Assembly (NCBI RefSeq): GCF_018977255.1
Contig: NW_024704742.1
Coordinates: 113,958,001 to 114,022,000, forward strand
Source: Callorhinchus milii
Lineage: Eukaryota
Direction of reading: 5' to 3'
DNA length: 64,000 nt
Shown here: piece after piece, positions 1 through 64,000 of the stretch
How positions within the stretch are numbered: position 1 is the stretch's first letter
Layout of the letters: each line of letters starts with the position of its first letter
Notes under the pieces: model-generated
What the model was told of the DNA's origin: nothing
The model's input: the letters and a program-made list of their open reading frames with translations, nothing else
The model's database searches: none
Made by a program: the position numbers and the translations under genes

Positions 1-635
1 GTTTGTAACATCTGTGGAAAAATGGAAAATCTTTTTTTAATCTCATACCATATTATGCTCTCAAGTGTTTTTTCCCACTATAGATACCAACAGTTTTCAG
101 CCTTATGCCTCATTCCTCTTTTGACTAACTCACAACAATCTGATTATTGTATAAAAACTGCCTTCACTATGTTACTAATTCTGCCATTGAGAGCAGAAAA
201 TAAACAGAACAATGCAACAGTAACAGAATAGTAACTGTTGTTTTCCTGCAGCACCATAGATTAGTATCCTGGTGTTTTTAATTAATTGACTTAAAGGGTC
301 AATGAGTAACAGCAAACAAGTTCCTTGGAGATTTTGCCTGTGACGTTTTGCTTCCATTTGTACATTAGGGTGAATTTGTTGAAATGTATGTTACAATATG
401 GTCCTTTTGAATAATTGGGCTTAATGAGTTAATGTCCTTTCCTAGTAAACACTCCATATTAAATGAAATTTCACAATGCTGCAAAAGAGAAATCGTACTC
501 TTTATGTACTGACATCTAGAAGAGTAAACAAATAGTAGTCAGTGAAAAGACACATTTATACTAACAATTTAGCAAATTTAAAAGATCTTAGTAAGCTAAT
601 ATTTGTATAAGAAACATATGTAACTCTTCCCCCTC

Positions 636-746
636 CATCACCTCCCTTCCAAATCCAACCCCGATCTTGGGTGCATACCCTCACCTCTCCAGTACTTTGA
701 AATGTCTTCCTAACGTGAAAGGTGCTATATAAATGCAAAGTGTTGT
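636..746 (+). mobile_element. Old L2 LINE 3' end fragment
   Basis: Ends in ...acgtgaaaggtgctatataaatgcaaagtgttg, the same terminal motif as the L2 copies elsewhere in the window. Confidence 0.65.
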
Positions 747-1306
747 GACTGGACATCCAACTGATTTCAGATTAGTAAATATCAAAGGTTAAGTTGGAAA
801 AGTCTCTCACTAGTTGCTTTCCTCCAAAATTTCAGGAGACATACGAGGTATGAACCATTGCTTGTAAATCTATTTGTGGTGGGGACTACCATTAAATATG
901 TTAATGATAGTTAATGATAACAGAAATACAGCAGCTCCTTCATAAATGCTCTTTTTTCAGAGGTCTGAGTGTCTATTTGAAGGGCAGAAAGGATGCCCAG
1001 TATGCAAAAGAGAGGGCTGGTTGGTAGGAATTCACCTCGGTTGTCAATTCTCTTAGTGTTACTCTGAGGACTGCCAGGGAGTTCTGGAAGAACAATTTAA
1101 AATGGAGCATGCAGTACAATGCAATTGTAAATGCATGTACATTGTTTCTGCTTTGGCTATCATGTTCCCCTGTAAAGGAGCAGTATCCTTGAATAACTTG
1201 TGTGTGTTTGCCAAAATGATTAATTGTTTATGTCCATGAACTGTAGATGGCGAAAAATTGTGCATTTTCAAGCTTTACAATTCCTAAAATCCCAACAGAA
1301 TATTTA

Positions 1307-1487
1307 ATAATAATATTTTTTGCATTTGTTATAGTGCCTTATCAAATCAACAAGACATCTCAAAGTGCTCACAAAGTATACTGTTAAGTTAATTGACTGT
1401 ATATTTTGTGGGCGAAAAGTGGCAGCCAATTGCACACAGCAGTGTCCCACAAACCGTTGTGGATTGAGTGACCAAATTATTATTATT
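1307..1487 (-). mobile_element. tRNA-derived SINE, 3' half
   Basis: Reverse complement of the body (ctgtttgtgggacactgctgtgtgcaattggctgcc) and tail of the full SINE copies. Confidence 0.85.
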
Positions 1488-1614
1488 CAACGATTGAATA
1501 TTATTGAATAATGAATAGTATTGTGAAATTATGTAAAACATTACAACACTGAGCCTTCTATTGCACGTAAGTCTTGAATATCATGAATTCTGAGTCTATT
1601 GCAGAAGTCCTTGC

Positions 1615-2142
1615 AAGCCTGACTCAATTGGTAGCGCTCTTGTTCCAAGTCAAAAGGTTGTGGGTTCAAGATCCACATTTGCACTTTGCACTCACACAGT
1701 CTTGGCCTGCAGTGTAATCCAGTACTGCGACTTCACTGCATTTTTGGAGGCGTTGTGCATCGGTTGAGATGTTAAACCAAGGTCACATCTGCCTTTTCAG
1801 GTAGGCGTTAAATATTCCATCCAATGATCAAAAAAAGAAGGAGGTTTTTCCTGATTTCCTGGTCAACAATCCTCCAGGTAAAATTAACATTCACTTCATC
1901 ACTGTTTATATATACAGTCTATTCACTTTACACCATATTCTGTGAAGCGCTTTGAGATGTCTAGAAGACGTGAAAAGCGCTATATCAAATGCAAGGATTA
2001 TTATTATTATTATCGGAAACTACGGTGCATAAATTAGCTGCCGCTTTCAGTTACAACAATTACAATCACTATACATTACAATAAAATCCTGAGACGTCCT
2101 CCTGACATAAAGGCACTATATCAAATGTATGGATTATTTATT
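1615..2142 (+). mobile_element. Old DeuSINE (SacSINE1/AmnSINE-like) carrying a younger SINE 3' fragment at ~1908-2012
   Basis: Head gactcaattggtagcgctc...ggttgtgggttcaag; Deu-like body gagatgttaaaccaaggtc...caggtaggcgttaaa; own tail at ~2090-2142; inserted younger tail ending tattattat. Confidence 0.75.
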
Positions 2143-2719
2143 GCTTTCCTTGTAGCTGAGTTAATCTGGATTATCCTGAATGGGTGTGTGTTGTGGTCCC
2201 ATATGGTACTTGTGTGTGTTCATGCTCGATATGTAAGGAAGTTGATGGAAAATGCTAGGGAATGATGAAGCCGATAGACTTTTGAGAAACTCTGATAATC
2301 CACTACGATTTTTTCAAAGTAGAAACTTGACCAAAACTAGGTCCAGGATAGGCTTGGAAAGCAGATCATATCAGATCTGGGGGTGCCCCTTCAGAAGCCA
2401 TAACAGTTACTCTGCTGTGCAAATGAATTGTAGATCTGTATGTTGTGCAGAATGGGATTGTTGTTGGATGTTATACTCAGTGCATTAGCTGATGCTTTGC
2501 TGTTTATGATGTTATGTAATGGAATGTTTGTTTTCTTGGATATGAACAGGCCAGCTACTGCAGTATTTTAACTTCACTATTATTGAAGAGTGAATTTCCA
2601 CCATTACTCCCAGCTTGGGTCCAAAACACAGATTGTTCAGCTCTAACTTCTACATCTTTAAATTGCCTTTGATCACCTTGAACTTCCTCTCATCTGTTGT
2701 TTGGTGTGATCTCTGCTCA

Positions 2720-3290
2720 CAAGATCATAAGATTATTTTGGGTGAAGAAAGCCCTTTGGCTCATCTGATCTCATCCTTCCAGAATACCCATCCTATTGTC
2801 CACTCATTATAACAGCAAGTTGTTTTTTAAGTGAGTTCAGTGTCCTGGCCTCAACCATCCTTCCTGGCAACCTGTTCCAGCTGTTAACTACCCTCTAAGC
2901 AAAGAAAAACTTTTAAACTCTATGCTTATGTCATCTTGTTCCATTGTCTTGTTGCATCCTAAAAGTATTGTTTTGGATTTACTTTGTCAATCCCAATTAA
3001 AAATGTATAAACTTCTATGAGGTCCACTCTGAGTCTTTCAAGAGTGAAGAGCCTAGCTTGTCCAATCATTGCTCCTAGCTCCTTCCTCTAACACTGTAGA
3101 TCATCCTTGTTGCTCTTTTCTGTACTGCCTCCAGGACCTGGCAACCCTCTTATGTTGTGTTTACCAGAACTGTATGCAGTACTCTAGCTCTACTCTTATA
3201 TTGCAGTACAGTCTAACCAGAGAACTGTACAGCCTGAATATGTCTGGGGATCTAAACTGAACTGATTTAATACAATAGCCCAGTGTCCTG
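2720..3290 (-). mobile_element. Old CR1 LINE 3' fragment
   Basis: Degenerate match to the reverse strand of the CR1 ORF2 C-terminus and 3' UTR (ccagaactgtatgcagtactctag, i.e. LEYCIQFW on the minus strand). Confidence 0.7.
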
Positions 3291-4804
3291 TTTTTAATCA
3301 TTAATACAAAAAGGATTTTACATGACATAAATATTTTACCATTAAATCCAGTCTTTACACATCTTTACCTTAAATCTTCCTCAGCCACACTTTCTAGGAC
3401 CATCCTGAAGCAAAGTCATTCTTGACATTGTTATTAAACTCTGATTTATGGAGGGACTTATTGCCATGGCTACAATTCACATTGTAATATTAAAGGAAGC
3501 AAAGCTTCAGGTGAATTGTCTGTGAATACAACTCTAGCTCAAAATAACAGACTTGCACTTTATTTTATTATAATTCATTGTTTCACAGGTTTTACATTTA
3601 TATTGGGATTATCCTTTCGCTTGTATGTTTTTATTTCTGATTATGCAGTTTCTATTTTCATTTAACTGGAAACAGAAATGCATTCTTACAATTGATACTG
3701 TTCTCGAAATAGCTTCTTCCTTACATTAAGATAAGTGTCAGTCCTCAACAGTACCAATCTGAAATTGGAGGCTTGACTATCAATCTGTACATAATGCTGG
3801 AACTACATGTGAATTATTTGCATTTAAATGTTTTCTGTTATGGTAGAAATGACCATTGGCATAAGTGCCCTCAGCACAGTGAGCATTGGGAATTTAAAAT
3901 ATACAATCAGGTCGCATCTTGTGCATATTGCAATAATTCTTGGGAAAAAGCTATTAATTTGAAAGGAATAACATATTGAAACAAAAAAAAAGCCAAAAGA
4001 AATGAATACAGTTGGCACAACAACATTCTAAGTTAAATTGCATTTGTAAAACAATTTTTGAATTTCACCACTTTTGTTTCTGGATGCAGTGTTCTGTGCC
4101 TTTTGGCTATCTGAAATGTGACCCAATGCACTGCTGAATAAAGCAACTATCTGAGCAAAATGCTGACACATCTGTTTCAAGAGTTAAAAAGGTAGAAACC
4201 GATGCACTCCATTGCAGAGCCTCTGGGGAGAGTAATCGAATTTACTTCCAAGTTTCTTTTTTCACAAACATGCTATAATTTAGTGGTAGAGTGTAGCGTC
4301 ATACATCATCACAATATGTAGGTCCATAGTCTTTCACTCAAAAGGCCTGACATCTGGCTTTGACTAAGGAGTTCAGTGTCAAAGCTTTGGCTGGTGCAGT
4401 GCCTGGCTCTCAAGAACTAATTACCAGTACTGAGTGCAGAAGTTAGGGGATCCAGGGGATTCAATTCTAGTGTTCACATAGTCTTGATACAAAGGGAGTC
4501 CTGTTCTGCATTACACTGCTCGCCTTAATTAGGAAGTGAGCCTGTTTGCCAACCACATTGAGAATTACACGATTGCAGCAGTGTACTTTGTGCAAAAGGA
4601 CAAGTTTAGTTCAATGACTTTTATATACTTGCATTAAACGAATAAAGGATATGCTCTTAAGTTAACTTAACTCAATGTTTACATTATCTTAAACATTGCC
4701 TCTGGCAATTTATAGCTGTTCTCAAGAGCTTAAAATGGAAATAAAGCTTGACTGTGCTTTGTTCAAATGTTGCTTTATGTTTTGTATTCAAATCCATATT
4801 CCAT

Positions 4805-4910
4805 ATTTGCCCACAAATATACAGTCAATTCACTTTACAGTCTATTCTGTGAAGCGCTTTGAGATGTCTAGAAGACGAGAAAAGCGCTATATCAAATGCA
4901 AGGATTATTA
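4805..4910 (+). mobile_element. SINE 3' fragment
   Basis: gcccacaaatatacagtcaattcac...aagcgctatatcaaatgcaaggattatt. Confidence 0.85.
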
Positions 4911-5159
4911 TATGCACGATAGTTGGATAAATAAAATGTGAATCTGAAAATTGGCTTCTTACAAATGATGCAGTGGTGTTTTCCATTGAATTGCTGCCGG
5001 CAAGATTATGTGCAAGGAAAACGTCTTCTCCAGGAACTCCGCTGGAAACTTCAGCTGGATCCAAGTCCTTGTTGCAATTTAATAATAATGACAAAAATAA
5101 TAATCCTAATAATAAATATACAATAATCCTTGCATTTGATATAGCAGCTCTTCACAGGA

Positions 5160-5790
5160 GGAAACACTGCATTATTGGAGCTATAGTCCTTTAGATGAGA
5201 CTTTTCAAGTCTTTCCACGTAGCTAGAACCTCTCATTCTTGGAATCATCCCAATGAATTTCTGCTGTATCCACTACATGGGGTGTAACATTATTTTTACA
5301 ATGAGGTGCCAGAAATTGTGTCCAGACCAATGTCTTGTACAAATTTAACACCACCTATCTGCATTTATATTCAATAACGCTAGATATAAAACCTAGAATT
5401 TCATTTTCGTTGCAGCCCCACTTTTAAAATCTATTAACTCATGCTTTCTTTCTTTTTATTCCTCCAGAAATGCACTACTTTTCCTTTCTATACATTGACT
5501 TCCATTTTTCACTTGTCATCCAGGCTGCTAACCTGTCCATGTCTTCCTGTAGTCTTCTGCATTACTCCACAAAGTTTGCCATGGACCCAAACCTGGCATT
5601 ATCAGTAAATTTAAACATCTTGATCTCATAAACCTGATTCCAGATCATTTATATATTCTGTATATGGAAAGTAAGAGGTGCCCAGCACAGACCTCCTGGG
5701 ATATGCTACTGACTATCTTCTGACAATCCAAAAATAATCTCTTTACTGCTACTCTGCTTCCTGTCTTTCAGCCAATCTGATACAGTCCAC
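5160..5790 (-). mobile_element. Old CR1 LINE RT-region fragment
   Basis: Minus strand resembles FADD-type RT (aaatttactgataatgccagg) and downstream CR1 ORF2; heavily decayed. Confidence 0.65.
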
Positions 5791-6789
5791 AGCACTTTAC
5801 CCACATGGTCAATACTCATGTGTGAGCTTTAATGGTAAATCTCAGGCTATTAGACCATGGGGAAAACCAGAAGATCCTATTATTTATTTGATATACACAT
5901 CCACTAGCTACCTAGTTAGCTCAGACCAGTCCAGAAACTTGCCTGAGTAGACTATTAGGGGTCCATCATAGCTAAAGACGTGATAAGTTGTTGCATAAAA
6001 TGTAAGGATTATTATTAGTATTATCTGTATAGTTCAGTTACTCAGTCAATGAAGTAATTTACCCATTGAAGAGAAAACAAATTCACTTTTTAAATTACAG
6101 GTTATATTTCTTATTGGGACTTTTTTTCAAAGGGTATTTTTAAAATGTTATGACACTCCAAATGTACAACAAAAATCAATTTCTCTGGCATTATAAGGGA
6201 CAATCAGCTCCCTTTAAAACTCCTTTAAAACACAAAGTATTTTTTTAAAATCTAAGAATACAAATGTAATGGATGTAAAATAAAATTAAGCATCATAATA
6301 TATATAAAAGAACATTGGAATATAAGAATTTGCTATGCAAAAAAAGACTAAGGTCCATCCAGTTCACCTTCCACCATCCTGGCAGTCGCATGCACATGTC
6401 ATGTCCCAAACTATATATTATATCCCAACATATTATTTCCTAATATAAATCTAATTTGTTCTAATAAAAAGATATTTTTCTTCTGTTGAGATGTTTTATT
6501 TGGTATTTCTTGTCTAGGAAACATGCAATACAACATCCTGGCAAATGTTTTAGTTGGGTATTTTTACTGCTTTTGCTAGCTATAATTCTTATAGAAAGTT
6601 ACTCCAGCTGTAGCACAACCATTGAAAATAAAAGTATTATTTTGCAATACTGACTTTAAAGATATCAATATTGATCTGTTAATCTAGTAGTTACTAGCTA
6701 CACTTTACAGTGAATTCCTGTGAGGCGCTTTGGAGACATCGTCCTGATGTAAAAACTCAAATGCAAATGCAATCAAATATATCAAATAC

Positions 6790-7000
6790 TCTGTCTTCAA
6801 TTCTAACTTCCGGAACTCCCTGCCTCAATCTCTTCGGCTCACCTTTATTTATCATTAAAACCAACTTTTAAGACGTACCTTTTCAACCAGACCTGTGGTC
6901 ACCTCCCCGCTTCCTTCTCCTTTGCTCGGCGTCTAAACCACCACTGTGCAGTACTCTGAGATGCTATCCTGCATGAAAGGTGCTATATAAATGCAAGCTA
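6790..7000 (+). mobile_element. Old L2 3' end
   Basis: ggaactccctgcc (WNSLP-like) ... gaaaggtgctatataaatgcaag. Confidence 0.65.
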
Positions 7001-8094
7001 ACATTAACAGTAATTACCTACATACAGTATTAATATCATACTCATTTGCAGCTGATTATTATCTGATTTTCTTTAAAACTTTTGCACTTATCAGGATGGG
7101 AGTAGAGGTGCTACTCAATGCGCCTCATTGCTCACCCCTGAGTTATGGAGGGAAAGAAATCTTTATGGTCTTGCTTGGTATTAAATGACCACTGAAAACG
7201 CAGTGTATGGATGGCGACCGAAGAAATAATTGGGTTTGGCGATGAGTTTTCTTGATAAGTCAATTACACAGTCAAACTTACTGGCTGTCTCAAGCATTAG
7301 AACAAGTACTAAAAAGAAGCCAGTGCCTGTGGAACTACACCCTCATATGACCTAAACCTTCAGGAGAGGAATAGAGAATAGAAGGGCATGAAAGAACTGT
7401 AACCCCTTCCCCCCCTCTCCCAAATATACAAATTTAATGTCCCAGTCATATTACACTGACATACCTGATTGATATGCTTTATAAAATAACAGTAAATATG
7501 GAACCAGGTCAAGTCTATTACCACAATGTAGAAAACATGTTTAAATGATATCAGTAGATAAACCATTATAATGCACTTGGATTGTTGTAAAAGACTGAAT
7601 CTCTCTCGCTCCTTAACTTGACTATTGATTATATTGGTGGATCAGTGATGTTCTGTACATCAGTGTGTAACAGATTTAAGTCAGATGCCCCTGGTAGCAT
7701 GGTGAGATGTGAGCAGAGTGGGACAAGAGCTGTCCTGGTCCCTACTCTTTGTCCCTGATGGTCAGTTTCACATCCCTCTCAACAAAATTGTATGAATTAT
7801 TTTAACTTTCTAAAAAAGCAGCATAAAGAATGAGAAAATCTCAATATAATACTATCAAATCTATCAAATAGTGCAAGATGGACTATAATAATACATTACA
7901 TGCTTCACGCTTAAAGTCTTATCAATACCGATCATTTTCTTAGACTAGCTAATGTAGAATTTTTAAAAATATTGCTATTAAGAGATCTGTCCTTCTATAA
8001 GCATCTCTTGAAAGCATCAGATGTTTTAAGAAAATGACCAGCATTGATAAAATGTGGTGCGTCATTATGGTGCAATTGTACTAAGAATTGTACT

Positions 8095-8423
8095 TGTGGA
8101 GTCCTGTGGCTCAGTGGTTAGAGCACTTGCTTTGCAAGCAAGACACCTGGGTTCAATTCCAGGCAGGGCGAAACCTTGGGCAAGTTTCCTTACTCCACAT
8201 GCCTAATAATAATCCCTCCAAAACCCCAAACAATAATAAATTGGTCATTTTCAATCTACGACTGTTTGTGGGACATTGCTGTGCGCAATTGGCTGCCGCG
8301 TTCGCCCACAAATATACAGTCAATTCACTTTACAGTATATTCTGTGAAGCGCTTTGGGACGTCCTCCCGACGTGAAAAGCGCTATATCAAATGCAAGGAT
8401 TATTATTATTATTATTATTATTA
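8095..8423 (+). mobile_element. Full-length tRNA-Ala-derived SINE, short variant (resembles the chimaera SINE2 family)
   Basis: A box (tggctcagtgg), anticodon arm with TGC, B box (ggttcaattcc), Deu-like core, L2-type 3' stem-loop, (TTA)n tail; very similar copies at 12.6, 27.1, 44.2 and 47.0 kb. Confidence 0.95.
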
Positions 8424-8524
8424 AGAGTATTTATTAGGTAAACTATTGAGATTTGCTCATTTTTATATGCCGCATTTCTATATGCTTGAGCCCTTGTGTA
8501 TTCATTGCACAAAGCCTTATTTGT

Positions 8525-9045
8525 ACATAGAAACATAGAAACAGGAGTAGGCCATTCAGCCCCTCAACCCTGAACTGTCATTCCATAAGACCAAGGCTGA
8601 TCTGTACCTCAAGTCTATTTACCCGCCTTTGCTCCCATATCCCTTAATACCCTAACATAACAAATGTCTATCCACCTCAATCTTGAAGATGTGAATGGAT
8701 CCACAGCCTTTTGGGGGAGAGAGTTCAAGATTTCCACTATTCTTTGGTGTAAAACTGCCTCCCAATTTCACTCCTTAATGGCCTAGCGCTAATTTTAAGA
8801 TTATGCCCCCTTGTTCTGGATTCCCACTAGATAATTATTTGGGGACAAGTTTGCAGGGCAATAGGAAGAGACCGGGGGAACGGGATTGATTTTGGGTAAC
8901 TCTTTTCAAAGAGCCGGCACAGACACAATGGGCCGAATGGCCTCCTTCTGTGCTGTATAATTCTATGATTCTATGATTCAGAGGAAATAGTTTTGCTGTA
9001 TCTACCCAATCAAATCCCTTTATTATTTTAAAAACCTCAATCAGA
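8525..9045 (-). mobile_element. CR1 3' end (minus) with a second CR1 3' end (plus, ~8831-8979) inserted in it
   Basis: Outer tail catagaaacatagaaac; inner copy ends gggccgaatggcctccttctgtgctgtataattctatgattctatg; outer element resumes at agaggaaatag. Confidence 0.85.
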
Positions 9046-9962
9046 TAAATCTAGTAATTCAAATGCTAAACCTATTATTATAAAATCTGCTTGTGGATTA
9101 CTATATAATCATATGCCTTATTTTGTATAAGAACTACACATTGCACATTCATGAGGTTGAGCATTAACAAGACGATGATCAAACCTGAAACAAACAATGG
9201 CTCTTTGCTAATACCAAAAGTATTTCCTGAATGGACAGAAACATAGTAATTTTGATATTGTACTGAAGATCTGTGCTTTGGGGGCATAATTAAACACAGA
9301 ACAGTAACATAAAACAGTCATTTATTCCTTTCGTTCAGTTAAAAATTGTTCAAGAAATTAAAGAGTCCACAGCAGACAAAATCATCCTTTTGTGCAATCT
9401 TGTTTTAACTGGTCTGCAACTTATAGACTTACAATGTAAGGAAACAGCAACATGTGGATCCTGTTATTTCACAGAGGACTGACTTTAGCAGTTCCTTGAG
9501 TGAGTTGATTAAAAGCCTAAGGTAGTCGCAAAAAGTAACAGCATGTGGAAGCTTACAGCCAAATCTTTGGTTCATTTTTTTTGTGGGATTGGAGGAAGAG
9601 TTTATGGAAATTACTATTTTCTTAAAACGCTGGTTCTAGAAATTTGTGATTTATAAACAACCCGACTTTTTGAGGACTGTTCAGAAGTTGTTTTTTATTG
9701 CACTACATAAGGGACCATTTACATTGTTTTGTTACTGATTTAAATATCTGTTCTTTGCGGTGAAAGTCAATTCAGCCAACTGCATCCAGCCAACCCCAAG
9801 CTCAGCTAGTGACAGAAGAGCTGGTATTGCTTATCCAATATCTCAAACAGGAGAAGAATGTATATTTTGTCTTGTAATGTTTATTTCTTGTATATGATGC
9901 ACTTGTGACATGTATATTAATATTATCTTTTTATATAAGGGGAGTGGATTCACTGTACATCA

Positions 9963-10430
9963 CAATTTACATTTATATTAGCACTTTTCATCTCGGGAGA
10001 CCATCTCAAAGCGCTTTGCATAGTTGGGTACCTGAGGGAGGAGAAACACCTGAAGATAATGGGGTGGGGGAGTGAACGGATCATTACTGTTATTAGTTGG
10101 AGGTAAGTCTTAAGGTGGATTTTAAAAGTGGGGAGGAATAGGGCAAGTTGGAGGGACTCTCGAGTTCCATAGAGTAAAATATCACCACCAACAACTTGCA
10201 TTTATATAGCGCCCCACATGCAGCGCTTATAATAATCCTTGCATCTGATATAACATCTTATCATGTCTTTCAGACGTATCAAAGGACTTCACAGAATATT
10301 CTTCAAAGTGAATTGACTGTATATTTTGTGGGTAAAACGCAGCAGCTAATTGCACACACCAGTGTCCCACAAACAGTCGTGGATCGTGTGACCAAATACT
10401 ATTTTTTAACAGATTATTACCCCAAAAAGT
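9963..10430 (-). mobile_element. Cluster of L2 3' ends (~9963-10170, ~10190-10227) and a SINE 3' half (~10228-10430)
   Basis: Three successive reverse-complement tail motifs (ttacatttatattagcac; caacaacttgcatttatatagcgcc; aataatccttgcatctgata). Confidence 0.75.
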
Positions 10431-11094
10431 GATGCGCAAAATTGAGTAACAACCAAATTCTTACTTACTGCTAGCTAAACAGTTGAAATATTTCTAGATG
10501 AATTATTGGTATTGGAACTGGTTGGCTTTCATGATTTACCTGCATTGTTGCAGTCTGCAATTTATGAGTTTGGGCACTTTTACACTCCACATAACACATT
10601 TATTATTCCAATATTACACCGAGTGCTCTTTATACTTATACCATTCTCAGTATGTCAGCAAAATATCCAATTACATTTTCAAATGGAAATGTGTCATGAT
10701 CTGGAATTGACAAAAANTATTTCTTGCTATTGCCATGTCTCTAACTTGGAAGTAGGGATACCTCCTGCTCAGCTCCTGTTAATTTTGCAAGTTAAAGACC
10801 TAACAGATAGGATGGAGTTTAGCTGATCAAGCAGCACAAAGCTGGACAGACAGTGATCATGATAACAAGCTGGTTAAACTACCGTTATTGCACACTCTGG
10901 GGTGCAAACCTGCGCCTAATTCTTTACAGGCTTAGGTGAACAGGGTGTGTCCATCTGGGGAGAGAGCACATACTCCACTGCAGACAAATGGGAAATGTCA
11001 TTGCATCTGTGGAATTCTTGGTCTGGTTCAGATATTCTTAAGTCTGATGATGTTTCCCCATTGTTAGACACCCAACTGATCACCCTATGAAAAG

Positions 11095-11292
11095 TATGAT
11101 GAACCTATCACCACCTTGATACATTTAAGGGGAAGCTAGATAAGTACATGAGGGAGAAAGGAATAGAAGGTTATGCTCATAGGCTTAGTTGAGGAAAGGC
11201 AGGAGGAGGCTCATGTGGAGCATAAATACCAGCATAGACCAGTTGGGCTGAATACCCTGTTTCTGTGCTGTATATTCTATGCAATTCTATGT
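11095..11292 (+). mobile_element. CR1 3' UTR end
   Basis: catttaaggggaagctagataagtacatgagggag...gttgggctgaataccctgtttctgtgctg...attctatg. Confidence 0.8.
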
Positions 11293-11294
11293 AA

Positions 11295-11719
11295 TTCCTC
11301 GTCTTGCTCCACTGGCTCTCCATTCCCCAGAGGATCAAGTTCGAGATCCTTGTCCTCACTTTTAAAGCCATTCACTGTCTTTCCCCACCCTACTTCTGTA
11401 AAAACCTTACCAACCCATCCACTCCCTCTGTTCGACAGGGACTGGTTTGCTTCACGTCCCCGCCCTGTCCGCCCCCCTCAGCAGACGGGCACTTCAGCCT
11501 TTCTGCCCTCACTCTCTGGAACTCTTTCCATGTCTCCATCAAGGCCCATCTCAAAACCTCCCTCTTTGACCATGCCTTTGATCATCTTCCTTCCACCAAA
11601 CCCTTTGCTTCCATCCCTTTTGAATCCAACCCCCAGCTTGGGTGCAAACCCACAACTGTCCAGCATCGTGGGATATCCTCCTGATGTGAAAGGCATTATA
11701 TAAATGCAATGTGTTGTTG
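11295..11719 (+). mobile_element. L2 3' end
   Basis: ORF track LHWLSIPQRIKFEIL...LWNS...HLKTSLF is the L2 ORF2 C-terminus; terminal gtgaaaggcattatataaatgc. Confidence 0.85.
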
Positions 11720-12619
11720 ATCAAACAAAATCTAACTGGTGGAAGGTCTGACTGAGCTTGTTCCTTGACATTGCAGAACTCTACTAATAGGGAAATTGGA
11801 GTTTAATACAATAAGTGTTTTTTCTCATGTATTTCTTAATTAAAAAAAGTGTATTTAATGATATTCTAAACAGTGAATGTACTATAGTTTCCCTACAGGA
11901 GAAGTACTTTATGTAAATTTGTGCTATCATTTTCTCTACAACTTATTGTTAGTGCCCATTGGGAATAATATAAAAATATACATTCTAGAGAAATGTATCT
12001 CTTGTTTCATTCAACAACCGAATATTAACCACATATTTTACAAAGTAAATGTGGCACTTTCTTATTTCAAAACTCACAGAGTCCAAGGTTTGATCTTCAG
12101 CTTTCTTTGACATGCAAATAATTTGTCTTAAAAATAAACCAGTAGTAGCTCTATCTTTTCGATTTAAAAAAAATGCAAAACATGTTTCCATAGTTAATGA
12201 ATTATACTCACTTCCTGTATTTTGCCACCAGATACATGGATATATGGTTGAATCTTAAGTCAGTCTGAGGGCTGGATCTCATTTTAATATTATTTTAAAT
12301 GATCCCTTAAACAAGTCTTGGGCCAGAGGGTAATCAGCAGAAGGCCAGGAAAACTGAACTCATTGAAGAAATAGCTTTAACCTGCAATGTGAAGTCAATA
12401 AGGTAGATATTGCTGATAGATGACAAAAGAAGCCAAAAGGACTTCTCATTTTAACCTCTCTTGTGATTTTTTGTACAAAAATGCTAACAAGGTTAAGATA
12501 TGCAAGTCTTTGAAGAGTACACATTTTAATTCTGTTTCTCCCTCTCAGTGTGAAGGAGTCCTTCCTTTGATTTAAATGGGATTGAAAACATAAACCCAAA
12601 ACAGTACTTTAGGATACAC

Positions 12620-12944
12620 GTGGAGTCTTGTAGCTCAGTGGTTAGAGCACTCGCTTTGCAAATGAGAGACCTGAGTTCAATTCCAGGCAGGGCGAAACCT
12701 TGGGCAAGTTTCCTTACTCCACACGCCTAATAATAATCCCTCCCAAACCAAAAACAATAATAAATTGGTCATTTTCAATCTACGACTGTTTGTGGGACAT
12801 TGCTGTGCGCAATTGGCTGCTGCGTTCGCCCACAAATATACAGTCAATTCACTTTACAGTGTGTTCTGTGAAGTGCTTTGGAATGTCCTCCTGACATGAA
12901 AAGCGCTATATCAAATGCAAGGATTATTATTACTATTATTATTA
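12620..12944 (+). mobile_element. Full-length tRNA-derived SINE, short variant
   Basis: Same head, core and tail as the 8095 copy. Confidence 0.95.
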
Positions 12945-13190
12945 AGTCAGTAGAACAAGAGGACATGGGTTTAGAGGTGCAAAGAGTAATTTCTGGATAG
13001 ACCCAGGAAGTATTTCATCCGAGGGTAATTGACTGAAACAGGTTGTCAGGAAGGGTGGTTGAAGCCGGCACATTTTATATATAAAAATCAGACTGGCACT
13101 TCGATGGGAGGTTGATAGGGTGGGTATTCTGGTGGGATGGCATTAAATGGGCTGGGGAGGGCCTTCTTCATCTGGACCAATCTTGTAATC
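12945..13190 (+). mobile_element. Old CR1 3' end
   Basis: agaacaagaggacatggg (TRGH-like) ... atgggctggggagggccttcttc...cttgtaatc. Confidence 0.6.
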
Positions 13191-13224
13191 TTTCTCTAGT
13201 ACCATTTTGTTGCCAGTTTCCCCT

Positions 13225-13890
13225 ATAATAATACTTGCATATAATACTTATCACATTAACAAGACATCTCAAAATGCTTCAATTCACAGGGTTTAACTGT
13301 GAAGTGTAGTGACTGTGTATTTACAACAACAACAACAACAACAAGATTCCATTTATAAAGCGCCTTTCACGTCAGGAGGACGTCCCAAGTCGCTGCACAG
13401 TTGGGTCATGACCCGAGCAGGGGGGAAATGGTCAGGAGGAGGGGAGGGAAGGGAGGGAGCGAGGAGGGGGGAAATGGTCAGGGTGAGGGGAGGGAAGGGA
13501 GGGAGCGAGGAGGGTGAAGAGAGTCGAGAGGGGAGCTGAAGGCTCGGTCAAAGAGAAAGGTTTTGAGACCGGCCTTGAAGGAGGAGAGGGAGGAAGCAAG
13601 GCGAAGGCATTTATAAGTGAAAGCAGCAGCCAATTTGCAACAAGGAATGTCCCACACACAGCCATGATATGAACGACCAATTGTATCTGGGGGATTGTTG
13701 GCCAGGCCATTGGGAGAATCTCCTTTCTTGTTTCAGTAGCACCATGGATCTTTAACATCCTCCTGAACAGGCAGACAAGATCTTGGTTTTAATGTTTCAT
13801 CCAAAGGATGTTACCCACAACACCACAATGGAGCATCAGCCTAGACGATGAACTCAAAGACGGAACGTGATGCATGAGCCCACAACCTTC
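13225..13890 (-). mobile_element. DeuSINE split by an L2 insertion
   Basis: Tail at 13225-13323; body resumes at 13609 (gcagccaatttgc...ggatctttaacatcc...ttttaatgtttcatcc). Confidence 0.75.
13324..13608 (-). mobile_element. Young L2 3' end with an internal ~41 bp tandem duplication
   Basis: (AAC)n tail, gcgcctttcacgtcaggaggacgtccc, FKAGLKTFLF on the minus strand; attta on both sides. Confidence 0.9.
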
Positions 13891-14999
13891 AGGCTGTGCA
13901 TCCACTTCTCAAGACAAATGTCTCCTGCGGTATCTAAAGTTTCCCTGCGTGTCATTTTATATTTAAAAAGAGTTATTACAGACAGGAAAGGGGAAAAAAT
14001 TCAAAGTGGGTGTACTAACTTGTCTGTCACAAGAGTCGTCAGGAAAACTCCAGCACCTGCCAAGAACAATACCCAACCCTTTGGAAAAGGTCTTAAATTA
14101 TGTCATGCCAGGAAATTGCTAAATAATAAATGTTTGAATTTAGTATTTTGGGTGTTGCTGCTGCTGCTGCTACTGTAATACCAGATTGTGTCTTAGACAA
14201 AACATAGAGGAAAAATGGCCACCCGCAAAATAATAGGTGTTCCAGACTGATTTCTGGCTTCCTGATGGGACAAACGAGAAAAGCACGAATGAGTAAATGG
14301 AAAAAGAAGGAATGAATGCTTGAAATCCTTAGGTAGGTGTAGTGTCCTTGGAGATGAATTGTTTCCAAGTTGACCTGCTTGGCAATGGAATTTTGAAATC
14401 TAGTCAATTTTCTTATTGGGCTTGGGTGTTTAGTTACTGAGCCAGGAATGGCAATTGGACTGGTTCATTGGTAGGAGGAGCAGACCAGCCACTGGCAGTA
14501 GAGATTCTTCTCACTCAACTTCTGTTAAGCCTGCAACCCAAAACTCTATTAGATAGGATGGCTCTAGCCAGATAAACAGTGGGAAGCTTGTTTATCTCTT
14601 TCAACGGCAAGCTATGTGGTTTTAGTTGGTTAGATTCCAGCAGTACCCCAAAGCACACATTGAGGTTCCCAAACTTTGGCTCTTGCCAATCTGTGCTTAA
14701 TACTCTCTGGATTAAGGGAAGCAGAATGTGTCCCTCGGAGAGATGGTATGCATTCCATTCGAAACATAGGAACTTTATATATGGGTGACATACATGGAAC
14801 TCTCAGTCTGGTTTGGAAACTCATAAGCATGGTTTTCCCATATACACACTGATTGACTAGAGAATGAATCATTAATAATAAGAAACTGAAAATACATCAA
14901 AAATTGGAATCTATTTTAATCTGAATCCTGAAAATAAGAATTCCTGGTAATTAGAAATATGTCACAGCAAACTATGTCGTGGGACAATTCAAAAATACA

Positions 15000-15212
15000 A
15001 GAGAGTTTTTCCTTGTGTCCTGACCAACATTCCCCCGGATAAACATTGGTCATTTACTTCATGGCTGTTTGTGAGACATTGTTGCATACAAATTGGTTGT
15101 TGTATTTGTCTATACAAATACACTACAGACACTGCACATTATCGTAAAAATCACTGTGAAAAGCTTTGACATGACACGACAAGACACTATATCAAATGCA
15201 AGTATTATTGTT
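15000..15212 (+). mobile_element. DeuSINE 3' part
   Basis: gtgtcctgaccaacattccc...ggctgtttgtgagacattg...ctatatcaaatgcaagtattatt. Confidence 0.7.
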
Positions 15213-15389
15213 ATTCAAACATCAAAACTGAGCAGTTAGTTTCTATAGTTCATTTCTATGTTTTTAACCCTTGTTCTTTCAGAAGCTATTTTGACCTGTT
15301 GTGAATTTTCTGCATTTTCAGATTTTTATTTCAGACGTTTCGTATCCACCATTGCAGAAATTTGCCCTTTATATAAACAGTAAAATACC

Positions 15390-15618
15390 AATTTACATTT
15401 ATACAGTGTGCTTCATGTTGTGAGGACGTCCCAAGGTGCTTGGCAATCCTGACTTGGCCCCTGAGCTAAAGGTTGTAGCCAAAAGAGATGGGGAGGGGAA
15501 AGTTGACCAAACTTTCAAAGAGAAACTTGGTCAAAGAGATGTGTCTTGAATTAAGTGAGGGAGGCAGCAAGTCGGAGGGCTGGAGCTCCAGAGAGTGGGA
15601 GCAGGTAGACTAAAAGCT
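15390..15618 (-). mobile_element. Old L2 3' end
   Basis: aatttacatttatacagtgtg...aggacgtcccaaggtgct...ggagctccagagagtggg. Confidence 0.6.
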
Positions 15619-16549
15619 GTAAAAATTATTAAAGTGCCAAGCTGAAATGTAGTCACCCAAAACATTAAGCTAACTTTCTCTAAAACACTGATTGACTTGC
15701 TCTGGATTTTCAGGAGTCTCAGAATTCATTCTTACAGTTTTAATAATTTTTAAAGTGGGTAGTAGCTAGGCAACAAGCACCAGTCATTCACAAAACAGCT
15801 GTTTTTGCTCATTGTACATTGCACAAGAACTCTACATTGCCCTACATTGTTTAAATATTTGATTAAGAAATTAAAAACATAGAAATGTACAGCACAGAAA
15901 GGGGCCATTCGGCCCATTGTGTCTGTGTTGACTTTTTACAGGCAATCCTTTCAGTCCAATTTACCTTTTGCCCATGTGCCTGTAGTTTACTCCTTCCAAA
16001 CTTCTCCCTAATGTTACATTTTAAGACAATGGACTTCAGACAGTTTATTAAGCAGTGTACATGCATCCTTACTTTGCATTCAGTCTAAATACATATGCCC
16101 ACCTCAAGAAAAAGGCAATGAGTCAGGAGACTGACAGACAGTAATTCAGCCACAACTTTGAAGTTACGAGATGTCCAGGCAATCAAGTTCTGCTTGTAGC
16201 TATAAATACATTAAAATGTGTGAGAGTGTTTTGTGTCCTTTATCAATAATAAGAGTGATAAGCATAGCAGTTAAATCAATTAAGCATAACATGGTTGATG
16301 TGTGCAGTAAATGGAACACATATTTTCCAACAAATACTAAAGGCCATTAGCAAAGTTACAAAGTGGCAGATCTAATCCACAGAAACAATAACATATCAGC
16401 AGCTAGGGAGCAAGCCCCAGTCATTCACAATATGGTCTGTTTTTGAAAGGTAAAGAATATGGTGCAAAACAAGCATTGCATTAGAGAATAACACAAATGT
16501 CAAAAAAATGCGATACTGAAATTGGCATTTGAAATGAAACTAAAAAATA

Positions 16550-16962
16550 GTTTGCTGGACTTCCCAACTCTTCTCTCCACAAGTGGCAGATTATTCAGAA
16601 CTCTGCAGCTTGTGTCCTCTCCTGCACCAAGCTGTATGAGTTGATCATACGCATCCTCGCCTGGCTTTACTGGCTCCCCATCCCCATGCTCCATGTCCCT
16701 TGCCCAGCCCAACCCACCATCGGTGGTCCGCCTTCTGCCCCCACCTTCTGGAACTCCATTCCAGAATCTCTTTGCCTTGCCTGCTTCAAGGTCCGTCTCA
16801 AGACCTTCCTCTCTGACCATGTCTTCGGTCATCCTTCCCATTCCCCCCGCCCCCACTGAACTCCTCTCGTCTTGATTCCAACCCCCCCATGTCAGGTGAA
16901 AACCCTTGATTGTCCAGTGCCTCCTGACGCAAAAGGTTCTATATAAATGTCATATGTTGTTG
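16550..16962 (+). mobile_element. L2 3' end with internal deletion
   Basis: ILAWLYWLP and PTIGG...FWNSIP...FKVRLKTFL in the ORF track; ends tataaatgtcatatgttgttg. Confidence 0.8.
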
Positions 16963-17539
16963 TTTTCGCATTTAAAATGGTTTGTGTGTTAGCAAAGTGA
17001 TTTATTTGGTTAAAGGACACCCTGCTGCCATCTGTCACTGCTGCTGGCAGAAGCACCCCACAAGACTAAAACTACTCTGGCTTTCTCCTGTAACACCAAG
17101 CCAAGAAAGTTTTTGTGTTTGATTTCCTGCAGACAAGGTTCTGCTCTGTGCTCCATTTGTGCTCTGTGTTCACCTTTCAGACATTGTGTTACTGAGATCA
17201 TGATGGACTCACAATCGGCTACTATCCTGTAATCCCGAATGATAATACCTTAAACTGTTACTGTAACACCAACTGCAACAATAACAAATATAATGCCCTT
17301 CACATGGAGCTAGGGTCTTGGAACATTGGTGTAGTTTGACACCGAGGTGGGGAGAAAGGGAAGGTGACGGTAGAAGAGGAAATTCAATGCAATCTAAAGA
17401 TGGTAAAGAGGGGCAAGACAGAGGGTTGGGGCAGGAAGTTTCAGGTGTTCAAGGCATAATGGCTGAAAACATGGCTGCTGGTGGTCCCAGCTGAATTTCT
17501 TTGCCCCTTAACTTAGTCCTCGTTTGTCCGTCTGTCAGT

Positions 17540-17890
17540 CTGGCTCATTTGGAAGATCCTTGCATCTGAGTCAGACGTTTGTAGGTTCAAACCTCACATT
17601 GAGTCTTTGAATTTCCAGTCTAGGTTGATACACCAAGACAGTGCTGGAGTGTGCTGCATAGTTGGATGTGCCATTAAATTCAGGTCCCATTTGCTTGTTC
17701 TGCTGGTAGCTAACAATCCCATGGTACTATTTGAAAAGAGAAGGGAGCTTTTCCCAATGTTTTGAATAAAATTGGTCATACAATCCCCTGAATCCCCTGG
17801 TTACTCACTTCATGGCTGTTTGTGGGACACTGTTGTGTGCTTGTTGGCTGGTCAGGTAAGGTGCTATACCAAATGCAAGATTATAGTTAT
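17540..17890 (+). mobile_element. Old DeuSINE
   Basis: tggctcatttgg...ctgagtcagacgtttgtaggttcaaa head; atcccatggtactatttgaaaagag; ggctgtttgtgggacac. Confidence 0.7.
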
Positions 17891-20032
17891 TTAGTATAGA
17901 TATCATAATTTGTTCACACATTTTAAAAAATGCAACGATTTTTAAACTTCCTAAGTTTATTTCACCAGGGTGGAAGCTGTCACAGCTAAAGTGCATTTCC
18001 TTCACACACTTTTACAAATACAATTAAAGTGACATTATTAGGTTCATTGACTAAACCTGATGAAATTCCAGATATACAAAGTTCTCTCATCAAAGGCCTA
18101 TTAGTACCCTTTGTTTGGATTGTGCAGAGATCATCCATTTCACTCTGTATATCTCTATTGTCATCCTTGTTCGGGTAAGTATCATACAAAGGTGCATGCT
18201 GTGCAGATCACAGGTTTTGCTAACCACAAATGCCTCTCTATGAACACAAGCTAATAGGCCTCAGTAATCGAATGAGTAACAATAATGATTAATTGCTTTT
18301 CTTTATAAATTATTTAAAAACAAATCTTTTTTTAATTTAAAATGTACAAAACATTTTTGTGTTGTTGGTGAGTAGGTTAGTGGGGATAGGAAGAGTAGCT
18401 TTTTGATCAATGCTATTTTGAAGTTTTTTTTATTCAGCATTAATTCTTTAAGGGTTAATCCTCACCAACCACGTGTCATTAAAAGATGAAACCAAATCAG
18501 GATTAGCTCCTGATCTATAGAATGTACCCTCTTTTGATTCCCTTCTGTTCCCAGGGCAAACAAGAAATGCACAACTGGGTCAAAAGAGTTAATCACTATG
18601 GACACCCGCAGTTAAAGGATATATTCACAGCTGTGTGGATTAACAAATGAGACAAGTAAATAATCGTTTTATTCCACAAACAAATGAGTTCAAGTATTTG
18701 CAACTGACCTGTGATTCAAGGAGAATGTGGATTATATGGGATTGAGAACTGCTGCAATTAATAAATACAACAGCTCTGAGATTGCATTGACTGAGGTCTC
18801 ATTTGTGGTATTTTCTTAACAAGTTTCACTCTTGAATTTCTCAAAATGAGCTGATGAATGCATTCAATGTTTTAGAAAATCAATAATACCTTTCTTCTTA
18901 AGCAATATAAGAAATGTTAGAAATTAGACTCGATTATTGAGTCATGATTAATCACTGGTTATCAATCAGTACGTGGGTATAAATTATATTTGGAATACTT
19001 AGTGATATTTTCTAAATAGAAATTATAGCCAACAAGTCAGTTTCTTGCGTATAATGGTTTAGATCTCCAAAAAACAATGTAGAGCTCTTTATCCTCAACA
19101 AACTATACCTGTGTATACTGCACATCACAAAGTGAATTGAATCACTTTGTATTATTTCTTACATTAATGGATGCAGGAAATTGAATAGCTGGAATCTGAA
19201 TCTCCAAGTTACAGATGCAATCTAAATTTTTTTTAAAAAAGCAGTCAAAAGAATTTGGCATTTGTAGATAGATCACGACTAGGAAATTCAAGACAAATTA
19301 ATGTCCCACGGAGGATGTGGAGCAGTGGATTTAATCTCAGGATACTCCTGGGAATTTCTGGATGGGTGGCCACTCCACTTAGCCAGTGAAAGTTGTTTCA
19401 CACCTGGTCTTACCCTGCTTGTTTGACATTTACTGAAAGAAAGCTTCCTGTGTACAGTGTGTTCCCAATGTCCTGTTACCCCCATGCTTTTTTACACAAT
19501 GCACCTACCAAGTGTAACATGTGGATGAACTTAATTTTATACAGTACATGTTCAGGGTCCTGTAGCTTAGTAGTTAGAGCACTCGCCTGGCAAGCGAGAG
19601 GACAACAACAACAACAACAACTTGCACTTATATAGCGCCCTCCACGGACGGTAGTGTCTCAGAACGCTTAACAGTGGCGGAGCCTGATTCCAAGCCGGGG
19701 GATAGCAGGGAAATGGCCGTAAGCACGGTCGAATAGGAAAGTCTTCAGACAGGACTTGAAAGAGGGGAGAGAGGGGGCAAAATGGAGGGGTTGAGAGAGA
19801 ATGTACCAAAGTTTTTGGGCATAGTGGCTGAAAGAGCAACCTCCGATGGTGGGGCGGTGGGTGCGAAGGATGATCAGGAGGCCGGTGCCAGTCGAGCAGA
19901 GGCGCCGGGTGGTGGATTGGTCGGTGAGGAGGTCTGAGAGGTAGAAATAAGAACATAAGAATTAGGAGCAGGAATAGGCCATTCGGCCCTCTAGCCTGCC
20001 CCGCCATTCAATAAGATCATGGCTGATCTATT

Positions 20033-22935
20033 CTAATTCCACCTACCCACCTTTTCCCCATATCCCTTAATCCCTTTATCCACAAGAAATCTATCAATCT
20101 CAGTCTTGAATATGTCCAAGGACTGAGCATCTGCAGTCCTGTGGGGTAGAGAATTCCATAAATTTACTACCCTCTGAGTGAAGAAGTTTTTCCTCAACTC
20201 AGTGCGAAAGGGCTTAGCCTTAATTTTAAGACTGTGACCCCTGGTTATAGTTTCTCCAACCAGGGGAAAAAGTCTCCCACTATCTATTCTGTCGTGCCCC
20301 CTAATCATCTTATCGGTTTCTATAAGATCACCTCTCATTCTTCTATATTCTAGAGAATATAGGCCTAAATTGTTCAACCTATCCTCATAACTCATCCCCT
20401 CATCCATGGTACCAACCTAGTAAATCTACGTTGTACCCCCTCCAAGGCGAGTACATCCTTTCTTAAATAAGGAGACCAAAACTGCACACAATATTCTAGG
20501 TGCGGTCTCACCAGGGCCCTATACAGTTGCAGCAAGACTTCCCTACTCTTATATTCTTTTGTAACAAATGCCAACATACCATTAGCCTTCCTAATTACTT
20601 GCTGTACCTGCAAACTAACTTTTTGTGACTGGTGTACAAGACACCCACGTCCCTCTGAACGCTAACACTATCTAGTCTCTCCCCTTCTAAAAAATAATCT
20701 GTTCTACTGTTTTTGCCACCTAGGTGGATGACCTCACACTTCCCTACATTATACTTCATCTGCCACCTATTTGCCCACTCACCTAGCCTATCTATAACTT
20801 GTTGCATTTTTTTAATGTTATCCTCGGTGTTTACTCTCCCTCCTAGTTTAGTATCATCCGCAAATTCGGATATATTAAGTTCAATGTCCTCATCTACATC
20901 GTTGATGTAGATTGTAAATAGTTGAGGCCCAAGGATTGATCCATGTGGCACTCCACTAGTCACATTCCGCCAATCTGAGAAGGACCCGTTTATCCCTACT
21001 CTTTGTTTTCTTCCCGTTAGCCATTCTTCAATCCATGCTAATATATTCCCCTTAATTCCATGGGCCCTAATCTTGAGGATCAACCTTTTATGTGGCACCT
21101 TATTGAATGCCTTTTGGAAATCTAAATACACTACATCCACTGATTCCCCCCTATCTAATCTACTTGATATGTCCTCAAAAAACTCTAAAAGATTTGTTAA
21201 GCATGACTTCCCTGTTGTAAAGCCATGTTGACTCTGTCTAATCATATTGTGATCCTTTAAGTAACCCACTACGACATCCTTAATTAAGGATTCTAGAATT
21301 TTCCCTACCACCGATGTTAGACTAACTGGTCTACAGTTCCCCATCTTTTCTCTCCCACCTTTCTTAAATAGTGGTGTGACGTTTGCGATCTTCTAATCAA
21401 TGGGAACTGTTCCAGAATCCAAAGAATTTTGGAAGATCAGACACAAGGCCTCCACTATCTCATGAGCTACCTCTTTTAAAATCTGAGGATGCAGACCATC
21501 AGGTCCAGGGGACTTGACACTTTTTAATGCTAACAATTTCCCTAGCGCCAATTCTTTGCTAATGTAAATTTTCCTAAGTTGCTCTCTATCATTAGCCCCT
21601 TGGTTCATCTCTATTTCTGGTAAACTTCTTGTGTCTTCCACAAGCAAAAGTATTTATTTAGGGACTCTTCCATAACCTTGTCCCCCATTATAATTCCTCC
21701 TATCTCTGCCTGTAATGGACCCACATTTATTTTTGCTAGCCTATTCCTCTTAATGTATTTATAAGAACTCTTACAATCTGTCTTAATGTTCCTAACTAGC
21801 TTGCCCTCATAATCCATTTTCTCACTCTTAATGAGCTTTTTGGTTTTCCTTTGTTGGTACCTAAAACACTCCCAGTCCTCAGGTTTGCTACTCTTTTTGG
21901 CAGTTTTATAGTCCTTTTCTTTTAGTTTTATACTTTCTCTAACTGCTCTAGTTAGCCATGAATGAACTGCTCTCCCTGTGGTACTCTTATTCCTCAAGGG
22001 AATATGTGACCGCTGAGAATTTTGCACTACATCTTTAAACGTTTGCCACTGTTGGTCTATTGTCATATCCATTAATCTAATTCCCCAGTCTATTTTAGCT
22101 AATTCTTCCCTCATACCTGCAAAGTTAGCTTTATTTAAATTTAAGACCCTTGCTTCGGATTTGACTACATCGCTCTCTAACTTAATGCTAAATTCTATCA
22201 TGTTATGATCACTCTGCCCTAGAGGAGCCTTAATATCTATATTACCGACTAGCCCTGTTTCGTTACACAAAACAAGGTCTAGGATGGCCTGTCCCCTAGT
22301 TGGTTCCTCAGCATATTGCTCCAGAAAGCTATCTCTCATATACTCTATAAACTCCTCCTCTACCCTGCTTTTGCCGATTTGGTTTTCCCAATCTATGTGA
22401 AGATTGAAATCACGCACTATGACTGTATTACCTTTGCTATATGTTCCTCTAATTTGCTGATTAATACCCTGCGCTATGCTGTGATCACTGTTTGGGGGTC
22501 TATAAACTACTACCACTAATGTTTTCTGTCCCTTGTTATTTTGTAATTCTACCCATACCATCTCTACATCTGGTTATCTGATTTGAAATCTTTCCTCTCT
22601 ACTGTTTTTATTCCATCCTTTATTAACAAGGCTACCCCCCCACCTTGTTTTCCACATTGTCTATCCTTCCTATAAACTGAAAACCCCGAAATATTTAACT
22701 CCCACCCTAGATCTTCCTGTAACCATGTCTCAGTAATGGCTACTAGATCATACTTATTTGTATCTATCTGTGCCTTTAATTCATCTACCTTATTCTGAAT
22801 GCTTTGTGCAACCAGATATAGCGATTTTAATTTATTACCATTTCCCCTACTCTCTGATGCCCTATCTTCTTTACTGAGCTTCTTACCCCTCTTTGACCTA
22901 TTCTGTTTATCTCTCTTGCTATTCTGATCTGCCAC
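20033..22935 (-). pseudogene. CR1 ORF2 (AP endonuclease + reverse transcriptase), broken into ~6 pieces by frameshifts
   Basis: APE motifs AITETWL, YRPP, RDFN, LDLVL, SDHN; RT motifs KSPGPDG, RPVSLTSVVGK, QHGF, YLDFQKAFNKVPH, GVPHGS, FADDTKL; C-terminal LEYCVQFWSP, TRGH, WNSLP. Confidence 0.95.
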
Positions 22936-23019
22936 CTTTAGTTTTCTGAATACTGCTGGCTTGCGATTATTTCTAATTGTATCCCCCCCTTTACTAGTTT
23001 GAAGCCTTATTTACCAACC

Positions 23020-23900
23020 TATGTATTCGGTTTGCTAGGACATTTGTCCCAGCCCAATTTAAGTGGAGCCCATCTTTTCGAAATAGACCCCTTTCTCCCC
23101 AATACTGGTTCCGCACCACTCCCTCAGCCATGCATTTAACTCTCTAATTTGCTTATTCCTGCACCAATTTGCACATGTCAAAGGCAGCAATCCTGATATC
23201 ACTAACTTTGATGTTCTTTGTTTCAATTTAGTTCACAACTCCTTGAACTCCCTCCTCAAATCATCACTAACCCCACCTATGTCATTGGTACCTACGTGAA
23301 GTACCACCAAGTGATCCTCGCCCTCATGTTTCAGATTCTCCTCCAGCCCCGCCCGAGACGTCCTTCACCCCGGCCCAGGAAGGCAACAGAGCCTTTGGGT
23401 CTCCTGGTTGCGGCTGCAGATAAGTGTATCTATCCGCCTGATAGTCTTGTCCCCAATCACTACAACTTTATGTTTATTTCCCCTAATATTGGAATCACGT
23501 TTTCTTTCCTCCTCACAGGCTTCCTTGTCCACACAGGTTGCAAGAATCTCGTACCTGTTAGCCAAGGTTAAATAAAGCCTGAGGCTTCACTACCACTCTC
23601 TCTGGTGTTCCCTTAACCCCCTACCTGTCAGACACCCTATCCTGTCCTTGACTGATACAATTACCTATACTTTCCCTGACGCTCAGGGGAGTGACTGGCT
23701 CCAGGATGAAACTATCCAGGAAGCACTCACCGTCCCTGATACTGCGCAATGTCTGCACCTCGGATTCCAGCTCAGACACGCTGGAGCTGCCTCAGTTGCA
23801 AACATTTGCTGCAGATGTGGTCACCTGGCCTCAGACTGGCCTCCAATAACTCCCACATGTTACAGTCCTCACACAAGACCTGCCACACTATTGTCACTAC
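23020..23900 (-). pseudogene. CR1 ORF1 remnant (CxxC zinc finger/coiled coil + SGNH-type esterase domain)
   Basis: Hand translation of the minus strand: CEDCNMWE...HICSKCLQL...RVSELESEVQTLRSIR (~23700-23885); VVVIGD...RLCCLPG (ORF track); DGLHLNWAGTNVLANRI (~23023-23073). Confidence 0.85.
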
Positions 23901-26414
23901 TCCCACCCCCACTGTGAATTACAGTTTTATTTAATTAATTTATTATTTTTAAAAGTTAAATTCTTAATTTTTAAAAAAAATTTAAAATTTATTTTATTTT
24001 TAGTATTGTTAATTAGTAGTTAGTGTTAGCTTACTGTTAGTAGTTATTAGTTAGTATTAGCTGTTAGTTTTTGATACTGACGTCGCTCGGACGTCACTTT
24101 TTAATTTTCTCGCTGTTTTTGTATCTGAGCCTTTCCTCGCCCAGCCCCTCGCTCTCGTGCCTCTGCTCCTGACTGGCTGACTGCTCTCCTCGCTGTGGCT
24201 TTTATCCCCACGGCTTGGTCTAGGCTCTGCCCCTTGCTCTTGTGCCTGCTCCTGAGTGGAGGTGCCAGAGAGTGAATGGATTTTTGAACAGGAGTGTGAG
24301 GATCTTGAAGTTGATCCGTTCGGTGATGGGGAGCCAGTGGAGCCTGGCCAGATCAGGTGAGATGTGGGTACGGAGTTTGGTTCAGGTCAGTATGCAGGTG
24401 GTAGAATTTTGAATGAGCTGGATTTTGTGAATGGTGGAGCTGGGAGATTGCCGAGGAGTGTGTTGGAGTAATCCAAGCGGGAGATGACAAACGCATGCAT
24501 GAGGGTTTCGGCTGCATTTGGGGTAAGGTACGGTCGAAGGCAGGAAATGTGGCGGAGGTGGAAGAAGGCAGTCCTGGTCAGAGACCAGATGTGGGAGAAG
24601 AAGAATAGTTGGATGCATAGGTTGCACACTGGTTCGGTGAGTCTGAGGGAGAGCCCAGGGGAATTAAGGAGTTTAAATCCACAGGAGTGAAGCTGTTGAC
24701 TGGAGCTGACGAGTATGGCTTCTGTCATCTCCATATTCAGCTGCAGGAAGTTTACGCTGATCCAGGCCCTGATGTCTGCCAGACAAGCTGACAGAACATC
24801 AGTGGACCTGGAGTTGGTATTGGAGGAGGCAAAGTAGATTTTTGTGTCATCCCCATATATGTGGAAGTTTACCCCGTGTCTGCGGATGATCACCCAGAGC
24901 GAGCATATAGATAAGGAAAGAAGAGGCCAAGGATGGAGCCCTGGGGTACCCCACAGGTGACCAGGCGGGGGCGGGAGGAGAAACCATTTGCTGAGATGAA
25001 ATGGAGACGGTTGGTTAAGTAGGACGCAAACCATGCGAGTGTGGTCCCATTAAGATGGATGAGGGAGGAGAGGCAGTGGAGGAGGATGGCGTGGTTGACT
25101 GTGTCGAATGCAGCAGAGAGATCCAGGAGGATGAGGAGGCAGAGGGAGCCCTGGTCACAGAAAGAGAGAATGTCATTTGTGACTTTGACAAGCGCTGTCT
25201 CTGTGCTGTGGGCAGGGCGAAAACTAGACTGCAGGGGCTCGAGGAGGGAGTGGGGGAGAAGTGTGAACAAAGTTGACCTGCAACAATGCATTCAGGTCTT
25301 TGGCAAGGAAGGGTAGGTTGGAGATCGGATGGTAGTGTGAGAGATTAGAGGGATCGAGGGTGGTTTTTTTGAGGAGGGGTGTGATAACAACGGTTTTCAG
25401 CGGAAGTGGAACAGGAGAGAGATTGGTTGACCATGTTGGCCAGCAGGGGGGAGATAATGGGGAGTTGAGTGACCAGCAGCTGGGTGGGGAGGGGGGTCAA
25501 GGTAGCAGGTGGTGAACTTCATCCAGGTGATTGTGGTTGAGAGGGAAGAAGGAAAAATGGGAGCCAAGGAATGTAAGAAAGTGGGAGTGGCAAGAGCCAT
25601 GGCGGAGGAAGAAGGCAGTGTGGATGGTCTGGGTGGGGTGGAAGGGGACATGGGGGCGGAGGATGATGCAGCCAAGTAGATGTTTTCAATTTTTGAGGCA
25701 AAGAAGTCTAGGACCTCTTCGCAATTGGCGCTTGATGTGAGGATAGAGGGGTTTTGAGGAGGTGCATGGAGAAGGTGATGGACGGTGTAAACAGCGTCTT
25801 TAGATTATTGTTTGCCTCCAGGATGATTGTGGAGTAAAAATCAGTTTGGGCCTGTGAAAGGGAGAAGCAGCAGTTGCGGAGCTGCTCGAGCCACAGCTAG
25901 TGGTGAACCGTGAGGCCGTATTTCTGCCACCTGCGCTTGAACATCCGGGTTTGTGTTTTGAATGAGCAGCGATGACTGTAGTATCAGGGGGAGTGGGTGG
26001 GTTTGCAAACAACACTGGATTTCAGGGAGCCAGGCAATTGAAGGCTGGAAGGACTTGGGTTCGATTTCGGGCAGAGTAAAATGTTAGGCAAGTTTCCTTA
26101 CTCTACACACGTCTGATTACTGAGCAGTAAGTAGGAAGCTGGTTGTTAGTCGATCGATGGATCATTTTCCAGGAGAATAATCCCTGAAAAAATAATAATA
26201 ATAGTAATAATAATTTGGTTACTCAATCCACAACTGTTTGTGGGACACTGCTGTGAAATTGGCTGCCGCCTTTTGTCCACAAACTGTACAGTCAACTCAC
26301 TTTGCAGTATTATCTGTGAAGCGCTTTGAGACATTTCAAAGATATGATAAGGGGTTATATCAAATGCATTATATCAAGGATTTTTATTATAATTAAGTGC
26401 TTAAGTATTTTATT

Positions 26415-28322
26415 CTTAGTTAAAGAATAAAAGGTTATTTAAGAATAAAAGGTTGGTCAAACGTAAGGTGTGTCCAATTAGGGACCAAAGGGAATATCTT
26501 CTTGTGGAGGCAGAGGGCATGGCTGATGTACTGAATGTGAACTTTGCATCTGTCTTCACAAAAGAAGAGGATGCAGCCAATGCTACGATATTGGAGGAGA
26601 GGGCAAAGAAATTGGATAAGAATAAACCGAGAGAAGGTACAAAAAGTTGATGGTGCTCAAGGTAGATAAGTCACCCGGTCCAGATGGGATGTATCCTAGC
26701 TTACTGAGGGAAGTAAGGGTGGAAAAACCGGGGTGGTGCCAGAGGACTGGAGGGTTACAAATGTTACTCACCTGTACAAAAAGGGGCAGAAGGATAAAAT
26801 CGGCAACTACACGTCAGTCAGCCTAACGTCAGTAGTGGGGAAACTTCTAGAGACTATAATTCAGGACAAAATAAATTTACACTTAGAAAAATATGGGTTA
26901 ACAAAAAGCCAGCCAACATGGATTTGTTAAAGGCGAATGATGTTTTTTGATGAAGCAACGGAGAGGGTGGATGAAGGTAGTGCAGTTGATGTAGTTTATA
27001 TGGATTTTCAAAAGGCGTTTGATAAAGTGCCACATAAGAGACTTGTAAGCAAAATAGAAGCCCACGGTATTAAAGGGACAGTGGCAGCATAATAATAATA
27101 ATCTTTGCATTTGATATAGTGCTTTTCACGTCGGGAGGACGTCCCAAAGCGCTTCACAGAACACACTGTAAAGTGAATTGACTGTATATTTGTGGGCGAA
27201 CGCGGCAGCCAATTGCGCACAGCAATGTCCCACAAACAGTCGTAGATTGAAAATGACCAATTTATTATTGTTTTTGGTTTTGGAGGGATTATTATTAGGC
27301 TCTGTGTGGAGTAAGGAAACTTGCCCAAGGTTTCGCCCTCTGCCTGGAATTGACCTCAGGTCTCTCACTTGCAAAGCGAGTGCTCTAACTACTGAGCTAC
27401 AGGACTCCACAAATGCTCACATTCTGTATCATGGATACAGAACTGGCTGGGGGACAGAAAGCAGAGTGAATGGTTGTTTTTCTGACTGGAGGGAAGTGTG
27501 CAGTGTTGTCCCCCAGGGGTCAGTATTGGGACCACTGCTGTTTTTGATCTATATAAATGACCTGGACTTGGGTATAGAGAGTACAATTTCCAAGTTTGCA
27601 GATGATACTAAGCTAGGAAAAGTAGTAAACAGTGAGCAGGATAGTAGCAAACTGCGAATAGACATAGGTAGATTGGTAAAATGGGCAGACACTTGGCAGA
27701 TGAAGTTTAATGTGGAGAAATCAAAGTGATTCATTTTTGGGAGGAAGAATCAGGAGAGGCAATATAAGCTGATGGTACAATCTTAAAGGGGGTGAAGGAA
27801 CAGAGAGACCCTGGGGGTTCATATTAGTAAATCTTTGAAGCTGGCAGGACAGGTAGATAAAGCTGTTTAAAAAAAAGCATACGGATACTAGGCTTTATAA
27901 ATAGGGGCATAAAATACAAATGTCAGGAAGTTATGATGAACCTTTATAAAACACTGGTTAGGCCTCAGCTAGAGTACTGTGTTCAGTTCTGGGCACCACA
28001 CTTTAGGAAGGATATCAAGGCATTGGAGAGGGTGCAAAGAAGATTTACCAGGATGGTACCAGGAATGAGGGACTTCAGTTCTCAAAAAACGCTAGGGAAG
28101 TTAGGATTATTCTCCTTGGAGCAGAGAAAGTTATGATGAGACAATTCGATAACAATTTTTAAGAGAGAAGTAGATCATTATTTGTGGAGGACAAGTTTGC
28201 AGGGCTATTGGGAGAGAGCAGGGGAGTGAGATTGAATTGGATAGCTCTTTTCAAAGAGCCAGCAAAGACACGATAAGCCAGATGGCCTCCTTCTGTGCTG
28301 TATGATTCTACGATTCTATGAT
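26415..28322 (+). mobile_element. CR1 ORF2 fragment and 3' end, interrupted by a SINE
   Basis: VPEDWRVTNV, SLTSVVGK, VPQGSVLGPLLF, FADDTKL, LEYCVQFWAP; 3' end attctacgattctatg at ~28305-28321. Confidence 0.9.
27090..27411 (-). mobile_element. Full-length young tRNA SINE inserted in CR1
   Basis: Complete head, core and tail on the minus strand; CR1 is collinear on both sides (gcagcat / ggatacagaactgg). Confidence 0.95.
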
Positions 28323-28999
28323 TAATGTCGAGAGGATTGGTGTGAGTGCCGTCTTTTTCAAGGCAGATAATCTGTTGCCATGTTTGGTGCGACATCTATC
28401 ATAGCATGGATACACTCGAGTCATCTGCAACAGAAAATAAAAATTCATTGTCAGAAAAATACTAGGGGGGCAGGGTTTAACAGGACTTTGTCAACACCCT
28501 GTAGACACGGGACAACTTTATATCTCCTTTATGATCATAAGGCAAATGTGATCAGTTTTTTTTTGTGAAGACCTAATGGTTCTGAAATTGTTGGAAATTA
28601 AAATGATTGAAGTCCATTTAAAAATACTCAATTTAGCTGAAAGGAATTCTGTTGAATTTTTCCCTGGGTTAAATATTAATTTTCCATTAGTGAATACTAA
28701 GTCATCCAGTGATAAATTGATTAAAATTATTTAATTATCTCTTTAACAACCAGAAACCACTTGGATGTTTGCAAGTGAGCCTGGATTTATAGTGGGTCCA
28801 ACACATACTGTTCACTAAGTCAAGAAAAATATACAATATAAATGTAGAATTATGTTAGCGTTAGTTCAACATAAGAGTCTGCAGGTAAACAATCAGAGAT
28901 GCTGATTATAAAGCAAGTCAACAAGAGACCACATTTCAGAGATTCACAATCTGCTCACATTGAACAATTTATCAAAATGAAAAATACATTTATTTAATA

Positions 29000-29385
29000 A
29001 TGATAGTAATAATAATCCTTGCATTTGACAGTGCACCTTATCAAGTCGTTGAGCCTTTGCAAAGCATTTCATAGGATTTTACTGTAAAATGTACTGACGT
29101 ATATTTGTTAGTGAACGCAGCAGCCAATTTGTGTACAGCAATGTCCAAGTCCCACAAAGAGCCATGAAGTGAATGCTCAATTTTTTATTTGGGGAACTGT
29201 TTGCCTTGATACCATTAGAAACTCTCTTTACTTTTTCAATAGTGCCATGCGATCTTTAACAGCCACCTGAACAGGCAAAAAGGACCTTGATTAGACATCT
29301 CATCCAAAAGCTTCAACAATGCATTCCCAGTTTAAACCCACAACCTTTTGACTTGGAGGTAAGAGTGTTACCAACTGAGCCAGTC
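29000..29385 (-). mobile_element. Old DeuSINE
   Basis: Tail aataatccttgcatttg; body caatagtgccatgcgatctttaac; head aaacccacaaccttttgac...agagtgttaccaactgagcc. Confidence 0.75.
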
Positions 29386-30092
29386 AGACTCCATTAATTT
29401 GGTGGAATAACAACAGTGCCCACCATTCTAATTTGTCAAAATCCTGCTTGTTTGACCTTTAATGAAAGAGGAATTCCAGTGTGAAACACAGATCAACATT
29501 ACATTTAGTTCATGATGTTAAGGCATGTTTGTTGAGAAGACGTATGGAAAGATCCTACAACCACTCTAATCTGGAGAATTGTCAAATAAGAATAAATCCT
29601 TGCATTTGATATAACATCTATAATGTCTCAACGTGCTTGACAACGTTTCTGTGGTAATGTATTTATAGGCGAATGCAGCAGCCAATTTCCTCATCACGTA
29701 AATCAATAGTACCTGGAAGCAGCCTGTTTGCCTGCCTCTGTACTCAAGTAATATTCTTCCTTTGACCAAGTGGCTCAAACTGCAAATAGTTGTATTTTTC
29801 AGTAAGAATATTGGTCTAAAACTAAAGTAAATTAACCATACATGTAGTCTAAAACACCACAATTTCTTACATGATTTAATAGATTTAGCCCACAAAATAC
29901 ACACAGTCACACCATTTTACAGTATATCCTGTGAAGAGCCTTAAGATGACGATGTCATAATTATTATTATTGATGGATTCTAAATGGGAAATAGAGTTGC
30001 CTTCTGGTAATCTACTATATGTCACATAGCTCCCTCAGCACCTAGTTAGTGAACTAAAAGTCCTGATGTGGGGCTTATGGATCAACTTGTGT

Positions 30093-31020
30093 ACAATACA
30101 ATACAAAATACAATACAAAATTACATTTGTAAAGCGCCTTTCACATCGGGAGGATGTCTCAAGGCGCTGAACAGTCAGGGATTAGGACCCGAGCTGGGGT
30201 AGGGGGAGTTGGTATCTGGGAGGGTGGAATGAGGAGGGTAGAGAGGGTAGGAGGGTGGTCGAAGACATGGTCGAAGAGGAGGGTCTTGAGGACTGCCTTG
30301 AAGGAGGCAAGGGAGGAAGTAAGGCAAAGGGAATGTGGGTTGGAGTTCCAGAGAGTGGGTGCAGAGAGGCTGAATACCTGACCACCGATGGTGGGATCGG
30401 CCGGGCGGGGGACATAAAGCAGGCTGGAGCCTGCTGATCGGAGGGAGCGGACAGGTTGATAAGGGGTTAGCAGGTCGGAGAGATAGGAGGGTGCAAGGCC
30501 ATGGAGGGTCTTGAAGGTGGGGGGTGAGAATTTTGAACTTGATCCTCTCAGGGATGGGGAGCCAGTGGAGCCATGTGAGGGTGGGTGTGATGGGGTCATG
30601 GAGCCTGGTGCGGGAGAGAACACGAGCTGCAGAGTTCTGGATGACCTGCAGCTTGTGGAGAGAAAAGCCGACAAGCAGGGCATTGGCATAGTGGGGCCTG
30701 ACTGTTCAGCGCCTGGCCTGGTTGTAATGAAGACATGTACAAGGGTTTTGGCGGCCTGAGGGGTGAGGTGGGGGAAGGCAGAGCGAGTCATGGCACGGAT
30801 GGGAGGGAGAAAGGACAGTTGAGGGTCGAACAAGACACCTAGATTCCTGACTGGCTTGGTGAGGTGGAGTGTGCTTCCTTGGATGCTGATGCTGCCAGTT
30901 GCAGAGGTGCGGAGGCGCTGGCACAAGCCAATCCGGAGAGCCTCAGTCTTACTGATGTTCAACTGTAGAAAGTTGGCTGTATTCCAGGACTTGATATCTG
31001 ACAGACATGTAGTGGAGATG
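30093..31020 (-). mobile_element. L2 3' ~0.9 kb with (ATTGT)n-type tail
   Basis: ORF track LNISKTEA-like, VRNLGVLFDPQLSF, TLHGLAPSYLSDLL, LWNS, FKAVLKTLLF. Confidence 0.9.
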
Positions 31021-32324
31021 TAGTGGAGATCCCATGGGCCAGCATAACATACGCATGGTTATCAGATCAAGTCCTTATTTAAAAATCGGGGTTAGAAGTG
31101 ATCAAATTTTAGACCCTATATATCGAATTTTTTGAGTTGCTTCACAGGACAGATAATGGTGAGTAACAAATTTGACCTAACCAATTTTATTTGATTTTTC
31201 ATTTTCATTGTCACTTAGATATATTTATGTTGCATATTTCCCCTTAAATAAACCTCAGATCTTTCATTCAGAGAGTGGACGAGACCATTAGACTCTCATT
31301 ATACATGGCAAGGTTACATACAGTGCTACAGCACTAAAAAAAATCAATAACTTAGTGACAGGAGACACGGAGGAGTTGGCTGAAAAACGTGGACTAGGAA
31401 CCTTGGAGTCAATCTTCCAACATTTCTTAACAGATTTTCAAATTAAGAAATAGAAATATGGATGACACCAACTTGTGGGAATGCTCATCTGACACAATCC
31501 ATTTTCAAAGCAGTTTCTCAACGCAAAGCGACATGAGAATTTCCTCAATTTCAATTACAAAATCTGAGCTATCTATTAATCTGTTTCTAAATTATGAAAC
31601 CCATTAAGAAATACTGTAAAATCAATCTTTTTTTCAGATAACTTAAGTTAAATCTACAGAGATAGATTAAAAGGTTCAAAAATGTTCAACCGTGATTCTT
31701 AAATTATCCAAACAGTAGTACAATATCGTAAACCACACCTTGGAACAATTGAAGTGTAACCCACAAATGACTCTAACCCTGAACCATAACTTTACCTTTC
31801 TCAGTTCTACACAATAACTGACAGAGAAAGATAGGTTAGTGTTTCAGGCCTGACCCTTCATGGTCATCTCTTTAAAAATCTAATCCTAATTCAACATCTA
31901 AAGCAGCAATAATCCTTGCATTTGTTATGGTGCTTTTCATATTAGCGAAACGTCTCAAAGCACTTCACAGGATGTTATAAAGTGGAGTGATTTGTAGGCA
32001 AAGTGGCAGTCAATTTGCACACAGTAATATTCCACATGCAATGAAATAACATGAAAAGTCACATATGTCTTTCTCTTTGAGATGCTGTTGACCATCTGTG
32101 AACATGCAGGAGTTCTACTTTGAGTTCAGACTTTCAACATTTAGTTTCCTTTCTAAGGATCCAGAACTATCGAGGATGTTAAGATTCTCATGGCCAAGGC
32201 TGCTCTTTCAAATGTGTTCAATTTAACATATCACTGAACAAAGTGCCGCAAACAATACTTCCACTAACCAATTTAGACAAAATGATGCCAGTACAGGAAC
32301 TGGTAATGAATGATACAATTATTA

Positions 32325-32625
32325 TCCTAACATTTTCATATAGTGCCTATCACTTGTTGAGCCATCTCAAAGCTCTTCACAGAATTTGCAAAGTGTAGTG
32401 ACTAGTTTGTAGATGAATATAGCAGCCAATCTTGCACACTGCAATATCTCACAAATAGCCATGAAGTGAATGACTGATTTTATCCGGGGGGATTGTTAAC
32501 CAAAACATTGTCTTTCTGAAAAGTGCCATGCGATCTTTAATGTTCACCCAAACAGACAGATGGGACCTTGGTTTAATGTCTGATTTGAAGGAAGGCATCT
32601 CCAACAATGCAGTTGGAGCCTAGAC
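32325..32625 (-). mobile_element. Old DeuSINE
   Basis: gcagccaatcttgcacac...gtgccatgcgatctttaatgttcacc...ccttggtttaatgtc. Confidence 0.7.
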
Positions 32626-33276
32626 TGTAATTTAAAAATGTATGTGACAAAGTGACCACAAATATTTCAAAATGTTTACTGTCGAAATTTGATATACTAT
32701 AGTTGGGGCTGACCAAACTTCTGAAACTCCTTAAATAAAAAATTATTCTGAACGTTTATATATAAACGCTGACTTTCCTGACCTCAGTTGAAACTTTTCA
32801 AGTCTAAGATAAGTATCAGAGACATTTCAGAGATGTTAAAGGTTGGAGAATATTAATATTATTATTGCTTGTTTCAGAAAAACATTCTGGAATATTAAAA
32901 TACAACTGAACAAATGATGCAGTGAAATTAATACAAAACTGTCCAAATGGGATTTATGTGTTTATAATGGCTGTCAAGGATTCAGATTATTTTGTCCCAG
33001 AAGAGATGTTTGCTGTCATCTGGATTGTAGGCTGCAATGTTTAATAGTTAGGAGACCATGTGAGATGAAAGCAGAGTTCAGTAAAGGAAGAGGGCACAGC
33101 CAAAAAAAAAATTCTAAGACTCATATCAGAGATTTGTATCTTGAGATGTTGAGCCTAGCCGTTGACTTTCATCATTAACCACTTTTGAAGTTTGCAAATT
33201 GAATAGAATTTCAAATAAGGACATAAGGGATCGCTGAACGTCTTTGCAGTCCCACACACCAGACTGTACCAGACAA

Positions 33277-33530
33277 CAGCAACAAATTACATTTACATAG
33301 CGTCCTACACGTAGGATAGCATCTCTGAGCGCTGAACAAGGGCAGGATTGGATACTGAGCAAGGGTGAGGGGTGGTCAAAGAAGTCTTCAGGTGCGATTT
33401 GAATATGGATAAAGAGGGGACAAGGCAGAGGGATAGAGTTCTAGAGTTTAGGGGCGAGCGACTGAAGACTTGGCCACCAATGATGTTGTGGAGGGATCAT
33501 GGGGCTTACAGCAGACCTCTGGGTGAAGAG
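33277..33530 (-). mobile_element. Old L2 3' end
   Basis: caacagcaacaaattacatttacatagcgtcc tail; ctgaagacttggccaccaatg. Confidence 0.65.
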
Positions 33531-34080
33531 AATGATTTTACAATAGTAAAGCAATTGCAATTTGAGAGAATTTGCTCTAGAATTATGTCAAGAGTCCAGG
33601 ATCATATTGATTTCAGAATAGGCCTACTACTAATTTGCTTTTTGAAGTTACCATTTATTTAAATATTAACTTTTAACATTTTGCCTGTTGTAGGTCAAGG
33701 AATTGGGAACCAGAACGTGTGTGTCAGGGTACTGTTGGGATTGAACCAAGTGAATCCACAATTTACTAATAAAAGGTAATGATAAGTTTCCTGCTGCTTG
33801 TTCAGCGAAGGCTACTCTACCTCATCGGGTGCTGAGTTATCAAGAGTAAAGTGGAAAAGTCACATCTCCCAGAGTTATGTCTACCTTTCCAAGTCTAATT
33901 TATGAGACAGGCTGGCTAGTGCCTGGAATGCTGTGGCCCAGATATTGGATCTCCAAGTCCGCTGCAGAGTGATGATTCAGCTTCCCTCCCTCTTCTGCCA
34001 TAGAGACTCCACTTACCTCCTTCTCCCTGCCCCACTTCTCACAAGTTAGTCAGCTGACTTCACATATTAATATGTTAGAC

Positions 34081-34287
34081 CAGTTATCCCCAACCTTTAT
34101 GGTTGGCCAACAAAATAATTTTTCATGGTTAAATATTTCTTGATCAAGAAAAAATTCAATTAGGAAAACAACATAAACATACTTCTTGAACACAGACTTG
34201 TGCAAATGTTTGGGTGGGGGGGGGGGGGCGGGTTGACCTCTTGATAGCCCTGCAAGTTACTTCCAACTCGCAGGTTGGCCACAACTG
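34081..34287. mobile_element. Non-autonomous hAT-type DNA transposon (MITE), 207 bp
   Basis: 16 bp imperfect TIRs cagttatccccaacct / aggttggccacaactg (13/16); flanked by 8 bp near-direct repeats tgttagac / tgttggac. Confidence 0.75.
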
Positions 34288-34650
34288 TGTTGGACACTAC
34301 AATGTATTCAGGGGACAAAAACAATACTGAATGTGGGAGTTAGCTCTGGCTAATCAATACTGTCAAAAATGAGGCATGTCATAAATAGGATTTGTGAACA
34401 TGAACTCCTGCCACATTGCTCCTGCGAACTCTATCTGACATGCTGGGAAATAATTCGTGTTAAAACAAATCCATTTTGCAGTGCTTCTTGCTTAAGACTC
34501 TTTCAGATAATTGAAAATACGGCATGCACATCATGCCATCTGAGGGAATCCCACTCTGAATATAGATCAAGTCGTCACGTTCCAGCAAGACCACACCATT
34601 GACTTCAATGTTTCTTAATTAAAATATCTTGCAAAATGTATGGCAGCTGT

Positions 34651-34957
34651 ATGTATGAACTGTGTGAAGAACTTGGCTGTACCTTTTACAAGCAATAAAA
34701 AGTTAATTTAAAAAGTATCAATTGCAGTTTCATGTCACCGACTCCTAATTGAAAATGTAGAGGCCATCCAGTGGAATATAATATAAATTAAATCCGGACC
34801 TCATTGATCCAAGGTAATGCAATGTCTGACGTTCTGTCCTTTAATTCCTGGGAGAACAAAGGCCATTAATCTAAAAATATCTTAAGGCTGAAGACAGCTG
34901 AGCATTGATTGCCAGACAAGTCAAAGTGACCACAGTCCTTCCAGAGACACTGGTTGC
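34651..34957 (+). repeat. Unclassified ~300 bp element, copy 1
   Basis: Alignable along its length with 51890-52170; no resemblance to the SINE/LINE families here. Confidence 0.8.
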
Positions 34958-35174
34958 TGTTACATCAATCAGAACAACGTACCTTGGCTTCAGAATCTGA
35001 TCAAAGATGTAGACTGAGGAGGCTGCAAATCAATTCAGATCATATTTTATGAACATCTGTAGAAAGGGTTAAATAACAGAGCTTAGACCTTAGAACTTAT
35101 ATGGTTTCAAATAGCACAGCAAAGTTATGGTAGCTGGCCTCTAGTCTCCAATTAGACTGGGATCAGATCACTAA

Positions 35175-35350
35175 GTCCTAAAGCAAATACCATCAATGTA
35201 TTCAAGAGAAACTTGATGCGTATATGGAGGAGAAGGGAAAAGATGGCTAGGAGAGGGGAATAGGAGGGATGAGGGCTCGTGTGGAATATAAACACTGGCA
35301 CAGACTAGTTGGGCCAAATGCGCAGTTTCAATGTCATATCAGTCCATGTA
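35175..35350 (+). mobile_element. Old CR1 3' UTR end
   Basis: ttcaagagaaacttgatgcgtatatgg...gggctcgtgtggaatataaacactggcacagactagttgggccaaatg. Confidence 0.7.
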
Positions 35351-35419
35351 ACTTTATGTATATAAAATCATATGGTGCAGTTATGTCTGGGATCGGCACT
35401 GAGGTTTCCGATAGCTGCA

Positions 35420-35565
35420 TTATAATAATAATAATATCCTTGAATTTGATATAGCGCTTTTCACGTCTTCTAGACGTCTCAAAGCGCTTCACAGAATAGA
35501 ATAAAGTGAATTGACTGTATATTTGTGGGTGAAATGCAGCAGCCAGTTGCGCACAACAGTGCATT
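35420..35565 (-). mobile_element. SINE 3' fragment
   Basis: atagcgcttttcacgtcttctagacgtctcaaagcgcttcacag. Confidence 0.85.
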
Positions 35566-35887
35566 TGTGAGCACATTGCAAGGTAAATGTGGCATGAATT
35601 AGCTTCATCCGCATCAGCCAGGTTACTGTAACAAGGGCATCATGCTGCCTGTTTCCGATCTGAAGGAAAAGTGTTTTCAGTTCTCATTTAGGGTGAAATG
35701 AAGCTGATCCTCTCAGACCCTGCTGTTTCCTGTCTGAAGAACAAAGGAAATAGTCAGAATTGAAACTAATCTGCTTCTTTCATTCATTCAGAAGTCTGTT
35801 GTGCAACAACGTGTACTTGCTCTTAAACATGTGTGTGAATGGAGCTTCTCTAATGGTCTGGTGGGTCAAGATTTTAGGCTGAATTGC

Positions 35888-35987
35888 AGTAAGGAAACTT
35901 GCCCAAGGTTTCACCCTGCCAGGAATCAAACCCCAGTCACTCGCTTGCGAGGCGAGTGCTTTATCCACTGAGCAACAGGGCTCCACA
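35888..35987 (-). mobile_element. Isolated SINE tRNA head
   Basis: gtaaggaaacttgcccaaggtttc...ctcgcttgcgaggcgagtgc...cagggctccaca. Confidence 0.8.
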
Positions 35988-36019
35988 TCACTGAGCAATA
36001 GGGCTTTGATTCATCCATT

Positions 36020-37490
36020 CATCCATCCTTCAGATGAGAAGTTAAATCAAGGTCCAATTTGCTTGTTCAGGTTAATGTTAATGATCCTGTGGCACTATTT
36101 GAAAAGAGAATTAAGTTTCCCTCTTCTCGTGTCCTGGCCAACAATCACCCCATCCCCCTCCCCCCACAAAATGTGGTCACTCACTCTCCAGCTGTTTGTG
36201 GGACACTGCTGTGGGCAACTGGTTGGTGCATATTGCTCACAAAATACATAGTCAATCCACTTTTAGTATATCATATGAAGCGCTTTGAGTCTCAACAACA
36301 ACAACTTGGATTTATATAGCGCCCTCCACACCGGATGGTGTCTCAGAGCACTTTACAGTAACAGATCCCGGAACTGAGCCGGGGAGGGGGAGGAAGGTGA
36401 CCAAAGGCGCAGTCAAAAAGAAAGGTCTTCAGCAGAGACCTGAAAATGCGAAGGGAGGGAGCGAGACGAAGGGAGTGAGGAAGGCTGTTCCAGAGCCTCG
36501 GGGCATAGTGACTGAAGGCACGGGCGCCGAGGGTGGAGCGGAGGACTCGGGGGATGAGGAGGAGGCCAGACCCGGAGGAACAAAGGCAACGACTACTGTT
36601 TTGAGGAGAGAGGAGGTTAGAGAGGTAGGGAGGTGCAGAGGAGTGCCAGGACTTGAATACAAGGGTGAGGATCTTGAAATCGATTCTCTCTGGGACAAGC
36701 AGCCAGTGCAGGCTGGCAAGGACTGGGGTGATCGGGGAGCGTAGTTTGGTGCGGGTGAGAAGGCGGGTGGCAGAGTTTTGAATGATTTGGATTTTATGGA
36801 TGGTAGTGGCTGGGAGACCGGCAAGGAGTGCGTTAGAGTAGTCCAGCCGAGAGGTGAAAAAGGCATGGTCCATGGTTTCAGCAGCTTTTGGGGAGAGGTA
36901 TTGGTGGAGACGGGCAATGCTTTGGAGGTGGAAAAAAACGGTGCTGGTGAGGGATCGGATATGGGGGAGGAAGGATAATTGGGGGTCGAACTGGTACGCC
37001 TAGGTTGCGTACGGGTTCAGAGAGTTTTAGGGAGACGTCGGATAGGTGGAAGAGGTGAGATCTGTGATATTTTAGACAATGACGAGAGCCAAAGAGTATA
37101 GCTTCCATCTGGTCAACGTTCAGCTGAAGGAAGTTTGCGTTCATCCACCCCCTAAGGTCTGACAGGCAGGCTGACAGAACATTAGGGGACTGGCGGTCGC
37201 AAAGAGAGGTGGAAAAATAGAGTTGGGTGTCATCTGCATACATGTGGAAATGTACCCCATGTCTGCGGATGTCATCCCCAAGAGGGAGCATGTAGATCAG
37301 AAAGAGGAGGGGGCCAAGGATGGATCCTTGGGGTACCCCGCAAGTAAAAGGGTGAGAGAAGGGAGGAGAAGCCATTTGTACAGATGTACTTCTGGCGGTT
37401 TATGAGGTAGGACTCAAACCAGGCGAGTGCGGTCCCGCTGAGGTGGATGACGTGATAAGGCTCTATATCAAGTGCAAGTATTATTATTAT
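36020..37490 (+). mobile_element. DeuSINE (36020-36292, tail 37449-37490) split inside its 3' stem-loop by an L2
   Basis: ...gaagcgctttgagtct | L2 | gacgtgataaggctctatatcaagtgcaagtattatt. Confidence 0.75.
36293..37450 (-). mobile_element. L2 LINE 3' ~1.15 kb (RT C-terminal half)
   Basis: GVPQGSILGPLLF, HMYADDTQLY, SRLDYSNALL, LHWL, LWNSLP; (AAC)n tail. Confidence 0.95.
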
Positions 37491-39649
37491 TCTGCCCATA
37501 CTGGAATAGTCTGTCAATGCTGACTGATGAAGTTCAATGGCAAAAAGTGGTCATTTGGGGGATGCTACAGGAGTGTGACTGGCACAAGCAGAATCGTATC
37601 CCAGTGGAAGGAAAAAGGAGATAAAATTGCCTTAAGAAATAAAGGAGGAGGGGAGTAAACCAACAGAAAAAAACCATGGCTCCGCAGGATGTAACTGTTG
37701 ATGGCACAGTGCACCAGATGTCTGTGCGCTGATGCTGTTCAGGAAAAGAATATTCGAGCTGCATTTTCAAGTTACTCAATGCAAAACTGGGTAACCTGAG
37801 CTGTGTAACACTATCAATAGTTTAGGAGCAGGAGATTATGTGCATTTGATTCAGTTATGTTATTTTCCAGTGAAGGTTTTCCAGATTCTAGTAGCACATG
37901 GCTCTTAATTCTGTTAAATCATCCTTGACTTGCACATTTGTGCATCACAGTAGGGGAGGTTTTCCATATTTTTTGCAACGTAAGGACAAATCACTGAGAG
38001 GGCTACTTTTCAAGGATTCCTGGATCCAATTATATCCTAGCTTTTAACAGTTGACCGATGAGGAATTGGGGTACCTCTTTGTGCATGATTATAAAAACTG
38101 CAATTACAGATCAAATCCCACTGTTGGTTAGCAATAAAACACCTGAAGTAAAAACAGAGACATGAGTAGTGTATGTATTGCTCGGGTTGTGACTCTGGTT
38201 TGTTCATTGCAGAAACTTCGAGGTGAAAAATATGATTTAAGGTGATAATTATCAGTTAGCAATTTTCAACCATTCTGCTCCCGCTTTCTGCAAGTTCATC
38301 CCAGAGTCCTTCTGATTTACTTGATCCCTCCCTTCGATTTAAGGTCCATCACAAGACATGCCCCTTTGATCATTTTTCTCTCCCCAATCCCTTTGACTTC
38401 CGCACCCACCTCAGGCACCCAGCCAGCAGTGTCAAGTGCTTTGATATGTCCTCCTAACATGAAAGGTACCAAGTAAATATAAATTGTATTCTACCATAGT
38501 TAACACTGTTGGTTAACTTGGACTGAGCCAACTGGTACCCCAGGAAGTGACACTGAAATGACAAGTTCTGTGGGTGACAATAATAATAATAATAATCCTG
38601 ACATTTGATATAACGCCTTTCACATTGAGAGAACGTCTCACAGCACTTAACAGGATTTATTGTAATGTGTAGTGACTGTGCATTTTGTATGCGAATGCAG
38701 CAGCTAATTTGCACACAATGCCAAGAATGACTTTTAGAATATACGGTTCCATCTTAAATGATTTTTGAGCTTTCTTTGTACAAATCCCTCTTTTACTTTA
38801 TTTTAAATAAATGCATTTTATAGTACTTACGTTCTCCCAAGCCCACATTGGTTTGTCTAACACTGAAATAGCCACCTTCAGAAACTTCTCACACACTGGC
38901 TTGTTCTACGCTATGAAATGTAATCCAGATGCTCTTAATGTTTCTTTTTAAAAGGATATAGTTTAGACCCGTGCACTCTATGTTGAAATAAAATGCTGCA
39001 ATGAAATGCTACACGTTCCTTTCTTGTTAGTCAGATCAAAAGTTGTCGGCTAGAATTATTTCTTCAGTTAGGTCCATGACCTTTATTGACAGTGATATAG
39101 TGTCTAGACACTTTCTGTGAGACAAAGAAAACAGACTGTTATTATTTTTTAAACAAGCAAAAATAATGTTTTTAAATGCCTAAATCATACCTAACAGGAG
39201 GCAGAAGTTGCATAACACAGACAAGAGGGACTAAACACACGCTTTGGGCGCAAAAAACGTGCTTTAAACCAAATGGATATTATAATTATTTGGGAAGCCA
39301 ATTGTGGAGCACGTTTCAGGAAGCGCTCTTAACTGGTCAATAAGTATTATGTTTGTAACCTAGCACCAAAGAGTAGCAATAGTAATGATCCTTTAAAAGG
39401 ACACAAATGAGTTTAATTGTTTTTTAATGGCTAAGAATGGGCAAATGCAGATGTGGGGAGTACACCTTTTCAGCAAATGTGACAAACCCCAATGTGATGT
39501 GCACATAGATATATGCTGAATAAAGGCCAACCGTTAAAGGTACATCAGAGTGTGCTTAAAAATAGCTGCCAGTTAGTATTTCCAGGTTGAGCTGACATCA
39601 CTTCCCACCCGAGCATCTCCAGTGGTTGCTCAGACACGTTTACACTTTG

Positions 39650-39767
39650 GGAGGGGTGTACGGATAGGTCAGGAGAATGGAATTGAAAAAATTGCTCTTC
39701 AAAGAGCTAACACAGACACAATGGGTCAAATGGCCTTCTGTGCTGTGAATTTCTATGGTTCTATGAT
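39650..39767 (+). mobile_element. CR1 3' UTR end
   Basis: gctcttcaaagagctaacacagacacaatgggtcaaatggcc...ttctatggttctatga. Confidence 0.8.
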
Positions 39768-40349
39768 TTTCTGTGTCTGGGTGCTACATTAAGAAGGCGG
39801 GCAATCAACACTTGCCAACGGAAGCCGGAATTCCAGTGAGTCTGCAGCTATAAACTGATCTGAGAGAAACTGAAGTGTATTATAATGGGGTTATCCTGTA
39901 TACTGGCCTCTATTTCCACTGGTATGGAAATCAGTAACTAGAGAACAAAGAATACTAGCCTCCACCCCCATTACAAAGTCTTTTCCACTTAACATCTTCC
40001 GAATTTTTTAAGAAAAAATCTTTCTTGCAAAAGGGCAGCAACAGCAAAATTAACACATTTGCAAAATAACATAAATAATCAAAAGAATACAGCTGATCTT
40101 AGAATATGTCACCAAAGCCGCATCATAACTCGGGGGTGCAAAATCTGACATTTCATAACAGATTCAAATAACACGTTCAACAATTATAAACCACTAAACA
40201 ATTAGAAATGTTGCATTTTTCACTCCAGAATGTGTAAATCTGATCCCTAACCAGTGTTTAATTCATTAAAACAAAACACCACAAGTTCCATACACATTAG
40301 TTTGTTTTTTTACATAGTTTGAAGGGATTCAACAATGTCCTTTGAAAAA

Positions 40350-40657
40350 GAGTCCTGTAGCTCAGTGGTTAGAGCACTCGCCTCACAAGCAAGAGACCTG
40401 GATTCGATTCCCAGCAGGGCAAAACCTTGGGCAAGTTTCCTTACTCCACATGCCTAATAATAATCCCTCAAGAAAAAAAAACAAAATAATAAATTGGTCA
40501 CTTCAATCCACGACTGTTTGTGGGACACTGCTGTGCACAACTGGCTGCCACGTTTTACCCACAAATATAGTCAATTCACTTTACAGTATATTCTGTGAAG
40601 CGCTTTGAGACGTCTGGAAAACATGAAAAGTGCTATATCAAATGCAAGAATTATTAT
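40350..40657 (+). mobile_element. Full-length tRNA SINE (diverged short variant)
   Basis: A/B boxes, core and tail as in the other copies. Confidence 0.92.
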
Positions 40658-40959
40658 GAATTAAAATACAAGTATATTATATTCATGACTAGCCTTCTCC
40701 ACTCATGACACTGTTTCCTTAAAGAATTTGAATAAAGTTGTGAGACACGATCACTTATTGTGCTTTATGACCTGCAGTGAGTATGCCATACAGGGAATCC
40801 TGTAAAGTGCTTTGAGATAGACTCCTGACACAAAAGGCACTACATCAAATGCAAAGATTTTTATTATTGCTTCTGAACTCATGCTAAATGTCTCTTATGA
40901 CCTCTATGTTGTTTAGATGAATATTTTCGCATAAAATGCTCTGCTGCATAGTTCATTGA

Positions 40960-41345
40960 TTAATGTCTCAATCCTCTTTTCTAAGGATCAGAATTTCATG
41001 AGCTATCATTCCCACTCTTCAAGCACAACCTCTGAATTTACGCAGCTCCTAAGAATATTATCCAGAGGCTCATCAATTTCTTGACTCACTTTGTAAGATT
41101 TTCGGGTGTATCCCATCTGATCCAGATGCCCTGCAGATATTTAATTTGGGGCACTTCTTTATAATGCATGCTTTACTGACCTCCACACATGTTGTAGATT
41201 ATAGTGAAGGTTACAGTCAGTTTGACTGGATCTGGAATTTATCCACAGTCTTCAGTTGTGAAGACTGATGCAAAAAATTAATTTAGCACGTCCGCCATTT
41301 CCTGATCCACTGCAACAGTTCTACTGAACCTATCATTTAACATAG
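40960..41345 (-). mobile_element. Old CR1 ORF2 fragment
   Basis: Minus strand resembles MADVLN.FFASVFT and K..GHLDQMGYT (KSPGPDG region). Confidence 0.6.
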
Positions 41346-41584
41346 TTATATGACCTTGAATACACTTCCAATTTTAACATAAAACAACTAAAAACAAAAA
41401 TCTTAATTCACTTAATTCACGTTTCAAACCTTTCTGCTATTGAAATACAACCTTTCTGTTTTTCTTTTCTCTCTTTACTTATCTTTTTATTTGTTGTTGT
41501 TTTTATTCACATCATCTGAATTTTGCCTGACCTCCAGTCCATCTTACATTTTGGTTCCTTGAAAGGTCGGTAATATTATGTCTC

Positions 41585-41924
41585 AGCCTGGCTCAGTTGG
41601 TAGCACTCTCGTGTCTGAGTCAGGAGGTTGTGGGTTCAAGCCCTATATTGGGAATTTTAAAGCATAGTTTAGGCTGTCACTTCAGTGCTGAGGGTGTGCT
41701 GTATTTCGAAGGGGCAGTCCTTCAAATTAGATATTAAACCGAGGTCCTGTCTGGCTGTTCAGATGGACATTTAAGATCCAAAGTCACTATTCGAAAAGAG
41801 AAGGGGTTTCCCCCCAGTATACTGGACAAAAGTCTCCCAATAAAATTGGTCATTCACATGGCTGTTTGTGGGTTATTATGTTGGCTGCCACATTTATCTA
41901 AAGGATGCACAGTCACTCCACTTA
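41585..41924 (+). mobile_element. DeuSINE (head + body), 3' end replaced by an inverted SINE
   Basis: ggctcagttggtagcactctcgtgtctgagtcaggaggttgtgggttcaag head; ttaaaccgaggtcctgtctggctgttcagatggac Deu-like body. Confidence 0.85.
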
Positions 41925-42110
41925 TAATAATAATAATAATAATAATCCTTGCATTTGATATAGCGCTTTTCACGTCTTCTAGATGACTCAAATCGCTTCA
42001 CAGAATATGCTGCCAAGTGAATTGCCCATATATTTGTGGGCGAAATGCGGCAGCCAATTGCACACAGCAGTGTCCCACAAACAGTCGTGGATTGAAAACG
42101 ACCAAGAATA
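41925..42110 (-). mobile_element. SINE 3' half
   Basis: (TAA)n followed by ccttgcatttgatatagcgcttttcacgtc. Confidence 0.9.
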
Positions 42111-42693
42111 TTTTCTTTTAAGAATTATTAGGTTATTGTTGACCGTTATTCAGTTACTTTGCTCTTTCCTATTTTCTCTCTTTGACAATGGAACATATGA
42201 AATTCACCTGGGTCTAGATTTACTCTACCATTGTAATATTTTAGAGTGACCAGATTCTGGCAAATTGTTGAATTCAGCCTTAACTTTCAAGCCATTGTTC
42301 TGCATTTTTTGAAAAGAACCATAGAAATTCTGCTTCAAAATTAAAGCTATATTTGCCAAATCTGAACTCAGGTGGAATCTCTACCCATAATGGCTAAAGT
42401 TCTTTTTTTCAGTAATCTTAGTGAAATTGAAGTTGAAGATGTGCATAAACAGGTTGCAATGTCCTGATATTGAGCTGATGAACTGTTTATTGCTACTCCC
42501 AGTATTCCACCCGTCAGAAACCAGCATAAAAATCATCCACAACAAAACTTCTGACAACAAAAACAAGATTACATTTGTATAGCGCCTTTCATGTCGGGAG
42601 GACATCCCAAAAGACCATTGAGCTATTCATAGCAGGACCGGAAGGGAATTGTACAGAGGAGTTTCATGTGTAGGGGAGGCTGGGATATTGTAT

Positions 42694-42850
42694 ACTGTTT
42701 GTGGGACACTGTTGTGCACAATTGGCTGCCGCGTTTCGCCCACAAATATACGGTCAATTCACTTTACAGTCTATTCTATGAAGCGCTTTGAGACATCAAA
42801 AAGATGTGAAAAGCGCTATATCAAATGCAAGGATTATTATTATTATATTA
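42694..42850 (+). mobile_element. SINE 3' half
   Basis: ctgtttgtgggacactg...aagcgctatatcaaatgcaaggattattat. Confidence 0.9.
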
Positions 42851-43479
42851 TTTATGCTACATCTTTGATGGTGCTATACAATTGATGGTGCTTGGAAAAT
42901 AGAAAATGTTTATGCACAACTTATTTTCTCTACAACAATGAGGGTCCATAACCACATGAAAATCTCTACCCTTTTGAGTTGTACTGTACATAGCAATATT
43001 GTCAAGTGGTCCAAAGGACACAGGACTTCAAAGATGCCTACATCATAATTTTAATATCTACATAGGAAATATTTTACATTTTATTTGTTTATTATACAAA
43101 TATATTAATTGCACATTGTTTCTAAGTAACATAGATGTTCAAATCTTTAGATGGCCAATTAAATTAGCTTTACTGTAATTTTGTGTTGTGATTATTGTAT
43201 ATTATTTTGATTCAAGTGGTGTGGGACATCCTCCTATGTGAAATGCTTTATATAAATGTAAATTTGTATTGTATTGCAAATTACCTGCATCACACAATAA
43301 TGCAGGAATTAGGCTGGATTCTCTTAATGAGATCAAATTGTGATATGTCTATGTTTTAGCTGACTTAAATATGTTGTCTCTTGAAAAAGCTGTCCTCCTT
43401 CAAGCGGATAAGTTAAAATAACTATACATAAATTGAGATACTTAGCAACATATCCATAAAACAATAATGTAAGAATTCT

Positions 43480-44670
43480 TTAAAGAGTTAACTGAATATG
43501 TAGATCGAGGTAGTGCTGTGGAAGTAATGTATTTGGATTTCCAAACGGCATTTTATAAGGTGCATATTGGAAGACCGGGGGAGAAACTTAGGGCACATGG
43601 AATAGTGGGAAATATGGCGATTTGGATGGAAAGGTGATTGAAGAATAGAAAGCAAAGAATAAGGCTAAAAAGGTGCTTTTCTAGTTAGAGAAAGGTAATT
43701 AGTGGCTACAGGGGATCTGTGCTGGGGCCTCTCCTTATTTCCATATATATCAATGATATTGGGTTGAATATTCTGGGTAAAATATCAAAGTTTTGCAGAT
43801 GACACCAAGCTAGAAAGTATAGTGAATAGCGATGAGGTTAGCAAGAAACTGCAAGAGGATTTAAACAGATTAGAACAATGGGCTGATCAGTGGCAAAATT
43901 TGTACAAATTGTTGGTTTGGGCATAACTTAATTACTGCATCCAGTTTTGGAGACCTCACTTCAGGAAAGATGTTAAGGCCTTGGACAGGGTGCAGAAGAG
44001 GTTTACAAGAATGATTTTGGGGACGAAGGGCTACAGTTATGAGGAGAGATTGAAGAAGTTCAGTCTGTTTTCATTAGAGCAGAATTGTTGACCTATTAGA
44101 GATGGACAAAATTACAAAGGGGATTTACCAGGGTAAATAGGGAGACATTATTTCCATTGATATGGGAGTCAGTGACTAGAGGACATATAATAATAATAAT
44201 AATCCTTGCATTTGATATAGCGCTTTTCATGTCTTCTAGACGTCCCAAAGCGCTTCACAGAATATACTGTAAGGTGAATTGACTGTATATTTGTGGGCGA
44301 AAGAGTCAGCCAATTGCACACAACAATGTCCCACAAACAGTCGTAGATTAAAAATGACCAATTTATTATTGTTTTTTTTTGGAGGGATTATTATTAGGCG
44401 TGTGGAGTAAGGAAACTTGCCCAAGGTTTTGCCCTGCCTTGAATTGAACTCAGGTCTCTCGCTTGCATAGCGAGTGCTCTAAGCGCTGAGCTACAGGACT
44501 CCACATAGTTATAAAATAGCCGCAAAAACATAGAAAGGAGAACTTGGAAGTATTTTTTTCACCCACAAAGTTATTGGGATGTGGAATGGTCTGCCGAGTA
44601 GGGTAGTTGAGGTGGGTCCATGGTAGCTTTCAAAACAAAAGTAGACAGGCACATGAAAGACAGGAGCTTG
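43480..44670 (+). mobile_element. Old CR1 RT fragment interrupted by a SINE
   Basis: tatttggatttccaaacggcattt (YLDFQ.AF), gcagatgacaccaagct (ADDTKL), cagttttggagacctcac, actagaggacat (TRGH). Confidence 0.8.
44188..44505 (-). mobile_element. Full-length tRNA SINE inserted in CR1
   Basis: Complete on the minus strand; acata at both junctions (44183-44187, 44503-44507). Confidence 0.95.
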
Positions 44671-45189
44671 AAGTCACAATGTATTTGTAGGTGAATTTGT
44701 AGAATAGGAGAAAGCTCACAAATGTATACTAAATGCAACTCCAACTAAGTTATAAAGTTATAAAATAATGGAAACTGCATAGAGCGAAAGGGTATAATTC
44801 CATCTGGGGGGTCTGTTGCCACTCATAAACAAGTTGAGTTGTTGGGAACTTAATTGAACCATGGCTTGTAACTCCCTCCAGAGTATGTTGTTCCCTACGT
44901 AAAAAAAAGTATTAAGATATGGTCACCTTTTAATGTAGCTTTCAGACATTCACTGAGTACAGAGTGCACATTGCCTCCTGTGTTTTCTACCAGACCTGAC
45001 CCTCCTTGTACTCACCACAGGGAATAATACTGATATTTTTCAATATGGCTTATATTTGTTTTATGAGTCCTACCGTACGGAAAAAAAAATTGCGACTTGT
45101 TCTACTACAATTGTACCTTCATAAATCAATAAAGTGTTGTGTATTACACATTTTTTTAAACATGTCCTTATATGCTTATATGAATGTGA

Positions 45190-46004
45190 ACATTGCTGAT
45201 TGGCTCGCGCCAGTGCCTCTGCACCTTAGGCTCTGGCAGCATCAACCTCCATGGTTGCACACTACAACTCACCAAGCCAGTCAGGAACCCAGGTGTCTTG
45301 TTTGATCCTCAACTGTCCTTTCTTCCCCACGTCCAAGCCATGACCCGCTCTGCCTTCCCTCACCTCTGTAACATTGCCCAACTAAGCCACTACCTCAACC
45401 CTCAGGCCGTTGAAGCTCTTGTTCATGCCTTCATTATCTCCAGGCTCGACTATGCAAATCCTCTGCTTGTCGGCCTTCCCAACTCCTCCCTCCACAGGCT
45501 ACAGACAATCCAGAACTCTGCAGCCCGTGTCCTCTCCCGCACCAAACTCCGTGACCCCATCTCCCCCATTCCCGCCCGACTCCATTGGCTCCCTATCCTT
45601 CAAAGAATCCAGTTCAAGATCCTGGTCCTCACCTACAAAGCTCTCCATGGCCTCGCCCCACTCTACCTCTGTGACCTCCTAACCCCTTACCAACCTGCCC
45701 GTTCCCTCCGCTCAGCCGGCTCCAGCCTGCTCTACGTCCCCCGACCCATCCACCCCACCATTGGCGTGAGAGCCTTTAACCATTCTGTCCCAATCTCAGG
45801 AATTCCATACCCCAATCACTTCGCCTTGCCCCCTCCTTAGCCTTCTTCATGTCCTGCCTCAAGACCCTCCTCTTCGACCATGCCCTCTTCTCCCTTCTCC
45901 CACCCTGATCCCAGCTCGGGTCTGAAATTCTGTACACTGTCTAGCGCCTTGTGACGTCCTCCCAATGTGAAAGGCGCTATACAAATGTAATCTTGTTGTT
46001 GTTG
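45190..46004 (+). mobile_element. L2 3' ~0.8 kb
   Basis: 215 aa ORF with SRLDYANPLL, IQNSAARVL, LHWLP, YKALHGLAP; (GTT)n tail. Confidence 0.95.
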
Positions 46005-46319
46005 CTTACTCATGTTGGTACAAAACAAAAACAAATAGCATTAGCCAAATACTTCACTTTGTGAAAAATTAGAATTCCTTTACTGAAAAGAACGGCATTT
46101 AAAATACAGATCAAGTCCCTGTTCATGGGGTCTCCATGTGGTCATGGGTGAATACCGATAATGTAGTGACTATTTCTTCCACAATGTCCATGAATCAGTC
46201 TAGAATGGACTGTAACAGAGGTACCTAACATAAGAACATAAAAATTTGCAAGGTAAAAGAAGAGCAAGGCCCATCCTGTTCACCATCCACCATCCTGGGA
46301 GTCCTCAGGTATATTCATA

Positions 46320-46591
46320 CCTCTGTTTACCTAGCAGTAGGTAGGAATCCAGTTGTTAATCGATTGGCGGATCGCTTTTCCGGGATAATACTTCCTTCAA
46401 AAAAATTAATAAATTGGTCACTTCAATCCACGACTGTTTGTGGGACACTGCTGTGTGCAATTGGCTACCGTGTTTATAAAATATAAACACAAAACATACA
46501 GTCAATTCACTTTACAGTGTGTTCTGTGAAGCGCTTTGGGACGTCCTCCTGACGTGAAAAGCGCTATATCAAATGCAAGGATTATTATTAT
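46320..46591 (+). mobile_element. Long-variant SINE lacking its head
   Basis: ctctgtttacctagcagtaggtaggaatccagttgttaatcgattgg, then core and tail. Confidence 0.85.
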
Positions 46592-46774
46592 TTATTTAAA
46601 TACAAGTATAATATATCCATGACTAGCCTTCTCCACTCATGACACTGTTTCCTTAAAGAATTTGAATAAAGTTGTGAGGCACGATCACTTATTATTATTA
46701 TGATCTGCAGTAAGTATGACATACAGGGGATCCCGTGAAATGCTTTGAGATAGACTCCTGACACAAAAAACACT

Positions 46775-46881
46775 ACAAAATATACAGTCAATTCAATTTA
46801 CAGTATTTTCTGTGAAGCGCTTTGAGACATCTCAGAGACGTGATAAGGCGCTATATCAAAATGCAAGGATTATTATTATTA
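46775..46881 (+). mobile_element. SINE 3' fragment
   Basis: caaaatatacagtcaattc...gcgctatatcaaaatgcaaggattattatt. Confidence 0.85.
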
Positions 46882-47002
46882 TGCATTCTCATTTCCATCT
46901 GTTTTGCTAATTAAAGCAGTGTTTCCAATGCCTCTATGGGTTGAGTGGCACTTCCAGCTCTCACACGCATTGTGGCTCCAAGAGTGGTCTTGTATTGCAC
47001 AT

Positions 47003-47318
47003 TGTCCTGTAGCTCAGTGGTTAGAGCACTCACTTTGCAAGCGAGAGACCTGAGTTCAATTCCAGGCAGGGCGAAACCTTGGGCAAGTTTCCTTATTCCA
47101 CACGCCTAATAATAATCCCTCCAAAAACCAAAAACAATAATAAAAATTGGTCATTTTCAATCTACGACTGTTTGTGGGACATTGCTGTGCGCAATTGGCT
47201 GCCGCGTTCGCCCACAAATATACAGTCAATTCACTTTACAGTGTGTTCTGTGAAGCGCTTTGGGACGTCCTCCCGATGTGAAAAGCGCTATATCAAATGC
47301 AAGGATTATTATTATTAT
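47003..47318 (+). mobile_element. Full-length young tRNA SINE
   Basis: Very similar to the 12620 and 27090 copies. Confidence 0.95.
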
Positions 47319-48256
47319 AAGTGGAGTGACTGTGCATCCTTTAGATAAATGTGGCAGCCAACATAATAACCCACAAACAGCCATGTGAATGACCAATTTT
47401 ATTGGGAGACTTTTGTCCAGTATATTGGGGGGAACCCCCTTCTCTTTTCGAATAGTGACACTGGATCTTAAATGTCCATCTGAACAGCCATTATTGTTGC
47501 CTATGAGAAAGGGATGGAAAGCCCAATGTTGATGCTGACACAGGAAGTTGTAAACCAGGCTGAGGCCAGGGAGGCCCCAGGAGGGTGTTTAAGAATAGAC
47601 AACAGATAAGGCAACAGTTTATGAATAAAATTTTCAATCAATGATTGAAAGGACCTGTGAAAACTAATGTGTTGAATGTAATGTTTTTCATTTGGTAGAA
47701 GTAAAGCTTTTTTAAACTGTTCACAGTCTGATTTGCCTGTGCATCTGGTGGAAATTGAAGGAGTTGAAAACAAGAAGCAAGGTTGAATGCAGGAATATTT
47801 GAGAAGGCTATGAGAAATAGTCTTTCCTCTATTCATATGTTCCATAATAAGTAATTGATGGTTGTGAAGGTGTGCTAGGTGTATAACTTAGTTAGTTGAC
47901 CTACAAAGTAAAGCCTAGTAAACGTCTATGAAAGCAATGTTTCACCTTGTTTGCATTATGTGGTTGGATACTGGCCTAACAATGTGCTAATAAAAACATT
48001 TTATTGCACTGGTCTGTTCTTTCCAAGACTTGAGCTCATAATTGAGGTTGACATCCATTGCATTACTGAGGGAGCACTGAATTGTTGGAAGTGCCATACT
48101 TAAATGAGTTTCAAACTAACCTTTTACCTGTCTTTGCTTGTGGTTCAGGTGGGCATTAAGTAAGCTGTGGCACTGTTTGGAAATGATCAGGGAGTTTTCC
48201 TGGCATCGATGCAAATATTCCACCCTCACACAAATTTACCACTAAATTAATTGGGT

Positions 48257-49252
48257 CAATAATAACAATCCTTGCTTTTGATTTAGCGCTCTTCACGTCT
48301 TCTAGACCTTTCAAAGCGCTTCACAGAATATACAGTAAAGTGAATTGACAGTATATTTGTGGGCGAAACGAGGCAACCAATTGCGCACAGCAGTGTCCCA
48401 CAAACAGTCGTGGATTGAAGTGACCAAATTATTATTGTTTTTTAAGGACTATTATCCCCAGAAAAGCAATCAGCCAATCGACTAACAACCAGGTTTCTAC
48501 TTCCTAACATAACATCCTCCGTAACATCGCCCGACTCCGCCACAACCTCACCCCTCAGGCCGCTGAAACTCTTGTTCATGCCTTCATCACCTCCAGGCTC
48601 GACTATGCAAACACCATGCTTGTTGGCCTTCCCAACTCCTCCCTCCACAGGCTGCAGATAATCCAGAACTCTGCACCCGTGTTCTCTCCCGCACCAAACT
48701 CTGCAACTCCATTTCCCCCACTCTCACCCGACTCCATATTCTTCAGAGGATCCAGTTCAAGATCCTGGTTCTTGCATACAAAGCCCTCCATGGCCTCGCC
48801 CCACCCTACCTCTGCGACCTCCTAAACCCCTACCAATCTGCCCGTTCCCTCCACTCAGCCAGCTCTGGCCCACCCGTCCCACCATTGGCAGGAGAGCCTT
48901 CAGCCACTCTGTCCCCAACCTCTGGAATTCCACCCCCAATCACTCCGACTCGCCCCCTTCTTAGCCTCCTTCAAGTCCCGCCTCAAGATCCTTCTCTTCG
49001 ACCATGCCATCAGCCACCCCCCTTCCCCTCCCCTCCCGACCCCAGCTCGGGTCTGAAATGCTGTACTCTGTCCAGCGGCTTGGGACGTCCTCCCGACGTG
49101 AAAGGCGCTGTACAAATGTAATCTTCTTGTTGTTGTTCCTGCAAGATAAACAGAGGCGTGTGGAGTAAGGAAATTTACCCATCATTTTGCCCTGCCAGCA
49201 ATAAAACCCAGGTCTCTCGAGTGCTCTAACCACTGAGCTACAAGACTCCACA
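48257..49252 (-). mobile_element. Long-variant SINE split by an L2 (body 48257-48505, head 49136-49252)
   Basis: Halves rejoin to give ctctgtttatcttgcaggaagtagaaacctggttgttagtcg; ttcct at both junctions. Confidence 0.85.
48506..49135 (+). mobile_element. L2 3' ~0.63 kb inserted in a SINE
   Basis: Highly similar to the 45.2-46.0 kb L2; (GTT)n tail. Confidence 0.92.
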
Positions 49253-49512
49253 AATGTTGCTGATATGGATTAGTTACCACATTGTCCTTATAGCTGTTAC
49301 TATGTTTCAAAGCTCATTGTGGTAAGCAATTTGAGCTGTGTCAACAAAATAAGACACTATATAAAATGCATTTATTATTCTGCAGCAGAAATGGCTTTTA
49401 ACTTGAGGTAACTAGATTAACTGGAGCTGGTTTATTGACAACCATAACAATTTACATCTTGACAGGGACATAGAAGGGAAAGCATTAGTGTCTAATTGTC
49501 GACACTCAAGGT

Positions 49513-49929
49513 CTCCCCTACCTACCTGCCCGTACCCTCCGTTCCTCTGGCTCCGGTCTGCTCCACGTCCCCCGCCCCAACCGCCCTACTATCGGTGGTC
49601 GGGCCTTCAGCCTCTCAGCCCCGAGGCTCTGGAACTCCATCCCCCAGTGCCTTCGCCGCTTCCTCCCTTTCCTCCTTCAAGGCCGGTCTCAAAACCTTTC
49701 TCTTTGACCGTGCCTTCGTCTCCCCTCTCGACTCTCTTCCTCCTCCTCGCTCCCTCCCTTCCCTCCCCTCACCCTGACCATTTCCCCCTCCTCTCTCCCT
49801 CCCTTCCCTCCCCTCACCCTGACCATTTCCCCCCTGCTCGGGTCATGACCCAACTGTGCAGCGCCTTGGGACGTCCTCCTGACGTGAAAGGCGCTCTATA
49901 AATGGAATCTTGTTGTTGTTGTTGTTGTT
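49513..49929 (+). mobile_element. Young L2 3' end with internal tandem duplication
   Basis: FKAGLKTFLFDRAF; gggacgtcctcctgacgtgaaaggcgc; (GTT)n tail. Confidence 0.92.
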
Positions 49930-50319
49930 CTAGTCACGAAAGCTGTTATCCCGAAAGCTCATCAAATACTAATCTTCATCTCAAATAGATTTGGCTATGA
50001 GATACATTTTATGGTACTTAGAAACTGGTAAATATAGCGGTATTCCTTAAGGCGTTCCATGTGTTAATTATCACAAGGAATACTTTTAGGAATACAGCAA
50101 ACTTGTTACTGTTTCTTAATTAGTCCCACCCTTGTGAGTTAAGAACTCCTACACTAACCTGGCTGTTCTCAGACTCCAATTTCTCCAATACCCAGCTTCC
50201 CTGTCAACTGGCTACAGTGAAAAAATACAGGGAACTAACTTTGAATTTTCAGTTTCCTGATATAAGTCAGATCACGGTTTAGAAGTCAATACTGTGCATG
50301 AAGTTTTAACTCAGGACAT

Positions 50320-50790
50320 AGTTATAAAGAATGGTCTGGAGAGGTTAGGGTTCTCTGATAAAAGGTTAACGGCTGATATGATAGACGTGTTTTAAGATAA
50401 TGACAGGATAACTCAAAATTTTAATCGTTACATTTGGTGTATCACCTTTCACATTTCGAGAATGACACAAAGCGCTTCACAGGATTTAATATATCCTGCG
50501 AAGCACTTTTAATATGTTTTTGTGGGGAAAAATGGTGGGAACAATTTCAGTCTGGAGGTGATTCAAGGACAAGAGGACATGAATTTAAAATTATAACCAG
50601 AAGTGTGAAAGAGGAAGCTTGGATAGCAATTCCCCAGGAGGCTTGTGGAATGAATTGTTAAAGATTGTTGGAGCAGAACCATTTGTTTTTTAAAACAAGG
50701 AATCAGATAGGCACATCTGGAGGAAGATTAGTAGAGGGTACAGGGGGAAGAGCAAGGAATTGAGATTAGTATAGATGGCTCTATTGAAGT
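50320..50790 (+). mobile_element. Old CR1 3' fragment with a SINE tail remnant inside
   Basis: gctgatatgatagacgtg, aggacaagaggacatgaatttaaa (RTRGHEFK); SINE-like tail at ~50425-50530 on the minus strand. Confidence 0.55.
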
Positions 50791-51519
50791 AAAAATTGTG
50801 ATAAATTATTTTGAAAACGAGCTTCGAACCAAACTAGCATGGGAGTTGTTTAGATCCATGACCAGTGGTTAGAAATGGATGAAAAAAAATTGACGCAATA
50901 ATTATTTGATGCAATAATTATTAGACGAATCATAGTATTTTTCATCGCAATAATATTCAAGTATGCACCTCATTGGCAGTATTGCCCTAATTTGAAAAGA
51001 CTAATTTTAACATGATGTTGTTTTAACACCCAACTTCTTTTGATCTCTAAAGACTATCAAATACTACCTTACAACCCTCTGGCTTTGATAAACTTAAATA
51101 TTAATTTAAATCATGGACTTTTCCTTGACTAGTTTGGTAAATGAGACTGAAGTCCTTGTAAACCTTGTTTGACATTCCTGAAGACATTTTAAGTCATGGC
51201 CAATTTGCTTGTTCTGACATTTTTAAAAAAATGTCCTTATCTGGGTTAGCCTGCCCTCCAGTGTTCTTATCAGTTAGTTATCAGTCACTGCTGTGAAGCA
51301 TTGATTCAGTTGTGGCCTTGTGAATCATTTCCACAGCGCATAGGGTGTCCATTTAGTATACAACAACTTGCACTTTATAATACCTTGCAGATGGATGAAT
51401 TGCCTTGAAGCATTTCACAAAGATGATGAAGATCACCAAGTTCTGAAAATGTTCCAATTTCTCCTATCATATCTAGGTCTCTAAATTTTCTTTCTAAATC
51501 TTGTCTAGATCTAGGTCTT

Positions 51520-51858
51520 TCAGACATTCTGTCCCCACACTTTGGAACTCCATCCTGGAGTTCCTGCGCTCCAAACCCCTCCCTACCTTTAAAACCTGCC
51601 TTTAGAGCTATCTCTCACATTTTTGTCATCTTTCCCAACTCAGATATCCAATCATAGAAACATAGAAACAGGAGTAGGCACTTCATCGCTTCGAGCCTGT
51701 TCCACCATTCTATAAGATCATGGCTGATCTCTATCTCAAGTCCAGTTACACACCCTTGCCCCATATCCTTTAATACCCTGACCTAATCATCAGTGTGATG
51801 GGCATGAGACATTCCCCCTGATGTGAAAGGTGGTATTTAAATGTAAATTGTTGTTGTA
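51520..51858 (+). mobile_element. Old L2 3' end with a CR1 3' end (minus, ~51656-51784) inserted
   Basis: tttggaactcc...; catagaaacatagaaacaggagtaggc CR1 tail; aatcat at both junctions; L2 tail gtgaaaggtggtatttaaatgtaaattgttgttg. Confidence 0.75.
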
Positions 51859-51889
51859 GTTATTCTTACATTGATTTATAGGTCTAAAG

Positions 51890-52170
51890 TGTATAAACAA
51901 AAAGTGAGAGACTTGGCTGCACCATTTTTAGGTGATTTAGCAAGCTAATTTTAAAAGTACCATTTGCAGTTTCATTTCAATTACTCCTAATTGAAAATAG
52001 TCTCTTCAAGAGTATAAATTAAATTCGGACCAAAGTGTTGCAGTGTCTGAGGTTCTGTCCTTGTGAAGATAAAGGCCACTAATCCAAAAATATCTTAAGA
52101 CTGAAGACAGCTGAGCATTGAGTGCCAGGCAGGTCAAAGTGATCACAATGCTCCCAGAGATCCAGGTTGC
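51890..52170 (+). repeat. Unclassified ~300 bp element, copy 2
   Basis: Alignable with 34651-34957. Confidence 0.8.
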
Positions 52171-52529
52171 ATCGACCTTAGGTAAAAGATCTTATGTTTT
52201 CAGTCAGCTCAGAAAAGGTCTTTAATAGGTGGTAGATCTTCTTCAAGTAGTCTGGGATAGCATTACCTGAACATGAGTTTCTCTAATGGACACTACCAAG
52301 CTTTAAGCCTTGTTCCAGTGTAGAGAACAAAACTACAATTTTACTTTCCACTATGTTCACTCTTGTTCTCCATGGAAGCTGATGAGTATTAATGACCATT
52401 GTTACTGATTGCTCTCCATTCATCTATTCTCCACTATGAGGCCTCTTTCTCCATTTTCCATTGTGTGAACTCCTGGAAACCAGAAGTACATTACACTGAT
52501 TCATGGGAACTAAATCTCCAAAAGTAGAT

Positions 52530-53022
52530 AAATAATAATAATGCTCACATTTGATATAATACCTTTCATGTCAGGAACCAATAGAACCATAGAAACTTAC
52601 AACACAGAGAAGGCCATTCTACCTATCATGTCTGTGTTGGCTCTTTTAAGAGCAATCTTTTCAGCTCAATTTACCTATGCGTTCCCCATACCCTTGTATT
52701 ATTTTAAAGTATTTATCTAATTTTCTTTTGAATCGAGTACTGATTCTGCCTCAACCAATGCTCCCAGCAGGGTATTGCATATCCTAAGCACTCTGAGTGC
52801 GGAAAGAATTCTCCAAACCTCCCCATTTTCTTATTTGCTAACTATTACAAGTGCTCTAGGACACAACCCTACACGAGGGATGCTATATAAATGCAGTTTG
52901 TTGCTGTTGTTGTTATCTTACATTGATGCCCTCCAGTTATTGACTCACTGACTAGTGGAGGCTGTCTCAAGCACTTCACAGGATTTAGTTTAATGTGCTG
53001 TGACTATATATCTGTAGGCAAA
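52530..53022 (-). mobile_element. SINE tail containing a CR1 3' end (~52577-52960) that contains an L2 tail (plus, ~52848-52913)
   Basis: SINE tail split at ...catgtcagga | ...gtctcaagcacttcacagg; CR1 tail aatagaaccatagaaac; L2 tail gctatataaatgcagtttgttgctgttgttg. Confidence 0.65.
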
Positions 53023-53224
53023 CTGTCAGAGGTAGTTGCCTCGAGTCTGTGTGATTTTCTTCTGCAATCCTGAATTAAGACATCCTATTGGAAATCACTG
53101 AGCTTTTGACCTCTATTGAACAACATGCCTTGATTTCATTGGAGATAAAACCTGTGTCTTAATTAACACAACGAACAATGTAGGAATCTCACAACTTTGC
53201 TCCTTTATAAGACTAGCGTAAAGT

Positions 53225-53545
53225 CTCCTTCATTTACCAGTGACATGAACCACTGCTCCCGGTCTCTGATCTATGCAGCCGCCCTCCATGCTGCTGGCAA
53301 CCTGGTGTAAAAAAAACACAGGAAACCAACTATAAAATGGTATAAACTAGTGTAAACATTGGCAGAGGAAACCCAAACTTTACACATCTTATATGAAGTT
53401 AGAACCAACATTCCCATGGGCTAGATCAGGAAACTGACTTTATCGTAGTTTTCTGGTGTTTGTTTTATACCAGGCTGCCTGAGGCCGGAGTGGAGGTGAA
53501 GGCATGTGGATCAGAGCAGCTGAGTGAACAGGTAAGTGAGGATGT
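53225..53545. mobile_element. Palindromic MITE-like element
   Basis: Left arm ctctgatc...ggcaacctggtgtaaaaaaaacacaggaaac...ataaa matches the reverse complement of the right arm tttat...gttttctggtgtttgttttataccaggctgcc...gatcagag. Confidence 0.7.
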
Positions 53546-53814
53546 GGGTTCTCAGAGGAAGGAATCCTCCTGGTCAGGGCATCTGGCCTAGGTTAGTAAA
53601 TGAATGTCTTCCTTTCTGAAGGCCATTCCGAAGGCCAAGAGCCAAATCCATGAAATGATGAGAAAATCAGCTGCTTTATTAAGTTACCAGCCTGATCCAG
53701 CACAATATAAGGGGTGTTGGGCTGGGCTGCAGAGAGGAAGTGGACGATACTCATTTAGAAAGCAATTGATGGGAGGACGGTCGGATGGGTTTTCCAGAGG
53801 GTTGAGATCAGATG

Positions 53815-54342
53815 GGCAATAGTGGACTTCCTCCACTATTCACAAAATTAAACTCATTCAAAACTCTGCCGCCCACATCTCACACTGAACTCCGTACCCC
53901 GATTACCCCAGTCCTTGCCAAACTCCACTGGCTACCTGTCACAGAGCGGATCGACTTCAAGATCCTCACTCTAGTGTTTAAATCCCTCCATGGCTTGGAA
54001 CCCCCTATCTCTCTAAACTCCTCTCTCCTCACAGCACTACCTGCTGCCTCAGCTCTACTGGCTCCGGCCTCCTCATTGTCCCTCGAATCCTCTGCTCCAC
54101 CATTGGCTGCCATTCCTTCAGCCACTATGCACTAAAGCTATGGAGCTCCTTCCCTCAATTCCTTCGCCTTGCCCCCTCTTTTCCTATTTTCAGGTTGCGC
54201 CTGTAGACCTTCCTCTTCAACCGTACCTATGGTCACCTTCCCCCTCCCCCTGGCTCGGCATCGGGCTCCATGATTGTTCAGTGCTCTGGGACGCCATCCA
54301 GCATGGAGGGCACTATATAAATGCAAGTTGTTGTTATTGTTG
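53815..54342 (+). mobile_element. L2 3' end
   Basis: TPITPVLAKLHWLPVTERIDFKILTLVFKSLHGL; cactatataaatgcaagttgttg. Confidence 0.9.
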
Positions 54343-55277
54343 AAGGGCTCCCTTCATTCCAACCAATCTGTAATCTTTGTAATCAATAATTATTGTGTGA
54401 TGTTGGTATGTAACAGATAGATAAAAAGATGAGGAACATTTTGGGTTCAGTTCCTTAAGTTTTGTTATGTAATAAAAGTTGCTGGAATATTCCAGTTATG
54501 AAACATGGAGCAGTTCTCCTTGCTCAAGATGGGTCCTGTTACAAAGACTTTATGCCAAGTCTAATGAAGCCACAAACCTGTTGTATTCATTATCAGTATT
54601 CTTTACGCTAATTAAGACAAGGGACACTTTTAAAATTAAAAAACATTTTATCTCCATTGACTCTAATCCCAAAACATAATGAATCTGATCCAAATTCTCA
54701 AAGTTCATCTCTAACATTTCAGCATTACTAGTAGTGAACTTATATTGTTGGAAACAAGACCCTTTCACTTACGGTAGTAGAACAATGTGAATTTCCAAGC
54801 CTAACATATCATTGGCAATCTCCACTTCCTCCAATCAGGATCAACAATCTAAATCACACAATGTATTAGTGTTTATTTTTAATGTTATTTATTGTCTCAA
54901 TAATTATATCTTCAATTAGACTTAAAAAATAATTTTCCATCTCTTGATAGATGCCAGTAGAAAATGTACTGAGGAAAAGGGAATTTAAAAAGAAATATTG
55001 TTTTCAAAATATGAGTCAAGTGAATCAACTCCTCAGACCAAACTGCATGTCATGGAATATTCTGAGCAAAACCTGAAAACTACATTGAAAATAATTATTC
55101 TTTTAACTATTCTTTTTCATAATTTGTTTGTGGCAGAATTTCAAAAGTTTGAACCATCATGTATTTTAAAAGAATCCATCTCATTTTACATTGCAACAGC
55201 TCTGGTTAATGCATTAAATTTCAGGATATGAGCACAGCTAAGTCTCTTCACACCTTTGTTCATTGTTAGTAGGCCTA

Positions 55278-55766
55278 CAACAACAACAACAACAACAAGA
55301 TTCCATTTATTGAGCGCCTTTCACGTCGGGAGGATGTCCCAAGGCGCTGTACAGTTGGGTCAGGACCCGAGCATTGGGGGGGGAAATGGTCAGGGTGAGG
55401 GGAGGGAAGGGAGGGAGCGAGGAGGGGGTAGAGAGTCGAGAGGGGAGCTGAAGGCACGGTCAAACAGAAAGGTCTTGAGACCGGCCTTGAAGGAGGAAAG
55501 GGAGGAGGCGGCGAAGGCACTGGGGGATAGAGTTCCAGAGCCTAGGGGCTGAGAGGCTGAAGGCTCGGCCACCGATGGTAGGGCGGTTGGGGCAGGGGAT
55601 GTGGAGCAGACCGGAGCCAGAGGAACGGAGGGTACGGGCGGGTAGGTAGGGGGATAGTAGGTCGGAGAGGTAGGAGGGAGCAATGCCGTGAATGGCCTTG
55701 TAGGTGAGGGTGAGGATCTTGAATTCGATCCTCTGGGGGTTGGGGAGCCAGTGGAGGCGAGCGAGG
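55278..55766 (-). mobile_element. Young L2 3' end (single-unit form)
   Basis: (AAC)n tail; FKAGLKTFLFDRAF; same subfamily as the 13.3 and 49.5 kb copies. Confidence 0.92.
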
Positions 55767-57414
55767 AAAAAAGATAGGACTTTGAGGATAGGATTAGCAT
55801 TGGTATCTTTTAATTTCTTATTACTTTCCTTTACATATTGTTTATTGATTTTCCACCCTTTCTCATGGATGTAACAAGCTTATATTCTATCATAAATCTA
55901 CCATGTGACAATTGGGACAAGGAAAATCCACTGTATTGTGCTTCACGACTGCCTTTTCCTCAGCCTCATATCTCCTACAACAATTTGCATTTATATAGTG
56001 CCCTTCACGTGGGGTAGTGTCCTGGAGCGCTTCAATACTACAGTGTATAAGAAACTTAAAGCACTCATCTCCTATTGTTCAAAACTCGATCTGCTATCAG
56101 CAGTCGTTGCTGAGGTTGTTGTAAAACATTAAGATAGTGCTGCAATGGAAAAGTACTAATGGAAATGTCTGCCTACACACAACAGAATATATGAACTGCA
56201 TACAGTATGTGCATATACATTAAGGGTAAGTAATCATTATTCCAAACTGAACATAATCTTTTTAATACTTCTTTATAATAGAAGTATTTCTATTATAAAG
56301 AGACAACTGTACCAAGCAGGCGGCTATTTTCAGCGATCAATTTCAGCCTTGTTTCAGTTGCAGATGATGGTTCTGTGTGTCAAGAAATCAGATTGTTTTC
56401 CAACAACTTTTCATAGGTGTTCAGTATGATAATTATCAGGGAAATCGGAGGTCAAGGACCATGGAGACACAGATTTCAATCTTCCTCCCCAGATGGCTGA
56501 TAAACTTCATAAAATTAATTAATAATATATTAAGTTAGGATATGGAATGCCCTGCTGGAGTGGTGCCCTGGAAATTGATGCAGAAAATGATTGAGGTTTC
56601 TGTACATTTGTAAACATGGGCAGAGATAGTCCTCTTAAACACAAAGTAAGAATTGGTTAACCCTGAGCTGATGAAAGTGGCTTAAAATTGACAAGTACAT
56701 GTGGAAAAGGGGACACTGCACTCAAAAGAGGTAAGTAAAGGATCAGTGGGTTGGGAAGAGTTTTCAGCCAAGTGGATACAGCACCAGCTCTGTGCTCCTT
56801 GGCTCAAGGAGTTTGAAATCAGCTGTGGTGAGAATGATATGTGACAACTTTCAGATTGTGCAGCACCTCAAAACAAAATCTTTACACATGACCAAGCTGT
56901 ATCATCTTTCTTAAAGGAAGGGATACAAATCAGTGCTAACAACCAGCATGTGTTCCAGAAGATTTGCTGGGGGTTAGGGCAACTTGTATCATTCACACAG
57001 CCTGTTGAATAAGGTGACGCGGTCTGAAAGCATATGGGCACTCCCAAACCGTGCAAGCCAGTAACATCAAAAAGCAAGCCTTTGCAGATCCGCTCACGGT
57101 TTAGACTCGCTAGCCTGCCATGGCCACTTCCCTTATGCATGATTGATACAGCTTAGTGGCTTGTTTAGCCGGCTAAATGCCCTGATTATGAGGCCTTTGC
57201 TTCTCATCTTCCAATTTGCTTATCAGCCAGCTCTCACTTGCTGTACACTGCATTCAGTATTCTGTAAATGGAATTGGCTACATTGTACAATGACATGTAA
57301 AGCAAACGGGTCTTTACTCTTGCACCAGTTGACTAGCAGAATTTCATCCCCCTAGCTCATTGCTCTTGCATAAGGACAATATTGGAGAGACTCAGCTACT
57401 GCAGGGTGGAACTA

Positions 57415-57647
57415 AACCTTAGGCAAGGTTCCTTACTCCACACCTGATAATAATCCCTCCAAAACAAAACAATAATAAATTGGTCATTTTCAATCCACGA
57501 CTATTTGTGGGACACTGCTGTGCGCGGTTGCCGAGTTTCGCCTACAAATATACGGTCAATTCACTTTACAGTCTATTCCGTGAAGCGCTTTGAGACGTTG
57601 AGAAGACGTGAAAAGCACTATATCAAATGCAAGGATTATTATTATTA
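57415..57647 (+). mobile_element. SINE lacking its tRNA head
   Basis: aaccttaggcaaggttccttactccacacc...core...(TTA)n. Confidence 0.9.
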
Positions 57648-57737
57648 CTGGTGTTGGTCCATTGAGCAACCTAATTCAATAGCAAATCCCGCTTATACTG
57701 TAACACAAATATTTTCAGTCCTCAATCCTCACATTAC

Positions 57738-58152
57738 ATATAAGAACATGAGAAATGCTAGAAGAAAAAAAACAAGGTCCATTTAGTTTGCCTTCCAACT
57801 TCCTGGCGGTCGCATGTACATATGTCCAAACTGCCTATGTATTATATCCCATAATGTTATTTCCTAAAAGAAAACTATCTAATCTGTGTTTGAAAAAATC
57901 AACATTTCCTGCTTCAACCGTCTCTCTAGGGAACCTGTTCCCCAGGTTCACTATTCGCTCACTGAAATAGTCCTTGCATAGATTCGTTCTGAATTTACCC
58001 CCTTAAATCGCAGGCCGTGTTCTCCGGTTTTACCATTCTGGACAAGTTGAAACAGCCTATCATGATTGATATTGTCTAGCCTCTTTAGAATCATATCATC
58101 GCTCTGAGATGCTACACCGTGAAGATGCTATATAAATGCAAGTTGTTGTTGT
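57738..58152 (-). mobile_element. CR1 3' end (57738-58095) followed by a short L2 tail on the plus strand
   Basis: ataagaacatgagaaatgc tail; gggaacctgttcccaggttcact; gctatataaatgcaagttgttgttg. Confidence 0.7.
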
Positions 58153-58786
58153 CTCAATGAATATTAAAACTAATGTAAAATAATGAGATGAATAATGTGA
58201 CACATGATATGAATATCACATTATGATGATTATGATTATGATTATTATCTCCATCACTGACTAAGCACAATGAAGTGTTTTCCAAGACACTTTTAAGGGT
58301 GATGGCATTCTTTGAAAAGCCACATATAATAAAGAAAACCACAGCTCTAAAACATGCATGTTATAGTAAGTACTGAGTAGTACATGGTTTTGTTTTGCTT
58401 ATGAAATTTGATATGCAGTACACATGTAACAGCATTAGAGGTAGCATGAAGCACAGCTCCTCTGATGCATTGGCCTGTTTCCCTATTGGAAAAAGACAAC
58501 TGTAATCGACATTGTGTTGCCCAGATTTTTCCAATATCCGCTGTGCTTTAGAGCCTCTCCCGAGTGAGCAATTCTGCCCATTCGCTTGGAAATGAACGTT
58601 TGCTGAATCAGCATATGGCCACAAGTTGGTTCAGAGCCGGTGAGAAATAATTTTTTATAGTGCACAGGGAGAGGCCCAATGATCACTATAAAAAGAAAGC
58701 CTGAAACTGCAATTGTACCGATCATTAAAATGATTCAGTTAATTTCAAGGCATGCAGACTCAATTGACCCTGTTAGCAGTATTTAG

Positions 58787-59006
58787 CAACAACAACATCA
58801 ACAGCAAAATTACATTTGTATAGCGCCTTTCATGTTGGGAGGACATCCCAAGGTGCTGGACAATTAGTGTTTTGGTCCTGAGCTGGGGGTCGAGGTCAGG
58901 GAGGGTGGAGGGCAGGGGTGGAAGTAGGGTGACCAAAGGCACGGTCAAAGAGAAGGGTCTTGAGATGGGTCTTGAAGGAAGCAAGGGAGGGGGCGAGGCA
59001 GAGGCA
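58787..59006 (-). mobile_element. L2 3' end
   Basis: caacaacaac...ttacatttgtatagcgcctttcatgttgggaggacatccc. Confidence 0.85.
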
Positions 59007-60746
59007 CTGCAGGATGTCCCTGAACACTCACTAAACTAACTCAATCAAATATGGGCTGTAGTTCTATTCATGTCATAAAATCTTTGAAGCATTTTGAATG
59101 GCATTTAGCATTTATGATTTAAAATTTTAATGGCAATGGATTCCAAGAGAAGGAAGTTAGTTTTTCCCCCGTGTCCTGGCCAACATTCCCCCATATAAAA
59201 TTGGTCATTTACACCACGGCTGGCAAGCAAGAAAATAGATGACCCAGGGGCTTTAGTGCTTAATTTTACTGGCAATGTTTCAATATAGTTACAGGGATGT
59301 TATTTACAGGGTTATATGGGGTGAATTTCAGATTTAGACTAGACAGCATGCTTTTCAACCTTAGCCTCCTCATACTTCTAGTGTTTAGTTTTAAAATGAG
59401 TGAAACTGGAGACCCAGTGGTACAATGCGACCACACAAAGTCTCTTAGCTGATGCTGCTCCTTTCTGACGATCAAAACCAGTTTAAGCAAGCTTCCCGCT
59501 GCTACTAATCGATCTGTGGTGCTTGTCTTGTGGAGTTGTGGAAGCAAGTTGTCAGGCTGGTAAAGGGGAGCTGGCCTACCCTTTGCATGCTTGACCTGAA
59601 AGTGCTTGATCCTATTACTGGGCTCAAAGGGGAGAAATATTTTTTCCCCAAGTGCAGTCATTCATCATCTTAATGAGCATGTAAACTCCAAAATCTAAAC
59701 AGTCAACTCCACTTACATTTAGGACATAAACAAATTCCTTTTTCAACATAAGCAAATGTTTTCCATTTCCTAGTTCTTTTCTTATACCTGCCATTGTTAT
59801 TTATTTAGTTTTCAGCAATTTCCTTTTTTTTAAAAAATGAGATCGATCGAGATGATATGAGACCACCAGTCAGTGGAACATGTAACAAATGGCCAAGTTT
59901 TATTCTCCCATCCCTAGTTACCAGGTAATTGCTTATCACAGTAGATTTGTCAATATTTTTCATTTTGTGAAGAGTCGACTGTGAATTAATTTATACAGGA
60001 CTCAATACATGGGTTTAGTGGAGAACAACACCGACTTGCATTCATATAGCACCATTCTAGCAGGATAGCATCGCAGAGTGCTGTACAGAGGCAGGATTGG
60101 GAAGCAAATGAGAAGGGGAAGGGGGAGGTGACCATAGATGCAATCAAAGAGATACATAAAGTACATTAAAAAAAATGGCTTGAAGGGGTATGGGGATAGG
60201 GTGGGCAATGGCATTAAATGACAGTTTGCTGTCCTTCTCCAGGTTAAATTTTTATGACTATCATTCTAAGCACTGTATGTACATGGGTATCATACAACTT
60301 GGACAGACTACATTGAACTGAAATGTATGTATAATTAAGTGCTGAATGAAGAGGAAGCTGTGGAGTCTGATTTGTTGTATTTCTTCAGGCTCAAAGCTTT
60401 AGGCTAATAATTAGTAACTGCTATTTCTATTAATTAGTACCTCTATTTCATGCATCCAATCTGTTGTGAAATATCGCAAAATTCACCCCTGTAATGCATT
60501 CTGAGTTTCCGCTGAGTGGTTCTTGGCCTGTGGTCACTGTGACAGGATAAATGCTTCTTCTGAGAAAGTGACGTGAAGGTTCACAAAGAACAGATTTCCA
60601 ATGCTTTACCAGCATTATTATTGGAGTGACAGCCTTGCACCCAGGCCCCACATTTCACAGCAACCCTAAAGGGAAAACAGACTTCCAGGCGCTCGGATTT
60701 ATTTGGAGGTCAGATATACATTATATATGTTCTAACTCTATTCCAA

Positions 60747-61113
60747 GTGGAGTCCCGTAGCTTAGTGGTTAGAGCACTCGCCTGCAAGCGAGAAGGCCTG
60801 GGTTCGATTCCCAGGTGGGGCGAAACGTTAGGCAAGTTTTATTCCTCCACATGGCACTGTTTACCTCGCAGTAAATAGGATCCCAGTTGTTAGTCGATTG
60901 GTGGATCGCTTTTTCAGGGGTAATAATCCCTTAAAAAAAATGTGGTCACTCAATCCATGACTGTTTGTGGGACACTGCTGTGCGCAATTGGCTGTCACAT
61001 TTCGCCCACAAAATATACAGTCAATTCACTTGGTAGTGTATTCTGTAAAGCGCCTTATGAGGTCTCGAGGACATGATAAGGTGCTATATCAAATGTAAGG
61101 ATTATTATTATTA
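60747..61113 (+). mobile_element. Full-length long-variant tRNA SINE
   Basis: Head with B box ggttcgattcc; extra internal segment ctgtttacctcgcagtaaataggatcccagttgttagtcgattgg; core; (TTA)n. Confidence 0.92.
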
Positions 61114-62003
61114 TTCCAGAGAGTTTCCTGACTATGGGTTTTAATTTAGGAGCCCTGGTACTCTTAATTGTAACAAACTAGATGTTCTGCAACTCCATAA
61201 CAATCCCTGGAAGACATCTTCTGGTGGGATTCACAAAATGTAGCAGGCTCTAGCTTCATTTGTCCTCCTTACAACAATCTTACTCTTTTGTTCCCCACAA
61301 CATTCAGATCCCCCTGCAAGTTCAAAACAGAAAGAGAATTGGGTACTATGTGGACCAATTCACAAGAAGAAGGAAAATTACAAGGAAAATGTTTCTTCCA
61401 AGAAATACATCATTCTCCCCCCGCCAAAGAAACTTCATTTATTTCTCAATAAACCTAAGATCCATGTTATTTTAGATCTAACTTTTCCACACTTAGAAAG
61501 TGAACATAAAGCAGGCCAAAGGTTTGGGAGGCCAAACATAGTGTTTGGAACATACGTATGAAGTCATATTTCACAAGGACAGCATTTGGCAAAGCATAGC
61601 AGTGATTTCAACTTCCATTTTTGATACCTTTTAATATACGGGTGTGTAAGCAAAATGATCAATGTCTCCTAGCAATAACCCAGGAAAAATATAGTTTTTA
61701 TCAATGAAATTCAAAAAAACATGACATATTATTATCTGTAATTAACTATTTTTTGCTCACAGTGTTTTGAATGTAATGTTGTTTTCTTACCTCTCTATCA
61801 ATTGTGGTTTAACTTTCATTCATGTCTTGTATCTGGGCTGAGAAGACTATTGAATAGCAAATAGCCTGCCTTCCCACTGTATATGTAGGAAATATTTAAT
61901 TTTGCAATGCATCATGTACATCCAATCATATTGATATCTTCATAGTTAACATCATCACTACTTAAATGCTACTTAAAGTGGCTGCGTCTACTTAACGCTT
62001 CTT

Positions 62004-62120
62004 AAATTGGCCACCGCGTTTCGTCCACATTGCAGTCCATTCACTTTAAAGTATATTCTATGAGACGTCTCGAAGATGTGATAAGGCACTATATGAAATG
62101 TAAGGATTATTATTATTATT
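62004..62120 (+). mobile_element. SINE 3' fragment
   Basis: aattggccaccgcgtttcg...gtgataaggcactatatgaaatgtaaggattattatt. Confidence 0.8.
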
Positions 62121-63517
62121 CATTTTATTATTATTCATCTGCAAAGGTAAACCAGAACATGTTACAAGTTAATTAGGTGTATCCAGGGAAAAGATTAATG
62201 CCTCCCAGGAATAACTCAGGAAAAATATAGTTTTAGCAAGTATGAATGAAAGTGACCACTCAAGAGGCAAATATATTTGATGTGAGTATTTTAAGTGGAC
62301 AACGCTTTGCTATGATCTCATAAACACTACAGGCGCAACCATCGTGATGGAAATGTGGAGGGAATGGGTTGGTGACTTCTTATTTTACCCTCCTCAGTGA
62401 CCGCATTTATCAAGGTTGCGATAATCACAACTGGTGACAATTAAAACATCAAATGTTGCAACATTCACAAGGTTAAGTTTTTGGCAGCATAAACAGATCA
62501 AATTTCTCAGAACCTGGATTGATGTATATCACACGCTCATATGATTTGGTCAGTATTGCTATGAAAAGTTCATTAAAATGGCTTTATGCATGCTTATAAA
62601 ATAGCAGAGAATTTGGGGGTCATTGTGTCATCTGTAATATTTTTCTTTAAATGTCCTATAAAATGTTTCAAATGTTCCTTACCATAGAGGACTGAGCTAC
62701 AGGTATCTTGCCATAATACCTGTAGCACAGGTAATAATGATAATAATTTTAATGAATAATGAACAAGGATGTTTTTCAAGAGGAAGAATATAAACAGGGA
62801 AAAAGCAGGGAATTGAAATTAGAGTAATCACCTCCCATGGATGAGCTAGTATCACCTTAGGTTCAATGGGAATGGCCTCCTTAATTGCTGGTACTGCTGT
62901 GATTCGATGTATCTACAATGCATGAGCAAACACAGAACTGTTGAGGAATATGGATACAGATAAGGTCAAAGAAATCGGATTCTTTCTAACACCCCTTTTA
63001 GTAGATTAATTATTCATAGGGCAAGTAGTTCAACGTGTACTTGCCAACATAAACATTTAAATATGTAAAAAAAAATTGTCAACTATAAAGGAACCATAAA
63101 TACAATGCTTGAAATATATCGTAGAAATGACACAAATTTCAAAAGTTTGAAGTTATTGCATCTATTATTACTTTCACTATTGCGGTTAAACTATATCCCT
63201 GGGGACTCATAGTTCTTGGGTAAAGATGGGTGTCCTATGTCAATAAAGTCAAATTTGGGTTTTCCATGATTGATTAAAGTGAATGTCTGGGGACATTTGT
63301 TTTGGATAAACAGCTTTTCTTATAAACGTACTGGATTATCTAAAAACCTTGCACTCTGAATCCAAACTGAAGGAACTTGATAGCTTTCAGTAAATTCCCA
63401 CTGTTCTCTGCTCATTAAACTGAAGCAGCCTTTTGTTTGCTTTCCAAGCTGTCTTCAACCTTCCTGAGGGACTTAAGCTCTGCAAGAGAAATGTCTTTCC
63501 ATGATCAGCTCACTCAC

Positions 63518-63640
63518 TCCAGCATCTTTGTGGTAAAGAAGCAACAGCTGTGCTTTTGGAAGGTGAACAAACCCACTGCTATAGAAACATGGTAGCATTT
63601 GTACAGCTTGAATGTGGTCTGCGGGTGGACATATGGACAT
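63518..63640 (-). other. Candidate spliced exon (123 nt), product unknown
   Basis: Strong acceptor ctaagcatttctctcttgtctctccAG and donor GGA|GTGAGT; length is a multiple of 3 and two frames are open; no recognised homology. Confidence 0.3.
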
Positions 63641-64000
63641 CTGGAGAGACAAGAGAGAAATGCTTAGCCTTGCAGTGAAACTCATCCAGCTGTGTATGTC
63701 ACTAGCATCAGGAATTGCTGGAAGCAAATTTGCACCGTGCCAGCTGCAGACACTGACACCAAGCCAATAATATAGGATCCAGCATCTACATTGCACTTCA
63801 CTGAGGATATGGCAGGGCTCCAGGCAGCAAATCTACATATATTACAGTGCAAGGATGCCAGTGCCTACTTTTCTCAACACACATGAATATATTGAGACTT
63901 TCCTCCTGTAGCAGGTGCTGACGTTCTTCATCTTGTTCAGAAAAAGGCCTAAAATAACAGACATTTTAAATTCCTGTGAAATCGAAGGGAGCAGAGATCA

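Follow-up and report, generated by a model that had tools for sequence, protein, structure and literature searches.

The ATT tail of a young SINE (SINE B) was found to contain an inverted 174-nt copy of the 3' flank of a second SINE (SINE A), located 5.4 kb away in the stretch of Callorhinchus milii DNA that was analysed (64 kb, hereafter the window). On the sequence evidence, this copy was produced, with a probability of about 70%, by a DNA-templated switch from one SINE tail to the other, followed by end-joining, at or soon after the insertion of SINE B. A second capture was detected less than 1 kb from the first, 40660-40844 having been copied to 46594-46777. The two captures are referred to as case 1 and case 2, and their features are collected in Table 1.

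Table 1. Positions of the SINEs, donor tracts, captured copies and junction features of both captures in the window.
Feature	Positions	Strand	Remarks
SINE C, full length	40352..40657	+	template tail of case 2
Donor tract, case 2	40660..40844	+	SINE C flank entering an old SINE end, intact on to ~40868
Older SINE, second family ("DeuSINE" of the earlier note)	41585..41925	+	contains the case-1 donor; collinear with window copies across 41752
Donor tract, case 1	41752..41925	-	3' flank of SINE A
SINE A, 5'-truncated	41926..42131	-	template whose tail was entered
D5', 5' part of an older SINE	46316..46485	+	probably the element interrupted in case 2
D3', 3' end of a young B-type SINE, tail included	46486..46592	+	96/99 identical to SINE B
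Captured copy, case 2	46594..46777	+	direct orientation, 5.9 kb from donor (spacing 5934)
E, SINE 3' end	46777..46882	+	probable rest of the interrupted element
Candidate 5-bp target-site duplication, left	47001..47005	+	2-nt overlap with SINE B head
SINE B, young, near full length	47004..47316	+	tRNA head
Entry homology	47278..47316	+	27-nt motif without mismatch between A and B, followed by 12 nt of ATT repeats
Captured copy, case 1	47317..47490	+	opposite orientation to the donor; 1-nt microhomology at the last base
Two ATT units right of the case-1 copy	47490..47495	+	remnant of the tail, or a target for tail pairing
Candidate 5-bp target-site duplication, right	47493..47497	+	

The earlier note had described about 173 bp after the SINE B tail as the reverse complement of 41752-41924 with 4 mismatches. 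This was confirmed by pairwise alignment, in which 47317-47490 matched the reverse complement of 41752-41925 over 174 nt with 4 mismatches (copy/donor positions 47425/41817, 47435/41807, 47460/41782 and 47461/41781); the 173 nt lie inside this tract, which counts one base common to the right-hand junction. The complete inverted repeat (41752-41937 and 47305-47490) measures 186 nt and is 98% complementary, with arms 5367 nt apart, and one other copy above 85% of the case-1 flank was present in the window. The proposal that the sequence at 41.8 kb is the original also stood, since the donor is collinear with four window copies of the older family (at 1616, 13895, 32612 and 17535; 62-66% identity), whose alignments begin 53-169 nt upstream of 41752 and run across it. 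The same collinearity ruled out the 47-kb site as the donor. The donor is therefore identifiable, and it remains intact.

When polarised by the older-family copies, two of the mismatches were derived in the donor and one in the copy, and one was ambiguous. Mis-joined reads are conceivable at both entry junctions, since the repeat tails there are nearly identical, but the two copies differ by 2.3%, the changes fall on both of them, which argues against an assembly duplicate, and a mis-join would not lead back to a position where a remnant of the tail and a target-site repeat are both present. An assembly artefact is considered extremely unlikely.

SINE A gave no Rfam match for a tRNA head, and its tail consists of seven ATT units (41926-41946). 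A tRNA was matched in SINE B by Rfam (47003-47074, 46 bits); this element lacks the first ~5 nt of the family head, and four ATT units precede the copy. As had been noted earlier, the two bodies differ in their loops and identity begins at the shared terminal motif (47278-47304). The entry junction has about 40 bp of tail identity. The switch is placed in the identical terminal motif or tail, where a chimeric SINE body like that of Alu/Alu rearrangements would not show; the exit junction is not SINE-SINE and has 1 nt of microhomology, and no polyA/T tract was present. This asymmetry between entry and exit (27 nt plus ATT repeats vs 1 nt) fits synthesis starting at the tail. The 174 nt are situated between ATT units of the SINE B tail, with just 3-6 nt of tail on the right. 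The two ATT units on that side, which partly overlap the candidate target-site repeat, locate the copy within the SINE B tail junction (a tail 6-mer in any phase has a frequency of 0.0044 per position).

We infer the timing, that DNA was the template and that entry preceded exit. In this reading, a 3' DNA end that had come free within the SINE B tail of ATT repeats would have paired with the inverted tail of SINE A over the ~40 bp of identity, would have been extended 174 nt beyond that tail into the flank, and would then have been released. The released strand may have been rejoined to the other side of the SINE B tail by the 1 nt of microhomology, and copying of this kind would leave the donor as it was. 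The end could have come from second-strand synthesis during SINE B integration; alternatively, the tail may have been broken, or a fork stalled in it, shortly afterwards. One-sided invasion can be coupled to end-joining. A 1994 paper by Belmaaza and Chartrand reportedly deals with one-sided invasion. The donor direction, the entry at the common tail motif and the template switch suggested in the earlier note hold within the window. Counting against the model, SINE A was not the closest suitable tail, as three copies with 0-1 motif mismatch lie nearer (at 0.7, 3.1 and 4.5 kb).

The candidate 5-bp target-site duplication encloses SINE B together with the copy; its chance probability was 0.007 within 4 offsets, for a repeat picked in hindsight. 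No clear target-site duplication was visible by eye in three of five other full-length copies. Insertions of zebrafish L2 yielded 5-bp duplications in cells, according to the accessible part of that report (PMC4245944). Since the copy lies inside the SINE B tail and within this candidate duplication, a new end cannot be told apart from one broken later. The timing was estimated from substitutions. SINE B carried 3 private substitutions in 302 sites, in our own reading of six listed differences, after two that mark subfamilies and one CpG site miscalled by the majority rule had been set aside, and the case-1 flank pair showed 4 differences in 173. These rates were not different (Fisher p=1.0; 0.39 for non-CpG sites), so the copy would be about as old as SINE B. 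Against equal age, the flank looks, if anything, older than the non-CpG rate of SINE B predicts, P(>=4) = 0.038.

A 5.4-kb inversion between both tails, in which a staggered break duplicated the 174 nt in inverted orientation and the flanks of A and B were swapped, would predict the same present-day arrangement. In line with it, the 3' remainder of the older SINE is on neither side, its last ~85 nt not having been found beyond SINE A by sequence reading, and no host exon inside the interval fixes the orientation. A crude splice-site scan for host exons produced 42 candidates, all of which fell outside 39.2-50.1 kb. The window contains 77 stop-to-stop ORFs, and of 12 from other parts scanned against Pfam, five matched reverse-transcriptase or endonuclease families, three of them with scores over the curated cut-off, while the remaining seven had no match; no host gene was found by the splice-site scan and the Pfam scan of these 12 of 77 ORFs. 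The junction repeats, however, favour the unrearranged pairing: 5 bp are shared by SINE B and its right flank, and 4 bp pair SINE A with the donor-side flank. Swapped pairing yields a 3-nt repeat at B and, for A, only a 4-mer inside the element. Case 2 is direct, so it cannot be an inversion scar. An inversion is therefore regarded as very improbable.

In case 2, the copy differed from its donor by 17 differences in 185 columns, unevenly distributed (4/100 vs 13/85 in the distal part; Fisher p=0.010, or 0.09 with clusters counted once), the boundary of this split having been selected in hindsight. The copy follows D3', which resembles SINE B and not SINE C, and an alignment of the junction showed no tail remnant after it. 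D5' and E probably belonged to one element, as suggested by a common subfamily mark. An 8-bp repeat (46478-46485 and 46777-46784) encloses D3' and the copy, although it could alternatively be a product of SINE-SINE homology.

A reverse-transcriptase route during SINE B insertion was also weighed. The L2 enzyme may have primed B RNA at a nick in the complementary tail of A, the resulting flap of cDNA plus flank being moved to 47 kb, or it may have jumped between a local transcript of the flank of A and B RNA. The candidate target-site repeats, which enclose SINE and copy in both cases, the equal age of the copy and SINE B, and the lack of a tail remnant after the case-2 copy are consistent with such a route, and two reports, in the portions available, describe L1 insertions that contain templated genomic DNA and pieces derived from flaps (PMC11702581, 10.1101/2024.08.27.596794). 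Nevertheless, a primer start on the right-hand side requires a jump on 1 nt of homology, the flap variant requires additional breaks, the templates of the L1 insertions derive from ~15 bp around the site in the available portion (10.1101/2024.08.27.596794), and the extra nucleotides of ZfL2 are described there at 5' junctions (PMC4245944, PMC2666801, likewise in part). This route is judged improbable.

The earlier note had also argued against classical 3' transduction from SINE A, and this was borne out: A is headless, the body of B differs, and on the SINE strand T4 runs occur three times in the case-1 flank. A transcribable donor equal to the progeny element was found in neither case, D3' being unlike C. 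A further rival is transduction that started at a different source locus, or a subfamily composed of SINE plus flank, the SINE body having been converted afterwards, and read-through RNA was possible in case 2 (SINE C is full length, with the first T4 run of its flank only at 40858). The same missing head, T4 runs and differing donor and acceptor bodies nevertheless oppose it; neither copy terminates in a fresh donor-derived tail motif, and an RNA route leaves the 5-6 kb proximity, seen twice, unexplained. It is thus very unlikely.

Returning to the tail-to-tail switch, both captures might date from a single episode of repeated hops by a nascent strand between SINE ATT tails, from an acceptor zone (46.5-47.5 kb) to a donor zone (40.7-41.9 kb) and back, twice. 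The acceptors are less than 1 kb and the donor tracts ~0.9 kb apart, and the divergences are similar (3/99, 4/100 and 4/173), but the distal case-2 tract is more diverged (13/85). This single-episode reading is offered only tentatively and is rather doubtful.

Captures of this class are already described in print, and the observation is less novel than the earlier note implied. Repair-mediated duplications by proximal DNA capture (Pace, Sen, Batzer, Feschotte 2009; PMC2671141) are defined, in the accessible part of that paper, by a transposable element into which 50 bp or more have been inserted, with a mean of 162 bp, junction microhomology of 2-9 nt, filler or deletion, no polyA/T tract, an ad hoc 5-kb cut-off, an identifiable donor that stays intact, a single further copy in the genome, and an outgroup whose site is empty. 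The 174-nt copy in the SINE B tail is such an insertion, and both cases resemble them as short (174 and 185 nt), conservative copies of nearby DNA inside a transposable element with microhomology at one junction; 20 chimeric acceptors with two donors recall case 2. Here, in contrast, the distances to the donors, 5.4 and 5.9 kb, are slightly over the limit, and one junction has ~40 bp of SINE-tail identity and the exit 1 nt. The filter of that study (fragments <95% of consensus) would drop insertions at the extreme end of a near-full-length element, and its pipeline would not call case 1 because only 3-6 nt of tail remain on the right. Its species table, as far as accessible, is without cartilaginous fishes.

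Alu/Alu-mediated rearrangements by template switching (Song et al. 2018; PMC6071635) are likewise guided by SINE-SINE homology, and some junctions with non-repetitive DNA formed by microhomology. The part available describes kilobase-to-megabase deletions and duplications, chimeric Alu elements and GC-rich microhomology close to the A/B boxes, whereas here the switch occurred at an AT-rich 3' tail and returned after <200 nt. The templated insertions of LINE integration, for which an SDSA-like step was proposed (10.1101/2024.08.27.596794, PMC11702581, both in part), share a genomic template of <250 bp in a new insertion; their templates typically come from within 15 bp of the insertion point, in the case of L2 at the 5' junction (PMC4245944, PMC2666801, in part), unlike the >5 kb of both present cases and the tail-side position of the SINE B copy. 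One-sided invasion, FoSTeS and MMBIR (PMC4888836, in part) share one-end homology, low-processivity copying and return to the original template, but concern experimental and disease rearrangements without a tie to SINE tails. The elephant shark family history of CmiSINE, SacSINE1-CM and L2-2_CM (Luchetti et al. 2017; PMC5499810) includes a young tRNA-headed SINE whose 3' part is common to an older SINE family and an L2-like 3' end; flank capture is not among the topics of its accessible part. The tRNA head and the common 3' part suggest CmiSINE and SacSINE1-CM as names for the window SINEs. No report of tail-to-tail flank capture by L2-mobilised SINEs was found in the literature covered, which is weak evidence as most subscription journals lay outside it. 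The new elements are the copy inside the SINE B tail, the candidate target-site duplication around SINE and copy, and the second capture nearby.

The scar left behind is neutral and has no function in itself, and as a single non-coding instance of a described class it carries little weight. If the single-episode reading were true, SINE tails would regularly serve as launch and landing pads for the exchange of 3' flanks among neighbours, perhaps at a few percent of them (2 acceptors in 34 ends of a window chosen for having one; two events, which give no rate). If tail-to-tail capture were frequent, it would be a local duplication route governed by SINE density, and ~300,000 CmiSINE copies are reported (PMC5499810, accessible part). 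It would also mimic 3' transduction, misleading source-element mapping and SINE-flank markers, and would leave near-perfect inverted repeats able to pair in transcripts or seed inversions. The model predicts that flank sharing falls with distance, that entry is always at the tail and that exit is by microhomology.

Across the window, flanks were shared by 2 of the 561 tail pairs formed by the 34 tail-bearing ends, both within 6 kb. Their scores (274 for case 1 and 221 for case 2) were followed by 44, from overlapping flanks 128 nt apart, and by a best true background of 26. As 106 of the 561 pairs lie within 6 kb, finding both sharing pairs there has p of about 0.035, on two events only. No 5' flanks were shared in the 45 pairs of 10 heads (top score 22). 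The other low-copy pairs in the window were 65-87% identical or were members of repeat families. Additionally, a 95% pair (13322-13609 and 49648-49932), separated by 36 kb, carried the L2-like 3' end.

The 3' flank of SINE A, a 5'-truncated minus-strand SINE, was found again in inverted orientation in the tail of SINE B, a young, nearly full-length plus-strand SINE. The repeat finder returned an inverted pair of 186 nt (98% identity) with 5367 nt between its arms, and direct comparison gave four mismatches, in agreement with the earlier note, which had described such a copy. The copied flank accounted for 174 nt. Upstream of it, the two SINEs had different bodies and loops and were alike only in a 27-nt terminal motif and in ATT repeats (seven units in SINE A, four in SINE B), which is where the start of identity had been placed before. 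A transduction with conversion afterwards is improbable as an explanation. A 3' flank was shared in just two of the 561 pairs formed by the 34 SINE ends that bear a tail (scores of 274 and 221), the background being at most 26 apart from a single 44 caused by overlapping flanks.

Positions in the window of the two captured flanks, the associated SINEs and other features
Feature	Position	Remark
SINE A	41926-42131	minus strand
Older SINE holding the donor tract	41585-41925	
Case 1, donor and copy	41752-41925 / 47317-47490	
Inverted pair	41752-41937 / 47305-47490	
SINE B	47004-47316	plus strand
Candidate target-site repeat	47001-47005 / 47493-47497	5 bp
SINE C	40352-40657	plus strand, full-length
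Case 2, donor and copy	40660-40844 / 46594-46777	
Older SINE 5' part	46316-46485	
Young SINE 3' end before case-2 copy	46486-46592	
SINE 3' end after case-2 copy	46777-46882	
SINE within LINE-like fragment	44190-44504	minus strand, full-length
Older-family SINE, apparently cut	about 48000-48257 / 48258-48505	
Tandem or doubled SINE tails	1910-2138, 10190-10390	
Degraded non-LTR retrotransposon	20595-23010	minus strand
Young L2-like 3' ends	13322-13609 / 49648-49932	inverted
Direct local repeat	61653-61698 / 62189-62234	46 nt
Only N in the window	10717	distant from both captures

Four other window copies of the older SINE family aligned across position 41752, so the tract at 41.8 kb was the donor, as had been proposed. 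Against these copies, our reading of the alignment gave two derived bases in the donor, one in the copy and one ambiguous site. Since both had changed, the sequences argue for true divergence after duplication and against a duplicate made by mis-assembly; an assembly artefact is very improbable. The older SINE lacked its last ~85 nt beyond SINE A (42131 onward), likely through a deletion when SINE A inserted, or earlier.

SINE B carried a tRNA head (Rfam, 46 bits) and lacked about 5 nt common to four other full-length copies. To the right of the copy stood two ATT units (such a tail 6-mer occurs at 0.0044 of positions) and then unique DNA; the copy therefore sits inside the tail junction, not merely behind it. 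SINE B and the copy were together flanked by a candidate target-site repeat (chance of 0.007 within four offsets, uncorrected), whose length matches the 5-bp duplications that zebrafish ZfL2-1 is reported to produce in cells (PMC4245944). The same pattern, with an apparent 5-bp target-site repeat, was seen around the SINE within a LINE-like fragment, which combined a young body with the SINE A loop type, possibly a subfamily or the result of conversion.

SINE B differed from the majority of its relatives at six positions, three of them counted as private once two subfamily marks and one CpG miscall were set aside. Its private divergence (1.0%) was the lowest among five young copies, and the flank pair differed by 1.2% per copy. 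These rates were not different, so the capture was not clearly younger than SINE B; its age would be about 11 million years (95% range 3–28), at a rough rate from PMC5499810.

Homology was long on the tail side and almost nil on the far side, where the exit junction had one base in common with the donor. This points to copying that started at the tail, which favours the template switch originally suggested. A 3' end within the SINE B tail would pair with the SINE A tail, synthesis would run beyond it into the flank and release, and the released end would be rejoined at SINE B. This may have happened during second-strand synthesis as SINE B integrated, or at a break shortly afterwards; either timing is compatible with the candidate target-site repeat, with the remnant of the tail and with ages that are equal. 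An enzyme-driven route while SINE B inserted is unlikely; templated insertions at L1 sites (PMC11702581, 10.1101/2024.08.27.596794) provide the integration-coupled precedent, of far shorter range. An inversion with a staggered break is quite improbable, the junction repeats favouring unrearranged pairing. The feature is real and well defined, and the most probable reading is a neutral scar left by template switching, of a kind already known in general terms.

Of the classes described, the one that comes closest is the proximal repair-mediated duplication, for which PMC2671141 gives a mean length of 162 bp, donors that mostly lie no more than 5 kb away, locations inside transposable elements and some chimeric cases. 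The present case works like these, but is not filed among them because its distance is slightly beyond that cut-off and its entry homology far longer than their 2–9 nt junctions; tail-entry examples might exist among the junction figures of that paper. Alu-directed template switching (PMC6071635) is a precedent for the role of SINE homology. The SINE arrangement fits the description of CmiSINE, SacSINE1-CM and L2-2 in PMC5499810, the names following that description and not a consensus match.

Furthermore, while the single captured flank of the earlier note stands, a second capture had gone unmentioned. The flank of SINE C was repeated in direct orientation 5.9 kb away, with 17 differences in 185 columns, behind a young SINE end identical to SINE B at 96 of 99 positions and not matching SINE C. 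An old SINE end within the tract continued intact at SINE C and was cut at 46777, so SINE C was the donor. An older SINE appears to have been split here: the 3' subfamily mark of the piece after the copy was present in three of the four window copies sharing the 5' part; that the two belong together is something we infer, since raw identity placed this piece nearest to young copies (93%). An 8-bp repeat flanked the insert, for which SINE-SINE homology could be an alternative source. Differences were unevenly distributed (4/100, then 13/85; p = 0.010, or 0.09 with clusters counted once), which would fit error-prone copying or later conversion alike.

In both flank-sharing pairs the members lay within 6 kb of each other, as they did in 106 of the 561 pairs (p about 0.035), but three matching tails were closer to SINE B than SINE A was. 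That both captures were one tail-hopping episode, and such swaps common, is doubtful. What makes this a modest variant is that entry was on the tail side and within a candidate target-site duplication, and that a second case adjoins.

Additionally, by eye, another older-family SINE near 48 kb was apparently cut by a minus-strand SINE tail, in a tail-to-tail layout as at 41.9 kb. In the doubled tails, a second tail-like end followed close behind the first. The degraded retrotransposon had endonuclease and reverse-transcriptase Pfam matches in separate frames, and the L2-like ends were 94.8% identical over 288 nt, 36 kb apart. The direct local repeat (87%, 491 nt apart), with no further copies elsewhere in the window, is possibly another small local duplication.
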